A stretch of DNA of 62,693 nucleotides, the filler included, from Bdellovibrionota bacterium (lineage in GTDB: Bacteria; Bdellovibrionota; Bdellovibrionia; Bdellovibrionales; JAEYZS01), in assembly GCA_963169515.1 (NCBI GenBank). It is 4 parts of 4 records of this genome, joined end to end, with 100 filler letters (N's around TTAATTAATTAA, not from the genome) between each part and the next. Parts side by side here need not be neighbours in the genome. Positions count along the whole stretch, not along the records: positions 24,553 to 50,391 come from CAUJEF010000058.1; 3 more parts are not named here. One strand, written 5' to 3'. Of this stretch, positions 1 through 62,693 are shown one piece after another. The notes under the pieces were generated by a model. It was not told the origin of the DNA, searched no databases, and worked only from the letters and a program-made list of their open reading frames with translations. The first letter of the stretch is position 1. Each line of letters begins with the position of its first letter. Both the position numbers and the translations under genes were made by a program.

Positions 1-919
1 CTGGGAATTGGCTTGAGAGGACAAGACTCACAATTAAACTCATCAATTGTGCAAAGCGGATTTGATTGTCACCGAAGCCATCGCTTGTTGCCATACGCGT
101 GGACATAACGCCGAAGAAACTTCCACGTTTATACACAGGGCACACAATTAATGAATTGAAGGCAATTTTTTGAAAGTTCTTTTTAATTTCCGCCAAATTT
201 GGATCCTTATCCAAATTCTCAACCACAACTGGCTCTTCCGTGTTCATCACATGAACAACCTCAGGATAACGGTTCAAATCAATTTGGAGTGATTTTAACT
301 TTATATCATCGCTTGAAGCACGCACCCAAGCATCCAAACGATTTTCATGGGTTTCAATAATCGAACATCGAACTGCTTCTAAAGTCAGTCCCAACATTTT
401 TGTCATGTTATGAAGAACTTCATTGAACGGCTTTGTCGTATTCGCTTCCTTCAGCACAAAGGCAAAAAGATGCAGATAAAGTTCGCCACCTTCGAGCAAA
501 GTCTGATCCTCTTTATCAACAGCAATAACCTTACGCTTCTTTTGTGCATGAAATATTAACCTAGAAAAAACATCTTCAAATTTGAATGGTTTAATGATGT
601 AGTCCGATGCGCCGGCCTTGATGCAATCTTTGACATTTGTAACATTGTTGTGCCGTGACGTAACTAAAACCTTTATTTTGCGTTTTTTTAGTTCTTCATT
701 GGCATTCACAAACTGTAACAGTTGAATCGCATTAAACTCAGGCATAAGCAGATCATAAAAAACAAATTTAGGCTTCCACTCAACCAGGGTGGTCTTACAC
801 TCTTCCGCCGTCGCAACAACACGCACTTCAAAACCCCGCTCTTTCAAAAAATCTTGAAAGCGACGCGCAGTCTGAATGTCATCGTCACAGATTAGTACCG
901 TGTATTCCGGGTTTCCCAT
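1..919 (-). CDS. Response regulator, receiver + GAF domain (3' end runs off the window)
   Basis: Manual translation from ATG 919: MGNPEYTVLICDDD...FVFYDLLMP...GASDYIIKPF (receiver), then AVRCSII...RYPEVVHVMNTEEPVVVEN...SLIVCPVYKRGSFFGVM (GAF-like). Open to position 1; absent from the ORF track. Confidence 0.85.
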   Translation of the reverse strand, partial: MGNPEYTVLICDDDIQTARRFQDFLKERGFEVRVVATAEECKTTLVEWKPKFVFYDLLMPEFNAIQLLQFVNANEELKKRKIKVLVTSRHNNVTNVKDCIKAGASDYIIKPFKFEDVFSRLIFHAQKKRKVIAVDKEDQTLLEGGELYLHLFAFVLKEANTTKPFNEVLHNMTKMLGLTLEAVRCSIIETHENRLDAWVRASSDDIKLKSLQIDLNRYPEVVHVMNTEEPVVVENLDKDPNLAEIKKNFQKIAFNSLIVCPVYKRGSFFGVMSTRMATSDGFGDNQIRFAQLMSLIVSLVLSSQFP

Positions 920-1072
920 ACGTGACTTTATCGGCTCTGTTCTTCAATGTTAAGAGTCTAAATCTTTGATTTTAATGCGAAATAGCTGTCCACCATTTAT
1001 AATTCTATAAACTAAAAATAACCCGGACTTGGGTATGGCCAGCACGTCGGGAGTTATGGTAATCCTGTCTGT

Positions 1073-1708
1073 ATGGCATTTATTGTTTTTGAAGGCGTAG
1101 ACGGTGCCGGCAAAACCACGCTCATCACGAGGTTGGCTGAACACCTAAAATCAAAATCGATCCCCTATGTTTTAACCCGTGAGCCGGGGGGCACTCCTTT
1201 GGGCGAGGAAATTCGAAAGCTTCTACTCAGGACCGATGGCGAGGTTCCCAACCCCCGAACCGAGTTGTTACTGTACGAAGCAATTCGTGCACAGCACGTT
1301 GAAAGCCTTATTCGTCCTGCGCTAAGTGAAAACAAGTGGATCGTTTGTGACCGCTATGCTTCAAGCTCTATTGCATTTCAAAGCTCTGGACGTCAGTTAG
1401 AAGAAGCTGATATCGTCACGCTCAATGATTTTGCGACAGCTCAGCTGTATCCTGATTTGACAGTGCTTCTTGACCTTTCAGCGGAGGAAAGCGTGAGCCG
1501 ACGCGCAAAACGCGAACGAGAAACCAATCAAGATGCCGACCGTTTTGAAAGGGAAAAATTAGAATTTCACCAACGCGTGCGACAAAGCTATCTCAAACAG
1601 GCAAAAGATAATCCCGAAAGATGGCTTGTACTGGATGCCACTCAAATGCCCGAGGATTTATTTAAAAAGCTACTTATATCTTTGAAAGAGAAAAAATGGC
1701 TCGCTTAA
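1073..1708 (+). CDS. tmk: Thymidylate kinase
   Basis: FEGVDGAGKTT P-loop, TREPGGT and CDRY motifs. Confidence 0.97.
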   Translation: MAFIVFEGVDGAGKTTLITRLAEHLKSKSIPYVLTREPGGTPLGEEIRKLLLRTDGEVPNPRTELLLYEAIRAQHVESLIRPALSENKWIVCDRYASSSIAFQSSGRQLEEADIVTLNDFATAQLYPDLTVLLDLSAEESVSRRAKRERETNQDADRFEREKLEFHQRVRQSYLKQAKDNPERWLVLDATQMPEDLFKKLLISLKEKKWLA

Positions 1709-2643
1709 TTGATAAAGTTTTAGGACACGACGATATTGCTAAAGGTTTGGTCCAAAGCGTACGAACCAAAAACTTAGCTTCCGCGTACATATTTAGCGGC
1801 CCCACAGGAGTCGGAAAAAAAATCATCGCCTTGGGGGTAGCCCAAGAATTACTCTGTGAAAAAATACCGGCCTGCGGGATATGTCCATCATGTTCTAAAA
1901 TCGAGAACTTTCAACATGAAGAAGTGAAATTTATCGAACCCGATGGCTTGCAAATCAAAATACAGCAAGCACGAGAAATTTTAAATTTTCTTTCGCTACA
2001 AAAATTGGGGCGAGCCCGTATTATTATTTTAAATGACGCCCACTCTTTAAACCCACAAAGCGCCAACCTATTGCTAAAAACACTTGAAGATCCCCCTGCG
2101 GATACCCATTTCTTCTTAATTACCCATTTAGAAAAATCAATTTTACCAACAATTCGGTCGCGCACACAAATTATACGTTTTCCAGTCCTTGATAGAAAAA
2201 GTGTAAAGAAATTAACGTCGGCAGCTGATTGGATGATCACGGCTTCGCAAGGGCGTATGGACATTTTAGAGCAATTTCAAGACACAAAGCACGAGGAGGT
2301 TCGCATATTTGTACTCGAATTCCTAGAATACTTAAATGAAAAATTTGTGCGCGAACCGTTTGTGAAATTAAAAGAACGTCTCGAGGACAAAGAATTGGCC
2401 CTCTTTGCAAGCCTCATACTGCAGCAAATGGTTCGCGATATTTATTTTTTGAAATATGATCTACATCCGCTGATCCATGCGGACCTGGCAGACCGATTGA
2501 AAGTGTTTGCAGAGGCTTCGGATGAAAAAATCATGGCCCTTTTCCAAAATGCGTTTGAAATTGAACGAAATTTATTTTCAAATACGGATCGCAATCTTGT
2601 ATTCGAAAATTTTCTATTACAAAATCAAAAGATTTTGCCCTAA
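1696..2643 (+). CDS. holB: DNA polymerase III delta' subunit
   Basis: GPTGVGK, zinc module CGICPSC, ANLLLKTLEDPP, ILPTIRSR; follows tmk. Confidence 0.93.
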   Translation: MARLIDKVLGHDDIAKGLVQSVRTKNLASAYIFSGPTGVGKKIIALGVAQELLCEKIPACGICPSCSKIENFQHEEVKFIEPDGLQIKIQQAREILNFLSLQKLGRARIIILNDAHSLNPQSANLLLKTLEDPPADTHFFLITHLEKSILPTIRSRTQIIRFPVLDRKSVKKLTSAADWMITASQGRMDILEQFQDTKHEEVRIFVLEFLEYLNEKFVREPFVKLKERLEDKELALFASLILQQMVRDIYFLKYDLHPLIHADLADRLKVFAEASDEKIMALFQNAFEIERNLFSNTDRNLVFENFLLQNQKILP

Positions 2644-2655
2644 TTGGGACAGACT

Positions 2656-3420
2656 ATGTGGATAGACAATCATACCCATATTAATATGCTTAAAGCTTCG
2701 GCAGCCGAAGCAATCGAAGCCGCTAAATCAGTAAATATTGAACGATTTATCAATATTGGGACCCATCCTGACGACATCGAAGCGGTTTATAATACGACAA
2801 AGAAATTCTTCCCGCTGATTCAATGTACACTGGGCCTTCATCCTCACGAAGCAAAACACTACACCAAGGACATTGAAAAAATGATTCGTACCTTTGCTGA
2901 AAGCAAAGAAGTTATCGCCATTGGCGAAATCGGTTTGGATTTTTACTACAACCACTCAGACAAAAATATTCAATTAGATGTTTTTGAAACACAAATGCAA
3001 ATGGCGGCCGATCTTGGATTGCCTGTTGAAATTCATACCCGAGACGCTGAAAAAGAAACAATAGAAATTTTAAAGAAATTTGAAACTGTTAAAGGTGTTA
3101 TCCACTGTTTTACAGGGACCCCCTGGCTTGCCGATGAAGCCATGAGATTGGGTTATAATATTTCAATTAGTGGTATTGTAACATTTCCCAAGGCAAACGA
3201 CTTGCAGGCCACAGTCAAGAACCTTCCTCTTGATCGTATTCATATTGAAACGGATGCACCCTTTTTGGCGCCTGTCCCTATGCGGGGGCGGGAAAACATT
3301 CCAGCATACCTTGCCCATACCGCAAAATTTGTAGCAACCTTAAAAGACGTTTCTGAATCAGAACTTGCTTTGCAATTACAAAAAAATACTACAAAGATTT
3401 TTCCAAAGTTTAAGTTGTAA
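2656..3420 (+). CDS. tatD: TatD family DNase/hydrolase
   Basis: IDNHTH, GLHPH, IGEIGLD, IHTR, HCF, ETDAPFLAP; ATG at 2656. Confidence 0.93.
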   Translation: MWIDNHTHINMLKASAAEAIEAAKSVNIERFINIGTHPDDIEAVYNTTKKFFPLIQCTLGLHPHEAKHYTKDIEKMIRTFAESKEVIAIGEIGLDFYYNHSDKNIQLDVFETQMQMAADLGLPVEIHTRDAEKETIEILKKFETVKGVIHCFTGTPWLADEAMRLGYNISISGIVTFPKANDLQATVKNLPLDRIHIETDAPFLAPVPMRGRENIPAYLAHTAKFVATLKDVSESELALQLQKNTTKIFPKFKL

Positions 3421-3486
3421 TTTAAAGTTGAAAACTGATGTAATTCTCTCTATATTAGGTTCTTAGAAAATTCTAAGGAGTTGTTC

Positions 3487-4485
3487 ATGTTACGTGTTGG
3501 AATTAATGGCTTCGGTCGCATCGGAAGAATTGCATTTCGAGCAGGCTATGGCAAAGTGGATTATGTCGGAATTAACGATTCGTCAAAACTGGATGTGAAC
3601 GCACATCTTTTAAAATATGACTCCACTCATGGTCGCGCCCCCTTTGACGTAAAAACGGATAGCAATTGCCTTGTTGTCGATAATAAAAAAATCCCTGTGT
3701 CGATGACGAGGAAACCAGAAGAAATTCCTTGGACCAGTTGGGAAGCCGAGATGGTTTTTGAATGTACGGGCGCTTTTAAAGATCGTACAGATTTTGAAAA
3801 ACACCTTCAGGGACCAGTTAAACGAGTCGTTGTGTCCGCACCCGCAAAAGGGGCCGACCTGACCGTTGTTTACGGCGTTAACCAGAGCCAGTATGATCCA
3901 AAAAAGCACAAAATTGTTTCAAACGCATCCTGCACGACAAATTGTTTAGCACCTGTTGTAAAAGTTCTTCATGAAGAATTTGGAATTGAAAAGGGCACAA
4001 TGACGACGGTTCATAGCTACACAAATGATCAAAGAATTTTAGATGCAGGACATAGCGATTTACGTCGAGCACGTTCAGCTGCAATCTCAATGATTCCAAC
4101 AACAACCGGGGCCGCAAAAGCTGTTGCAGAGGTCATTCCCGAACTCAAAGGAAAAATTGACGGAACTTCGATTCGAGTTCCAACTCCGGACGTTTCATTG
4201 GTCGATTTTGTGTGCCTTGTGAATAAAAAAGTCACAGTAGAAAATGTTAACGAAGCGCTAATCAAAGCCTCGCAAACAACCCTTAAAGGAATCCTGGCTT
4301 GCGAAAAAGATCCCCTTGTTAGCGTAGACTATATAGGAAATCCTTATAGCTCAATCGTAGATTTACCATCCACGATGGTTATGGGTGGAAACTTAGTAAA
4401 AGTTTTCGCATGGTATGATAATGAAATGGGCTTTTCAAATCGCATGATCGATTTAGCTCTTTTTATGCAACAAAAAGGTCTGTAG
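3487..4485 (+). CDS. gap: Glyceraldehyde-3-phosphate dehydrogenase
   Basis: GINGFGRIGR, ASCTTNCL, WYDNE; AAGGAG SD upstream. Confidence 0.98.
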   Translation: MLRVGINGFGRIGRIAFRAGYGKVDYVGINDSSKLDVNAHLLKYDSTHGRAPFDVKTDSNCLVVDNKKIPVSMTRKPEEIPWTSWEAEMVFECTGAFKDRTDFEKHLQGPVKRVVVSAPAKGADLTVVYGVNQSQYDPKKHKIVSNASCTTNCLAPVVKVLHEEFGIEKGTMTTVHSYTNDQRILDAGHSDLRRARSAAISMIPTTTGAAKAVAEVIPELKGKIDGTSIRVPTPDVSLVDFVCLVNKKVTVENVNEALIKASQTTLKGILACEKDPLVSVDYIGNPYSSIVDLPSTMVMGGNLVKVFAWYDNEMGFSNRMIDLALFMQQKGL

Positions 4486-4487
4486 TA

Positions 4488-5681
4488 ATGACCGGACTAA
4501 AAGGAATTACGTCCATAAAAGAGCTGGACCTAAAAGGGAAAAATATTTTTCTTCGATTGGATTTGAATGCTCCCATCGATGAAGGGAAGATCACCGATAC
4601 AACTCGAATTGATGCCGCAATCCCAACAATAAAATACATATTGGAAAGTAAAGGTCGTCTTGTTATAGGCTCTCATTTAGGCCGGCCCAAAACCGCTGGC
4701 GATAAAAAATTTTCTTTAGAACCTGTGGCTAAAAAACTCAATGAAATTCTAAATGCCGAAGTCATACTTGTTGACGACCCGGAAAGCGACGTACCTAAAT
4801 TGCTGATGCCACAGCTCGACGATCAACAAATTATTCTCTTAGAGAATTTGCGATTTTGTCCCACCGAGGAAAAAAACGGGCCCGAGCTTGCAAAAAAAAT
4901 ATCGTCTTACTGTCAGGTTTATATCAACGACGCCTTTGGGGCGTCTCATCGCGCACACTCAAGCATCGTAGCGCTACCAGAGATGATGTCGCAAAAAGGA
5001 ATTGGTTTTCTAATGGAAAAAGAAATTTCCATGCTAGACACTTTAATGTCTATGACAGAAAAACCCTTCGTCGCAGTCCTTGGCGGCGCAAAAGTAAGCG
5101 ACAAAATTGGAGTTATAGAAAATCTTTTAGATAGGGTCGACACATTTATCATCGGCGGCGCTATGGCGTACACATTTTTAGCCGCAAAAAAAACTCCGGT
5201 AGGCCTATCAAGGGTGGAGACGGAGAAGCTGACCTTTGCCAAAGATTTCCTTGCCCGCTGCCATGGCCGCGACAAAAAAGTTCTGCTGCCTATCGATCAT
5301 GTTATTGCAGAAAAATTTGAGAATCCAAAAAATATTTCTATCGCGGATACAATCCCAGATGGATTTCTCGGGTTAGACATTGGTCCCAAATCAGAAAAGT
5401 TATTTGCAAGCGAGATTGAAAAATCAAAAGTCATTTTTTGGAATGGCCCAATGGGTGTGTTTGAAAATAAAAATTTTTCCAAAGGAACATTTGCTGTTGC
5501 GCAAGCCCTCAGCAATGTTGATGGATTCACATTTGTTGGCGGTGGTGACAGTGCCGCAGCAATACAGGCCTCGGGATATGCAGACAAGGTGTCGCATATC
5601 TCTACAGGAGGGGGCGCCAGTCTCGAATACCTTCAAGGCGACAAACTTCCCGGATTGGAAGTATTGAGAAAGAAAACATGA
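4488..5681 (+). CDS. pgk: Phosphoglycerate kinase
   Basis: RLDLNAP, SHLGRP, GGAKVSDK, WNGPMG, STGGGASL. Confidence 0.98.
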   Translation: MTGLKGITSIKELDLKGKNIFLRLDLNAPIDEGKITDTTRIDAAIPTIKYILESKGRLVIGSHLGRPKTAGDKKFSLEPVAKKLNEILNAEVILVDDPESDVPKLLMPQLDDQQIILLENLRFCPTEEKNGPELAKKISSYCQVYINDAFGASHRAHSSIVALPEMMSQKGIGFLMEKEISMLDTLMSMTEKPFVAVLGGAKVSDKIGVIENLLDRVDTFIIGGAMAYTFLAAKKTPVGLSRVETEKLTFAKDFLARCHGRDKKVLLPIDHVIAEKFENPKNISIADTIPDGFLGLDIGPKSEKLFASEIEKSKVIFWNGPMGVFENKNFSKGTFAVAQALSNVDGFTFVGGGDSAAAIQASGYADKVSHISTGGGASLEYLQGDKLPGLEVLRKKT

Positions 5682-6430
5682 AACGCAGAAAACTTGTTGC
5701 TGGCAATTGGAAAATGAATATGGCCCCATCTGAGGCGAAATCCTATGCCTCGAAATATCCACGCCTATTGAAGCGGGATATGGAAGTAAATATAATTATT
5801 TTCCCCCAAAGTATTTTATTACCTATCTTAATCGACGAATTTAAGAACTCCGGAATTAAATTAGGCAGCCAAAACTGTCATTGGGAATTACAAGGGGCCT
5901 TTACAGGCGAGACATCCCCGCAAACACTAAAACAATTGGGAATCGAGTATTGCCTAGTAGGTCATAGCGAGCGTCGCCATACTTTTGGCGAAACAAATGT
6001 GCAAACCGGAATGAAAGTTCGAACCCTTCACCAGCTGGGGATGACCCCCATTATTTGCGTTGGAGAGACTGTTGGCGAAAGAGAACGGGGGCAAACAGAG
6101 GACATCCTTCGCACCCAGATTGACAGCGCCCTTAAAGATGCCGATCCTAAGAAAACGATCATAGTAGCTTACGAACCTGTTTGGGCTATTGGAACAGGTC
6201 GGGTAGCAACGCCCGACATTGCACAAAAAGCACATGCGGTTTTACGAGAATATTTGAAGCAACGCGGACTCCAAAATACGACGATTCTTTACGGGGGCAG
6301 CGTGAAGCCGGATAACGTAGCAACACTGGTTAGCTGTCCGGATATCGACGGATTTTTAGTTGGCGGCGCCTCGCTTGAGCCAGAAGAGTTTGCAAACATC
6401 TGTTTGCTTACCCTAAATGCGTCGCGTTAA
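5678..6430 (+). CDS. tpiA: Triosephosphate isomerase
   Basis: AGNWKMN, GHSERR, AYEPVWAIGTG, LVGGASL. Confidence 0.98.
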   Translation: MKRRKLVAGNWKMNMAPSEAKSYASKYPRLLKRDMEVNIIIFPQSILLPILIDEFKNSGIKLGSQNCHWELQGAFTGETSPQTLKQLGIEYCLVGHSERRHTFGETNVQTGMKVRTLHQLGMTPIICVGETVGERERGQTEDILRTQIDSALKDADPKKTIIVAYEPVWAIGTGRVATPDIAQKAHAVLREYLKQRGLQNTTILYGGSVKPDNVATLVSCPDIDGFLVGGASLEPEEFANICLLTLNASR

Positions 6431-6509
6431 CCCTTAAATTGAGTGACCACTTTGCCTAGTTTTTTTAATGTAACTTTCTTTGGTTAACTTTAATCGCCGA
6501 GGGTGCCAC

Positions 6510-6851
6510 ATGGGTTTTCTTACCGTCATACACATCATAGTCTGTCTGCTACTTATCGCTCTTGTTCTTTTGCAAGACTCTAAAGGCGCAATGGGGAATA
6601 TGTATGGCGGAAGCGCTTCGTCCTCACTCCTTGGTCCGACCGGCGCACCGAACTTTCTCGCAAAACTTACTCGATGGTGCGCAATTGTTTTTGCCGTGAT
6701 CTGCATTGTCTTATCAAAAATTACTGCGGAAAAAGAAAAAAGTGCTTTGGACACTCTCATTCCGCCATCAATTCCAACAAATTCAGCACCGGTTGCTCCA
6801 GAGGCTCCAAAGACTGACCATGCACCCACAGGAAAGTCTACAAATCCATAA
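6510..6851 (+). CDS. secG: Preprotein translocase subunit SecG
   Basis: Two transmembrane helices, LVLLQDSKG, Gly-rich loop; directly after tpiA. Confidence 0.92.
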   Translation: MGFLTVIHIIVCLLLIALVLLQDSKGAMGNMYGGSASSSLLGPTGAPNFLAKLTRWCAIVFAVICIVLSKITAEKEKSALDTLIPPSIPTNSAPVAPEAPKTDHAPTGKSTNP

Positions 6852-6899
6852 ATCGAAAGTCCGTTTGCGCTCTTACATAGAACATGGTGAACTATAGCC

Positions 6900-7781
6900 A
6901 TGGCACAAAAGATAACTCTGGGCGCAATCCTTATTCTTGGACTTTTAATCATCTTTTACCATGAAGGTGTGATTGAACAGGTACGCACTTGGATTGAGCC
7001 AAAAGACGCTCGCGAAACCATTGCAAAGCTTACGAGTTTCAAAGGCAAAGTGCGTTTCAAACAACCAAAAAGTTTAAAATACAATAACGTAAAAAATGAT
7101 TTATCTCTAAAAAACCAGGACACGCTGACAACCGATATAGACTCTACCGCACGAGTCGTATTTGCCGATGGCTTTGAACTTGAGATCAATCCAAACTCGA
7201 TGATCATTATTGAAAAGCCAAAAGTTTCATCCACAGGCGCTGTACAAATCACTTTCCTTCGCGGGGATTACACTGTTGTTAACGAAGGGTCTGGAGAGGC
7301 TGGGAAAATCGTGATCGCAACAAAAGATAATAAATTTCAGGACGTTGCCGGGCGTCCGCCGCTTGAGCCAATTAAAATCCGAATTCGCGAAGAGCCGCAG
7401 ATTGAAAAAAGCGTAAAGCTAGAGGAAAAAGAACAAAAACCAATTCTGCCACCCGCCCTTGAAAAGCCGACACTTCCAAAAAAGAGGAAAGTTCGAGAAA
7501 CTCTACCGGATGAATATATTGCCAGCGTCGTGAATAACCAGAAGCCATTCTTCAACCGTTGCTATGCCCAACATTTACGGCTTAACCCTGATTCGCGTGG
7601 ACAGATTAATTTGGCCTTTACAATTGATCCTCAGGGCACAGTAACTGCGGTAAATTTAATCAACAGCACAATGGGGGATCCTGCGCTGGACCGCTGTACA
7701 ATGTCGGTGCTTGAGCGATGTCGGTTTCGAACGTATGACGGTGATCCCATCGTCGTAAACTACCCCATCAACTTTGAATAA
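6900..7781 (+). CDS. Membrane-anchored protein, FecR-like domain + C-terminal TonB-C/AgmX-PglI-like domain
   Basis: N-terminal TM; DTLTTDIDSTARVVFADGFELEINPNS (FecR-like); Pro-rich linker; FNRCY...GQINLAFTIDPQGTV...C...VNYPINF. Confidence 0.7.
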   Translation: MAQKITLGAILILGLLIIFYHEGVIEQVRTWIEPKDARETIAKLTSFKGKVRFKQPKSLKYNNVKNDLSLKNQDTLTTDIDSTARVVFADGFELEINPNSMIIIEKPKVSSTGAVQITFLRGDYTVVNEGSGEAGKIVIATKDNKFQDVAGRPPLEPIKIRIREEPQIEKSVKLEEKEQKPILPPALEKPTLPKKRKVRETLPDEYIASVVNNQKPFFNRCYAQHLRLNPDSRGQINLAFTIDPQGTVTAVNLINSTMGDPALDRCTMSVLERCRFRTYDGDPIVVNYPINFE

Positions 7782-8162
7782 TTATATTTCCTTTTTTTCT
7801 TCAGAAAGCAGAATCAGGTGCGCCACAAAATATATGACAGTGGTGAGTCCGCACGAAATAAGGAGCGAACTGAGCGCGAGGGTTCGAACAAGCCCAACTT
7901 CTGCATCGACTTTTTTGGCAAGTTTTAAACACACTCCGAGAATTTTGGGCCTGTTTGCAAACTCGATTTGGTCTTCCCTTGGGAGACTAAAAGCCAATAC
8001 AAAGTAAAACAGGATCGGCACAAAAAGAAAAATGCTCACAATCCAAATCACGCGCATAATCCAGGGTTTAATTCCAAAATGTTTTGCCAAACCAGCACAA
8101 ACGCCAGCGATCCATCCATCTTTTGATCTGACCCAGAGGGGGGCCGATACCATATTGTCCAT
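7782..8162 (-). CDS. Tandem PspC-domain membrane protein
   Basis: Two PspC-like repeats, RSKDGWIAGVCAGLA and KILGVCLKLA. Confidence 0.85.
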   Translation of the reverse strand: MDNMVSAPLWVRSKDGWIAGVCAGLAKHFGIKPWIMRVIWIVSIFLFVPILFYFVLAFSLPREDQIEFANRPKILGVCLKLAKKVDAEVGLVRTLALSSLLISCGLTTVIYFVAHLILLSEEKKEI

Positions 8163-8205
8163 GGACGTAATTTATAATAAGCAAATTAAAATTGGAAGTC
8201 GTTTT

Positions 8206-9348
8206 TTAAGGGCAAATGTGCCCGGTATTCCCACCACACGGAGGCTCACCCTGGTATCGCCACGTGACCTGGGCTTCGCATGAATAAAGATTTGGTGAAG
8301 TCGGCTCTGCTGTACAATCCGGAACTTGATACAAACGATAAAAGAATGTTTGTACCCTATTCGAAGGAGTCGCCACTTTGGCTCGTGAAATTGTGCCCGA
8401 TGTCCCACAGCCAATCGCGATCGAAGAACCAGAGGCAGAGACTTCGTAAATTCGAACAGATTGAGTCGCGTTGTAGAACTGCCATTGTATATCAGCCAAA
8501 CAAGTTGCCGCATCTTCAGAATAGCACGTTGTGGACCCAGGATTTGATGGAATAGTCGCCGTAACCGTGCACCATGGTGGCTGCGGTGGAGGCGTCGGCG
8601 TTGGGGTGGTTGGCACGGGGGTTGGAGTGGGACTCGTCGAGCCATTATTAGAAACCGTATAACTCACTTCACCCGAACACTTTATTGTACTTCCAGTATT
8701 TGTTTTGATTTGTGCAAAACGATTTACTGAACCAGGCGCTCCAAAAACTTCAGAGTAATTTGCGGGTGTATTGGATCCCTGAGCAATTAAAGCCCCATCT
8801 CCGAAAATCTGAGCCTCTAGACCCGAAGGGTCGCTCGTCACCGTATAATTTACTGTTTGACCAACAACAATACTTGCTCCGGTGGCGCGACTTGAGCTCA
8901 AAATACAAGTTGGAAGCACATCGTCTGCAGAGCGAATCGTAAACTGTTGCGGCGGCGATTTGCAGGCACCGGTGCGGCCATTAGAATTCATAACGGATTG
9001 AAATTCATACTGTCCCTCGTCAGTATCTGAAAAATAAAGCTTCTGGACATATTCAGGGGTTCTTACAGAGATGTTATCCTTAACCTTCCCCCCCTTTTTA
9101 ATTACGAAATACCCAACCGAACCGCTGGGGTTTGAAGAGCTGATAAAGTTCACCACTTCGCCCGGCTTAAAAATATTATCCTTTTGACCGCTAGAATTAA
9201 AAATATCGGCAGAACATGAATTTACACTTTTACCATTCGAATCATCAATCAATAGGGATCCCGTATCTTGTGCACAGTTCTGAAATGTCATCACGATCGT
9301 GATCGAAAGGGCTGCAATTGATAATAGAATAAGAAACCTTTTCATCAC
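8206..9348 (-). CDS. Putative surface lipoprotein (FQNC signal) with beta domains, Pro/Thr linker and Cys-rich C-terminus
   Basis: Signal ending MTFQNC; TPTPVPTTPTPTPPP linker; paralogous to the adjacent gene. Confidence 0.75.
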   Translation of the reverse strand: MMKRFLILLSIAALSITIVMTFQNCAQDTGSLLIDDSNGKSVNSCSADIFNSSGQKDNIFKPGEVVNFISSSNPSGSVGYFVIKKGGKVKDNISVRTPEYVQKLYFSDTDEGQYEFQSVMNSNGRTGACKSPPQQFTIRSADDVLPTCILSSSRATGASIVVGQTVNYTVTSDPSGLEAQIFGDGALIAQGSNTPANYSEVFGAPGSVNRFAQIKTNTGSTIKCSGEVSYTVSNNGSTSPTPTPVPTTPTPTPPPQPPWCTVTATIPSNPGSTTCYSEDAATCLADIQWQFYNATQSVRIYEVSASGSSIAIGCGTSGTISRAKVATPSNRVQTFFYRLYQVPDCTAEPTSPNLYSCEAQVTWRYQGEPPCGGNTGHICP

Positions 9349-9361
9349 ACATTCCTAATTA

Positions 9362-10702
9362 TTAGTAGCCACACGATAAGCCACCACATGGATCATAGTT
9401 AATTGGCTCCAAGTACCAGATTACATTCGGTGACACGCTTAAAGCACTCGCCGTTGAGGGGCTTATCAGCGGCGTGCAATTCGACGTCGCAAATAAATAA
9501 AATGTACGCGTCACGCTTCCGTTTGGTACCTGTGATAATCCAAGCGTCATTTGCGTCGAAGAACTTGTACTGCACCCCACGTACACGAGTGACGAACCCT
9601 CTTTATAAAACAATTGAGCAGATGGTGTGTTGTACGCGCTCCACGAGATTGTTACGGTACATGGATAATCTGTCGAATTTTCAAAATAAATTGGGCAATA
9701 ACCACCTGCTGGCGAAATGTTGATTGATCCTGTTGCGCTTGAAGAGGAAGTCTGTCCGCACACGAGCTGATATGGGATTTGGCCAGATCCGTAGCCGCCG
9801 GCATCGTACTGAAAGCTGCAGTCCATTGTGTTTCCCGATGGCGAACACGGTTGATTCACATAGCTTTCACACGATGGCCCGCCGCTACCGCCAGATGTAC
9901 CATAATTCCAAACGAGGTTTTGAGTTGGCGTCGGTGTTGGCGTCGGAGTTGGAGATGGATATGGCGTTGAAATTGGAGTTGGCGTCGGTGTTGGCGTTGT
10001 TTGGGCTGGATCGGCAATCGTGACTGTCACTGCGCCAGAACATCGGACGAAATCTCCCTCCACATTCTTTACGTAACCGACGCGACCAAAACTTCCAACA
10101 TTTAAAGAGGCATGTGGTACAATAACATCGGTTACACCAACGGCTTTTTTATTATAGTTTTCCTCTTCAACTTCTAGAAAAGCCTGGAGGCCTGTCGGCT
10201 GACTTTTGATCGAATACTGTACTGACTGACCAATGTTATGATTTGTGCCATTGAGCGATTTCAGTTCACAAGAGGCGCCCGCACACCCTCCAGAAGGATT
10301 TACTGTAAATGTATACGTACGCGGGGTCAGTGTGCGATTTCCCTCACGAACCCCAACGACAATAGAATAATCCCCGAGCTGACCCACCGCTGGAAACACC
10401 TGCTGGGAATAGATTGGTGATACTGCAATTGCACCACCTATACGACTGCCTGATTTGTAAATCGTATATTCAAGAGTTCGCCCACTTGGAACCGTGTCAA
10501 TAAGCACGTTTGCCACCTGACCAACCTCAAAGCAGGATTTTGCGCTTTGCGAGGAATTGAATATTTTTACGTTAAATACAACAGGACCCTTTCCAGGATC
10601 GATATCAAAAGTTCCAGATTTTTTTGCACAGTTTTGAAAAAATACAACAAGTGCAAATCCCCAAAACATTGAAAGGTAGAACCCGCCCCGGTTAGTGACC
10701 AT
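9362..10702 (-). CDS. Putative surface lipoprotein (FQNC signal), paralogue of 8206-9348
   Basis: FFQNC signal, (TP)n linker, shared motifs; ATG 10702 preceded by AGGGG. Confidence 0.75.
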   Translation of the reverse strand: MVTNRGGFYLSMFWGFALVVFFQNCAKKSGTFDIDPGKGPVVFNVKIFNSSQSAKSCFEVGQVANVLIDTVPSGRTLEYTIYKSGSRIGGAIAVSPIYSQQVFPAVGQLGDYSIVVGVREGNRTLTPRTYTFTVNPSGGCAGASCELKSLNGTNHNIGQSVQYSIKSQPTGLQAFLEVEEENYNKKAVGVTDVIVPHASLNVGSFGRVGYVKNVEGDFVRCSGAVTVTIADPAQTTPTPTPTPISTPYPSPTPTPTPTPTQNLVWNYGTSGGSGGPSCESYVNQPCSPSGNTMDCSFQYDAGGYGSGQIPYQLVCGQTSSSSATGSINISPAGGYCPIYFENSTDYPCTVTISWSAYNTPSAQLFYKEGSSLVYVGCSTSSSTQMTLGLSQVPNGSVTRTFYLFATSNCTPLISPSTASALSVSPNVIWYLEPINYDPCGGLSCGY

Positions 10703-10823
10703 TTTTTCCCCTAAAAGCGACGCACAGGTCGTCATCTCATTATCGGACATTTGGCCTAAAACATTTAATCAAATTGATACATTTTTTCACTTTAAAACTG
10801 TGTAATTTCAGATAGTTGCAGGC

Positions 10824-11864
10824 CTAGCGGTAATCGTTTAAATAATCAATTTTCACCGGCACCCAATCTGTATTGGGCTCTCCGACAAGCATAGACTTGA
10901 CCGTCTTTTCACTAAGACTGAATTGCGCTGGCAACACATTTCCGTCCTTAAGGGTTTTGATCACCTGATCTACGGCTTCACTTTTTAAAAACCCTCTCTG
11001 CACAAGGTCTTCAAAACTCCACAACAGCTCGTCCATACTGAAGGCGTAATTTGTTAAAAGATCCTGCGCTATGTTTTTAAGGGTCACTATTTCAACTCGT
11101 CTGTCTTGAAATAAATTGAGTGCAATTTGAAATGAATTGTAGGTTGGGACTACTCGGCGGCCAAACTTTGAATAATAGTCCGAGTCTGTATCTGAAATAA
11201 GGTTGATAAATATTTTGTAAACGGGGTCATGATTGGGAACCTGGGACTGAAGGTCTAAAATAGAATCTATTTGCAGGGGCAAAACATTCAAACCCTCAAG
11301 AACCGCTCTTAATTCCCCCTCTGGAATTCGACGTGCGCATATGTCCGAATATAATGAATAAATAATAACGTCTGATTCGCTGTCATCCCCCCACAGAAAC
11401 TGTTGAACGTCATCTTTTAAAAAAATGCGCAGTTGTAGCAGGGCCTGAAGCTTGTACCCCACCTGCTGGGTCAGCCGCCACAACAAGCTTGGTTTTAAAT
11501 TTCTTAAGTTGTCTTTAAAAAAGGCCCCAAAGGGATGAATTCCATCATATTCTAATTTTGCACGAATCCCCTTTTCCATCTGCGGGGGCGAGGCGGTAAT
11601 AAAATAAATTGCAAAGGTTTTTCCCTCCTGCTGCTCGGTCAACGCGCGAACTAATAACTGTGTGCCCGGAATATTTTTTTTCTGAAATGCCTTCTCACGT
11701 ATCGTGCGCCAAACCTCTTTGAGAGTTCCAAAGTTCGTGTCCAAATAGGTTTTGTCCAAATCCCAAACATAAACATATTGAATATTCTTGATGCTTTCGC
11801 GGGGCACATATTGAAACTCAACAACATCGCCGTTTATTTTAGATCTGCTATGCCAATCTGCCAT
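10824..11864 (-). CDS. HAD-superfamily phosphatase (App1/DUF2183-like)
   Basis: WDLDKT (DxDxT), ITASP, LWGDDSESD. Confidence 0.7.
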   Translation of the reverse strand: MADWHSRSKINGDVVEFQYVPRESIKNIQYVYVWDLDKTYLDTNFGTLKEVWRTIREKAFQKKNIPGTQLLVRALTEQQEGKTFAIYFITASPPQMEKGIRAKLEYDGIHPFGAFFKDNLRNLKPSLLWRLTQQVGYKLQALLQLRIFLKDDVQQFLWGDDSESDVIIYSLYSDICARRIPEGELRAVLEGLNVLPLQIDSILDLQSQVPNHDPVYKIFINLISDTDSDYYSKFGRRVVPTYNSFQIALNLFQDRRVEIVTLKNIAQDLLTNYAFSMDELLWSFEDLVQRGFLKSEAVDQVIKTLKDGNVLPAQFSLSEKTVKSMLVGEPNTDWVPVKIDYLNDYR

Positions 11865-11927
11865 TCAGAAGGTTTTCCCGTTGTTCTTTTGTGTCTGATC
11901 GATTAATTATAAAGCCAAGGAAAGCTT

Positions 11928-12689
11928 ATGCAATTCATTGAAATATCGCAATGCAAAACTATTAATTTTAAGCCATTGAAGCCATGGCCCAAACACCTAC
12001 CGTCAATTTCTGTTCGCAACAATCTTATCGCAGGGTTTGATAGCAGCCGCACACTCGCCGTTCAGTTAGATATAGTTTTTGAAGACGCGCTTACTGACTG
12101 TTATCAAAAACTAACTTTGCCTGAACTTGCCCGTCTTTATAAGATTAAACCTGATTTGCGGTGGGATTTCTTGTGTGATTTTTATCACTTCCGCTGGAAC
12201 AGCGATCTCAAAAACATTTTTGAATTATTGACGGAAACCCCACCGAAATTCCAAAATTGGGCAAGCGAGAAAGATTTGGGGATAAAAGATCTGTCACCAC
12301 TGAAACTCTCAATTGTCTCTCCCCAATTTTTAGAACACATTACTCGATACAGTAAGCAGATAGGTTGTAAAGTTCTGGAATGGGGAATTGAGCTCTCCGA
12401 ACACCATTCCTCTGAACGCATTTTACAAAATTCCGAAAATACAGAAAGATGGTACCATGATATTTTTAGCTTGCGCCACCCCATAACTGCCAGCCGGGAT
12501 CAGAACTATACCAACAGAGTAATCAGTACGCCGTGGCCACGGCAAGTGGATGCACAATGGAAACGCGTCGGAGACAAAGCAGGCATTGAAGTTCGATTCA
12601 TCAGCGTAAGCAGCGCGGACTTTCAAAAAAAGTCAGAGGCCTTGGTAAAACTTCAGAGTAAAGTAGAAAAAATATGGAACCCCAACTGA
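11928..12689 (+). CDS. Hypothetical protein coupled to the SPL-like gene (possible degenerate ParB-like)
   Basis: 253-aa ORF overlapping the next gene by 16 nt; ISVRNNLIAGF only weakly resembles the ParB/Srx core. Confidence 0.6.
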   Translation: MQFIEISQCKTINFKPLKPWPKHLPSISVRNNLIAGFDSSRTLAVQLDIVFEDALTDCYQKLTLPELARLYKIKPDLRWDFLCDFYHFRWNSDLKNIFELLTETPPKFQNWASEKDLGIKDLSPLKLSIVSPQFLEHITRYSKQIGCKVLEWGIELSEHHSSERILQNSENTERWYHDIFSLRHPITASRDQNYTNRVISTPWPRQVDAQWKRVGDKAGIEVRFISVSSADFQKKSEALVKLQSKVEKIWNPN

Positions 12690-13789
12690 TTTCGCAATTT
12701 GAAAAAATCTTCATTGATCAGAATTCTGCCGAATCTGCCGTCGTCCAAAGAATTTATAATATCTTCCCTCACAATAAAATTGAAATCGTGAATGAAAAAC
12801 CCTTTCCAGATGCCTTTGGAATTTTAAGCTCCAACGAATTTTCACGTTCGAAACGATTACTTTATGTAACAGAACATAAGGGCCACTTTTTCAAACGCTG
12901 TCCGGGGGCAAAGCCAGGCCTAGCTTGCTGTAACTACTTTGTTTTAAACTTGGGATTACAATGTAATATGAACTGCAGTTACTGCTATCTGCAAAGCTAC
13001 ATAAACACGCCACTCTTGACGATATATTCAAATATTGATCGCGCATTGACGGAACTGAAAGAGGTAGCCGATAGATACCCGCAGCACACATATCGGGTGG
13101 GAACAGGCGAAACAACGGACAGCTTAAGCCTTGATGAAATCACCCTGTATTCAAGAAAGCTAATTTCATTTTTTAAAAAATATCCCCGCTGGACGCTGGA
13201 GCTTAAAACAAAGTCCAGCAAAGTAGACCAGTTTTTAGATGTTGAACACGCCGGGAACGTCATTTGCGGCTGGTCTATGAATCCCCAAAACATCATCGAG
13301 CGCGAAGAGCACCTAACGGCAAATTTAAGCCAACGTCTAGATGCCGCAGGAAAATGCTTAAGTAAAAAATTTAAATTATCTTTTCATTTGGATCCGATGA
13401 TCTGGCATCCCGAATGGAAAGAATCTTATTGCGAATTGGTCGAAAAAATATCTTCAATGTTTAGTCCCGAAGACGCCGAATACATCACTGTTGGCGCCTT
13501 GCGATTTCAACCCGAACAGCGCCACATGATGAGGGAGCGTTTCGGATTGAAGAGCCTTGTGACTCAAGCCGAAGTTTTCCAGGGGAAAGATGGAAAAATG
13601 CGCTACGATATTGAGGTTCGAAATGAAATGTTTGAATTTATACGAAACCAATTTTTATCTAAAAGCCGCGCATGGCGGGTTAGCTTATGCATGGAAGTCC
13701 CTGAAACTTGGTCCATGACAATGGCATCAACCCCGCGGCAAATTCCAGAACTCAAAGAACTGTTTGCTCCGGCAAATACAAACTGTTAG
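12674..13789 (+). CDS. Spore photoproduct lyase-like radical SAM protein
   Basis: CNMNCSYCYLQ (CxxxCxxC), GETTDSL, ELKTKS, FHLDPMI, LCME. Confidence 0.88.
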   Translation: MEPQLISQFEKIFIDQNSAESAVVQRIYNIFPHNKIEIVNEKPFPDAFGILSSNEFSRSKRLLYVTEHKGHFFKRCPGAKPGLACCNYFVLNLGLQCNMNCSYCYLQSYINTPLLTIYSNIDRALTELKEVADRYPQHTYRVGTGETTDSLSLDEITLYSRKLISFFKKYPRWTLELKTKSSKVDQFLDVEHAGNVICGWSMNPQNIIEREEHLTANLSQRLDAAGKCLSKKFKLSFHLDPMIWHPEWKESYCELVEKISSMFSPEDAEYITVGALRFQPEQRHMMRERFGLKSLVTQAEVFQGKDGKMRYDIEVRNEMFEFIRNQFLSKSRAWRVSLCMEVPETWSMTMASTPRQIPELKELFAPANTNC

Positions 13790-13798
13790 CATTTTAGC

Positions 13799-14800
13799 AT
13801 GATAATGTTACTTTCCATAATTATGAGCTTAGGAATTGCGCAGGAACCGACTACGCCGCCACCCCCAATTGATACAACCTATACAACCAAAAAAATAGAA
13901 ATTAACGATGATGTCGAAGCCCCCGTGACACACCAAATTGTTCGAAGACTTGCTCTGTTTCCATTGGCAATTGACGAGTACAAAAAGGAAGCTGATGCTG
14001 CTTGGTGGGGTATTCGCGAATTTTTTGCAAATTCGCAAAGATTTTTAGTCGCCACCAAAAGGCTCATGTCACAAAAAGATGTATTCCAGCCTCGTAAAGC
14101 GATTGTTCCTACTGACGTAATTTTGCTTGCGAAGGTGCTCGATGCCGACTGTATCATTTCCACCTTTGTTAATAAAAATAGCTTGAAAATGATCGCCTAT
14201 GATGGTGACGACGGGTTTCCATTATGGGAAAAATCACTTCCTTTTAATGCATCACTCCCCGTTGAAAAGCAGGTTGAATCCCTCAGCATGAAACTAGCAA
14301 AAGATTTCATCGCATCCCTTCCATATCAAGGATTCCAAATTGTCGATCCGCTCATTGGAAAACCAGTTTACGAAGAAGGTGATGTTAACCTTGCAAAAGT
14401 TGATATCGGGGCAAAAGCTCAAGCGCAGGTTGGCGAACAAGTTCAATGGATCACTATAGAACGACAAAGTTCAGCCCCCCTTTTTCAAGGGGGTGGCTTG
14501 GTTCGCGTGCTCGCTGAAGGAGAAATTATAAAAACTGAAAATCAAACGGTACTTGTTGAGATCAAACGCGTAAATGACGTAAAGCAATTGATCGAAAAAA
14601 GTCTTGTCAGTATTCCATCAGAGTCTGCCCGTCTTCATACCTTATACGCCATTGAAGAGCCTGGCCGGCCTAAAATTTCAACTCTGATGCTGGCACAGCC
14701 AATGCATCCCACTGAAACAAAAAGCTCGCAAGCCCGGCCATTGCTCACATCGCTTGCAAGTGTTGCTGGTCTGGTCGCGCTTATACTTCTAGCATTTTAA
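13799..14800 (+). CDS. Hypothetical exported protein (possible FlgT-C-like domain, C-terminal hydrophobic anchor)
   Basis: Signal peptide; VDIGAKAQAQVGEQV...AEGEIIK beta segment; hydrophobic C-terminus. Confidence 0.6.
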   Translation: MIMLLSIIMSLGIAQEPTTPPPPIDTTYTTKKIEINDDVEAPVTHQIVRRLALFPLAIDEYKKEADAAWWGIREFFANSQRFLVATKRLMSQKDVFQPRKAIVPTDVILLAKVLDADCIISTFVNKNSLKMIAYDGDDGFPLWEKSLPFNASLPVEKQVESLSMKLAKDFIASLPYQGFQIVDPLIGKPVYEEGDVNLAKVDIGAKAQAQVGEQVQWITIERQSSAPLFQGGGLVRVLAEGEIIKTENQTVLVEIKRVNDVKQLIEKSLVSIPSESARLHTLYAIEEPGRPKISTLMLAQPMHPTETKSSQARPLLTSLASVAGLVALILLAF

Positions 14801-15049
14801 TTTTTTTGAAAAAAACTTCTGCAGTAAATTCATATTTACAGCAAGATCGCGCATCCTTTGTCAGACTAAAGTCGTGACGTTGCGCCGGCCCTTGGTCTGG
14901 ATTTCTACAACGTCTAATGACCAAATCCACCCAAAAGCTTTCTAAGTTTTTGTATAATCTCAAAAATTTTTCGATTTTTTTTACACATAAAAATGTTCGA
15001 CAAGAATTGCAACTTTCCATGCGCTAGAGCCTATCTACTGTGGCCGTGG

Positions 15050-15065
15050 CGGCATATTTCTTGCT
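15050..15065 (+). promoter_or_regulatory. Sigma54 (-24/-12) promoter
   Basis: CGGCATATTTCTTGCT has exact GG-N10-GC spacing, about 40 nt upstream of ATG 15107. Confidence 0.6.
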
Positions 15066-15106
15066 GTTGTTGTAAATAAGAGCGTGTATTTCACAGGGGT
15101 GGCCGC

Positions 15107-15989
15107 ATGAATTTAAGATTAGTCTCATTATTATTCGTTTCAAGTATGCTTGCGATTGGTTGTAGCAAAAACATTGATTTTTCATCGAAATTAAATTCAA
15201 GCAGCCTGAGTGCTCCGGATAAGAACTCTGTCAACGGACCACTTATTGTTATAAACGATGATGCCCCATACACTCGATCTATTGGCGTGAATGTTACACT
15301 TAATGCAGAAAACGCCACTGAAATGTACATAACAAATCAAGAACAGTGTAGCTCTGGTGGCGTGTGGGAACCATATAACAGCCAACGAGCATGGGCACTG
15401 GCCGATAGCAATAAAGAGACACGCGTCTATGCCATGTTTCGAAATGAAACTGCTACTTCAGATTGCATAAGCGATACAATTATTCATGACAGCAACGCTC
15501 CTGACATTACATTTCTTGTGGCCCCTCCGGCAAACTCACAAAGCTCTGAAGCTACGTTTCATATCCAAGTTGTCGATCACTTGAGCGGAGTCCGCTTATT
15601 TGAGTGTTCATTAAATGAGGCCGAATTTGTCCCTTGTGATACAGAATTTACTTTGCACAACTTAACAGATGGAATGTACAACCTAAATGTTCGTGCATCG
15701 GACAATGCCGGAAATGACACCGAAATTGCAACCTACGACTGGACAGTGACGTTGCCAGAGCCTACTCCAGTTCCAACTCCAGAGCCTACTCCAGTTCCAA
15801 CTCCAGAGCCTACTCCAGTTCCAACTCCAGAGCCTACCCCAATTCCAACTCCAGTTCCAACTCCAGAGCCTACCCCAGTTCCAACTCCAGAGCCTACTCC
15901 AGTTCCAACTCCAGAGCCTACCCCAGTTCCAACTCCAGAGCCTACTCCAGTTCCAACTCCAGAGCCTACCCCAATACCAACACCAGAGC
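15107..15989 (+). CDS. Lipoprotein with Ig-like domains and PEPTPVPT repeats (truncated at gap)
   Basis: LAIGC lipobox; [16 protein letters not shown]g-like motif; the repeat runs into the N gap. Confidence 0.8.
15754..15989 (+). repeat. 24-bp coding tandem repeat (CCAGAGCCTACTCCAGTTCCAACT)n
   Basis: About 9-10 near-identical units encoding PEPTPVPT. Confidence 0.95.
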
Positions 15990-16089
15990 NNNNNNNNNNN
16001 NNNNNNNNNNNNNNNNNNNNNNNNNNNNNNNNNTTAATTAATTAANNNNNNNNNNNNNNNNNNNNNNNNNNNNNNNNNNNNNNNNNNNN
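15990..16089. other. Artificial contig linker (N44-TTAATTAATTAA-N44)
   Basis: 100-nt N run with a six-frame stop spacer. Confidence 0.97.
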
Positions 16090-16194
16090 ATTTCAATGTC
16101 CAATGTCGATGGAAATGCTTCCGGTTTAAAAGTAAGGGCCGGTGGGATCTTATTTTTCCTAAATTCTCGAACTCGAACCATAGAGACCCTCTAA
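16090..16194 (+). CDS. 3' fragment of an unknown gene
   Basis: Open frame from the gap: ISMSNVDGNASGLKVRAGGILFFLNSRTRTIETL*. Confidence 0.4.
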   Translation: MSMSNVDGNASGLKVRAGGILFFLNSRTRTIETL

Positions 16195-16292
16195 CACACT
16201 TAAATAGCAATACGGACTGATAATGCGCCGTCTCTTAACCTGGGCCGCGGGCCTGGTTGACAAATTTGAACGTGCGCCCATATTGAAATGCA

Positions 16293-16637
16293 ATGAAAAA
16301 CGAGAGCAAACACATAAAGTTAGATAAAACTACCCCCGAGGTTCGGGCGTACATATATCAACAACTGAACGACATCGAACACATGATCCCAAAGGGATCT
16401 GCGATAGCCGTCTCCGTTGATGAGGACAAGACCCACCAAAAAACGGTTTCCATTATCTTAAAGACAGTAATTGGAGACGTCGTCGTTAGTTCCCAAAGCA
16501 CCAACATCTTTGCAGCCATCCAAGCCGCCAAAGATGACCTAGAAGTACAGCTCAGCGATATTTCGAGCATCATCGACGAAGATGATGTCCGCTCAATGGC
16601 TCTAGATCAACTTTTGAAAAATAAATACCTGCATTAA
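16293..16637 (+). CDS. HPF/RaiA-like ribosome-associated protein
   Basis: TTPEVRAYIYQQL...SSQSTNIFAAIQAAKDDLEVQL pattern; TTGACA at 16257 upstream. Confidence 0.6.
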   Translation: MKNESKHIKLDKTTPEVRAYIYQQLNDIEHMIPKGSAIAVSVDEDKTHQKTVSIILKTVIGDVVVSSQSTNIFAAIQAAKDDLEVQLSDISSIIDEDDVRSMALDQLLKNKYLH

Positions 16638-16650
16638 TACAAAGCTATAA

Positions 16651-17316
16651 TCAATTTTTTATAGCAACCGTGAGCCCCTCCCCGGTAGGAATCATCGTTG
16701 CCTTGAATTTCCCACTTTGGGCTAAAAACTTATTTGTTTCAATCATCGCTTCCGAGATATAGCGATCACGATCATCCTTGAAATCCTCACCCAACACCAA
16801 ACCCCACGCAAATGTGTTATCTGCAATGACCATACCGCCGGGCCTCAAATGTTCTGCTGCCCAACGAACATAGTTTGGATAATTTCGCTTATCCGCATCG
16901 ACAAATACCAAATCAAACGGACCCTCGACTTCAATTTTTTTTAGATTATCCGTCGCAGGTCCAACAAAAATCTGAACTCGATCCTTAAAACCTGCCTTTT
17001 CAAACGAAATTTTCGCCTGCTCCGCATGTTTTTGATCGAGCTCCAGGGTGTAAAGCCTTCCCTCTGGATGAGCCCCACGCAACAGACAAACACCCGAATA
17101 GCCAGTCAGTGTCCCGATCTCTACAATTTTTTTAGGTTGGAGGGCTTTTGTTAGAATTTCAATATGAAGGCCATCCATGGCCCCGACTTGAATGGGCGGA
17201 AACCCCATTCGGTGAGATCTCTCTCTGATCTCACTTAAAATTGTATCGTCGGGACGAAAAGTAGCAAGAACATATTTTTCAAGCTTCTCATTTTTTTGGG
17301 AAAACTCTTTTTCCAT
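16651..17316 (-). CDS. O-methyltransferase (caffeoyl-CoA/TrmR-like family 3)
   Basis: VEIGTLTGYS, FDLVFVDADK, ADN. Confidence 0.9.
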   Translation of the reverse strand: MEKEFSQKNEKLEKYVLATFRPDDTILSEIRERSHRMGFPPIQVGAMDGLHIEILTKALQPKKIVEIGTLTGYSGVCLLRGAHPEGRLYTLELDQKHAEQAKISFEKAGFKDRVQIFVGPATDNLKKIEVEGPFDLVFVDADKRNYPNYVRWAAEHLRPGGMVIADNTFAWGLVLGEDFKDDRDRYISEAMIETNKFLAQSGKFKATMIPTGEGLTVAIKN

Positions 17317-17407
17317 AACGGCAAAAAAGTAACATGTTGTTGGTTCGGTTGAAAGTTACAACTGAACATTGAAAGTTGACACGCAGGGGCGCACGGTGCC
17401 TGGCACT

Positions 17408-18580
17408 CTATTCAAGGTCGGTAGTGATGTTTTTTTGGTGGGCTTCGATTGTACCCCCACCGATTTCAAGTAGCTTGGCATCCCGCCATAAACGTTCGAC
17501 CACATATTCGCCAACATAGCCGTAACCACCCATAACCTGCATTGCGCGGTCTGCAACCCGCTTCCCCATCGGAGCCGCAACCAACTTCACGGCATCTGAA
17601 TCCAAGCGGTTACCCGCTTTATTCAAATCGATTTTGCGTGCAACATCATATACATATGTCCGACAGGCCATAAACTCTGCATAGCTATCACCGATATAGC
17701 GTTGAATTTGCCCAAACTTGCGAAGCGGTTTTCCAAAAGCGACACGATCGGTAGCATATTTATTCATTTCTTCAACTGACCGTTTACCGATCCCCAGGCT
17801 CATCGCAGCCAAAGTGATGCGCTCTACTTCTAAATTTCGCATCATGTGAACGGTGGAGTCACCTTCTTTGCCAAGCAAATTTTTAACTGGCACTTTGCAC
17901 CCTTCAAAAACAAGCTCCGCCGTGTTTGATCCGCGCATCCCCGTTTTGTCCATGATTTTTTGTCCAACGGAAAATCCAGGCATTCCCTTTTCAATGACAA
18001 ATGTAGAAACCGCATTCTTGTCTGTTCCCGTTTTTGCATAAACCAAAACGGCGTCGCATGGGGTTTTGTTATCGTCTATCGCCCCATTTGTAATCCACAT
18101 TTTGCGGCCGTTAAGCACATAATGATCCCCTGATTTTTGCGCTGTTGTTTTCATGCCCAAAGCATCGGTTCCAAAATCTGGCTCTGACATGGCCATCGCG
18201 CCAATCCATTCACCCGAAGACAGTTTTGGGAGCCAGCGCTTTTTTTGCTCAGGGTCCGCGTTGTGGGAAATATTGTTTGCACACAACATCGCGTGCGCAA
18301 GATAAGCCAACGTAAATCCAGGATCAGACGCCGCCAATTCTTCATGGACAATTACCGCCGCAACTGCATCCATACCAGAACCACCATATTCTTCTGGCAC
18401 AGTAATACCCAAAAGTCCCAGTGGTCCCAATTTTCTAAGTAATTCGAGGTTAAATTTTTCCTTACGATCATGCTCTAAAGCTTGGGGCTCAACCTCTTCC
18501 CGAACAAAATCGCAAACAGTTTTGCGGAGCATTTTGTGTTCTTCAGTCGGATTGAAAAGATCAAAGTCTTTAAGGTTCAT
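17408..18580 (-). CDS. Acyl-CoA dehydrogenase (isovaleryl-CoA dehydrogenase-like)
   Basis: AMSEPDFGTD, KMWITNG, GMRGSNT, LEIGGGT. Confidence 0.92.
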   Translation of the reverse strand: MNLKDFDLFNPTEEHKMLRKTVCDFVREEVEPQALEHDRKEKFNLELLRKLGPLGLLGITVPEEYGGSGMDAVAAVIVHEELAASDPGFTLAYLAHAMLCANNISHNADPEQKKRWLPKLSSGEWIGAMAMSEPDFGTDALGMKTTAQKSGDHYVLNGRKMWITNGAIDDNKTPCDAVLVYAKTGTDKNAVSTFVIEKGMPGFSVGQKIMDKTGMRGSNTAELVFEGCKVPVKNLLGKEGDSTVHMMRNLEVERITLAAMSLGIGKRSVEEMNKYATDRVAFGKPLRKFGQIQRYIGDSYAEFMACRTYVYDVARKIDLNKAGNRLDSDAVKLVAAPMGKRVADRAMQVMGGYGYVGEYVVERLWRDAKLLEIGGGTIEAHQKNITTDLE

Positions 18581-18692
18581 AAAGGCCTCACAGTAATGAA
18601 ATATATTGTAATTTATATGACAACGCGTTGTCGAAGTAAATCTTCGTTGCTATATTGAAAACCATGAAATCATTAGTCCCAACGCTTTGATT

Positions 18693-18989
18693 TTATTTTG
18701 TGACTGACATTGCACTATCGACCGCACTTTTCATCTCTTCAAGGCTATCTTGTTTCAGTTTTAGGTGCCACTCCCCCTTCGGATAGATCACCGCGGTAAT
18801 CCCCTGTGCGCAAAAGTCTAAACAGCCTGACTTATTAATCCGAATGCGCCCACCATACTTTTCCTTGGCCCATAGCTTAAGTTCTTCGTGCAATACGGCC
18901 GAACCCTTATCTGCACAGCACTCTTTACCCTCGCTTTTTTTGTTGGTGCAAATGAACACATGACATTCAAACAAATTCTTTGTAATCAC
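18693..18989 (-). CDS. Thioredoxin-like [2Fe-2S] ferredoxin
   Basis: HVFICTN...CC...RINKSGCLDFCAQG...VIYP. Confidence 0.9.
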   Translation of the reverse strand: MITKNLFECHVFICTNKKSEGKECCADKGSAVLHEELKLWAKEKYGGRIRINKSGCLDFCAQGITAVIYPKGEWHLKLKQDSLEEMKSAVDSAMSVTK

Positions 18990-19043
18990 TCGACTCCCCT
19001 ATGGGTGTTCTATAGAATATTAAAGTTATAAGGCCAACAAATT

Positions 19044-19922
19044 ATGGATTCAAGTTTATACTTCTATGCCCTGCTTTCGACATCATTGTTCGGTTTTAGC
19101 TCTCTTATTTTCACAGAGTACACTCGAAAAATCAGCTCAATTTGGATGAACTGTGTAAAGGCCGGCGTTGCCATGATCGCAGCGCTTATCGTGGTCAGCC
19201 TATTTTATCAATGGAATACCGTTTCCACAAAAAGCGTGGGACTCTTTATGTTTAGTGGGATTATTGGGCTCACGCTTGCCGATATTTTATTGCTAAACTC
19301 GTTTAAACGATTGGGGCCCGGTCGTGCTCTCGTGCTTTTTGGGTTTCATCCACTCACCCTAGGAATTGCGTCATATTTGGTGCTCGGCCAAGAGGTTTCA
19401 ACCTCAAAATTTTATGCAATTATTTTTCTTGTCGGCTGCTTAGTTGTATTTAGTTATGAAAAATTTAAAACCGATGGTCACTGGGAAATCAAGGGGTTGT
19501 TGTTGGCGCTGTCAGCTGTTCTGATGGATGCCACTGGGCTTTTAATTACACGGATAGGATTTGATATATCTCCACAGGTAACTCCGCTCGAAGGACATTT
19601 TTATCGTTGCTCAGGATCTTCGCTTGGATTCCTATTTATCCAACTTATTTCCCCTTTTGGATTATTAAAAAATTTCCAAAGTTTGCCCAAAAAAACTCGC
19701 TGGGTCCCACTCGCGGGTGGTTTGCTTGGAACCTTTTTTTCACTCTGGGCATATTTTATCGCAATTCAAAAAGGCAACTTGGCCAGCGTCACCGCTGTTG
19801 CCATTACAAGCCCTTTTATTGCAACTATCTTTGAATGTGCATATTACCGAAAAAAACCAAGCATTTATCTAATGGTGGCTTTTGTATTTTTTGTATGTGG
19901 ATTCATCATCCTGGTCATGTAG
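19044..19922 (+). CDS. DMT/EamA family transporter
   Basis: About 10 TM helices in two repeats. Confidence 0.85.
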   Translation: MDSSLYFYALLSTSLFGFSSLIFTEYTRKISSIWMNCVKAGVAMIAALIVVSLFYQWNTVSTKSVGLFMFSGIIGLTLADILLLNSFKRLGPGRALVLFGFHPLTLGIASYLVLGQEVSTSKFYAIIFLVGCLVVFSYEKFKTDGHWEIKGLLLALSAVLMDATGLLITRIGFDISPQVTPLEGHFYRCSGSSLGFLFIQLISPFGLLKNFQSLPKKTRWVPLAGGLLGTFFSLWAYFIAIQKGNLASVTAVAITSPFIATIFECAYYRKKPSIYLMVAFVFFVCGFIILVM

Positions 19923-19995
19923 CGTTGCCGCTCGCAATAAGTTGACGGACCCCATTCAAATTGGGAACATTTTAGCTGATTAATGGGGAGGACCT

Positions 19996-20556
19996 ATGAA
20001 AGTAATTATTTCCTTACTGATGCTTTGCGCTCTACCTGCATTTGCAGATCACCACACAGGGTTTAAATCTGGAAACGATATTTCGATCGTTACATTACGA
20101 GGTACCGTTTACATGACTTGCTACACACCGATGCCGCCAGCTTGGGCGACTTTTTATTGTTGGGATGCGCTCGCAAATCCAGGCTTCTCTGACAAATTTG
20201 TTTTATCCGAACCCGTTGACGCAGACAAAGTTACGCTCTCGGTAACAAAGAAGAATGGAAAGATTATTAAAAAAACCGAAAAATACAATGCAAAGAAAAA
20301 CGAAAGTGGCGATTTCAATTTATTAATTGATACCGTATTTCAAAATCCGCTTCTTGAGCTTGGATCAAACGAAGTCTCTTATTCCATGATGAAAAAAGGG
20401 AAAGAAGTTGCTCGTGGAACTTTTATCGCAACAGCGGCAGTCACAGAAGAGCGTGAATGTCGCCCACGCAGCCTCTATGGAAGCTATAGCGACTGTACGA
20501 GCCAAGCAGCGGCCTGTAACTACTATTTCTATTCAGAAAACGATTGCCAGTATTAA
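19996..20556 (+). CDS. Hypothetical secreted Cys-containing protein
   Basis: Signal peptide (AFA), GGGGAGG SD, Cys-rich C-terminus. Confidence 0.75.
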   Translation: MKVIISLLMLCALPAFADHHTGFKSGNDISIVTLRGTVYMTCYTPMPPAWATFYCWDALANPGFSDKFVLSEPVDADKVTLSVTKKNGKIIKKTEKYNAKKNESGDFNLLIDTVFQNPLLELGSNEVSYSMMKKGKEVARGTFIATAAVTEERECRPRSLYGSYSDCTSQAAACNYYFYSENDCQY

Positions 20557-21851
20557 ATCAACAGACCTGCGATTGAGGCAGTAATGAATGAAGCAAGACT
20601 GCCTCCAATCACCGCCCGCATTCCCAGCTTTGCAATTTCGCTACGTCGGTCCGGCGCCAGGCTGCCTGTTCCGCCAATTTGAATTGCGATCGACGAAAAA
20701 TTTGCAAAACCACACAACGCATACGATGCGATAATCATGGATCGATCACTTAATTGGTCCCCCAATGTCGATAGGTGCTGATACGCAACAAATTCGTTTA
20801 GCACGACCTTTTCACCGAGCAACGAACCGATCGCAGTCACTTCATTCAAAGGAACACCCATCAACCAAGCCACCGGGGCAAAAAGCCAACCCAAAATCAT
20901 CTGCAAGCTCAATACAACATTACCGTCCGTTTTAAAAATCGGGTGAACCATTGCCTCCCCCCATTTTTCAAAATGAATAAGATGGCCAATCCATCCCAGA
21001 ATGCCGTTCATCATGGCCACCAACGCAATAAACGCAAGCAACATCACACCCACATTCAAAGCTAAATGAAGCCCATCGCTCGCGCCACGAGCGGCAGCTT
21101 CAACAACATTAGAGTCAATTTTTGTGGATTCTTTTGGAACTTTGCCCAGCGTGAGTGGTTTTTCTGTTTCTGGAATAATCAGCTTTGCAACTATCAATGC
21201 CGCAGGCGCCGCAAGCACACTTGCCGTTAATAAATGGCCGGCTATATCTGGAATACGTTCGCGCAATAACCCCACGTATGCAGCCATGACCCCGCCTGCC
21301 ACGGTTGCCATACCACCCACCATGACGGCATAAATTTCTGATCGAGTTAAAAAATTCACATAGGGCTTTATCATTAGCGGAGATTCTGTTTGTCCAACAA
21401 AGATCTCCGCCGCTGTTGCAAGAGCTTCGGCCCCGCTCACTTTCAAAAATTTATGCATAACAACTGCAATACCGTGAATCACTTTTTGCATAACGCCAAG
21501 ATGATATAAGATTGTCATGATCGATGAGAAAAATACAATTGTCGGCAGAACATGGATTGCAAATACAAATCCCGTTTTTTGCACATCCGCCAGTGGGCCA
21601 AACAAAAATTGGACCCCATATTCCGTGAAATTTAAAAACGAATTCACAACGTCATTTGCAACGGCAAAAAGCCCCTGAAGCAGACCCTTTACCCCCATCG
21701 CTGGAATCCCCAGAACCAAAACGGCAAACACCAGCTGAAGAACAATACCATTCAAGACAGCCCGTCGTTGTATCGCTTTTTTGTTTTCTGATAACACGTA
21801 ACAAATGCCTAGAAACGTCGCAACACCAATTAAACTTACAAATCTTTCCAA
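20553..21851 (-). CDS. nupC: NupC/CNT family Na+/H+:nucleoside transporter
   Basis: FVGQTESPL, GGMATVAG, KVVLNEFVAY, LCGFANFSS; TTG start with AGGAGG. Confidence 0.93.
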   Translation of the reverse strand: MERFVSLIGVATFLGICYVLSENKKAIQRRAVLNGIVLQLVFAVLVLGIPAMGVKGLLQGLFAVANDVVNSFLNFTEYGVQFLFGPLADVQKTGFVFAIHVLPTIVFFSSIMTILYHLGVMQKVIHGIAVVMHKFLKVSGAEALATAAEIFVGQTESPLMIKPYVNFLTRSEIYAVMVGGMATVAGGVMAAYVGLLRERIPDIAGHLLTASVLAAPAALIVAKLIIPETEKPLTLGKVPKESTKIDSNVVEAAARGASDGLHLALNVGVMLLAFIALVAMMNGILGWIGHLIHFEKWGEAMVHPIFKTDGNVVLSLQMILGWLFAPVAWLMGVPLNEVTAIGSLLGEKVVLNEFVAYQHLSTLGDQLSDRSMIIASYALCGFANFSSIAIQIGGTGSLAPDRRSEIAKLGMRAVIGGSLASFITASIAGLLI

Positions 21852-21867
21852 AGACCCCTCCTAATAG

Positions 21868-21924
21868 AAGGTTCCAGGTTCCTTTTTGGTCCGCATATCG
21901 GACCAAAAAGGAACCTGGAACCTT
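21868..21924. repeat. Perfect 26-bp inverted repeat (5-nt loop) between divergent nupC and purK
   Basis: AAGGTTCCAGGTTCCTTTTTGGTCCG-catat-CGGACCAAAAAGGAACCTGGAACCTT. Confidence 0.95.
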
Positions 21925-21979
21925 TTGGAACCTTTTTCTCCGCTGACACCATAGGGGAAGTGGACTAGTTTAGGAACCT

Positions 21980-23176
21980 ATGATGCATGATTTATCGACA
22001 GAAAAAACCATCGGCGTTTTAGGTGGGGGCCAATTGGCTCTGATGATGGCCCAAAAAGCCCAAAAGCTGGGGTTAAAAACACGCGTTTACAACAAAACCC
22101 CTGACTGTCCAGCTCGATTGGCAGGAGCCGAAGTGAAAACGAACCTTCGAGACTTTTTTAAAGGGCTTCACGTTGTAACCATCGAAAACGAATTTTTAGA
22201 TTTCAAAGAGATAATGGAAGCAGTTCAGGACATGCACATTCATGTTTTTCCTGCCCTTGATATCATCGAATTGACTCAAAACAAACTAAATCAAAAGTTT
22301 ATATTTCAAAAACTCGATCTTCCGACCACAGATTTTGTGCATTTCGATCCACAAATGGATGACTTAGACGCATGGGTAAACACATTGGAGATTCCGTGCG
22401 TAATCAAATGGGCGTTTGGCGGCTACGATGGGCGTGGAAATTTTGCTATTCATAATAAAAGCCAAATCGCAGACGCCGTATCATTTTGTAAAAAAGCTTT
22501 AGAAAATAACTCGACAGTCTATGCCGAGCAATTTGTTCACTTTACCCGTGAACTCGCGATGGTTTATGTCCGTTCAATGGCAGGAGACTTTATCCACTAC
22601 CCACTTGTTATTTCAGAACAAGATAAAAATATTTGCAAAACCGTGATGGGGCCTGCCAATTCTTTTTTTGATTCAAGTCTTTTAGAGCAAGAGGCCATTC
22701 GAATTGGAACAGAATTGTCAGACATTCTTGGTTTTACAGGAGCCTTTGCGATCGAGTTTTTTGAAACAGAACACGGTGAGCTTTTAATTAACGAAATGGC
22801 TCCGCGAGTCCACAATTCTGGCCATTACACCCAAGATGTGTTCAAGGTCGATCAATTTGAAAATCATATTCGTGCGGTCTTGGGCCTTAAGTTGGCAGGG
22901 GAAAAATCTACAAATCATTTTATAATGCGAAATCTTCTCGGGCCAGATGGGCTGTCAGCGGATCTGCCCAATGAAGATTTAGCCAAAGCATTCAGCCTAT
23001 CGCCCGATATTCATGTACATTGGTACGGAAAAACAGAGCTAAAACCAGGACGAAAAATGGGTCACCTGAACCTTGTGTTTGAGGACAAAAACCAAGTCCA
23101 GTCCAAAATGGCGAGCCTCGTGGACGCAGAACAAAAAATTTGGCAAAATATCAAGAAGAACTACGGAAAAAGCTGA
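21980..23176 (+). CDS. purK: N5-CAIR synthetase
   Basis: [33 protein letters not shown]. Confidence 0.95.
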
Positions 23177-23177
23177 T

Positions 23178-23729
23178 ATGGCAACTAAGAAACGCACCAA
23201 GAAATCTCGAAAAAAATCAAAATCGAAGCGCCGCAAATCACAAGGCCTAATCGCAATCATAATGGGCAGTGATTCGGACTATCCGATAATGAAAGAGGCC
23301 GAATCTGCTCTGGACGAATTGGACATTTCTTACACCACCTTAATTATTTCTGCCCACAGAACGCCTGACGAAATGACAAAATTCGCAAAAAGTGCCGTTT
23401 CCAAGGGTTTCCGCGTTGTCATTGCCGGCGCTGGTGGCGCGGCCCACTTACCCGGAATGGTTGCATCCCTGTCCCCACTCCCCGTAATCGGGGTTCCGAT
23501 TTCAACAGGCACACTTGAAGGACAGGATTCTTTGCTGTCGATTGTTCAGATGCCCAAAGGTGTTCCTGTTGCCACCGTTGCCATTAATAACGCGTACAAT
23601 GCTGGTCTGCTTGCAGCACAGATACTCGCCGCCGGTGGAGAAAAGTCCAATATACAAATGATTAACAAAATCAAAACTTACAAACTACGATTACGTTCAC
23701 AAGTTCTTAAAAAACGCTTAAAGAAATAA
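23178..23729 (+). CDS. purE: N5-CAIR mutase with a basic N-terminal extension
   Basis: [32 protein letters not shown] 23178 just after the purK stop. Confidence 0.96.
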
Positions 23730-23760
23730 AACTGGTGGGACAAGTTTTTTACTTGAATTA

Positions 23761-23779
23761 TATGGTATAATATGCCATA
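23761..23779. promoter_or_regulatory. Putative operator palindrome overlapping an extended -10
   Basis: TATGGTATA-A-TATGCCATA (8/9 inverted repeat) containing TGGTATAAT. Confidence 0.6.
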
Positions 23780-23783
23780 GTAT

Positions 23784-24119
23784 TTGAGAGTGAAGGCGAC
23801 AAAGCGGCGAGCTACTCTAATTTTGAATGAAAAGATTCCCTTGGAATCCGGCTTACTCCGTGAGGTTGTCGTGTGGTCGGTACCAGTCAGCGTGAAGTAT
23901 CCAGATGGAGTAAAGTATCATCTGGCTTTGGTTGATCCTTTGTCGGGAAAGGCCCTGTTGTTATTTGATAATCATTTTCCGAAAGGGCACCACCACCACT
24001 CATCTGACGGCGAAGAAAGCCCGCTTGTTTATACCAATTTAACGGACCTTCTTACGCTTTATTACGAACAAGAAAAAGTGGAGATTAATAGATATGAAAG
24101 CAATGCGAATAGAGATTAA
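23784..24119 (+). CDS. DUF6516/TumE-like toxin
   Basis: VVWSVP..KYPDGVKYHL...FDNHFPKGHHHH pattern; overlaps the downstream HTH gene. Confidence 0.75.
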   Translation: MRVKATKRRATLILNEKIPLESGLLREVVVWSVPVSVKYPDGVKYHLALVDPLSGKALLLFDNHFPKGHHHHSSDGEESPLVYTNLTDLLTLYYEQEKVEINRYESNANRD

Positions 24120-24452
24120 GCCAAAATCCGATTTAGAAGCTGAAAGCTTAGCTGTAGCAAGAGCCTTTGACCAAGGCAAAAAAACGAAACGCATTTCGGG
24201 CACATACTTTGAGTCAATGCAGGCAGTGCGTAAATTTCTGACAGATAAACGATTGGAAGTTTGGCGCACAATCCGCGATCAAAGACCCGGATCTATCAGC
24301 GACCTGGCAAAAATGCTAAATCGTGATTTCAAGAGCATTCATTCCGATGTAACACTGCTGGAATCAATCGGACTTGTGAAGCTAAAGAGACGTAAAGGTC
24401 AGCGCGGCGATGTACAAACACCTATAGCGTTGGTCGATGAGATACTTCTTTC
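24094..24452 (+). CDS. wHTH antitoxin (HVO_A0114/TumA-like), truncated at gap
   Basis: LTDKRLEVWRTI...PGSISDLAKMLNRDFKSIHSDVTLLESIGLV. Confidence 0.75.
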
Positions 24453-24552
24453 NNNNNNNNNNNNNNNNNNNNNNNNNNNNNNNNNNNNNNNNNNNNTTAA
24501 TTAATTAANNNNNNNNNNNNNNNNNNNNNNNNNNNNNNNNNNNNNNNNNNNN
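24453..24552. other. Artificial contig linker
   Basis: N44-TTAATTAATTAA-N44. Confidence 0.97.
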
Positions 24553-25214
24553 TGCGACAACAAAAGGTTACTCTCGTTTTTTATCATACCTTTGTGCAGA
24601 CCCTATTAGAGATTTTTGACCCCGCCGCATTGGCCTTTATTGACAAGGAATCCTTCATTCAAAATATTAAAGCGCGTGAGTTGCAAAGTAAATCACGTTT
24701 AGAGCGAGTGCGGACACTTCCAGTATTTTATGAACCAGGGTATTTTGAATACTTTGCTTATTCTACATGGTTGCTCCCAATCCCAGTAAAATTTGGACGT
24801 TCTTCTGATATTGCAATGATTGAACTGGTAAACTTGTATTCTGAAATAGGGGATAGATTTAACGCCCTTTCAGAAGCGGCAAATTTTGAGATTCATCGAA
24901 TCCAAAGTTTTTTGGGCTCGGGCTATCTGTTAAAAATGCAAAAATCAGAGAGAAAAGTTCTTACAGCGTTCATATATTTGTCAATTTTTAGAGACGGCAA
25001 CTGGAAGCGAGTCATACGATTGTTTAACGATAGAAATTTTAGGACTGATAAGGACTTTGTTCTTCATCTGCAGAATACGCTCAATTTTTTAGATAATGAT
25101 GCAAATAGCTTTGATTTTGACCAGGCAGTACGCGCATTTCAAAAGATCACGGTTGATTACACCGTAGAAACAATTAAATTTGGTGTTGTGTTTGGGCCGG
25201 CGATTTGGTCTTGA
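24553..25214 (+). CDS. Hypothetical protein (5' probably truncated by gap)
   Basis: The frame of the 206-aa ORF stays open back to the gap. Confidence 0.6.
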
Positions 25215-25245
25215 CCTATTTTCATCAGGTATTGATGATAAAGGT

Positions 25246-26628
25246 GTGTTTTCAAAAAATAGTTTCGCAATTTTAATTTGTATCATTACAATAGTTTCGA
25301 TTGGTCGTTTCTTTTTCTTGGAAAAAAGCCCGCCGGGCTTTTATGTCGATGAAGCAATTGGCGCTACCAACATTATTTGTATGCGACAAACGGGGCACGA
25401 CGGTTACGGTGTTCCGATGCCTTTATTTGCCGAAGCGGCAAGAAATGCGGGGGGATATACAACGCCCGCCTTCCTTTATTCGGGCATTCTGTGGACAGCG
25501 CTATTTGGTGACTCTATATTCAGCTTCCGAGCGTTTATGGCCTTTGTGACGACGCTTACAATTGTGGGGTTGTTTTTTCTTGTTCGTCAGCAAATGGGAA
25601 AAGATGTGGCTTTGCTTTCCGTATTTGCGGCGTCCTTATCCCCGTGGGCGTGGCAGTTTTCAAGAATATCGTGGGACCCCCCGTTTATGCCGCTCTTTTT
25701 TGTGTGGGGAATGTACTTTTTTTTAAAATCGAATCGCATAAGGGATTCTGTTCTGGCCGGCATACTTTTTTCGCTTGCGATGTATTCTTATCCTCCGGGC
25801 AGGGTAATGGTACCGTTATTGTTTGTGGGGGTATGGTTTTTTAAATATTTTCAAAAAAAATTCGATTTTAAGTTTATTTTAATTTTTCTGGGCATATTTA
25901 TTTTGACGTCGGTACCGCTCTTTGTATTTCTGTTGAAGCCAGAATCTTTGATGCGATTTGGGGCCGTGGGGATAACAAACCCCGAATATTTGAGGCACTT
26001 TGGTGAGCCAGGCATTTTTTTAATCTTAAAAATTTTAGTTAAAAACATTTTGCTGCACGTTCACCCGCAGTTTCTACTGATTTCTGGCGATACGAATTTA
26101 AGACACTCAACCCAATACGCAGGTGAGCTTGGGTGGGTGGATCTTTTCGGGATGCTGGCGTTGATCATCACGTTTTTTAAGTATCGTTCAATAGGTAAAA
26201 AAAACGATCAGAATTTTTTGGGGCTTTGTTTATATGGCTTTTTCTGTGGAATTCTTCCTGCGGCGCTTACGTGGGAATCAATTCCCCATGCGCTTCGGGC
26301 TATTGGTGCATGGCCATTTGTTGCTTGTATGGTTGGAATCGGACTTGCAGAACTCTGTCGAAGGAACGGAAAGTCCATTTATAGCATTGTGTTCGTTGCT
26401 ATTCTTTTTATCATTGTTTTTGGTTATAAATATTTTGTGATGTATCCGAATTCTTCCCACGCATGGTTTGATTCAGAAGTGAAAGAATGGGCACAAGAAG
26501 CTACTGTAACTGGTGACTGGAATTTGTTCGACCAAAAGACCACGGGGTATCTTGAGCTGGGTCGGAATTATTATCATCTTGCCTATGGAAAGAAATTCTG
26601 TGGACAGCTGCCTCATGTCGCGCAATAA
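25246..26628 (+). CDS. ArnT/PMT-family (GT-C) membrane glycosyltransferase
   Basis: SPPGFYVDEA after TM1, multiple TMs, SPWAWQFSR; start uncertain. Confidence 0.82.
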   Translation: MFSKNSFAILICIITIVSIGRFFFLEKSPPGFYVDEAIGATNIICMRQTGHDGYGVPMPLFAEAARNAGGYTTPAFLYSGILWTALFGDSIFSFRAFMAFVTTLTIVGLFFLVRQQMGKDVALLSVFAASLSPWAWQFSRISWDPPFMPLFFVWGMYFFLKSNRIRDSVLAGILFSLAMYSYPPGRVMVPLLFVGVWFFKYFQKKFDFKFILIFLGIFILTSVPLFVFLLKPESLMRFGAVGITNPEYLRHFGEPGIFLILKILVKNILLHVHPQFLLISGDTNLRHSTQYAGELGWVDLFGMLALIITFFKYRSIGKKNDQNFLGLCLYGFFCGILPAALTWESIPHALRAIGAWPFVACMVGIGLAELCRRNGKSIYSIVFVAILFIIVFGYKYFVMYPNSSHAWFDSEVKEWAQEATVTGDWNLFDQKTTGYLELGRNYYHLAYGKKFCGQLPHVAQ

Positions 26629-26651
26629 ATTCAAATACGAGGAACTGGAAT

Positions 26652-27080
26652 ATGTTTATTCATAACCAAAAAGACTGCCATATAATTATTATTGAGCGCA
26701 ATGAAAAATTGGCCGCTGTTCTAAATGATATCGTAGCTAAACATAAAATTAAGGGTGGTTTAATTTCAGGTTTGGGCGCTTTGAAAGATGTTGAAATGGG
26801 CTACTATGAACTGGGTAAGCGGGATTACATACGCAAAACATTTTCTGAAGAAGACTACGAGCTCATTTCGCTCAACGGAAACATTTCGTTGAAAGACGGG
26901 AAGCCATATTGCCATCTTCATGCGTCGCTTGGTTGCTCTGATTTTTCTGTTTTTGGCGGCCATTTATTTGAAGCAACAGTTGCCGTCACGTGTGAAATTT
27001 CGATAATTTCAATGGGGTTTATGCCTGAGCGATTACTAAACCCAGATGTGGGGATTGCAACAATCTGTAAAATTACCTAG
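26652..27080 (+). CDS. PPC/DUF296 domain protein
   Basis: ELISLNGNI, HLHASL, GGHL. Confidence 0.9.
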   Translation: MFIHNQKDCHIIIIERNEKLAAVLNDIVAKHKIKGGLISGLGALKDVEMGYYELGKRDYIRKTFSEEDYELISLNGNISLKDGKPYCHLHASLGCSDFSVFGGHLFEATVAVTCEISIISMGFMPERLLNPDVGIATICKIT

Positions 27081-27958
27081 TGATGGTGTTCCAAGTCTTC
27101 GGAGCACTTCTCGGATTGAAGTTCAATTTCAATGGTGGAATGAATTTTCCCAAAGGACTTGAAAATAGACCGCAAATCATGTTTCATTCTTGAAAAATCA
27201 CGGACATTGTCATCGGCAATCACGTGCAGAGTAAGAATATGTCGTTCGCCATCGAGGGACCAAAAATGGATGTCATGAATGTCGATGACACCATTTACAG
27301 ATAAAATTTGGGTTTTCAAATTTTCAGTATTTACATTAAGCGGTGTCGTTTGTAGAAATAAACGGCCTGTTCCATAAAGCATCTTGGAAACATTCCACAA
27401 GATATAAAAGGAAATCGCCACTGCCAGTGCCGTATCGAGCCAATACCACTTGAATGCGATGATAAAAATTGACCCCACAAGCACGGCTGCCCATCCCAAA
27501 ACATCTTCGATAAGATGCCACGTTAAGACCCGCTCGTTCATCGTTTTGCCGTGTGACATTGAAAGTGCAGCGTAGCCGTTTACAGCGACACCGAAGATGG
27601 CAAAGCCCAGCATACCCCAACCATGAATTTCTGAGGGATTCAAAAATTTTTGATAGGCATTTATTAAGACATAGACAGATCCTGTAACGAGGATAAGCCC
27701 TGTGATTAAAGATGAAAATAAAGACAGTCGGCGATAGCCGTAAGTGAACGCGCTATCGGGTCCTTTTTCAGAAAGGCCTTGTAATATCCACGCAAGACCC
27801 AATGTGAGCGAGTCCCCAAAATCATGTAGGGCATCTGCAAGAATTGCGAAACTTCCAGTCAAAAAACTAGCTATAATTTCAATGATTGCAAAAACAAGGT
27901 TTAAGAAAAAAGCGACTTGGATTCTTTTTGTTGGGGTGTGGTGATGGTGTGAGTGCAA
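27077..27958 (-). CDS. Cation diffusion facilitator (CzcD/ZitB-like)
   Basis: ILADALHDFGD, FTYGYRR, HLIED, IHDIHFW, His-rich ends. Confidence 0.93.
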   Translation of the reverse strand: MHSHHHHTPTKRIQVAFFLNLVFAIIEIIASFLTGSFAILADALHDFGDSLTLGLAWILQGLSEKGPDSAFTYGYRRLSLFSSLITGLILVTGSVYVLINAYQKFLNPSEIHGWGMLGFAIFGVAVNGYAALSMSHGKTMNERVLTWHLIEDVLGWAAVLVGSIFIIAFKWYWLDTALAVAISFYILWNVSKMLYGTGRLFLQTTPLNVNTENLKTQILSVNGVIDIHDIHFWSLDGERHILTLHVIADDNVRDFSRMKHDLRSIFKSFGKIHSTIEIELQSEKCSEDLEHHH

Positions 27959-28125
27959 ACCAAGTCCTCCTGGACCATTTAGCTTTAAGTAGAACTAGAC
28001 CCATTCTAACTTTCAAGTTATTTTTAATTAATGAAAGCTTTGGTCCTACTTGTAACACTTTTTTCATCCCTTGCACACGCTGAACTTGAGGTAAAGGGTG
28101 TTTTAGGTGGGCGGGGGTTGATTCT

Positions 28126-28620
28126 GTGAAGAAACGCATGATACCCACTGCAAATTCAATCCATCCCTCGCTTCGGGTTAAGGTCCCGTATGTGTATGTT
28201 CCCCGAAGCGACTTTGTCATTGGTGATCAAAAAGGCGAGCGAATTCGAATGTTTTTTTATAAAAGCGCGCGGGCAAAAGAATTATTGGCAAAAGTCTATC
28301 TTGGGAAAAAATGTTCAGGTCCGCCAGGGCATGCCCACGGCGGCTGTACTGCTGCGGTTTTGGATGAGATTATGGGGGCAACAGGATGGTACTGTGGGTA
28401 TCCTGTTGTTGCCGGGAAAATTGAAGTTGAATTTTTGCATATGGTTCCGCTGAAAGAAACCTATGTTCTTCAGGGGCGCATAATGGGGAGCGAGGGGAAA
28501 AAGGTTTTCACGGAAGGTTATTTGTTTGACCGCTCAGGTAAGCTCTATGCCCGTTCGAGCGGTATTTTTATCAAGATATCCGGCGAAAAACTGAAGAAGT
28601 TGGAGAAGCTAAGATTCTAA
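28126..28620 (+). CDS. PaaI-family hotdog thioesterase
   Basis: GPPGHAHGGCTAAVLDEIMG. Confidence 0.88.
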   Translation: MKKRMIPTANSIHPSLRVKVPYVYVPRSDFVIGDQKGERIRMFFYKSARAKELLAKVYLGKKCSGPPGHAHGGCTAAVLDEIMGATGWYCGYPVVAGKIEVEFLHMVPLKETYVLQGRIMGSEGKKVFTEGYLFDRSGKLYARSSGIFIKISGEKLKKLEKLRF

Positions 28621-29095
28621 ATGTCTCATTTTTATTTTTAGAAGCCACGCTCAGAATAAATTTTTTCGACGAATAGGTTTTTCCATTCCATTTTTCAGTA
28701 TGGATTTTATTAAATCCATACTTGAATCCCTGGCCAATGCATTTGGAAATAGCCTCCTTTAGTGTCCACAGGATGTAAAAGTCTTTGGTTTTGTCTTTAC
28801 ATTTTAAATAGTTTGAAATTTCCACATCTGTTCCGATGCGTTCGGTAATCTTTTGAAAATTACGGATCTTCATTTTTTCTATATCAATGCCCACCTGTGA
28901 TTTTGAAAATGCGATTGTCCATACGGTGGACGTGTGTGAGATATTGAAATGAAGCGCTTTGTGATTTTTGAAATAGGGCTTGTTGCAGGAATCACGTCCG
29001 ATAATAAGGTCCTTGTCTGTGTAACGGCGGGCAAGCTTCAAGATCATCTTGCGCGGGTTTTTGGGTCTTTTTAGTATAAAAATATCAGTTGTCAT
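28571..29095 (-). CDS. Sfp-type 4'-phosphopantetheinyl transferase
   Basis: KP...FNISHT, VGIDIE, WTLKEAISKCIG. Confidence 0.9.
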   Translation of the reverse strand: MTTDIFILKRPKNPRKMILKLARRYTDKDLIIGRDSCNKPYFKNHKALHFNISHTSTVWTIAFSKSQVGIDIEKMKIRNFQKITERIGTDVEISNYLKCKDKTKDFYILWTLKEAISKCIGQGFKYGFNKIHTEKWNGKTYSSKKFILSVASKNKNETFRILASPTSSVFRRIS

Positions 29096-29237
29096 GGCCG
29101 CAATTTAAGCGGAAAGGGTGGGTCTGGGTAGAGCTTTTGCCCTGAGAACAGGCAAGACCCGAAAACAGACCAAAATCTTGATATGTTTCATATAGTTGTC
29201 TTGTTTTGAGACAAATTTAAAAATAGCTTTTAAATAC

Positions 29238-29255
29238 GAACGATCGTGCTAAAAT
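29238..29255 (+). promoter_or_regulatory. Putative TetR operator and extended -10
   Basis: GAACGATCGTGC (core palindrome ACGATCGT) abutting TGCTAAAAT, 6 nt before the ATG. Confidence 0.55.
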
Positions 29256-29261
29256 AGGGGT

Positions 29262-29897
29262 ATGAGCAAGGGGAAGAGCACTAAAAAGCAGATACTTGAT
29301 ACTGCGGTTCGCATTGCGAGTACCTTTGGTATCCAGGGGATCACGATCGGTAAATTGGCAGGGGCTACGGGGATGTCTAAAAGCGGTCTTTTTGCTCACT
29401 TTGAAAAAAAAGATAATCTTCAGCTTGAAATTATGAAACTTGCTTCAGAAAACTTTGTAGAAACTGTTTTTATTCCAGCTTTCAAAAAGCAAAAGGGGGA
29501 AGAGAGAATCCTGGCAATGTTTGAAAACTGGATGAGTTACCTAAATGACGGACAGACTCTTCCGGGGGGAAGCATTTTTATTTCAGCCTCGTTTGAGCTG
29601 GATGATCGACCTGGAGAATTGCGATCCTTTGTACAAAAGAGCCAGGAAGATTTGATTCGCAATATAGCAAAGGCAGCATCGCTTGCCATCGAAGTAGGAG
29701 ATTTTAGAAAAGATCTTAATCCCGATGAGTTTGCAAAAAGACTGTATTCGTACGTGTTGGGGTATCACCATTACAAGAGAATGTTGAATCACCCGGATTC
29801 AGATTCATTCATCAGAAAGGCCTTTTGCGATTTGGTCGGAGACGCGCGTACGGAAAATAAAAAGCATAAGGAAATTAAGTTAAAGGTTGCAAATTAA
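29262..29897 (+). CDS. TetR family transcriptional regulator
   Basis: TIGKLAGATGMSKSGLFAHF HTH. Confidence 0.93.
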   Translation: MSKGKSTKKQILDTAVRIASTFGIQGITIGKLAGATGMSKSGLFAHFEKKDNLQLEIMKLASENFVETVFIPAFKKQKGEERILAMFENWMSYLNDGQTLPGGSIFISASFELDDRPGELRSFVQKSQEDLIRNIAKAASLAIEVGDFRKDLNPDEFAKRLYSYVLGYHHYKRMLNHPDSDSFIRKAFCDLVGDARTENKKHKEIKLKVAN

Positions 29898-29930
29898 TTT
29901 AATCGCCCAAAAGGCGATAAGGAGTTCCAC

Positions 29931-32408
29931 GTGGACATTTTAAATACAATTTACGGAGTTTTTAATGGGCCGTATTTTGGGTACTACATCTTGATATCGG
30001 TTGCTCTGGCTCTATTTTTTGGTTTTCGAGCGTTTCCGTTGTGGTTGTGGACGGCGTTATTAGCCGTTGTACTGGTGGGGTTCGGCGCGCCCGCCTGGCT
30101 ACTGGTGGTTTTCGCCGGAGTGGCGTTAGTATTTAATGTTCGGTTGATAAGAAGAGTTGTGCTGAGCTTGCCGATTTTAAGGCTGATGAAAAAGCTTGAG
30201 TTTTTGCCTCAGATTTCTCAAACAGAGCGAGTCGCTCTAGAGGCGGGTGTTGTTTGGGTCGAAAGTGATCTGTTTTCTGGAAAGCCTGATTTTGAAAAAA
30301 TCAATCAGGAGCCCTATCCGCATTTGACTGCAGAGGAACAAGCATTTCTAGACGGGCCTGTCGAAGAATTCTGTGGTCTTGTTAAGGACTGGGATGTTTG
30401 GAAAACAAAAGATTTGCCGCCTGAAGCGTGGGCATATCTTAAAAAACACAAATTTTTAGGAATGATTATTCCAAGAGAATATGGTGGGCTTGGATTTTCG
30501 GCCACTGCACACAGCGAGGTTATTGAAAAAGTTGCATCGCGCTCGATTCCTGTGGGCGTGACTATTATGGTTCCAAACTCATTAGGCCCGGCAGAATTGC
30601 TAGTTCATTACGGAACAGAAGAGCAACGTAAAAAGTATTTACCAAGGTTGGCGTCAGGGGAACTTATTCCCTGCTTTGCACTGACCGAACCAACTGCAGG
30701 CAGTGATGCGGGATCTATTCAGGCTGAAGGTACTTTATTTAAAAATCCAGAGGGAAAGTTATGCGTCCGCTTAAACTGGAATAAGCGTTGGATCACGCTG
30801 GCCGCGATTTCAAATATTCTGGGGCTGGCTTTTAGGATGAAAGATCCTGATAACCTTTTGGGTCGGGGAGAGGATCTTGGGATTACATGCGCTCTGATCC
30901 CGACAGACACAAAAGGCGTCATTATTGGTCGTAGACATGACCCACTAGGGGTCCCGTTCTATAACTGTCCAACGCAAGGTAAAGACGTGGTTGTGCCAAT
31001 CGATGCTGTTGTGGGCGGGCTTGAGGGTGTGGGAGAGGGCTGGAAGATGCTGATGGAATGTTTGTCTGCGGGTCGTGGTATTTCTTTGCCGGGGCAGACA
31101 ACAGGTAGTGTGAAATTTATTGCTCGAGTCGCTAGCAATCATGGGATTATTCGTAAGCAATTTGGAATGTCTATCGGGAAATTTGAAGGCATCGAAGAGC
31201 CTTTAGCGCGGATTGCAGGGTTTACGTATTTGATCGAAGCCTTCCGCCGATTCACATTGGGGGCTCTTGATAAAGGAATTAAGCCGCCAGTCATTACTGC
31301 GATTGCCAAGTACCAAACCACCGAGTTGGGCCGCCAATGTATCAATGATGGAATGGATATTTTGGGCGGCTCGGGCATTTCGCGTGGACCAAGAAATCTG
31401 TTGGCAAATTTATATATCTCAACCCCAATCGGCATTACCGTTGAGGGGGCAAACATAATGACGCGGACATTGATAATATTTGGTCAGGGTGCTTTACGTG
31501 CGCATCCGTTTGCCTACAAAGAGTTAACTGCCTTAGAAAAAAATGACATTAAAGGATTTGATCGAGCATTTTGGGGGCATATTGGACACGTGATAAATAA
31601 CCTGTTCCGAGTGACTTTACTATCCTTGTCGCGGGGTCATTTGGCCTCTGGCGTGACAGGTGGACCTGTTGGCCGCTATTACAAAAAGCTTGCATGGATT
31701 TCGGCAACATTTGCGTTGCTGGCTGATATTGCGATGGCTTCCCTTGGCGGAAAGCTGAAACAAAAAGAGAAAATCACCGGGCGTTTTGCAGACATTTTGT
31801 CGTGGATGTATATGTTAACGTCGGTTCTCCGTCGCTATGAGGCGGACGGCCGTCGATCTGAGGATTTGCCATTTGTCCAATTTGCGATGAAATACGGGTT
31901 TACTCAAATTCAAAATGCCTTCAACGGTATTTTTTCAAATATCAAAGTTCCAGGTTTGACCTGGTTATTCCGCGGACCTCTTCAAATCATCAATGGTCTG
32001 AACTCTGTTGCCGAGGCGGTGAACGATAAATTAACCCAGCAATTGTGTGCGCTGATGCTACAAGACTCTGAGCAACGTGATCGTGTTACAGCGGGAATTT
32101 ACATACCATCGGATGTTAACGATGCCTTGGGGCGGCAAGAGCATGCTTTCAAAATAGTTCTAAAAGCAGAGGCAGCCGAACGAAAAATACGCAAGGCCGT
32201 TCGTGAAAAGGTGATTCCAAAAATCAAAGGGCCAGAACAGGTGGAGGTTGCCCATCAAAAAGGCGTAATCACTGATGATGAACGTCGTATCATTAACGAA
32301 AGTACGGCTGTACGTCTGAATGCCATCCAGGTGGATGATTTCTCACAAGACGAGTATATGGCGGGGCCCACGCAAAGTACTAAACACGCGCTTCATAAAA
32401 TCTCATGA
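29931..32408 (+). CDS. fadE: Long-form membrane acyl-CoA dehydrogenase
   Basis: 825 aa, N-terminal TMs, MVPNSLGPAELL, FALTEPTAGSDAG, ITVEGANI, C-terminal VDDF. Confidence 0.93.
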   Translation: MDILNTIYGVFNGPYFGYYILISVALALFFGFRAFPLWLWTALLAVVLVGFGAPAWLLVVFAGVALVFNVRLIRRVVLSLPILRLMKKLEFLPQISQTERVALEAGVVWVESDLFSGKPDFEKINQEPYPHLTAEEQAFLDGPVEEFCGLVKDWDVWKTKDLPPEAWAYLKKHKFLGMIIPREYGGLGFSATAHSEVIEKVASRSIPVGVTIMVPNSLGPAELLVHYGTEEQRKKYLPRLASGELIPCFALTEPTAGSDAGSIQAEGTLFKNPEGKLCVRLNWNKRWITLAAISNILGLAFRMKDPDNLLGRGEDLGITCALIPTDTKGVIIGRRHDPLGVPFYNCPTQGKDVVVPIDAVVGGLEGVGEGWKMLMECLSAGRGISLPGQTTGSVKFIARVASNHGIIRKQFGMSIGKFEGIEEPLARIAGFTYLIEAFRRFTLGALDKGIKPPVITAIAKYQTTELGRQCINDGMDILGGSGISRGPRNLLANLYISTPIGITVEGANIMTRTLIIFGQGALRAHPFAYKELTALEKNDIKGFDRAFWGHIGHVINNLFRVTLLSLSRGHLASGVTGGPVGRYYKKLAWISATFALLADIAMASLGGKLKQKEKITGRFADILSWMYMLTSVLRRYEADGRRSEDLPFVQFAMKYGFTQIQNAFNGIFSNIKVPGLTWLFRGPLQIINGLNSVAEAVNDKLTQQLCALMLQDSEQRDRVTAGIYIPSDVNDALGRQEHAFKIVLKAEAAERKIRKAVREKVIPKIKGPEQVEVAHQKGVITDDERRIINESTAVRLNAIQVDDFSQDEYMAGPTQSTKHALHKIS

Positions 32409-32983
32409 TTTACATTCTTGCCGGAACAAATCGATCCGACAGTAAGACGTCCGATGTTGTGCGAATCATAGAGGCCAGCTATAAGAATAAAAAAATCCCC
32501 GCTGAGATTATGAATCTTGAGGTCCTGAATGATGTTAATATTGATTCACTCTATGGCGCTAAAACGATATCGCCCCTAAAAGAAATGGTTGGAAAGTTGA
32601 ATACTGCCCAAGGGATTCATTTGGTCGTCCCGGAATATAATGGCGGTATGCCAGGAGTGTTAAAGTACTTTATCGATCATTTTGAATATCCAAAAACTTT
32701 TGAGTGGAGACCGGTGTGTTTTGTTGGACTGGGCGGTCGTTTCGGGGGATTGCGACCAGTCGAGCACGCACAACAGATATTCGGATATCGAAACGGGTTT
32801 CAGTACCCACAGCGAGTTTTTATTCAAAATGTTGAGAAAGCCATGGTGGACGGGAAAACAAGCGACCAATTCCTGTTGAAACTTTTGGATGAGCAAGTGG
32901 AGGGCTTTGCTAAGTTTATTTTGGCCCTTGAAGGTCAGGGGCTTGATGCGAACTCTGTGAATAAAGCGAAGGGCCAGTTGTAA
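32405..32983 (+). CDS. NADPH-dependent FMN reductase
   Basis: GTNRSDS, VPEYNGGMPGVLKYFID. Confidence 0.9.
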   Translation: MIYILAGTNRSDSKTSDVVRIIEASYKNKKIPAEIMNLEVLNDVNIDSLYGAKTISPLKEMVGKLNTAQGIHLVVPEYNGGMPGVLKYFIDHFEYPKTFEWRPVCFVGLGGRFGGLRPVEHAQQIFGYRNGFQYPQRVFIQNVEKAMVDGKTSDQFLLKLLDEQVEGFAKFILALEGQGLDANSVNKAKGQL

Positions 32984-32999
32984 TAATCAGTCGTAATAG

Positions 33000-33254
33000 T
33001 CAGTTACAGTAATAAGACGTTTTTGAGTAGTGCACGCTGTTTCCGGATTCCGAACATTCCTTAAAGAAAAATGAATTCGGATCCGCTCGGCGCTCACGGA
33101 TAGTACGTGGTGCGCCCACGTTAAAACTGTTTCCGATATCGGCAGCAGGGTGTGCGGTGGATCCGGTTCCGTCCCCATTTGAAGTTGAGACGCGATCGTC
33201 TGTCGCGCATCCGGCTAAGGAAAAACAAGTCAGCATGATGAGCATCGTTTTCAT
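33000..33254 (-). CDS. Small hypothetical lipoprotein
   Basis: LAGC lipobox. Confidence 0.65.
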   Translation of the reverse strand: MKTMLIMLTCFSLAGCATDDRVSTSNGDGTGSTAHPAADIGNSFNVGAPRTIRERRADPNSFFFKECSESGNSVHYSKTSYYCN

Positions 33255-33380
33255 ATCTTTATTCTAATATAATGGGTGGACCATTCTCAAGTCTGGGTAC
33301 TACCTAAGGTTGCCATAATAAATAGAGAGTTGGACTTAGAGCTTGTCTGTCCCGTACAAGTATTCTAGTCTGAAGATCAA

Positions 33381-34283
33381 ATGCTCTATCAAAGGACGAT
33401 TCAAAAGAAAGCCACAGTTAAAGGCATTGGCCTTCATACGGGGGAACCCGCGACCCTTTCATTCTGCCCCGCACCCCCTAATTTTGGAATTCATTTTGTT
33501 CGTAAAGATCTAAAGGGACAGCCATCTCTTTCTGTTCAAGCGAAAAACGTGCAAGCAACGTCGCGCGCGACGACTTTGGGTGGGGCTCACTTTTCGGTTT
33601 CAACCGTGGAACATTGCTTGTCTTCCTTGTCGGCTCTTCGCATTGATAATCTTGTCATTGAACTAGAGGGACCTGAAATTCCAATTGGGGATGGGAGCGC
33701 CAAGCCATTTTTGGACGCAATTTTTCAAGCTGGCATAGTTGAACAAGATCATACCCGAAAATATGCTTACGTGACCCAACCTATTTATTTGGGCGAAGAC
33801 GACAAGCACGTCTATGTTGTTCCATATAACGGTCTTCGCATTACGTGTACGATTTCGTTTCCACATCCCGTAATTGGTGACGAAACCCTGGACTTGGATA
33901 TTGACGAACACATATTTCAAACACAGGTTGCGCCAGCAAGGACATTCGGGTTCTTAAAAGAGGTGGAGGCCTTGAAGGCAAAAGGGCTTATTAGGGGGGG
34001 GGGGCTTGAAAACGCCGTGGTTCTGGATGCGGATAAAGTTATCAACCCAGAGGGGCTGCGTTTTAAAGATGAATTTGTTCGGCACAAGATCTTAGATACC
34101 CTGGGCGATCTTGTCACTTTGGGAGCGCCATTGATGGGCCATATTGTGCTTTATAAAACCGGACACGATTTGATGAATAAATTTATCCATAAAATTATCC
34201 AATCACAAGATTGTGTTAAATTTGTAGAGCTTGGTTCCGATCCCAGTGTCCATTTTCAAAAACTTCATTCCCAATACTCATGA
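33381..34283 (+). CDS. lpxC: UDP-3-O-acyl-GlcNAc deacetylase
   Basis: GIGLHTG, TVEH, DGSA, ARTFGF, RHKILDTLGDL. Confidence 0.97.
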   Translation: MLYQRTIQKKATVKGIGLHTGEPATLSFCPAPPNFGIHFVRKDLKGQPSLSVQAKNVQATSRATTLGGAHFSVSTVEHCLSSLSALRIDNLVIELEGPEIPIGDGSAKPFLDAIFQAGIVEQDHTRKYAYVTQPIYLGEDDKHVYVVPYNGLRITCTISFPHPVIGDETLDLDIDEHIFQTQVAPARTFGFLKEVEALKAKGLIRGGGLENAVVLDADKVINPEGLRFKDEFVRHKILDTLGDLVTLGAPLMGHIVLYKTGHDLMNKFIHKIIQSQDCVKFVELGSDPSVHFQKLHSQYS

Positions 34284-35119
34284 AAAACATGATGGCAATA
34301 TTTGTGATTTTTGTTCCCGTATTTCTTTTTGTCCATGCTTCGTGTACAAACCTGCAGCTCGACATTCTAGATGAGCGAATTCAAGACAACTTCCATGGAA
34401 ATTTATACCAGCCAACCGATATAGATCCGCCGGGAGTGAACGCCTTTTCATTTGCTGTCATGGGAGACACCCACGTCGGTAGCCCTGGCGGGGGTATTAT
34501 CACCCCGATGGTGGCCAAAGCTCTTTCGGGTGGTGATTCGTTTATTGTGGTTACAGGGGATCTTACGAATACGGGTAAAGATGGGCAGTACCGAGTTTTT
34601 AAGAATGTTATGGAAACGGGGGGATTCCCTGGGTTGTGGAGGGTGGCAATTGGAAATCATGACGTTTTTTTTAACGGTTGGCATGATTATCGAACAGAAA
34701 TTGGAAAAAGTATTTATTCCTTTGACGCAGATAATGTTCACTTTTCAATTTTAGATTCAGCCAGCGGAATATTGGGTCAAGCGCAGTTAGAATGGTTGGA
34801 AAATGACTTACGATCAACTTCTCAGCCACTGAAGGTGGTGGTGACCCACTTCCCAGTTTTTGATGGGTATTTTGGGGGGCTATTTCGTTTGGATTCTGAC
34901 GAAGAGATCGCAATTTTAAAGACGTTACTCTACAAATATAATGTGAACCTGATGTTTTCAGGTCACTACCACGGCTACGAATCCATTGTATTGGGCCGTA
35001 CTCGCTATATTGTGACTGGCGGGGCAAATGATCTTCAGGACATTGGAGAGTTTCAGCACTTTGTCCGTGTCACAGTGAATGGTAATAGTATTTCTACGCA
35101 GGTCGTGAACTTCCCTTAA
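34280..35119 (+). CDS. Exported calcineurin-like metallophosphoesterase
   Basis: GDTH, GDL, GNHD, SGHYH. Confidence 0.9.
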   Translation: MKNMMAIFVIFVPVFLFVHASCTNLQLDILDERIQDNFHGNLYQPTDIDPPGVNAFSFAVMGDTHVGSPGGGIITPMVAKALSGGDSFIVVTGDLTNTGKDGQYRVFKNVMETGGFPGLWRVAIGNHDVFFNGWHDYRTEIGKSIYSFDADNVHFSILDSASGILGQAQLEWLENDLRSTSQPLKVVVTHFPVFDGYFGGLFRLDSDEEIAILKTLLYKYNVNLMFSGHYHGYESIVLGRTRYIVTGGANDLQDIGEFQHFVRVTVNGNSISTQVVNFP

Positions 35120-35660
35120 ATTTCTTCGTAGCTTGTGATTCGAATGCGCACAACGAAATGATCGCCCGAAACTTTTATGTCAGCGGGTATGGATCTTTCA
35201 TCATATCGTTTAATTTGAAAAGCGTGGTCGTCACTCGTTAATTTTGTAGGCAAGCCCAGGTCGTTAGAGGCTTCCCATGTCAGTATTTTTTCTTTATCTC
35301 GAGATTGCTTTGCTCTCAAAAACTTTCGCAAGGCCATATAGTAGTTTTTAATGCTGGGTTTGATCTTTTCCATACTATCTTGAAAAATTTGAATTTTTAT
35401 ATTTTTACCATCGTCTTCTAGTTTGAATTCCACAGTCCCAAGGGGAGATAGGCCTAGGGCTAAACCTTTTTTTTGTTCAGTTGCAGTACTCCACTAAAGC
35501 TAAACTCTTTAGGTGGAGTGGTGCCAGTTGAAGTCACTGTAAGATCGATTCTTTGTTCGTAGGTTCCATTAGGAAATAAATTCTCACGTTCTGTTTTGAC
35601 GGTGGGGGTTTTTGGCAATGTCGAACAAGCGCACAAGACAAGCAATAAATATTTTTTCAA
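35116..35660 (-). pseudogene. Single lipoprotein gene interrupted by a frameshift at an A8 run (DUF3261-like?)
   Basis: The ORFs at 35460-35660 and 35116-35433 join into about 181 aa with one extra A or a -1 slip: ...LQLNKKK|GLALGLSPLGTVEFKL... Confidence 0.65.
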
Positions 35661-35688
35661 ATGGACCGACCTTTCCGGGATTCAAATG

Positions 35689-36459
35689 TCACTGGGTGTA
35701 TAGACCGAGCATTGTGTAATAGGAAGCCGGTGTTGCCGCTCCCATCCAGAGCGCGCTTGTGCGAACTCCCATAAGAAGGCGCACAAATGAAACTTCGCCA
35801 ACACTAATATTAAAATTAAGATCAAAGGCAACGTGATCAAGGGAGTAGTAAGAAAATGGGTCCCGAGTATTAGCATCAAATGTCCAGAAGCTTTTTTCAC
35901 CCAAGCCTTTTTTAAATCCGGCGGCGGCTGTGAAAAACGCGTAGGAATCATTTGTGTTGAGATACATTGGAGCCCACCATGGACCGTTCCATTGATATTT
36001 ATTCCATTTGTTAAAAATGCCGAATGATAAATAAGACCCAGATCGATCGGTCCAAGCAAAATAATTGTTGAATTCGATGGCAACGGAGTCATGTCCGCTT
36101 GGGATGTATTTGTAATCCTCATGGAGAATTTTTAAACTAAGAGAGGCCTTTTCAAAAATTTGGAAATCGTGGCGCACAAAATAAGCATCCCGATCACCAA
36201 AGTTGTTTCCAACAGTTACGCTTGCACCGTAAGTAAAATATCCCCCAGAGTAGGTGGGGCTTCCAAAATAAAAGTTGAATGTTTCATGATCGCCAGTCCA
36301 GCGAGGATTTACAAACCCAATACTAGCGGTAAGTGATTTTGCTGGTTGCCCACCACCAATTAGAGCGAAAGATTCTAATCCTTCGGGCGGCAGGCTTTTA
36401 GCCATGCCGCAACTCAGCAAGACAGATAAAGCAGATAAAAAACTAAATGCGGCCTTCAT
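35689..36459 (-). CDS. Hypothetical exported protein, probable beta-barrel
   Basis: LLSC signal; aromatic-rich alternating strands; ends YYTMLGLYTQ. Confidence 0.65.
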   Translation of the reverse strand: MKAAFSFLSALSVLLSCGMAKSLPPEGLESFALIGGGQPAKSLTASIGFVNPRWTGDHETFNFYFGSPTYSGGYFTYGASVTVGNNFGDRDAYFVRHDFQIFEKASLSLKILHEDYKYIPSGHDSVAIEFNNYFAWTDRSGSYLSFGIFNKWNKYQWNGPWWAPMYLNTNDSYAFFTAAAGFKKGLGEKSFWTFDANTRDPFSYYSLDHVAFDLNFNISVGEVSFVRLLMGVRTSALWMGAATPASYYTMLGLYTQ

Positions 36460-36577
36460 GAACTTCAGTTGACGTCTCCGGAGCTGCGGGGTTAAAAATG
36501 GATTCTTTCAAAAATTTTAGAAAAATTCAATCAAACTCCATTTGCGCGAGGCTAAACGAGTTTAAGAGGTTAGAAAT

Positions 36578-37684
36578 ATGATTATCGGTGTACCAAAAGA
36601 AATCAAAAATTTAGAAAACCGTGTTGGAATGACAGAAGCTGGCGTTCGGCAGTTGGTCGCTGAAGGTCATAAAGTTTTTGTTGAAAAAGACGCAGGTGTC
36701 GGCAGCGGTATTTCAAATGAAACGTACATAAAAGTTGGCGCGACCATTTTGGACACAAAAAAAGAAGTCTATGAAAAGGCTCAAATGATCGTAAAGGTGA
36801 AGGAGCCTCTTCCTGAAGAATACGATCTTCTTAAAGAAAATTTGATTCTTTACACGTATCTTCATTTGGCAGCAGAACCAAAACTTACAAAGGTATTGGC
36901 TGAACGCAAAGTAAAAGCTGTTGCCTATGAAACGATCCAAAATTCCGACGGAAGCTTGCCGCTGCTTGTGCCAATGAGCGAGGTCGCTGGCCGTATGGCA
37001 ACTCAGGTGGGAGCGATATATCTGCAAAAAAATATGGGTGGCAAGGGCGTGCTCTTGGGTGGTGTTACTGGCGTTCACCGTGCAAATGTGACAGTAATCG
37101 GCGGCGGTATTGTGGGCATTAACGCTACGAAGATGGCTGTTGGATTGGGCGCTAATGTTACGGTTTTAGACGTGAATACTCCAAGACTGGAATATTTGGA
37201 TAATGTTTTTGGCGGTCGAATTACTACATTGTACTCAAATATCACTAACATCGAAGAAACAGTTGCAAAGACTGATCTTTTGATCGGTGCGGTACTCGTA
37301 ACTGGTCATAAGGCGCCAACACTTGTCACCAAAGAAATGGTAAAAACAATGGGCAAGGGTTCTGTTATTGTTGACGTCGCTGTCGATCAAGGCGGTTGTA
37401 TTGAAACCTGTCGCCCAACAAGTCACGCGGTTCCGACATACGAAGTTGACGGAGTGATTCACTATTGCGTTCCCAATATGCCGGGCGTTGTTTCAAGAAC
37501 TTCGACCTATGCATTGACAAATGCAACATTCAAATACGCCTCAATACTTGCAGCGATGGGTGTTGAGGATGCGGTTGCACGCTACAAACCCCTGTATCAT
37601 GGGTTAAATGTGTATGGCGGTTACGTTTGTTATGAGCCAGTCGCACATGATCTAAACATGGAATATCGACCGTATAAAGTATAA
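36578..37684 (+). CDS. ald: Alanine dehydrogenase
   Basis: [31 protein letters not shown]. Confidence 0.97.
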
Positions 37685-37810
37685 ATACAGCGGAAACTAC
37701 GTTAACAGAATTGGATTTCCCGCGTCGTATTTATAAAGATAGGTAGACATTTTCCCCAATTAATTGAGAATATTTCTATGATTTGCCATAGAATGGCTTA
37801 AGGGGGAGAT

Positions 37811-38323
37811 ATGTCTAGATTAGTTATAGCTTTATTTGGCTTACTTGTTTCAATGCACGGTTTTGCAGATGAATTTCCGGGGCCAGTTGTTGGCGATACC
37901 GCTGTGGATGCTTCGGTACTTCAAGTGACGGTTGATAACATAAAAATCAACAAATCTATTTTGCTGACAAATCAGCCCAACCAATATCTTTTGATAGAAT
38001 TTGGTACCACTTGGTGTCCGGCATGTAATTCAAACTTGCCAATTTTAAGCAAGCTGTCTTCAGATATTGCAAATCTTGCCACGACACGGTTGGTCCTTAT
38101 CGACAAAGAAATGGAATTAAGTTTGAAATACATCGAAGACAATAAAGAAGTTATCAATTTTGATACAGCAATTGATTCTGAAAGAGCTGCTTGGAGTTTG
38201 TATAAAACAGGTTACGTTCCGACAAGTTATCTGGTCAGCCGCGATGGAAAAATTCTTTGGAAGCATGTGGGCAGCTACAGCGCCGAAGACGTTGCTACAA
38301 TCAAAGGCCTGATCCACGAATGA
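37811..38323 (+). CDS. TlpA-like exported thioredoxin
   Basis: Signal peptide, TTWCPAC, VP cis-Pro loop. Confidence 0.85.
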   Translation: MSRLVIALFGLLVSMHGFADEFPGPVVGDTAVDASVLQVTVDNIKINKSILLTNQPNQYLLIEFGTTWCPACNSNLPILSKLSSDIANLATTRLVLIDKEMELSLKYIEDNKEVINFDTAIDSERAAWSLYKTGYVPTSYLVSRDGKILWKHVGSYSAEDVATIKGLIHE

Positions 38324-38514
38324 TTCGTTTGCTTTTTGGACTCTTGCTTTTTGCGGGTTGTGCTCGATTTCAGCACATTGACCAGGGCCGGTTAAACCAT
38401 CCGGCCATGGATTTGAATTCGCCATTGGTTCCTGGTTCGAGTCGCTATCTCACAACTATGGATATCGACGGCAAGGGCGTTGGAAACCAGAGTTGTTCGG
38501 TATGTGCAAAATAA
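38320..38514 (+). CDS. DUF4266-like small lipoprotein
   Basis: ATG 38320; FAGC lipobox, RLNHPAM, terminal CSVC. Confidence 0.65.
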   Translation: MIRLLFGLLLFAGCARFQHIDQGRLNHPAMDLNSPLVPGSSRYLTTMDIDGKGVGNQSCSVCAK

Positions 38515-39500
38515 TACTTTTATTTCTGTTGTACAGTGGGCCGATGTTTGCGTCCTCTAAAAAGTTCAGCTTGAACTATGACTATCGTTCATTTGAGATG
38601 GGAAACTATCTAACAACGGCTGAAAATAACGGTTCCTGTCAAAGCCAAACAGTTGGATACCAGAATGAGAGTATTCTGCCAGGCCTGGGGATTTCAGGAT
38701 CACTGACTTCACAGAATGCAAATTATGCCAAAGTCTTAAATTCGACAGGACAGTTTGAATCTACTGTCGGCCAAAACTTTGCTGAATATATATCGAGTGC
38801 TCAATTTGATTATGGTCACGGTGACCATAGCGTGAGCCTGGGCGGGCATACGTATTTGTCTTCCAGTCCCTATTTTCAAAATGGAGCGCGCGCTGTTTAT
38901 AAATTTTCCTGGTTCGGATCGGCTGTGGGGACGCGCCTTCAGTATGTCGATCAACACCGTCCAGAATCTTACTATTACAATCAAAGCTTTATTTTGACTC
39001 AAAAAAGCATAAGAGTTTTTTCCCATGAGTACGCAGTATTTTATGAACAAATTTTTAATAAAAACTGGAAGGGCGCGGTCGAACTATCGACATCTCAGAA
39101 AGTGAATGATCGCCCAATCAATTTCGGTGTAGCTATCAAACAGGGGTATGCATTTACGTCACACCTATTTTCTCAATTGAAATTAAATTATAAAGCAGAA
39201 GATCGGTCAAAGCCCTTGAAGGATGACCGGGGTTACTATTCTGTGGTTGGTGGCGAAATGATTGTTACCTACGAGCCTGTGTTTGATTTGCTGCTTAGTG
39301 GTTCCTATGCTTTGAATGTAGAGCGTGAATTTAATCCATGGACGGGAAGTGAGCTCCAAGTGGGAAGTGATCATTTTGGATTGGGCGCAAAGTATTCTAT
39401 TAGTCGAGCGTTTGATGTGGAGCTACAGGGAGCGTATGCGAAGACGAACACCCAACTCTCAGACTATTCTGTGCGCGGGGGGCTGATTTGGAATCAATAA
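38502..39500 (+). CDS. Outer-membrane beta-barrel (DUF3570-like by context)
   Basis: Signal peptide, amphipathic strands, C-terminal YSVRGGLIWNQ. Confidence 0.6.
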   Translation: MCKIILLFLLYSGPMFASSKKFSLNYDYRSFEMGNYLTTAENNGSCQSQTVGYQNESILPGLGISGSLTSQNANYAKVLNSTGQFESTVGQNFAEYISSAQFDYGHGDHSVSLGGHTYLSSSPYFQNGARAVYKFSWFGSAVGTRLQYVDQHRPESYYYNQSFILTQKSIRVFSHEYAVFYEQIFNKNWKGAVELSTSQKVNDRPINFGVAIKQGYAFTSHLFSQLKLNYKAEDRSKPLKDDRGYYSVVGGEMIVTYEPVFDLLLSGSYALNVEREFNPWTGSELQVGSDHFGLGAKYSISRAFDVELQGAYAKTNTQLSDYSVRGGLIWNQ

Positions 39501-40009
39501 AGTATTTTCTATTGTTTTTGCTTGTGTCATGCGGCTCAAAAATGCCCTATGATATTCATAATCCTTTAAATTCAAAACCTTTTGGCCAAACATTGGATGG
39601 GCTCAAATTGGCAGTGAGCGATGGGACCGAGTTAGATCTGGATAAAGACGCAGAGGTTCCAACCGTAATTATTTTTGGCCTCGAATTTTGTATGTCGTGC
39701 ATAGCCGAGGTTAAAATGATTCAGGAATCTATTAAAAACCCGAGCGGCATCCCCACAAAAATCAATTTGTACTCTCTTTTAGTCGGAGTTACTCAAAGTG
39801 AAGCTCACGAATGGAAATTGTTTCACAAGGTTCGGTGGCCTGTAGCTTATGAGGAAAAATCAAATTTATTTAATCGCTTTTGTCCGGAAAAGGTTTTTCC
39901 GTGTGTTTTGATCAATACCCCTCAAAAAGGTATTGTTTACGTTGAACAAAAAGAAACCACACTTGAAGAATTAAAAACGTGGACGGGCCCATGGGAGGAC
40001 GAAGAATGA
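39488..40009 (+). CDS. TlpA-like thioredoxin lipoprotein
   Basis: LVSC lipobox, EFCMSC, FP loop. Confidence 0.75.
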   Translation: MESIKYFLLFLLVSCGSKMPYDIHNPLNSKPFGQTLDGLKLAVSDGTELDLDKDAEVPTVIIFGLEFCMSCIAEVKMIQESIKNPSGIPTKINLYSLLVGVTQSEAHEWKLFHKVRWPVAYEEKSNLFNRFCPEKVFPCVLINTPQKGIVYVEQKETTLEELKTWTGPWEDEE

Positions 40010-40437
40010 AAATACTTTTTATTATATTGTTTGCGTGTACATCTGTGAATGCAGCATTGCCGAATCGACTGTTGTCTATTGGTGTGGCCCAACAGGCGGC
40101 ACAGACAGACAAAAAATTAATTTATTTTTGGGCCACTTGGTGCACAAACTGCAGTGAAAAATTGATTACGGCATTGCCCAAGTTTCAAGAAGCCCACAAG
40201 AATGTTTCAATTACAACAGTGAGCCTAGACACTGAACGTGATCGCGTTGAGCATTATGTAAAAAAACAAAAAGTTACTGTACCTGTACTGTTTGATCCCC
40301 AAGGGACGTTGAGCAAAGAAATGGATATTTCTGCTGTACCGTATTGGATCGTTTACAAAAAAGTTGCCGACCAGTGGGAGAAGGTGGATTCTGGTGTCAC
40401 GTTTGATACTGACCGGATTGAGTTGGCATTAAGATAG
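40006..40437 (+). CDS. TlpA-like exported thioredoxin
   Basis: FWATWCTNC, AVP; ATG 40006. Confidence 0.85.
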   Translation: MKILFIILFACTSVNAALPNRLLSIGVAQQAAQTDKKLIYFWATWCTNCSEKLITALPKFQEAHKNVSITTVSLDTERDRVEHYVKKQKVTVPVLFDPQGTLSKEMDISAVPYWIVYKKVADQWEKVDSGVTFDTDRIELALR

Positions 40438-40674
40438 CCCGGCCCGAGCACCGCCCGGACGTTTTCCTTGTACGGAATTTTCAGATGAACATCCTGTTTC
40501 AATGCCTTGAGCGAATCCAAAAGCTTGCGCAGCAAGCACTGCACATAACTGGTCACAATAGTTAAATCTAGTAATTCTATCACGTTGATCTTTAGCTGTA
40601 GCTAAACAAGAAAATCGGCAATCTTGGCCACTGATTACTTAACCTTCGGTATCAAGACGGAAGAGTTTTTTTAA

Positions 40675-40951
40675 GCGCCGAGGTCCCGATCAACCCCTTG
40701 GGTTTTAGCTAAAGAATTTAGAGTTCCAAGCCCGCCCTAGGACTACCTCAGCATTTCATAAAGAAAATAAACCAACTTCCAAAGAAGAACGAACCAACGT
40801 ACAACGCTCCAAAGGCCGTTAAGTTTACGGAGAACCTTCCGATAATTAGCATAACAAAGCCGGTAAGCTTTCTTACGTTTCATATCGCCCCCTATCTCCA
40901 AGGAGGACCTACCATAGTCCGAAGCTAACCTGAGCCTCGGCACCATGGTAG
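40675..40951 (-). other. Structured mRNA of a candidate type I toxin
   Basis: 5' hairpin 40951-40909; alternative 22-bp helix between 40943-40921 and 40697-40675; SD-sequestering stem 40908-40887; 3' hairpin CTTGG..CTAAA/TTTAG..CCAAG. Confidence 0.55.
40743..40883 (-). CDS. 46-aa basic/hydrophobic peptide, candidate type I toxin
   Basis: MKRKKAYRLCYANYRKVLRKLNGLWSVVRWFVLLWKLVYFLYEMLR; SD GGAGATAGGGGG. Confidence 0.6.
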   Translation of the reverse strand: MKRKKAYRLCYANYRKVLRKLNGLWSVVRWFVLLWKLVYFLYEMLR

Positions 40952-40960
40952 TTGCAAATT
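40824..40960 (+). ncRNA. Candidate antisense antitoxin RNA with its promoter
   Basis: TTTACG(40824)-17 nt-TAGCAT(40847); a transcript from about 40859 would cover the ATG and SD and end at the 40909-40951 hairpin. Confidence 0.4.
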
Positions 40961-41085
40961 ATTGGTGCCATTCAAATGGATTTTAAATTTGTATTAAGAA
41001 TGCTATGTCCGAAATACGGACATTTAGGATTCTCATGGAGACGAAGGGGCGCGTCACAGAATCAATGCGCTTTCATAGACGAAAC

Positions 41086-41811
41086 TCACAGCGGTAGCTG
41101 TATTCGAATATGTCCCCAGTCTTCAGTGCGCAGCAAGGGGATACCGTTTTTTTTTAGGCGCTTACGAACAATGGCGTGGGGGTGCCCGTAGCGCTGCTCA
41201 CGCGCGCTGGCGATGGACAGTTTCAAATGGGATAGTTTATCCAGAAGATGCTGTGATGTGCTCGTCTGACTTCCGTGGTGGCCTAACACCAATACTCTTA
41301 CCCGATCTATTCCTTTTAAGAGGTAACACCATTTTTTTTCCATACAGGCTGTGGAATCCCCTGGAAGAAGGATATTTTCAGTTTCGATAATTCGACTGGA
41401 ATCGTTTGTGGTCTTATAAAAATTCAAATCTATTTTTTGGACCAGTGGGATTTCTGGACAGGGAAGAAGTGATTTAACAAGGCTCTTAGTAAAACTTTTT
41501 TTTGTTGTATGGGGCGGAACCAAACACGTTTTGGGTAAAGTACGGGCTACTTTTTTAACAAAGCCAATGTGGTCCCAGTCTTCATGGCTTAGGAAAATAA
41601 TGTTTTGCTTTTCGTAACATAATTCTTGAACTGGTTTTAGGGGCATGTATTCACCGCCCATATCAAAATGAAGACATTTTGAGGGCTCAACCAAGGTGGA
41701 CCACAAACCTTGGCCAACATTCCAGACAATAAATTCTTTTTCCCTATCAAGATTAATAGGTACAGCTGCAAAAAGTAACAAAGGAAACATAAATTTAGCT
41801 TTGAACTGCAT
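41086..41811 (-). CDS. ComEC C-terminal metallo-beta-lactamase domain (stand-alone)
   Basis: NVGQG, SHEDWDH, PGD, GHHGS, YGHPH; ATG 41811 with GGAG. Confidence 0.85.
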   Translation of the reverse strand: MQFKAKFMFPLLLFAAVPINLDREKEFIVWNVGQGLWSTLVEPSKCLHFDMGGEYMPLKPVQELCYEKQNIIFLSHEDWDHIGFVKKVARTLPKTCLVPPHTTKKSFTKSLVKSLLPCPEIPLVQKIDLNFYKTTNDSSRIIETENILLPGDSTACMEKKWCYLLKGIDRVRVLVLGHHGSQTSTSQHLLDKLSHLKLSIASAREQRYGHPHAIVRKRLKKNGIPLLRTEDWGHIRIQLPL

Positions 41812-42682
41812 TTTTTCTCCGTCGGTATGTGAAAAAGAAAATTGCAAAAAGATTTAAGGCCATGACATAAACCCACAGCGTCGGTTTTGAAATGGAAATG
41901 GGGGACAGTGGTGGCAGATATTCAGAAAATTTTGAAAGAAATTTGTTTAATGCAAACCATAACCAATCTACTAGGCTTGCAATTGGAAAAATAAAACTTA
42001 AGGCACACAAGGGAAATAAAACCAATCCCAAAAGCGGAGCTACAAAAGCATTTGACAGCGCAGTCAAAGGATGTGGTGGATTTAGCGGCAGCAAAACGGG
42101 CAATAGCAACAGATAGATCGATAAATGTTTTTTTAAGCCCGTCAGTTTACTACAAAGGCACAAGGCTAACGCTGCCGTAGAACTTAATAAGAATGAAACC
42201 GAGGTTATCCATTCGGGAAATAGCCCAAGTGAAAGTATCATCGAAATCCAAATTTGTTGTTGGCTTGTCCAAAAAAATCTTTTCGTATCATTGATGTGAT
42301 GAACGCACAGGCCTATGAGTGCGCGTATGACGGGTGGTTGTGCGGCGGAGATGAGCGCGTACGTAAGCAGTAATAAAAACTTCCAGTGGAACTGGATTTT
42401 TCCACGAAAGACCTTGTCAATAAAAAAACCAAGAAAAATAAGATGTGATCCAGATACAACAATCAGGTGAAGCAGCCCACAATTTCTCAAAAAAATCTTA
42501 AAAAAACTTTCGGAAAGTTGTGAGCCGCACACGATCGCCTGATAAAATTCTTGGTAATCTGATGTTGGTGCCTGTTCGATGCAAAAACGATGAGGGATTT
42601 CTGATATTTTTGCTAAATTATTCATCAGAGAGTTTGATGAGAAATTCCACACTATGACTGCTAAAATTGTTATTAACCACAT
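41795..42682 (-). CDS. comEC: ComEC/Rec2 competence (channel) domain
   Basis: GLLHLIVVSGSHL, PPVIRA, SFLLS, multiple TMs. Confidence 0.88.
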   Translation of the reverse strand: MWLITILAVIVWNFSSNSLMNNLAKISEIPHRFCIEQAPTSDYQEFYQAIVCGSQLSESFFKIFLRNCGLLHLIVVSGSHLIFLGFFIDKVFRGKIQFHWKFLLLLTYALISAAQPPVIRALIGLCVHHINDTKRFFWTSQQQIWISMILSLGLFPEWITSVSFLLSSTAALALCLCSKLTGLKKHLSIYLLLLPVLLPLNPPHPLTALSNAFVAPLLGLVLFPLCALSFIFPIASLVDWLWFALNKFLSKFSEYLPPLSPISISKPTLWVYVMALNLFAIFFFTYRRRKNAVQS

Positions 42683-43030
42683 ACTTAAATCAATTAGCAG
42701 TAGTTATGTGCCAGATTAGTGCTATTAATGCGTTCTGATTGTTTTAGTGTCCGATGGTCGGATTTAAGATGTGTGAGAAATATGTTAAGAGTTTGTGTTA
42801 ATTCAAAAAATATCTAGTTATTTTAATTACTTAGGATGGCTGAAAAATCATGCAATCCGTTGAAACCCTTGAAAATTACCGAGTCCAAGGTCTAGAAAGT
42901 GAGGTAGTCCACATATCATGTGGATAAGTCTAACAAGAGCATAAAGCGCACCCATAAATTCTATGGTTGCATCCGAATTGACGCATCCTTACCATATAGG
43001 GAGAGGATTTTTTTTCGGAAGGGAACAAGG

Positions 43031-43660
43031 ATGTTCGAACGATTTGTTATTCTCCTACCATTGTTATTATTGGCGTGCGCGCACACAAAAAAACAAATGC
43101 CTATTGTTCAAAAAAAAGCTTTCGAAAACCGGGAACTGAAAGCTTATAAAAAAATCAATAAATTAGAGGCAACACTGTTTGATTTGAAAACTCAGAACGA
43201 TATTTTAATCCAAGCGCTGAAAGATCAAAAAAATCATGGTAAACAGCCTAAACGGTCTGCTGTAACGCAATTTCCAGAGTTCGATGAGCTGGTATTTGAC
43301 CAAGCAAGGAAGGCGTATGAGACAAAGGATATTCCCCGCTTGAAAGAAGCCGTAAAAATATTGCAATCTAATCAGCCGCAAAGCGACAATTTAGATGCGA
43401 TTTACCATTGGCTTATTCAACTTCAGTACGAAGGCGACCAATACAACAATGCTTTGTATACCGCGAATAATTTTTTAAAATTAAAGCCTAAAAGCACATT
43501 GGTTCCAAATACAATTTTTATGAAAGGGCAGATTTACGAAAAAATGAATCTCAAAGCCCTCGCATCAAAAATGTATACCAACGTGAAGGATATTTACCCG
43601 GGCCATGCCATGGCAGGGATGGCATTGGACCGAATCCGCAAGATGGGTGAGGTTAAGTGA
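43031..43660 (+). CDS. TPR lipoprotein (CpoB/YbgF-like)
   Basis: LLAC lipobox, coiled coil, TPR helices ending YPGH. Confidence 0.7.
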   Translation: MFERFVILLPLLLLACAHTKKQMPIVQKKAFENRELKAYKKINKLEATLFDLKTQNDILIQALKDQKNHGKQPKRSAVTQFPEFDELVFDQARKAYETKDIPRLKEAVKILQSNQPQSDNLDAIYHWLIQLQYEGDQYNNALYTANNFLKLKPKSTLVPNTIFMKGQIYEKMNLKALASKMYTNVKDIYPGHAMAGMALDRIRKMGEVK

Positions 43661-45174
43661 AATATTTAATATTCTTTTTGTGCGTTCAAGGGGCTTGGGC
43701 TCAGAATGACATTGAAGATCGCTGGAATAATATTTATCAGCAATACTATTCACAAGCGATGACCGATGATGAGTGGTCACAAATAGCCGGCGAAAAGATT
43801 AATGAAACCTATGCTATTCAACAGGGCGACACATTGTGGGATATTAGTGTGACTTTGTTTGGAAATGGATACTATTGGCCTAAAATTTGGCAATTAAACA
43901 GCGCGATCACAAATCCTCACATAATTAAGCCTGGGTACGAACTCAGGTTTGTACCGGGCACAACTGAATCGCCGCCAGCGCTCCAAATTGCCGCAACTGC
44001 GAACAGTCCCTCTATACCAAGTGGGCCAGCTGTGCCGGGAGCTGCTCCGGTGGCAAATGCGGATCCAAATGCCCCGCAATATACAACTGTGCCGGTAATT
44101 CCGCCCCCGACTTTCAAATCCCGCCCTGTGTTAATGAAAATTCCAAAAAGCTTGCCGTACCTGACTGCAACAAAAAAAGAAAATAATTTTGATCGGGATG
44201 GTTTTACATTCGACGAAACAAAAGACAAATATTCAAAACCGACGCTAGATCTTCATACCTACATAGTCGAAACCGAACCGGATTCTGATGGGGAAGTACT
44301 CCAGGCCGAAGGTAATAAATCCATAGCGTCGTTGTTTCAAAATGTGTATGTGTCTGTCCCAGACGGAGCCGTTGGAAAAAGATATTATTCTTTCCACTTA
44401 GGGCAAAAGGTAACGGACCCCAATTCGCTTTTTGGTAGTTCGGCAGGCATTGAAGTGGAAGTCGAAGGTGAAATGGAGCTCACAGAGCTTGTGAATCCCT
44501 CTCGGAATCTTTACAAGGCAATTGTGAAAAAGACCATAAACCCAGTTCGCGTTGGGAGCCGAGTTAAAGAGGGGAACATTGAAATTTGCGATGCCACGAT
44601 AACAGATAATTTTGCAAAAGTGTCAGGCCAAGTCATTGGCGGGGAGTTTGACGGCGATCGAAAAATTTTAGGCTTAGCGTCGATTGTCTATTTCAATGTG
44701 GGCGAAGAAGAAGGTGTCGAGGTTGGACAAATGATGCGGATTTTGAAACGTGAAAAACTTAGAAACCCAGATACCCTTGTAACTCATGAAGAGGCTCCGA
44801 TCGGTGTTGCAAAAATTATCAGCGTGACGCCAAACCGATCAACGGGAGTTGTTCTTAAGGCGGCGATGGAAATCCTTCCAGGGGACTACGCGGGTGATAA
44901 TACTTTCAACGCGGTAAGCACAAATGATATTGAAAATGAATTAAAAACTGAGTCCCTGAACATGAAACAAGATCAAGAAGCAAAATCAAATCAATCTGAC
45001 TCGGATATCGACGCACAAGAGGACGCCGATGAGGCAGCCGATGTGCAAGAAGATGACGATGCGGTCCAAGAGGAAATTGATGAATCTGACGAGCAATTGG
45101 ACGAAGGCCAGCCGGCGGACGAAAATTCGGATTCCGACCTTACAGAAGAAGAAAATATAGACGAAGGGGAGTAA
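43657..45174 (+). CDS. LysM domain exported protein with an acidic tail
   Basis: YAIQQGDTLWDIS...WPKIWQLN..ITNPHIIKPG; upstream of dprA. Confidence 0.88.
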   Translation: MKYLIFFLCVQGAWAQNDIEDRWNNIYQQYYSQAMTDDEWSQIAGEKINETYAIQQGDTLWDISVTLFGNGYYWPKIWQLNSAITNPHIIKPGYELRFVPGTTESPPALQIAATANSPSIPSGPAVPGAAPVANADPNAPQYTTVPVIPPPTFKSRPVLMKIPKSLPYLTATKKENNFDRDGFTFDETKDKYSKPTLDLHTYIVETEPDSDGEVLQAEGNKSIASLFQNVYVSVPDGAVGKRYYSFHLGQKVTDPNSLFGSSAGIEVEVEGEMELTELVNPSRNLYKAIVKKTINPVRVGSRVKEGNIEICDATITDNFAKVSGQVIGGEFDGDRKILGLASIVYFNVGEEEGVEVGQMMRILKREKLRNPDTLVTHEEAPIGVAKIISVTPNRSTGVVLKAAMEILPGDYAGDNTFNAVSTNDIENELKTESLNMKQDQEAKSNQSDSDIDAQEDADEAADVQEDDDAVQEEIDESDEQLDEGQPADENSDSDLTEEENIDEGE

Positions 45175-45206
45175 ACCTGGCATTCGATCTTGCATAGTAA
45201 CCTTTT

Positions 45207-46076
45207 ATGCAATGGAAATACTTACTCGCGACCCTCCGGATGCTCACCCCCAAATTTGATGTAGAAACATTTCTTCATTTTTCAGCCCATGATTACCTTG
45301 TGAGTTATCCAGAAAAGCTATTATTTGAGCTGCCAAGGGGGCCATTGAAGGATTTCGTACGGGAACGTCCATTTTGGTTTCGGGAAGGGATTAAAATTCT
45401 TGCTTGGCTTGAAAAAAATAAGAGTTCTATCGTGTGTTACGGTGAAGAGGACTACCCCAAAGAATTTTATTTGTTAAACGAGCCACCAATTCTTTTGTCT
45501 TTTGAGGGTACTTCATGTTGGAAGAACAATAAATTGCTCTCTGTTGTTGGAAGTCGGTATCCATCACCGAAGAGCTTGGAATGGATGGATCAACATTTGG
45601 CTCCATTGGTGCGCGGTGGGCTTTGCTTGGTGAGCGGGGCAGCCCGCGGAATTGACCAAAGGGCCCACGCCATTTGTTTAAGAAACAATACGCCAACCAT
45701 TGCATTTTTACCGTCAGGACTTAAGGAAACGTATCCGTCTGAATTTAGCGAATGGAAGAAGAAAATCATAGAACATGGGGGTGCTGTTGTGAGCGAATAT
45801 TCACCCTTCCAAGCGATGAGGAAACATCATTTTTTAGAGCGTAATCGGATGATAGCACGGCTGGGGAAATGCCTGCTTGTTGTTGAGGCCCGATTGCGTA
45901 GTGGTTCAACCATGACTGCACGCCTTGCGATCGAAAATAGCCAATCTGTTTGTGTTCTTCCGGCCTTTCCCAATGATCAAAATTTTCGGGGAAGCGTAGA
46001 CCTTCTTTTTAATGGCGCATTTCCAATTCGTGATTCGATTGATCTTAAGATGCTAATGGATTTGTCGCACAGCTAA
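45207..46076 (+). CDS. dprA: DNA-processing protein DprA
   Basis: VVGSR, VSGAARGID, FLERNRMI, VVEARLRSGS. Confidence 0.92.
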   Translation: MQWKYLLATLRMLTPKFDVETFLHFSAHDYLVSYPEKLLFELPRGPLKDFVRERPFWFREGIKILAWLEKNKSSIVCYGEEDYPKEFYLLNEPPILLSFEGTSCWKNNKLLSVVGSRYPSPKSLEWMDQHLAPLVRGGLCLVSGAARGIDQRAHAICLRNNTPTIAFLPSGLKETYPSEFSEWKKKIIEHGGAVVSEYSPFQAMRKHHFLERNRMIARLGKCLLVVEARLRSGSTMTARLAIENSQSVCVLPAFPNDQNFRGSVDLLFNGAFPIRDSIDLKMLMDLSHS

Positions 46077-46155
46077 AAGCACTAGGGGTATGGTTATTGG
46101 AATATTTTTTTAGTAATTGCCATATTTTTGATAAATTTGCTATTTATATGAGGCC

Positions 46156-46560
46156 ATGATGAAAATTAAGAAGGTAGCTCCAAAGAAAAAATCTGATGTG
46201 CATGTTACACAGTCGATGTTTTTTGAGTTTCGTGATGAGCTAAAGGAGCTTCTAAAAGTTTCGTTTCATGACTTAAAGTCTGAAATTCAAGAGGTCAGGT
46301 CTGAAATCCATGCCGTAAAAGCAGAGGTTCAAGAGGTCAGGTCTGAAATCCATGGAACTAAGTCTGAAATTCACGATCTGAAATCGGAAATTTATGGGGT
46401 CAAATCAGAGCTGCATAGAATTGGGTTGCTTGGAGAAGAGCAAAACGCCCGGAACATTCTTGTGCTAGATGGCTACGAACAGATTTATCAAAGTCAGAAA
46501 GATTTGGCATCTTGTATGGGTCATTTAGAAAAAGAATGGTTGGAATACAAATCTTTGTGA
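46156..46560 (+). CDS. Coiled-coil heptad-repeat protein
   Basis: SEI-x-x-[VLT]-[KR] heptads; exact 27-bp DNA duplication at 46286 and 46328. Confidence 0.75.
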   Translation: MMKIKKVAPKKKSDVHVTQSMFFEFRDELKELLKVSFHDLKSEIQEVRSEIHAVKAEVQEVRSEIHGTKSEIHDLKSEIYGVKSELHRIGLLGEEQNARNILVLDGYEQIYQSQKDLASCMGHLEKEWLEYKSL

Positions 46561-46572
46561 CCAATGTGTCCG

Positions 46573-47670
46573 CTAGATGCGCCAAATTCGTTTCAGGGAA
46601 TAAAGCGCAGCTAAAAAGAAAATGGTACATGGAATCCAGAGAGCAATTGACGGGGGCAGGTATCCATTTCGAGCAATACTTTCCATAGAAATGTGCAAAA
46701 TCCAGTACACTACGATCAGAGCAATCGATAGGACAAACCCGCTAGAGCGCTGGGTTCGTCTTTGTGTTACTATTCCCAAGCCAACCCCAAAGAGCGAAAA
46801 AACAAAACAGATCAGCGTGATGGCCCAGCGTTTATGGAATTCGGCTTCAAGTTTGATTTTTGCCGATGGTACTTTGACGGTTTTCAATGCATTTCGGAGT
46901 TCTCCCAATTGCATGGACGGGGGGGATTTGTCCTTGATCTGGATTTGTCCTGGGTTTGTAAGATAAATATCGTATGTCTTAAAGTTAATTTTAGTATAGA
47001 CCTCGTCATTTGTTCTGTGAATGCTTCCATCGAGCAGGCGCAAAGTCGATGAGGAATTGTTTTTATTATTTAAGACGATGCCTTTTTTGGAAATTATTGT
47101 GACAGGCATATTCCCTTTTCGCTCATCGTAGATGAAGACATCCTTTAAGATACCTTCATTTTCGTCGACTTGATTTGCATACACGACAAGATCATAAAAG
47201 CCTTCAGCAAACGCCCCTTCCCGGATAGCTGCGGTGACTTTTTTGCTACCCATTTGTGACATGAGAACTTCGAATTTTCGGTTACCCCAGGGGCCAACAT
47301 AAAATGATGACATGGCAGAAAGGAGAGCGACCAGTAGTCCAATTGCAACGGCGGGCGCAGTCAGTGACCACATATTGACCCCAAGTGACTTCATGGCAAC
47401 GATTTCAGAATCAGTGCTGAGGCGGCCATAGGTCATTAGAACAGAAAAAATTACGCTCATGGGTAAAATAGCGGGCAAGAAGCTAATGGACATATAGGTC
47501 ACAAGCTCTGTAACCATGGCCAGTGAGGCACCGTGGACCAAAATGAACTCGGTCAGTCGCAGTACTTGAAACATGAGTAAAATAGAAATGAAAACTACGA
47601 GTCCCATGAGAAATCCCGGAAGGGTTTCTCGAAAAACATAAAACATGGCACGCCAGTTTTTAAAATCCAT
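46573..47670 (-). CDS. lptF: LPS export permease LptF (LptF/G family)
   Basis: GRLSTDSEIVAMKSLG, 6 TMs with a periplasmic beta domain, EFHKRW. Confidence 0.88.
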   Translation of the reverse strand: MDFKNWRAMFYVFRETLPGFLMGLVVFISILLMFQVLRLTEFILVHGASLAMVTELVTYMSISFLPAILPMSVIFSVLMTYGRLSTDSEIVAMKSLGVNMWSLTAPAVAIGLLVALLSAMSSFYVGPWGNRKFEVLMSQMGSKKVTAAIREGAFAEGFYDLVVYANQVDENEGILKDVFIYDERKGNMPVTIISKKGIVLNNKNNSSSTLRLLDGSIHRTNDEVYTKINFKTYDIYLTNPGQIQIKDKSPPSMQLGELRNALKTVKVPSAKIKLEAEFHKRWAITLICFVFSLFGVGLGIVTQRRTQRSSGFVLSIALIVVYWILHISMESIARNGYLPPSIALWIPCTIFFLAALYSLKRIWRI

Positions 47671-48566
47671 TAATAGGTGTATTCGCCCACGTTTTCAGGA
47701 CTTCCAATAACCTTTCGAATTTCAATTGCTTTTTTTACAAGTTTTTCAAAATAGCGAATATTCAACTGGGAAGCTCCATCGCATCCGGCAGACATTGGGT
47801 CGGGATGAGTCTCTAAAAACAATGCGTCTGCCCCCGCTGCAACGGCTGCCAAGGTTAGGTGTGGCACAAACCGTGGTTCGCCGCCGGCTGGATCAGCACT
47901 CGGAATTCCATACAATCGAATCACATGGGTCGCATCGAATACAGCAGGAGCGCCCGCTTGTTGCATAATTGGAATGGACCGCATATCTGCGACCAAACGA
48001 TTGTACCCGAAACAAGCACCTCGTTCTGTCAGCATATAGTTTGTGCTGCCGACAGATTTCAATTTGCTTACGATACCGGCCATATTTTCAGGAGCTAAGA
48101 ATTGCCCCTTTTTCACGTTCACGGCCCGTTTCGTGGCTCCGACCGCCATTACAAGAGATGTCTGTTGGCACAAATAAGCGGGAACTTGAATCACATCCAG
48201 GTATTCTGCGCAGACATTAACGTCTTCGTGTCTATGGATGTCGCTTAGCACGGGGATGCCAAATTCTTTGCGAACTTTAGCAAGAATTTTCAAACCTTCT
48301 TCAGCTAAAGGACCTTTCCAATTTTTTTCTGTTCCGCGGTTGTCTTTTTCGTAAGAGCTTTTAAAAATAAGACCGATGTCTAAACGCTCGCAAATATCCA
48401 CCAGCTGTCGTGCGGTCTTCATGATCAGTTCTTCGCTGTCGATCACGCAGGGGCCTGCGATCACAGCAAGTTTTTCGCTTGAACCGACACGAACTTCCGT
48501 GCGATCTGTCTTGATCACACATTTTCGTGTTGGTAACTTAACCGTTTCGATTCTTTCTTTTGTCAT
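47670..48566 (-). CDS. kdsA: KDO8P synthase (variant motif)
   Basis: IAGPCVI, QVPAYLCQQT, NVKKGQF, TERG, FDATH, FLETHP. Confidence 0.9.
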   Translation of the reverse strand: MTKERIETVKLPTRKCVIKTDRTEVRVGSSEKLAVIAGPCVIDSEELIMKTARQLVDICERLDIGLIFKSSYEKDNRGTEKNWKGPLAEEGLKILAKVRKEFGIPVLSDIHRHEDVNVCAEYLDVIQVPAYLCQQTSLVMAVGATKRAVNVKKGQFLAPENMAGIVSKLKSVGSTNYMLTERGACFGYNRLVADMRSIPIMQQAGAPAVFDATHVIRLYGIPSADPAGGEPRFVPHLTLAAVAAGADALFLETHPDPMSAGCDGASQLNIRYFEKLVKKAIEIRKVIGSPENVGEYTY

Positions 48567-49435
48567 TTCGAGGCTCCTTTGACCAGACAATAGTTTTTGT
48601 ATTCTCCGATACGATAATTAAAAAGCTTTTCTATACAATCGCTTAAAAAACAGTTTATATCTTGCAAGGTCCATTCGTTCATTCTCATTTTATAATTAAA
48701 TTTCCAGTTTTGCATGCGAACTTTTTCGTCCATAACCTGTGGGTGTTGATCCGTAAACTTCCTTAGGCCGTAGGATTTTTTGAAGTCGAAACTTTCATTT
48801 TCTGAGTCTTTCTTGTTCCCGTGCCAAAGCTGATCCAAGCGTTTTTTCTTTTCCCCCATTTGTATTGGTGGTTTTACCCAACCATAATGATATACCCGTG
48901 CATTGGCGTGCGCCACTTTGGGTTTTCGGCTATTTACGCGAAAGCCTTGGGCATCGTTCCAGCTTTGAATCCCGCTATTTTTCTTCACAGCTCGCACTTC
49001 GTACCGATACCATTTGCGCGATGTCGCTATGACGTCATATCCCCCGTAAAAGTGAACATACCGAAATAAAAGACCTTCAACCTCAGGGCTATTGTCGTGT
49101 TTTTCCAGGGCAGCTCGGATATTTGGATAATCTACTTCGTGCAGGATTTCATCGGCTTGGATATAGATACACCAATTGTTTCTGCAACGCATTAGGGCTT
49201 CATTGGTCTTTTCACTCAAGATTTTTCCCCCAGAGACTTTGGGCGACCAATCTGTTTTAAAAACGTGAATTTTGGGGTCTCCAATAGATTGAATCATCCC
49301 TAAGGTATCATCTTCACAGGGTCCTAAGCCGACTATAAATTCGTCAACCAACGGCAGGACGCTTTTGATCGCTTCCACGATGGGATAACCCATGATTCGT
49401 GCGTTCCGGACTATGGTGAAACCGCTTACTTGCAT
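48563..49435 (-). CDS. GT2-like glycosyltransferase
   Basis: SGFTIVRNA, YIQADE, YHYGWV. Confidence 0.85.
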   Translation of the reverse strand: MQVSGFTIVRNARIMGYPIVEAIKSVLPLVDEFIVGLGPCEDDTLGMIQSIGDPKIHVFKTDWSPKVSGGKILSEKTNEALMRCRNNWCIYIQADEILHEVDYPNIRAALEKHDNSPEVEGLLFRYVHFYGGYDVIATSRKWYRYEVRAVKKNSGIQSWNDAQGFRVNSRKPKVAHANARVYHYGWVKPPIQMGEKKKRLDQLWHGNKKDSENESFDFKKSYGLRKFTDQHPQVMDEKVRMQNWKFNYKMRMNEWTLQDINCFLSDCIEKLFNYRIGEYKNYCLVKGASK

Positions 49436-49601
49436 AGAGGTCCAAACTACCAATGGTGAAACTAAAGTCAAATACTCAAAAAAGTACTGACGGATGGCTA
49501 ATTTAAAAACATGAAGTTTAATTATTTAAAAAGTTTTGTACAATATAATAGTTAAGGACAAGGCAGGTCACTATTTTGATTACTTATTCGACGGAGACAA
49601 T

Positions 49602-50381
49602 TTGAAACGAATTCTTCTGCTGCTTGAGGACTACAATGAATTGCTTTACATCGAGACACTACTCAAAAAAGTGGGATTTGATGCAATGTCTACCCAAAAA
49701 ACAAAAGGCCTTAGTGATATCATGATGAGTTTTCATCCTACAGTACTTATTGTTTCCGAGACGATTAAAGATTTAAAGGGCGTAGACATTCTTGCCCAAC
49801 AGAAAGAAGACAGAGCGGACCTTTTGGGGATGGTTTTATTAAATCCGGGTTCCAGACAGCCGGCCGGTGGTGCAGATGCATTTATACCGAAACCCATTCA
49901 TCCTCTTTTAATGTTGAAAATTTTAGGAGAGTGGGTGGGCTTCAATGAAGCACGCCTTGTTGAAAAAATTGAAAAGCTCGGACTTTTTAAAAATGAAAAG
50001 GAAGGCGAAGGTATAAAAATTTTTAAAGGTCTGAAAACTACGAACACGGGCGTACTCTACAACCCCGGCGAGCAAGAAGCAGCATCGTCGGACGGCGGGA
50101 TTGTCTACAACCCAGAGCACGGGCCAACTGGTACTCAAGGGGCTGGCCTTAAATTTTTTAAACAGTCATCACAGCAGACAGAAGATCGATTAAAGCGATT
50201 TAACAAGGCGTTGCAAGATCTTCCATCGCCAAAGAACCTGCAGATGGAAAAGAAAACCGTCGCGGTAGAGGTTAAAGAATTTCGAGCACGGACAAACGAT
50301 GCCGAGTTGGTTAATATAGACAAAGAAAGAAAAGCATTTGTCGATGCCCTCTACGATCAAAGGAAAAAATCAAGATCGTAA
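49602..50381 (+). CDS. Atypical receiver-domain protein
   Basis: TTG with GGAGA SD; RILLLLED...HPTVLIVSE...FIPKPI; the phosphoacceptor Asp is apparently absent. Confidence 0.65.
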   Translation: MKRILLLLEDYNELLYIETLLKKVGFDAMSTQKTKGLSDIMMSFHPTVLIVSETIKDLKGVDILAQQKEDRADLLGMVLLNPGSRQPAGGADAFIPKPIHPLLMLKILGEWVGFNEARLVEKIEKLGLFKNEKEGEGIKIFKGLKTTNTGVLYNPGEQEAASSDGGIVYNPEHGPTGTQGAGLKFFKQSSQQTEDRLKRFNKALQDLPSPKNLQMEKKTVAVEVKEFRARTNDAELVNIDKERKAFVDALYDQRKKSRS

Positions 50382-50391
50382 ATTTATTTTT

Positions 50392-50491
50392 NNNNNNNNN
50401 NNNNNNNNNNNNNNNNNNNNNNNNNNNNNNNNNNNTTAATTAATTAANNNNNNNNNNNNNNNNNNNNNNNNNNNNNNNNNNNNNNNNNNNN
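50392..50491. other. Artificial contig linker
   Basis: N44-TTAATTAATTAA-N44. Confidence 0.97.
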
Positions 50492-50599
50492 GTCTCTCAC
50501 TTTAAACCCCTCTTTTTTGAAGAACTGATGGACGAATTCCATAGAACAGTTCCTTCGCGAATGATTTTACTGCATCAAGAAGATGAATTTAATTTTTAG
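50492..50599 (+). CDS. 3' fragment of a gene (possibly an MBL-fold phosphodiesterase)
   Basis: VSHFKPLFFEELMDEFHRTVPSRMILLHQEDEFNF*, overlapping the lptD start. Confidence 0.4.
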   Translation, partial: VSHFKPLFFEELMDEFHRTVPSRMILLHQEDEFNF

Positions 50600-52862
50600 C
50601 CTTCTTTTTTTATTCACTCAAGGCGTCGTGGCGGAAACAACACAGACCAAGGAAGGGATTATCTTCGATGCTGAGGATGCCACAATCCAGCGTCTTGATG
50701 GCGGACAAAAAATTATTTTAAAGAATAAGGTCCAAGTCGTCTATCAGGGACAGCACATTTCCTGTGATAGTGCCGTCATTAATACAAAAACGAAAATCAT
50801 TGAGGCCAGGGGACACGTCATATTAATCAGCCCGGAGGCGAGTCTTGAAAGCGAGGCTCTCAAGCTAGATTACAGCAGCAATACCGGAGAAATTTATAAC
50901 GGCTTTGTCAAAGTCGGACAAATTATTTTTGAAGGTGAACGCATTCGAAAAATAGGTCCCATGGAATTTGAAACCCTTCAGGGGCGATACACTTCTTGTC
51001 AAACTTGCCCGGAAGCGTGGAGCATTAGTGGTTCCAAAGTAAATGCCGAAGTCGGCGATTATGCTTATATAAAAAACTCGGTTATACGAATTGGTAATTT
51101 ACCAATAATGTGGCTTCCGTATCTTGTCGTACCACTAAAAAGTGAACGTCAAACAGGCCTTCTGTTCCCAACCTATGCATTTAGTAAAGCAAGTGGGTTC
51201 ATTTATAATCAAAGTTTCTTTTGGGCAACGGCAGATAATAAAGATATTACTTTTACTGCAAAAAGCTACGCCAAACGCGGTTTGAAAGGGTTAATCAATC
51301 ATCGCTATCTGATTTCACCGGAAAGTCGGGGGGAATTTGATTTCGGCTTTTTGCAAGACAGAGTCTTTTCATTTTCCAAAGAAGATCGTCTTCGCACAAT
51401 CGGCTCTGGGAGTGGTACCGAGGTTGATTACAACCCCAACCGGAAGCTCTTAGACCGATGGTTTGGTAGATACAAGCATCACTATGAGCTGCCCTATAAT
51501 TTTTATCACAACCTTGATTTGAATCTAGTTAGCGACACCCTTTATGCCAGAGACTTCCAAGATGAAGTTACTGCGCGCGGCGATCCTGCGCTTGAAAGTC
51601 GGATGTCGATTACAAAAAATACCGATAGTTCACATTTCAGCATCGATTCATCTTACTATCAGGATTTGCTAAATAATAATCCGCTTGAAACAAACAAGAA
51701 ATCCGTACATCGATTTCCAGAGATCAACTATATACTTTCGCCTTTCCGTATTTTTGATTCAGATCTCTTTTTTAATCTTGAAGCAAACTATGTGAACTTT
51801 GCCCGAGATAGTTTTACCTACGATGACTTAGATGCACTCGGAAATCCAATCGATAACGATGGCCAATACAATAAAGCTACCGACCTGATTCGAACAGGCC
51901 AACGGCTTGATGTCGAACCCGGCCTCGAGTACCCGATGACAATCGGGGACGCCGTAAAGTTTGTTCCAACAGCCTCTTACAGAGAAACTCGATACAATTT
52001 TTCAATCGGAGAAGACCCAACCACTTATCGACGGTATGCCCGGACGGGATTTAGCTTGAGTGCAGATATGTCACGTATTTACCCCAACATTAAGCATGTG
52101 ATAACGCCAGAAATTTCATACACTTCGGTTCCGTGGATTGATCAACCCCCCCATCCCTTTTTTGGAACTAGCTCAGATGATCTGAGATTTAACCAAAACT
52201 TTAAAAAAGATCAGGCCATTAACGACACGGATCTTCTTCAATTTGATTATCAAGATAGGCTCTATGAAAAAAACCTTATTAATTTTGCGCTCACAAATAA
52301 ATTGATACGAAAGCGCGTTCGTTATACCGGAGGACCTAACGACTACAAACAAATTGTAACTTTTAGGCTTTCACAGGCTTATGATTTTTATGAAGCATAC
52401 ACCAATCCAATCAAACCGCAACCATGGTCTGAGATCACAAGTTTGCTTGACATACGGTTGAATAATTTTGAAACAAATGCATTGACGAAGTTTTATCCAT
52501 ACCAAAACACCACGACGAATTCTTCCAGGGTAAAGCTTTTTAATGATACCGGGGACTATGTTCAACTGACGTACGCACAAGACTATGTTTTTGAAACTAT
52601 CAGTTCCATCACCCTTAAATCACGTACAGAAGATTTGACTGTCGGTGCGGGCTTGATTTCAAAATATTTCAATGTCGGCGGCGAGACGACTCTTAACTTA
52701 TTAAAATCAAGTTTTGATACCTATAACTATTTTGTAAAACTCAAACCGCCTGGGAATTGCTGGGGCATCACATTCCAGCAGGGCCGCCCAAAAGATGGCA
52801 GTGCCGAATGGAAGCTCAATATTACTTTTTTGTTTGATGGAAAAACAGAAACAACATTTTAG
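50583..52862 (+). CDS. lptD: LPS assembly protein LptD
   Basis: N-terminal jellyroll, YTSCQTC, PIMWLPY, RQTGLLFP, barrel ending NCWG. Confidence 0.9.
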   Translation: MNLIFSLLFLFTQGVVAETTQTKEGIIFDAEDATIQRLDGGQKIILKNKVQVVYQGQHISCDSAVINTKTKIIEARGHVILISPEASLESEALKLDYSSNTGEIYNGFVKVGQIIFEGERIRKIGPMEFETLQGRYTSCQTCPEAWSISGSKVNAEVGDYAYIKNSVIRIGNLPIMWLPYLVVPLKSERQTGLLFPTYAFSKASGFIYNQSFFWATADNKDITFTAKSYAKRGLKGLINHRYLISPESRGEFDFGFLQDRVFSFSKEDRLRTIGSGSGTEVDYNPNRKLLDRWFGRYKHHYELPYNFYHNLDLNLVSDTLYARDFQDEVTARGDPALESRMSITKNTDSSHFSIDSSYYQDLLNNNPLETNKKSVHRFPEINYILSPFRIFDSDLFFNLEANYVNFARDSFTYDDLDALGNPIDNDGQYNKATDLIRTGQRLDVEPGLEYPMTIGDAVKFVPTASYRETRYNFSIGEDPTTYRRYARTGFSLSADMSRIYPNIKHVITPEISYTSVPWIDQPPHPFFGTSSDDLRFNQNFKKDQAINDTDLLQFDYQDRLYEKNLINFALTNKLIRKRVRYTGGPNDYKQIVTFRLSQAYDFYEAYTNPIKPQPWSEITSLLDIRLNNFETNALTKFYPYQNTTTNSSRVKLFNDTGDYVQLTYAQDYVFETISSITLKSRTEDLTVGAGLISKYFNVGGETTLNLLKSSFDTYNYFVKLKPPGNCWGITFQQGRPKDGSAEWKLNITFLFDGKTETTF

Positions 52863-53275
52863 AAAGATAAAATTTTAAGATCTATTCCTGCGCCATCAAG
52901 TCGATTATTCTCAGAAAAAATGGGATAAATTACGGGCCTGAAAAATGCGTCTTCTTCCAGTGGTTCTTCTTTCCTTGGAGTGTCTTCCGGTGTATTTGCT
53001 GGCGATTCCGGATCGGGAAGATCGTTGGCATTGGGCACAAAGTACACGACGTAAACACCCAGCGCAATACCCGCATACAACCCTAAAGAAGCGCCACGAG
53101 CTATAGAGACCAAACTATCGCCGGGCTTATCTCGAAACGCTAGTGTTGCAGCGCCCACCAAAGTCCCGGCAAGAACCCCGTATGTGCAGCTCATTAAAAA
53201 TTCTTTGGTTGAATCAGCGTACGTGCGGTACGGACACAGTGCGATCAAACTGACCAGAACAAGACGCCTTAACAT
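52859..53275 (-). CDS. Hypothetical membrane protein
   Basis: Signal peptide plus Gly-rich TMs (GVLAGTLVG, GASLGLYAG). Confidence 0.7.
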   Translation of the reverse strand: MLRRLVLVSLIALCPYRTYADSTKEFLMSCTYGVLAGTLVGAATLAFRDKPGDSLVSIARGASLGLYAGIALGVYVVYFVPNANDLPDPESPANTPEDTPRKEEPLEEDAFFRPVIYPIFSENNRLDGAGIDLKILSF

Positions 53276-53306
53276 TCTTTAAGTTTTTCAAGGGATTCTC
53301 TCCCTG

Positions 53307-53687
53307 TCAATAGGGCAGTTGGCTTAAAAAATCCTCAAATACATCTATATGTCCTTTCCTATCGACGGCTGCGTAGTGAAATTCAACCTCAAAATCCGGG
53401 TATCTATGAATATAATAATGGAAGGCATTTTCGATTCGCACTCGCTGGCGCCGTGAAATCCGGTGCAAAAGATAATCTGAATTTTCCACTGTCTTTACTT
53501 CAACAAGAACAATTCGATTATCTTTTCTAAAAATGAGGTCAATTTCAGCAAAACGATGACGTTTTCGATGGCTGATCAAACTAAAACCTAATTTCAAATA
53601 ATGTTCAAAGGCCCTGTGCTCAGAGATCAGCCCCTGATTTTGCGAAGAATTCTTTAACCGCTCCGAAACTTTTCCTGTGAACCTCAC
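53307..53687 (-). CDS. yraN: YraN (UPF0102) family protein
   Basis: G..SE..A..YL, AEIDLI, LVEVK; nearest in-frame GTG start at 53687. Confidence 0.85.
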
Positions 53688-54249
53688 ACGGTCCGTGTTG
53701 GATGATTTTTTCCATGTGTTCCTGTGTTGAGTATCCTTTGTGTTTTTCGAATCCATAGACACCGTACTTTGCGGCAAGCTTCTGCATATAAGCGTCCCGC
53801 GTGACCTTTGCAACAATGCTTGCCGCTGAAATTGGGCTCGCCCGCAAATCCCCTTTTATGATTGTGGTCTGTTTAAAATTCTTCATTTCAGGAATGGAAA
53901 ATTTTCCATCCACAAGTATGTGACCCGACCTTACATTGAGCGCGTCGATCGCCCGCTTCATGGCTAAAAAAGACGCTCGAAAAATGTTAATCTGATCAAT
54001 CTCTTGAACAGTCGCAAAGCCGATGCCCACCTGGTGATGCTCTAAAATGTGCCTGGCCAGATTTTCTCGGCGGACGGCGGACAAAAGCTTGGAATCCGTA
54101 TAATGTTTCTGCCCATCTGTTGAATTTAGAATGACTGCCGCCGCATAGACATTACCCGCCAGACATCCCCGTCCAACCTCATCGACGCCAATGACCGGCG
54201 AAGGTAAAAGATGTTCCCACTCAAAGCGGCCCAGTGTTGCGGTAGCCAA
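53620..54249 (-). CDS. rnhB: Ribonuclease HII
   Basis: [29 protein letters not shown]. Confidence 0.96.
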
Positions 54250-54285
54250 GAAGAATCCCCCACTTCGTGTATAATGAGTTTTAAT

Positions 54286-54717
54286 TTACGCTTTTGGAGT
54301 TTCTGCTTTTTCGGTAGATTTTTCTGCGGCGACTCCCGTCGGTGGCGTGTCTACAGCATTTGTATCGTCAGCAACGATGTCAAATTGAATTCGGGCTTTT
54401 CTACCACGTAAATCCCGCAGATAATAAAGTTTACCTCGACGGACTTTACCGTGTGTTAGCACATCAACTTTTTCAATTGATGGGCTTGTAAAGGGAAAGC
54501 ATCGTTCAACCCCAACACCATTAGACATTTTTCGAACTGTAAATGTTTTTGAAGTCCCTGTACCTTGGATTTTAATAACAGTACCTGCATAAATTTGTAC
54601 GCGCTCTTTTTCACCCTCGACAACTTTTACATAAACTTCAACAGTGTCTCCAGGGCGGAAATTTTGTTTTATCATGCGAGTTCTTTTTTGAATAACTCGG
54701 CGCAGTAAATTTTGCAT
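54286..54717 (-). CDS. rplS: 50S ribosomal protein L19
   Basis: [24 protein letters not shown]. Confidence 0.98.
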
Positions 54718-54780
54718 GGCTAGCTCCCTAAAAGATTAAGGTGAATAGATAACACTTGCCGTTGAATTTGGTCAATCTTT

Positions 54781-55545
54781 TCATATTAGGCCTAAAAGCT
54801 TTTTTTCATCTTCAGAAAGGCTTTCAAGCAGGCGATTGGCATCTTCCAACTCCAAAGGCCTTACATTGGATTTTGCCAATAAATCCGGACGCAAATGCTG
54901 TGTTTTAAGGATTGAAACCGACCTTCGCCATTTGCTGATATTCTTATGGTGCCCAGAGGTCAGTATTTCTGGAACCGCCTGCCCCTCAAATTCTGGTGGT
55001 CGGGTAAATTGGGGCCCTTCTAAGAGTTGATTTTCGAACGAATCGGCTTGATGGCTATTTTGATTTCCGAGCACTCCCTCTTGGTAGCGGCCAATGCTAT
55101 CGATAATCACTTGAGCCGCAATTTCTCCACCACTCAGAACATAATCTCCGATTGAAATTTCCTCGTCCACATAGTGATTTATAAAACGCTCGTCAATGCC
55201 TTCATAACGGCCACAGATAAAAACAATATTCGATTTACGAGCTAATTCTTTTGCAAGCCTTGAATTAAATGTTTTCCCTTGAGCCGAAAGACACACGACG
55301 TGCGAGTTTTCTTTTAAGACCGACTTCAAGGATTTTGTTAACGGTTCAGCCAACATAACCATACCTTCACCACCTCCGTATGGCCGATCGTCAACTGTTC
55401 GATGACGATCAAGAGTAAAATCCCGAGGGTTGATCGTTTTTAGAATTATTTTTTTGTCGGCAATAGCTTGTCCGATAACCCCAGACTCGGAAAACGATGA
55501 GAATAACTCGGGGAATAAAGTAATGACGGTGTAGGCTGGTGTCAT
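54781..55545 (-). CDS. trmD: tRNA (m1G37) methyltransferase
   Basis: VDDRPYGGG, CGRYEGIDER, SIGDYVLSGGE. Confidence 0.98.
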   Translation of the reverse strand: MTPAYTVITLFPELFSSFSESGVIGQAIADKKIILKTINPRDFTLDRHRTVDDRPYGGGEGMVMLAEPLTKSLKSVLKENSHVVCLSAQGKTFNSRLAKELARKSNIVFICGRYEGIDERFINHYVDEEISIGDYVLSGGEIAAQVIIDSIGRYQEGVLGNQNSHQADSFENQLLEGPQFTRPPEFEGQAVPEILTSGHHKNISKWRRSVSILKTQHLRPDLLAKSNVRPLELEDANRLLESLSEDEKKLLGLI

Positions 55546-56075
55546 TTCTGCTCCAAAATCCCATCGGGAAGCTTCATCAGTAATTTCTTTTCATGCCAAA
55601 CAATCTCAATCAAAAAATCTTTCACCAGTGGGATCTGGTATTCATCTTCTTCACTGGTAACAATCAACAAATCTTGCACTCCATTGGAACTAAAGGCTGT
55701 AATGACGCCAATATTTCCCAAATCTTCATCCTGAACGGTAAAACCTTCGATTTCACCAAGAAAAATATTTTCACCCGCCCTGCTCACTGTTAGTTTTTTG
55801 GGAATTTGAAAAACCGCTCCAATATATTTATCTGCCTGTGTTCGATCTGTAATCTCTTCCGTCTGGATGATAAGACCTTTTTTGTGGGGTCTTACGGACC
55901 TAATCACAAACTCTCTGTGAAGCGTGTGGTCCTCTTTATTGGGGGACTTATATTCCAGAGTGAATTTTTTTATCTCAGGTAGCCATGGGGCCTCACCTGC
56001 AAAGAGCGCTACAAATAGTTCTCCTTTTAACCCGTGAGAATCTTTAATTTTTCCAACTGTCACTAATTCCATCAT
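55542..56075 (-). CDS. rimM: Ribosome maturation factor RimM
   Basis: VGKIKDSHGLKGE, PRC-barrel C-terminus; operon position. Confidence 0.93.
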   Translation of the reverse strand: MMELVTVGKIKDSHGLKGELFVALFAGEAPWLPEIKKFTLEYKSPNKEDHTLHREFVIRSVRPHKKGLIIQTEEITDRTQADKYIGAVFQIPKKLTVSRAGENIFLGEIEGFTVQDEDLGNIGVITAFSSNGVQDLLIVTSEEDEYQIPLVKDFLIEIVWHEKKLLMKLPDGILEQK

Positions 56076-56107
56076 AAAAAAAAAGGCACCAACTGATGTG
56101 ATGCCTT
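56076..56107 (-). terminator. Intrinsic terminator between khpA and rimM
   Basis: GGCATCA-catcagt-TGGTGCC followed by T9. Confidence 0.75.
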
Positions 56108-56132
56108 ACCCTATTCTTGCAAAAACTAAAAA

Positions 56133-56384
56133 CTATTCTACTATTTCAAGGACGCTACGTTTTTGCAGCTTCGTGCTAGCTGCATTCAAAATTGTTCGCA
56201 TTGACCGCGCCGTACGACCCTGTTTGCCAATCACTTTCACTAAATCCTCTTTAGAAACTTTAAGCTCAACCACTGTCGTTTGTTCGCCTGCGATTTCGTT
56301 TACCTGCACCTGATCTGGATTATCGACTAAAGACTTTGCCATAAATTCGACAAGATCTTTTAAACTTGTATGATCCATTTTCAC
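56133..56384 (-). CDS. khpA: KH-domain RNA-binding protein
   Basis: [16 protein letters not shown]. Confidence 0.93.
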
Positions 56385-56399
56385 TCCTACTTTTCTGAT

Positions 56400-56654
56400 C
56401 TACTTTCGAGGACCTTCTTTAGCAATCTTCAATAACTTGTGTACACGCTCAGAAGGTTGGGCACCCTTTTTTACCCATGTCTCAATCTTCTCAACGTCCA
56501 AGCTCAACATTTTATCTTTACCGCGAGGCTTTGGGTTATAGTACCCAACTACGTCGAGATGTCTTCCACCTCTCCAATAGCGAGAATCTGCAACCAAAAC
56601 ACGGTACTTAGGCTCATTAACTGACCCAACACGATTTAGTCGAATAACAACCAT
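56400..56654 (-). CDS. rpsP: 30S ribosomal protein S16
   Basis: MVVIRL.R.G, YRVLVADSR, GYYNP, GAQPSERV. Confidence 0.97.
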   Translation of the reverse strand: MVVIRLNRVGSVNEPKYRVLVADSRYWRGGRHLDVVGYYNPKPRGKDKMLSLDVEKIETWVKKGAQPSERVHKLLKIAKEGPRK

Positions 56655-56753
56655 TCCATCACCTCTACAAATGCTCAAAGTTATAATCTTTTGAAGGGTT
56701 TACATTCAATTCTGACTCAATGCAAGCCTTTTCCCTGCTAAATATTTCCCCGT

Positions 56754-58103
56754 TCAAAATGGACCTTTTTTGAACGGACTGTTACCAAAGCTCGGGAATC
56801 GTCCCATCGTTTTCATCATTTGGGACATCATTTTGCGGCTTTTTTCGAACTGAACGACAAATTTATTGATGTCTGAAACTTGGGTGCCGCTACCCTTGGC
56901 AATCCGTAACCGTCTTGATCCATTGAGGATCTTATAGTCCTGCCGCTCTTCAATAGTCATGGATCGGATAATAGCCTCTATTTTCTTAATTTCCTTGTCG
57001 GCAGGCGTCATGTCCTTTATTTGTTTCATTGCCTGCCCCATACCCGGAATCATTTTCATAATAGATTCAAAATTTCCAAGCTTTTTGATCTGTTGAATTT
57101 GAGTCAAAAAATCATCCATTGAGAACTCATTTTTCATCATTTTCTTCGCCATTTTTTGCGAAGTCTCTTCGTCGATCACTTCTTGCGCCTTTTCGACAAG
57201 GGTAACTACATCACCCATATCTAAAATACGTGACGCTAATCGGTCCGGATGAAAAACCTCTATCGCATCGGTCTTTTCACCAACTCCAAGAAATTTTATT
57301 GGGATCCCAATAACCTCGCGAATACTTAAAGCCGCCCCGCCGCGCGCATCTCCATCCACCTTTGTCAGAATCAGGCCCGTCAGCCCCAGCTTTGAATGGA
57401 AACCTTCTGCCACGCTAACAGATTGTTGACCAAGCATTGCGTCCGCGACCAAAAAAATTTCGTTCGGTCTTGCAACGGATTTTATGCGTTCAAGCTCCCC
57501 CATCAAATTTTCGTCGATTTGCAAACGACCCGCCGTATCCACAATAATAACTTCGACATTGTTTTCTGATGCCCATTTTTTGGATTTTTCAACTATGATT
57601 TCAGGCCTGTCGGTTGCCACTGTATCAAATACTGGGATTTCATTTTTATGGGCGAGCGTTTTTAGCTGTTCGATCGCAGCGGGACGATAAATATCCGCAG
57701 GGACAAGTCCTGGCTTTTTCTTAAATTGCTTTCGAATGTATAGCGCAAGCTTTGCCGCCGATGTTGTCTTGCCGCTACCTTGCAGTCCCACAAGCAAAAT
57801 TATCGAAGGTTTTCCCGTAACATTGATTTCCACGCTTCCGCCGCCCAAAAGCGAAACCAACTCGTCATGAACAATTTTTACAAACTGCTGACCTGCCGAT
57901 AGACTTTCCAAAACACTTTGACCGATGGCTTTTTGCTTTACTCTTTCAGTGAATGTTTTGACGACTTTGTAATGGACGTCAGCTTCGAGCAAACTGAGCC
58001 GAATTTCTCGTAAGGCTTCGTCTATATTGGACTCAGAAATTTTTCCGCTTCCACGGATTTTTTTTAAAGTTCCTAATAATTTATCAGACAATTGATCAAA
58101 CAT
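56754..58103 (-). CDS. ffh: Signal recognition particle protein
   Basis: GLQGSGKTT, DTAGR, TKVDGDARGG, Met-rich M domain. Confidence 0.98.
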   Translation of the reverse strand: MFDQLSDKLLGTLKKIRGSGKISESNIDEALREIRLSLLEADVHYKVVKTFTERVKQKAIGQSVLESLSAGQQFVKIVHDELVSLLGGGSVEINVTGKPSIILLVGLQGSGKTTSAAKLALYIRKQFKKKPGLVPADIYRPAAIEQLKTLAHKNEIPVFDTVATDRPEIIVEKSKKWASENNVEVIIVDTAGRLQIDENLMGELERIKSVARPNEIFLVADAMLGQQSVSVAEGFHSKLGLTGLILTKVDGDARGGAALSIREVIGIPIKFLGVGEKTDAIEVFHPDRLASRILDMGDVVTLVEKAQEVIDEETSQKMAKKMMKNEFSMDDFLTQIQQIKKLGNFESIMKMIPGMGQAMKQIKDMTPADKEIKKIEAIIRSMTIEERQDYKILNGSRRLRIAKGSGTQVSDINKFVVQFEKSRKMMSQMMKTMGRFPSFGNSPFKKGPF

Positions 58104-58106
58104 TTT

Positions 58107-58928
58107 TTACCAACGTATATATGAGCCAGTTTTAACCGACCGAATTGACAAAAGATACATAGCAATCATACTTCCAACAGAAACGCCAAATGCTGTCCAT
58201 ATATTGACATCTGAGACCCCGATAACTCCATATCGAATGCCGTTAATAAAATATAGCAATGGGTTCCCCTGCGAAACAATTCTCCAAAAGGGATGTAAAT
58301 TTTCAAGGGAGTAAAATACACCACCCAGATAAATTAATGGCAACAGAATAAATCCACCGATAGCATTCACTTGCTCAAAATTTTTTGCCCAAAACCCAAC
58401 AATAATTCCAAAACTAGCAAAGGTCATCGTACCCACAAAAAGATAATAGATAAAAATAAGTGGATGTTGAATGCCTAGAAACGATCCCTTTACAACCAGA
58501 TGGAACACTTCGCTCACGCCGATGGTCACTGCGCCAACTGCAAACCCCCGTATTAAGGCCCCCAATGACAACGCCCAGACCACTTGGTGTGTTGAAAATG
58601 GAGCTATCTTGAAATCAATGATGTCCCCATGGAATTTCGAGTTTAACACTGAGCTTGAAGAATTTTGAAATGCGTTATTCAACATCGACATCGTAACAAG
58701 GCCCGGAATCAAAAACGCAAGGTAAGAAACTCCTGATGACAGATCAATACTGCGTCCCAAGCTCACCCCAAAAATCAACAGGTACAAGGATGAGTTCATA
58801 AGTGGGGTCACAACCGTTTGGTTGATTACCTTCAAAAAACGAACAATTTCTTTTTTAAGAAGGGTTACAAATGGCGTCCACCGCAACTCAGGTGTTGCTA
58901 AAGACACTTTATGCCTCTGATAAAACAT
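58107..58928 (-). CDS. ABC-2 permease (YadH-like)
   Basis: LLKKEIVRF, FLIPGL, PLIYLGGVFY, NPLLY. Confidence 0.9.
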   Translation of the reverse strand: MFYQRHKVSLATPELRWTPFVTLLKKEIVRFLKVINQTVVTPLMNSSLYLLIFGVSLGRSIDLSSGVSYLAFLIPGLVTMSMLNNAFQNSSSSVLNSKFHGDIIDFKIAPFSTHQVVWALSLGALIRGFAVGAVTIGVSEVFHLVVKGSFLGIQHPLIFIYYLFVGTMTFASFGIIVGFWAKNFEQVNAIGGFILLPLIYLGGVFYSLENLHPFWRIVSQGNPLLYFINGIRYGVIGVSDVNIWTAFGVSVGSMIAMYLLSIRSVKTGSYIRW

Positions 58929-59805
58929 TTAAGAATGCCTCCTCTAAAGTGCCTTCCTTAATACGTATATCAGAAATCACCTTTGTATCGAGGTGGATTT
59001 TCCCCATCAATTCTCCTAATTCCATACCCGCTGGAATTTGACATATAATCTGTTTGTCCGATTGGGACTTTACATAGGGACTTTGCAGGCTACTTGTAGG
59101 TGTATGCAGTTGAAACACGATTTGCCGTTGAGTCATATTTTTTACCAGTTCAGCAGTTTTACCCATTTGTCGCAATTTCCCCAAATGAATAATTGCCACG
59201 CGATCACAAAGTTTTTCGGCCTCTTCCAAATAATGCGTCGTCAATAAAATAGAGGTCCCCTGGTTATTGAGTTCGCGCACAAATTCCCACAAGCTATTTC
59301 TCAGTTCAATATCAACCCCTGCTGTTGGTTCATCCAACAGCAGCAGCTTGGGGCGATGGACCAGCGCTTTTGCTATCAGGAACCTACGTTTCATACCACC
59401 ACTGAGTTCGCGGATTTTTTTATCTTTATGGATGTAAATTCCCAATTTATTTAAAAGATAATCGATCTGGGCTTTATTATCTGCCAGACCAAAATAGCCT
59501 GAATGAAAACGCAAAACTTCTTCCACTGTGAAAAATCCGTGGGAAACAAGTTCTTGCGGCACAAACCCCAGTGAGGCTTTTGTTTGCTTTTCTTCTAGGG
59601 CGACATCAATTCCAAAAATCTTGGCTTCACCTGACGTTGGCTTCTCAAGCGAAGTTAAAATCGAAATAATACTTGTTTTGCCGGCACCATTGGGACCTAA
59701 AAGACCCAAGACTTCCCCCTCTTTCATTTCAAAGGAAATGTCTTGGACGGCTTGGACCTTGCCGTAATTCTTAACAAGATGGTTCAATAAAATTGGCGAC
59801 GGCAT
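58909..59805 (-). CDS. ABC transporter ATP-binding protein (YadG-like)
   Basis: GPNGAGKT, LSGGMKRR, LLDEPT; ATG 59805. Confidence 0.93.
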   Translation of the reverse strand: MPSPILLNHLVKNYGKVQAVQDISFEMKEGEVLGLLGPNGAGKTSIISILTSLEKPTSGEAKIFGIDVALEEKQTKASLGFVPQELVSHGFFTVEEVLRFHSGYFGLADNKAQIDYLLNKLGIYIHKDKKIRELSGGMKRRFLIAKALVHRPKLLLLDEPTAGVDIELRNSLWEFVRELNNQGTSILLTTHYLEEAEKLCDRVAIIHLGKLRQMGKTAELVKNMTQRQIVFQLHTPTSSLQSPYVKSQSDKQIICQIPAGMELGELMGKIHLDTKVISDIRIKEGTLEEAFLNVLSEA

Positions 59806-59878
59806 GAATAACCGTATTACATATTTGCCTATAATTTTATTGAAGAAGCTATGCGTTAACATTAATATCCCTCGAACC

Positions 59879-60811
59879 ATGAAGTATCTCGTTACAAATT
59901 TTTATAAATTCACACCGATATCCAAAGAAGCTCTGGCTGACTTAAAGCAAGCATTAAAAGGTATTGCCAAGCTCCGCAAAGTTAAGGGCCTTTTCTTGAT
60001 TGGCACAGAGGGCGTTAACGCTACTATAAGCGGAAGCAGGGAAAACATAGATCCCCTTAAATCTTGGCTTCTCGAAAGACTCGGCGATCTCGAATTCAAA
60101 GACAATATGTGTACTTATGTTCCTTTTAAAAGCTTTCAAGTAAAAATTAAACCAGAGATTGTAACAATCGGAAACATAAAGATTATTCCAGACAAGCCAA
60201 ACAATAACCATTTATCACCAGAAGAGTGGAACAAAGCTCTCGCCGAAGACGTTGTCGTAATCGATACTCGTAACTGGTACGAGGTCGAGATTGGTAAATT
60301 CAAAAATGCCATTTCATTTCGGATAGAAGAATTTCAAGAATTTCCAGAAAAATTAAAGCAATCCAACATTTCAAAAAATAAAAAAATTCTAATCTATTGC
60401 ACTGGTGGAATTCGTTGTGAAAAAGCGATCTATGAAATGCAAAACCAAGGTTTTAAAAACGTGCATCAACTTCAAGGTGGAATTATTCGTTATCTTGAAA
60501 AATTTCCAAATGAAAATTATGAGGGTGAATGTTTCGTATTTGACCGTCGGTGTGCGGTTGACCAGAATCTTCAACCAACAAAATTGCATACCTTCTGTCC
60601 CCACTGCGGACAGCCTGCAAAAGATGAAATTCAGTGTACACGTTGCCCCAACAAAGCCAAGGTCTGCAGTACCTGTTTAGGAAAAAACAAAAAGTATCAT
60701 ACCTGTTCTAAAAATTGTGCCCATCATGTCTTTAAAGGATCGCGATTGAACAAAAAAAATCAAGGCCTCACAAGACAGCGGCTTCATGAATTGATGACCG
60801 ATAAAGGCTAG
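59879..60811 (+). CDS. trhO: tRNA U34 hydroxylase (UPF0176 rhodanese family)
   Basis: EGVNAT, DTRNWYE, YCTGGIRCEK, FVFDRR, Cys-rich tail. Confidence 0.9.
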   Translation: MKYLVTNFYKFTPISKEALADLKQALKGIAKLRKVKGLFLIGTEGVNATISGSRENIDPLKSWLLERLGDLEFKDNMCTYVPFKSFQVKIKPEIVTIGNIKIIPDKPNNNHLSPEEWNKALAEDVVVIDTRNWYEVEIGKFKNAISFRIEEFQEFPEKLKQSNISKNKKILIYCTGGIRCEKAIYEMQNQGFKNVHQLQGGIIRYLEKFPNENYEGECFVFDRRCAVDQNLQPTKLHTFCPHCGQPAKDEIQCTRCPNKAKVCSTCLGKNKKYHTCSKNCAHHVFKGSRLNKKNQGLTRQRLHELMTDKG

Positions 60812-61180
60812 CTAAATTGCGTATTTCCTGACGACCTCAAGCAATGTATCAATGTTGATTGGCTTTCTTAGGTAGTGTTTGGCCCCAATAGTATCTTGTT
60901 TAATTTTAACATTGGCATCTGCCGACATTATCACAACAGGAATATCACCGATCCTGACATCTGCCTTTTGATGCTCTCGAAATTGGAACCCATCCATAAC
61001 GGGCATCATAATGTCCAATAAAATAAGCGCAGGAAGCTCCATCGTTGTCCGAAGCTTCTCCAGGGCTTCTTGCCCATTATTAGCAAACTCGACCGTATAA
61101 CCCTCGCTTTCAAAGATTTGACGCAGTGGAATTTGAATATCAATTGAATCTTCAACTACAAAAATTTTTTTTGCTGACAT
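60812..61180 (-). CDS. Single-domain response regulator
   Basis: VVEDS, LLDIMMPVMDG, MSA, RKP. Confidence 0.93.
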   Translation of the reverse strand: MSAKKIFVVEDSIDIQIPLRQIFESEGYTVEFANNGQEALEKLRTTMELPALILLDIMMPVMDGFQFREHQKADVRIGDIPVVIMSADANVKIKQDTIGAKHYLRKPINIDTLLEVVRKYAI

Positions 61181-62693
61181 TATAGCGCCTCACCTTCTTG
61201 AATAATTGCTTTAATTGGTAAACTTACTACAAAAACAGAGCCTTTGCCAAGATCACTCTGTACACTCACGCTTCCTCCGTGTGCACTTACAATTTGCTTT
61301 ACTATATACAATCCCATTCCGAGCCCCCCAAAGTTTCTTGCAGACACAGCACGTTCGAAACGCTCAAAGATACGTTCCTGATCTTCTGGTTTTATGCCAA
61401 TTCCAAAATCTTTCACAGTAATTTTTATTTCATTTCCCAATACACTTGTTTCAATTTCAATTGGCTTTTTGTTCCCGTACTTTATGGCATTTGTGATTAG
61501 GTTTGTTACAACTTGATCAAGACGATGCTTATCCCAGCAGACAATCGTGGGTTGGGAAGTTTTTAAGCGAAGCTCGCTGCCGGCAGATGTCGCAGATATC
61601 TTAAGACGTCCAACAACGCCCTCTACAAGTTCATTCACTTCAAACTCTTCAACCGCAAATTTTAGGCGGCCCGTACGGATTCGAGAAACATCCAGCAGAT
61701 CCTCTATGAGCGAGTTCATCTTGTATATCTGCTTAAATGCCGCACTCAATTGTTCATGGATTGGTTCCGCCTTTGCCTGACGTAAAATAATTTGAGATTG
61801 AAGGCTTAAAGATGCGAGCGGCGTTTTTAGCTCGTGCGATGCTATAGAAATAAACTCGTCGCGCACACGCAAGGCTTCTTTGAGTGATATTTCCATCTGA
61901 TAGCGATCATGAATATCCATCCGTGATCCTAAATATCCCTGAAACTCGCCACTAACAGAGTACCGTGGCACTCCGTGGTCAACAACCCAGCGATATTTTC
62001 CGTCAGCGTGTTTCATCCTAAAATCCATGACAAAACTTTTGCGCGCATCAAATGAATCCGAGTAAATTTTCATATATCGTTCGTAGTCATCACTATGAAT
62101 TCCATCTGTCCACCCGTTCCCGATTTCCTGCTCCATCGTTCGACCCGTAAATGCCAGCCATGGTTTATTGACCCAATCGTATGACTTATTGATCCCTGCG
62201 CTCCATATCATCACTGGTGCCTGATTGGCTAACCCTCTAAATCGGTTTTCGCTTTCAAGCCGTTCTAATTCAATTAGTTTTTGATCTGTAATGTCACGAG
62301 AAATACCCAGAACCCCGACAATCGTATTTTTCGAATCCATGTAAGGAACTCTCTTTGTCAGGAATGTGCTCTTACTCTTACCCAAAGGCATGACCTCTTC
62401 GCCCGAATATGCCTGCCCGCTTGTAATCACATTACGCTCGATTTCCACGACCTTTTGACTGATTTCGGCCGGAAGTAGGTCCCCATCGGTTTTGCCAAGT
62501 ACACGCTTTACTGAGCTACCAAGTACCCTTGCTCCATATGCATTGATAAATAAATATTTTCCTGCTCGGTCTTTTACATAGATTGAATCTGAAACTCCTT
62601 GGGTTAAAGACTGTAGAAAATTAAAGTTTTCTTTTAATGTTCCTTTCATCATCTCGCGCTCGGATATCGCTGCGGCCAGTGCAAATCCGATCA
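61180..62693 (-). CDS. PAS-PAS sensor histidine kinase (5' part outside the window)
   Basis: ASHELKTPL, NLITNAIKY, DFGIGI, GLGMGL. The frame is open to the window end (…IGFALAAAISEREMMK…, resembling the end of a MASE1-type TM sensor). Confidence 0.92.
   Translation of the reverse strand, partial: IGFALAAAISEREMMKGTLKENFNFLQSLTQGVSDSIYVKDRAGKYLFINAYGARVLGSSVKRVLGKTDGDLLPAEISQKVVEIERNVITSGQAYSGEEVMPLGKSKSTFLTKRVPYMDSKNTIVGVLGISRDITDQKLIELERLESENRFRGLANQAPVMIWSAGINKSYDWVNKPWLAFTGRTMEQEIGNGWTDGIHSDDYERYMKIYSDSFDARKSFVMDFRMKHADGKYRWVVDHGVPRYSVSGEFQGYLGSRMDIHDRYQMEISLKEALRVRDEFISIASHELKTPLASLSLQSQIILRQAKAEPIHEQLSAAFKQIYKMNSLIEDLLDVSRIRTGRLKFAVEEFEVNELVEGVVGRLKISATSAGSELRLKTSQPTIVCWDKHRLDQVVTNLITNAIKYGNKKPIEIETSVLGNEIKITVKDFGIGIKPEDQERIFERFERAVSARNFGGLGMGLYIVKQIVSAHGGSVSVQSDLGKGSVFVVSLPIKAIIQEGEAL

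Follow-up and report, generated by a model that had tools for sequence, protein, structure and literature searches.

The locus, its copies and their repeats

The window, a stretch of 62,693 nucleotides, comes from a metagenome-assembled genome of 2.38 Mb (96% complete, 173 contigs). Among the best 120 relatives of its LpxC, all four matches with an organism name were from Bdellovibrionales or Bdellovibrionaceae. At the locus, comEC is split into a PF03772 gene (41795–42682) and a beta-lactamase-fold gene (41086–41847). Together with genes for a TPR protein, a LysM protein and dprA, these form a competence-type cluster (41086 to 45207..46076). Between the end of the split comEC and a converging thioredoxin-like gene lies a small element with an open reading frame:

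40646..41064, minus strand: whole dispersed element, about 410–420 bp (blastn and nhmmer on the genome itself)
40743..40883, minus strand: 46-aa ORF, candidate toxin with a basic N-half and a hydrophobic or amphipathic C-half (frame open across copies, AlphaFold2 helix)

The initial annotation placed the ORF just downstream of comEC, and the split comEC is indeed directly upstream. We saw no clear terminator at the junction. But the link to comEC is only positional: the flanking genes differ between copies, and the other seven adjoin unrelated genes. In three of the four same-family genomes with DNA downstream of comEC, the beta-lactamase gene directly abuts lpxC, so the stretch of about 6.8 kb between lpxC and comEC, element included, is lineage-specific. 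This stretch (34280–41064) also holds phosphoesterase-like, alanine dehydrogenase-like, beta-barrel-like and three thioredoxin-like genes (named partly by eye).

We found at least eight copies of the element in the genome (blastn and nhmmer), with 87–94% identity. Five are full: C58 (the copy under study), C65, C31, C166, and C30a. The other three are partial: C78 has an internal 86-nt deletion and is cut by a contig end, C81 has lost both ends, and C30b is cut by a contig end. Homology among the copies spans about 41064 to 40646, with boundaries common to the copies and just past the long-range helix described below; the homology of C30a ends with the last base of that helix (40675..40697).

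That several copies lie at contig ends of a metagenome assembly in 173 pieces might suggest an assembly artefact, or else a chance pattern in an intergenic stretch. However, read depth was 80–108 over the element against 11 on its flanks in run X2, and 33 against 3–5 in run X6, or 8–10 times the flanks (depth itself is no copy number). Furthermore, contigs from two other studies carry identical variant letters, and the junction of the 86-nt deletion recurs in contigs from different studies, a third run among them. The copies are not an artefact, and we consider this explanation as a whole to be very improbable.

Outside this genome, a DNA search of 60 relatives gave three matches of 26–28 bp and no element. 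A profile search of 389 genomes of the class gave 24 matches with E values of 0.002–0.05, which is chance level. We scanned those 24 loci for an antisense sigma-28 site and read seven of them, and the layout was present in none. (Two of the loci share 11 of 21 N-terminal residues, but this is another frame of a longer gene, so we rejected it.) Searching 389 class genomes for the architecture as a pattern gave one match each in four of them, with unrelated sequence. Pfam, NCBIfam, PHROGs, PADLOC, and Rfam had no significant match to the peptide or the RNA. A search of 5.8 billion proteins gave a single match, a 67-aa call at 91% identity, which is probably another copy of the element; a search of 1.84 billion proteins gave the same 67-aa match and a repeat protein matching 10 residues, and nothing else. 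Collections of metagenomes, viruses, genome contigs, phages, and plasmids gave no real match. As far as sequence comparison goes, the element is found in only one Bdellovibrionales genome or species among the collections searched.

The left end of the element carries two repeats that also occur elsewhere in the genome:

41033..41054, minus strand: short repeat specific to this genome, at the left end of the copies (mismatch scan, comparison genomes)
41007..41021, either strand: 15-bp palindrome in the promoter spacer, the central hairpin of the genome's REPIN-like repeats (loop-length count)

The short repeat starts all seven copies with an assembled left end. It has 24 sites in the genome at up to two mismatches (versus none in two simulated genomes), and 27 sites score above the best reversed control. 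There were 18 matches in this genome and none in 150 other genomes of the order. Most sites are just behind stop codons, and some adjoin type II toxin-like, HNH-like or Y1 transposase genes (judged by eye from translations). The repeat varies from 22 to 75 bp, and the sites on C27, C104, and C102 are full palindromes upstream of genes. Pairs of repeats flank single secreted-protein genes like cassettes, in direct orientation on C155 and C142 and inverted on C166. The sites at C145:29139 and C155:11769 have a further 90 bp downstream in common (76% identity), which is possibly a second small cargo. We rejected the short repeat as an Xer dif site, as there is a separate canonical-looking dif site on C169 near 3718; by eye, it also does not fit a CRISPR repeat, attC or a sigma-54 promoter.

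The palindrome has 34 strict matches with a 5-nt loop, versus 1–2 at other loop lengths. It is shared, with its variable 5-nt loop, by several REPIN-like families (65 relaxed sites, mostly intergenic). Two further copies lie in the window: the one at 21889–21903 sits in the middle of a perfect REPIN-like inverted repeat, and the one at 42749–42763 is upstream of comEC. (The palindrome is not an SOS box, as it is absent upstream of lexA and recA.) The genome has 12 genes for Y1/RAYT-type transposases from at least two clades (for example on C69, C139, C145, C128, C110, C7, C137, C84, C152, C1, C105, and C96). RAYTs are usually single copy (PMC5581495). Only three short-repeat sites outside the element have the palindrome nearby, and we saw no target duplication at copies of the element. 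That the element spreads by RAYT activity or by recombination at the repeats is a guess.

The predicted sense transcript and its folding

The predicted features of the mRNA are:

41000..41027, minus strand: candidate sigma-70-type promoter, with the −35 box at 41027–41022, a 16-nt spacer, and the −10 box at 41005–41000 (by eye, from aligned copies)
40909..40951, minus strand: leader hairpin, 18 bp (from folding); on the other strand, it would form the hairpin at the 3' end of the predicted antisense RNA
40887..40908, minus strand: hairpin of the anti-SD (40906–40901) and the SD (40893–40888), with six pairs kept in 5/5 copies
40921..40943, minus strand: 5' strand of the long-range helix, which cannot form together with the leader hairpin (pairing, RNAalifold)
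40675..40697, minus strand: 3' strand of the long-range helix (pairing, RNAalifold)
40740..40746, minus strand: stop-codon segment that pairs with 40920–40914 and extends the helix to 29 bp (invariant in 5/5 copies)

The −35 box is good in five copies and poor or degenerate in C58, which may instead be transcribed by read-through from comEC. A consensus promoter scan did not return the candidate at 41000..41027 among its sites.

The pairings described in the initial annotation are all present. The 5' hairpin (40951–40909) forms 18 of 18 pairs and is in the minimum-energy fold. The long-range helix between 40943–40921 and 40697–40675 forms 22 of 22 pairs on the minus strand and 15 of 22 on the plus strand (the other seven are G-U pairs). 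The leader also pairs with the stop-codon region as a 6–7 bp helix of 40920–40914, and the anti-SD/SD hairpin lies at 40908–40887. The 301-nt stretch as a whole folds at −99.2 kcal/mol (z = −2.97), and none of 100 shuffles was as stable.

Folding favours the strand of the ORF. The leader hairpin has −21.8 to −27.2 kcal/mol on that strand versus −12.9 to −23.8 on the other. The duplex between the leader and the 3'UTR has −50.7 kcal/mol in C58 versus −34.4 on the other strand, and across the copies −46.7 to −52.9 versus −23.4 to −34.4. Random stretches of the genome give −29.5 ± 7.3 kcal/mol (n = 1,500). A duplex as strong as that of C58 arose in 3 of 300 shuffles; for the four other full copies, the counts were 0, 32, 6, and 11 of 300.

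Whether the long-range helix is favoured and conserved has a mixed answer. It is kept in all of the full copies (95.5% of cells pair), and the RNAalifold consensus of the five copies is the long-range helix with its stop-codon extension (29 bp). But at equilibrium, the local leader hairpin wins in C58: the helix has a probability of about 0 and is 6.4 kcal/mol less stable than the best fold. Its probability is 0.99 in C31, 0.2 in C30a, and 0.08 in C65, and it is disfavoured in C166, so it wins in only one of five full copies. Where the copies depart from Watson-Crick pairing in the helix, 11 of 12 states are G-U on the mRNA strand; given the composition, P is 0.03 (counted by hand, with the exclusion of two register artefacts and a terminal mismatch). 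Covariation, which the initial annotation had looked to along with homologues, was not significant: the score was 0.130 versus 0.132 for shuffled alignments, no pair had changed on both sides (likewise for the hairpin state), and no homologue turned up outside the species. A test of pairing retention gave 10 of 14 (P = 0.21). We think that the two-state leader is probably real.

The initial annotation also pointed to hok/Sok and aapA/IsoA, whose mRNAs are silenced by 5'-3' pairing and SD sequestration and become active when the 3' end is trimmed. For the element, the folding does not bear this out. The helix pairs the leader, not the SD, and adds nothing to masking of the SD, which is held by the local anti-SD hairpin in every modelled state. 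Opening the SD and AUG is predicted to cost 6.2–7.0 kcal/mol with the helix forced, 6.9–8.9 in the free full-length RNA, and 6.0–9.2 after 3' truncation; between full-length and truncated forms, the shifts are under about 2–3 kcal/mol and have no consistent direction. This is no refutation of activation by trimming, because equilibrium models miss co-transcriptional and ribosome effects. Opening the SD alone is predicted to cost 4–7.5 kcal/mol, and sequestration of the SD by a local hairpin is predicted in 5/5 copies.

In all full copies, the anti-SD/SD hairpin is traversed by an upstream ORF of 7 codons (40915–40892, minus strand) that lacks a good SD; the C30a version is longer and overlaps the main start codon.

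The antisense promoter, the variable loop and the peptide

Three further features lie within or opposite the ORF:

40819..40845, plus strand: sigma-28 (FliA)-type promoter inside the ORF, with the −35 box at 40819–40826, an 11-nt spacer, and the −10 box at 40838–40845 (consensus match)
40852..40963, plus strand: predicted antisense RNA of about 110 nt, made up of a variable stem-loop at the 5' end, an unpaired region across the start codon, and a hairpin at the 3' end (folding; ends predicted)
40856..40871, both RNAs: 5-bp stem with a hypervariable 6-nt loop (40861–40866; codons 6–8), the predicted site of kissing-loop specificity (copy alignment)

The promoter is opposite codons 13–22 of the ORF. 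We scored sites with the 16-position sigma-28 consensus, which is that of E. coli. Six of seven copies match it at 14 of 16 positions, and C30a at 13. The whole genome has 16 sites with the same spacing and at least 14 matches, and six of these are copies of the element; with spacing that is one shorter or one longer, there are four and six such sites. Because the 10 other sites are spread over 4.75 Mb of strand, an ORF of this length would hold one by chance about 2 times in 10,000 (this rests on the genome-wide count, treats the copies as one event, and is before allowing for a motif chosen after looking). Relaxed sites outside the element show a modest enrichment: 10 at the element's spacing versus 11 at one longer and 6–7 at others. 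The genome encodes fliA and six flagellin-length genes, three of which have a sigma-28 site with the same spacing upstream (at up to three mismatches). We also noticed strong sigma-28-type sites at C94:29396, C41:1283, and C160:878 that lack a downstream ORF of at least 80 aa; these are candidate promoters of small RNAs.

In Bdellovibrio bacteriovorus, FliA drives 92 of 140 attack-phase promoters (PMC3627812). Both boxes of the antisense promoter are those of the B. bacteriovorus attack-phase consensus (PMC3627812, PMC12622784), although the gap between the boxes that is stated in PMC3627812 is one base longer.

The predicted antisense RNA would start at about 40852, which is about 7 nt downstream of the promoter, and would cover the leader, the SD, the start codon, and codons 1–11. 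Its 3' hairpin mirrors the leader hairpin; its 3' end is uncertain because the U tail is weak. Its folding has z scores of −2.4 to −2.8 in four of the five full copies and −0.85 in C31. Two RNA-labelled runs (X16 and X20) covered only scattered parts of the stretch, and gave no RNA contig over the ORF.

The loop near the 5' end of this RNA is different in all seven copies, with 2–5 of the 6 letters differing between any two. Its mean divergence is 0.67, versus 0.03–0.10 in other segments (0.20 in the 3' strand of the helix and 0.03 in the 3'UTR). The six loop columns hold 10 distinct variants and the other 132 columns hold 25 (P about 5 × 10−5, corrected for the choice of window). The 5-bp stem is kept across the copies, while loops elsewhere in the element (for example in the promoter palindrome) are invariant. 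Non-cognate pairs of loops match at 1–5 of 6 positions, with 5 reached once in 42. The loop variants recur in contigs from two studies.

We also considered that the element makes sigma-28-driven small RNAs that use the variable loop as a seed for targets in trans, or that it is a non-coding repeat derived from REPINs, with the ORF being incidental. The explanation by trans-acting small RNAs stays alive because variable seeds would show the same pattern, and B. bacteriovorus has FliA-driven small RNAs (PMC3627812). Also, the element does carry a REPIN-type hairpin and the genome-specific repeat. However, a small RNA alone would not need the roughly 200 bp upstream of its promoter, which are conserved (divergence of 0.03 in the 3'UTR), nor does it explain why folding of the leader hairpin and the 5'-3' duplex favours the strand of the ORF. 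The DNA of the element has no terminal inverted repeats, and the end-to-end helix relies on G-U pairs.

The evolution of the peptide is in keeping with an incidental ORF. We saw no sign of purifying selection on the peptide: there are 7 synonymous and 29 non-synonymous variants among the copies, and pN/pS is 0.80 overall and 1.29 for codons 10–46, beyond the loop (the counts are small, and synonymous sites are constrained by the promoter and the structure). The frame is open in all seven copies that hold the ORF, with the SD at the right distance, although C81 has lost the stop. But all copies would stay open with a probability of 0.15 under neutral change, and the antisense frame in register is likewise open. 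Because of this, our case for translation and toxicity is based on the architecture and not on the evolution of the peptide. Overall, we consider this alternative, with its incidental ORF, unlikely.

The peptide itself is as the initial annotation described it, with 46 aa, a net charge of +11, and a hydrophobic C-half. Across the copies, the net charge is +9 to +11 and the best 19-residue mean hydrophobicity is 1.43–1.78, which is borderline for a membrane span. AlphaFold2 predicts one long helix (pLDDT of 84, from a 7-row alignment with little information). Residues 26–35 include 8 variable positions, where the changes are mostly to hydrophobic or small residues. (We rejected a longer 67-aa form starting at 40946, which is frameshifted in two of five copies. 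In the ESM Atlas, the nearest named cluster was TisB at 0.76, which is below the threshold, and we do not use it as support.)

Such a cationic helix could also have a role in the host. It might be an antisense-controlled small membrane protein, for example one that acts on the envelope of the predator or the prey, and be kept off by FliA in the swimming phase and made in the growth phase. Its anatomy would be identical to that of a toxin, and a phase-specific sigma factor is odd for an antitoxin that must be ever-present. Yet a host role gives no reason for eight scattered copies with orthogonal loops, and leaves unexplained the restriction to one species and the lack of selection on the peptide. 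We regard it as quite unlikely.

Two of the broken copies show a pattern of decay. C78 lacks the leader hairpin and has a changed first base in the −10 box of its mRNA promoter. C81 has lost the stop codon, the 3'UTR and the helix, together with the entire mRNA promoter. In both cases, loss of a silencing structure goes together with damage to the mRNA promoter, which is what a toxic product predicts (these are two cases, and both copies are behind co-oriented genes). Both have kept the strong antisense promoter, as the explanation by small RNAs would also have it. C30a shows the opposite trend: its antisense −10 box is weakened and its mRNA promoter is intact, while it also has a stronger anti-SD hairpin and a Tyr-to-Asp change in the peptide.

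The proposed module and its relation to known systems

We propose that the element is probably a type I toxin-antitoxin module, present on the chromosome in several copies and new as a sequence family, with an AapA/IsoA-like organisation and copy-specific kissing loops. The initial annotation had already suggested an unannotated type I family. The dispersal in many copies, the antisense promoter, the hypervariable loop, and the pattern of decay speak for this, while the lack of purifying selection on the peptide speaks against it. What our analysis of the DNA adds is the sigma-28 promoter inside the ORF, the predicted antisense RNA, the multi-copy dispersal, and the hypervariable loop. We infer both transcripts, translation, toxicity, the kissing step, and dependence on FliA.

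In our proposal, an mRNA of about 320 nt from the minus strand, with a predicted start near 40993, would encode a cationic, helical, membrane-seeking peptide of 46 aa. Its SD would be held by the adjacent anti-SD hairpin, and its leader would have two options, the local hairpin and, after synthesis of the 3' end, the 29-bp 5'-3' helix. From the other strand, the sigma-28 promoter in codons 13–22 would give the antisense RNA of about 110 nt, starting just before a stem-loop that is complementary to the mRNA stem-loop at codons 5–9. Pairing between the two loops would nucleate a full duplex over the start codon, the SD, and the leader, which would block translation and probably be followed by cleavage by RNase III. 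If divergence of the 6-nt loop serves to restrict each copy to its own antitoxin, then many copies could coexist as separate addiction modules.

A more specific version is doubtful but worth stating: FliA, which as master regulator governs the non-dividing attack phase, would write the antitoxin, so that the toxin would be repressed while the cell swims and exposed when FliA shuts off inside the prey, with the 6-nt loop as a barcode and spread by RAYTs and REPINs. If so, this would be a type I system in the Bdellovibrionota that is timed by a developmental sigma factor, and a toxin switch would be tied to the predator's transition between attack and growth. If the module is real, then it would also supply seven naturally orthogonal RNA pairs whose difference is one 6-nt loop, with which the specificity of kissing loops could be tested cleanly and which could serve as ready parts for engineering Bdellovibrio; and it would show small toxin-antitoxin modules that multiply next to REPIN-type repeats. 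So far, it is limited in reach to one uncultured species. By title and the beginning of the abstract, the open-access literature that we searched had no type I toxin-antitoxin system from Bdellovibrio (T1TAdb and the supplements of papers may list a candidate), and no FliA-driven antitoxin.

Among known systems, ibs/Sib likewise occurs as repeated loci whose variable recognition segments lie inside the ORF. Ibs peptides are much shorter and wholly hydrophobic. Furthermore, Sib spans the whole ORF (PMC8594479), while the predicted antisense RNA here covers codons 1–11 only.

RAYT-associated REPINs resemble the element in being genome-specific, intergenic, often just after stop codons, and in having the central hairpin. 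However, no inverted pair of REPs bounds the element, which has just the central hairpin, at its left end, and the element carries an ORF and two promoters. A profile search for short relatives of its right end found none.

The peptides of hok/Sok and ldr/Rdl are similar in length to the 46-aa ORF. In these systems, as we propose for the element, an early 5' hairpin is replaced by 5'-3' pairing (PMC6733600). They differ in that their antisense RNA is 5' of the ORF and acts via a leader ORF (PMC8594479), whereas the predicted antisense RNA overlaps the ORF here and the upstream in-frame start is frameshifted in two of five copies. Also, the element has no match in Pfam or Rfam.

AapA/IsoA of Helicobacter and Campylobacter differs from the element in several ways. 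Our ORF has 46 aa instead of 30, the antisense promoter is of the sigma-28 type instead of a housekeeping −10 box, and a single variable loop lies inside the ORF, whereas AapA/IsoA has two in the 5'UTR. The helix here excludes the SD, and in silico, 3' trimming leaves the SD closed. We found no homology to AapA/IsoA by matches in Pfam, NCBIfam, PHROGs, PADLOC, and Rfam, libraries that may lack AapA/IsoA models. In size, with 46 aa and a predicted mRNA of about 320 nt (both ends predicted), the element fits the type I class, in which proteins have 20–60 aa and mRNAs have 150–400 nt (PMC8594479). Antisense RNAs of the class have 60–200 nt; for the one predicted here, what we saw is a promoter and a fold, and no RNA contig over the ORF. 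Like the element, AapA/IsoA has several chromosomal paralogues (PMC5416894, PMC6733600, PMC8594479) and combines a local anti-SD hairpin with a 5'-3' interaction (PMC6733600, PMC8594479), and the sequence of an apical loop restricts each antitoxin to its cognate mRNA (PMC5416894). Finally, as in AapA/IsoA (PMC5416894, PMC8594479), the predicted antisense RNA lies within the mRNA and overlaps the start of the ORF, with its promoter inside the ORF.
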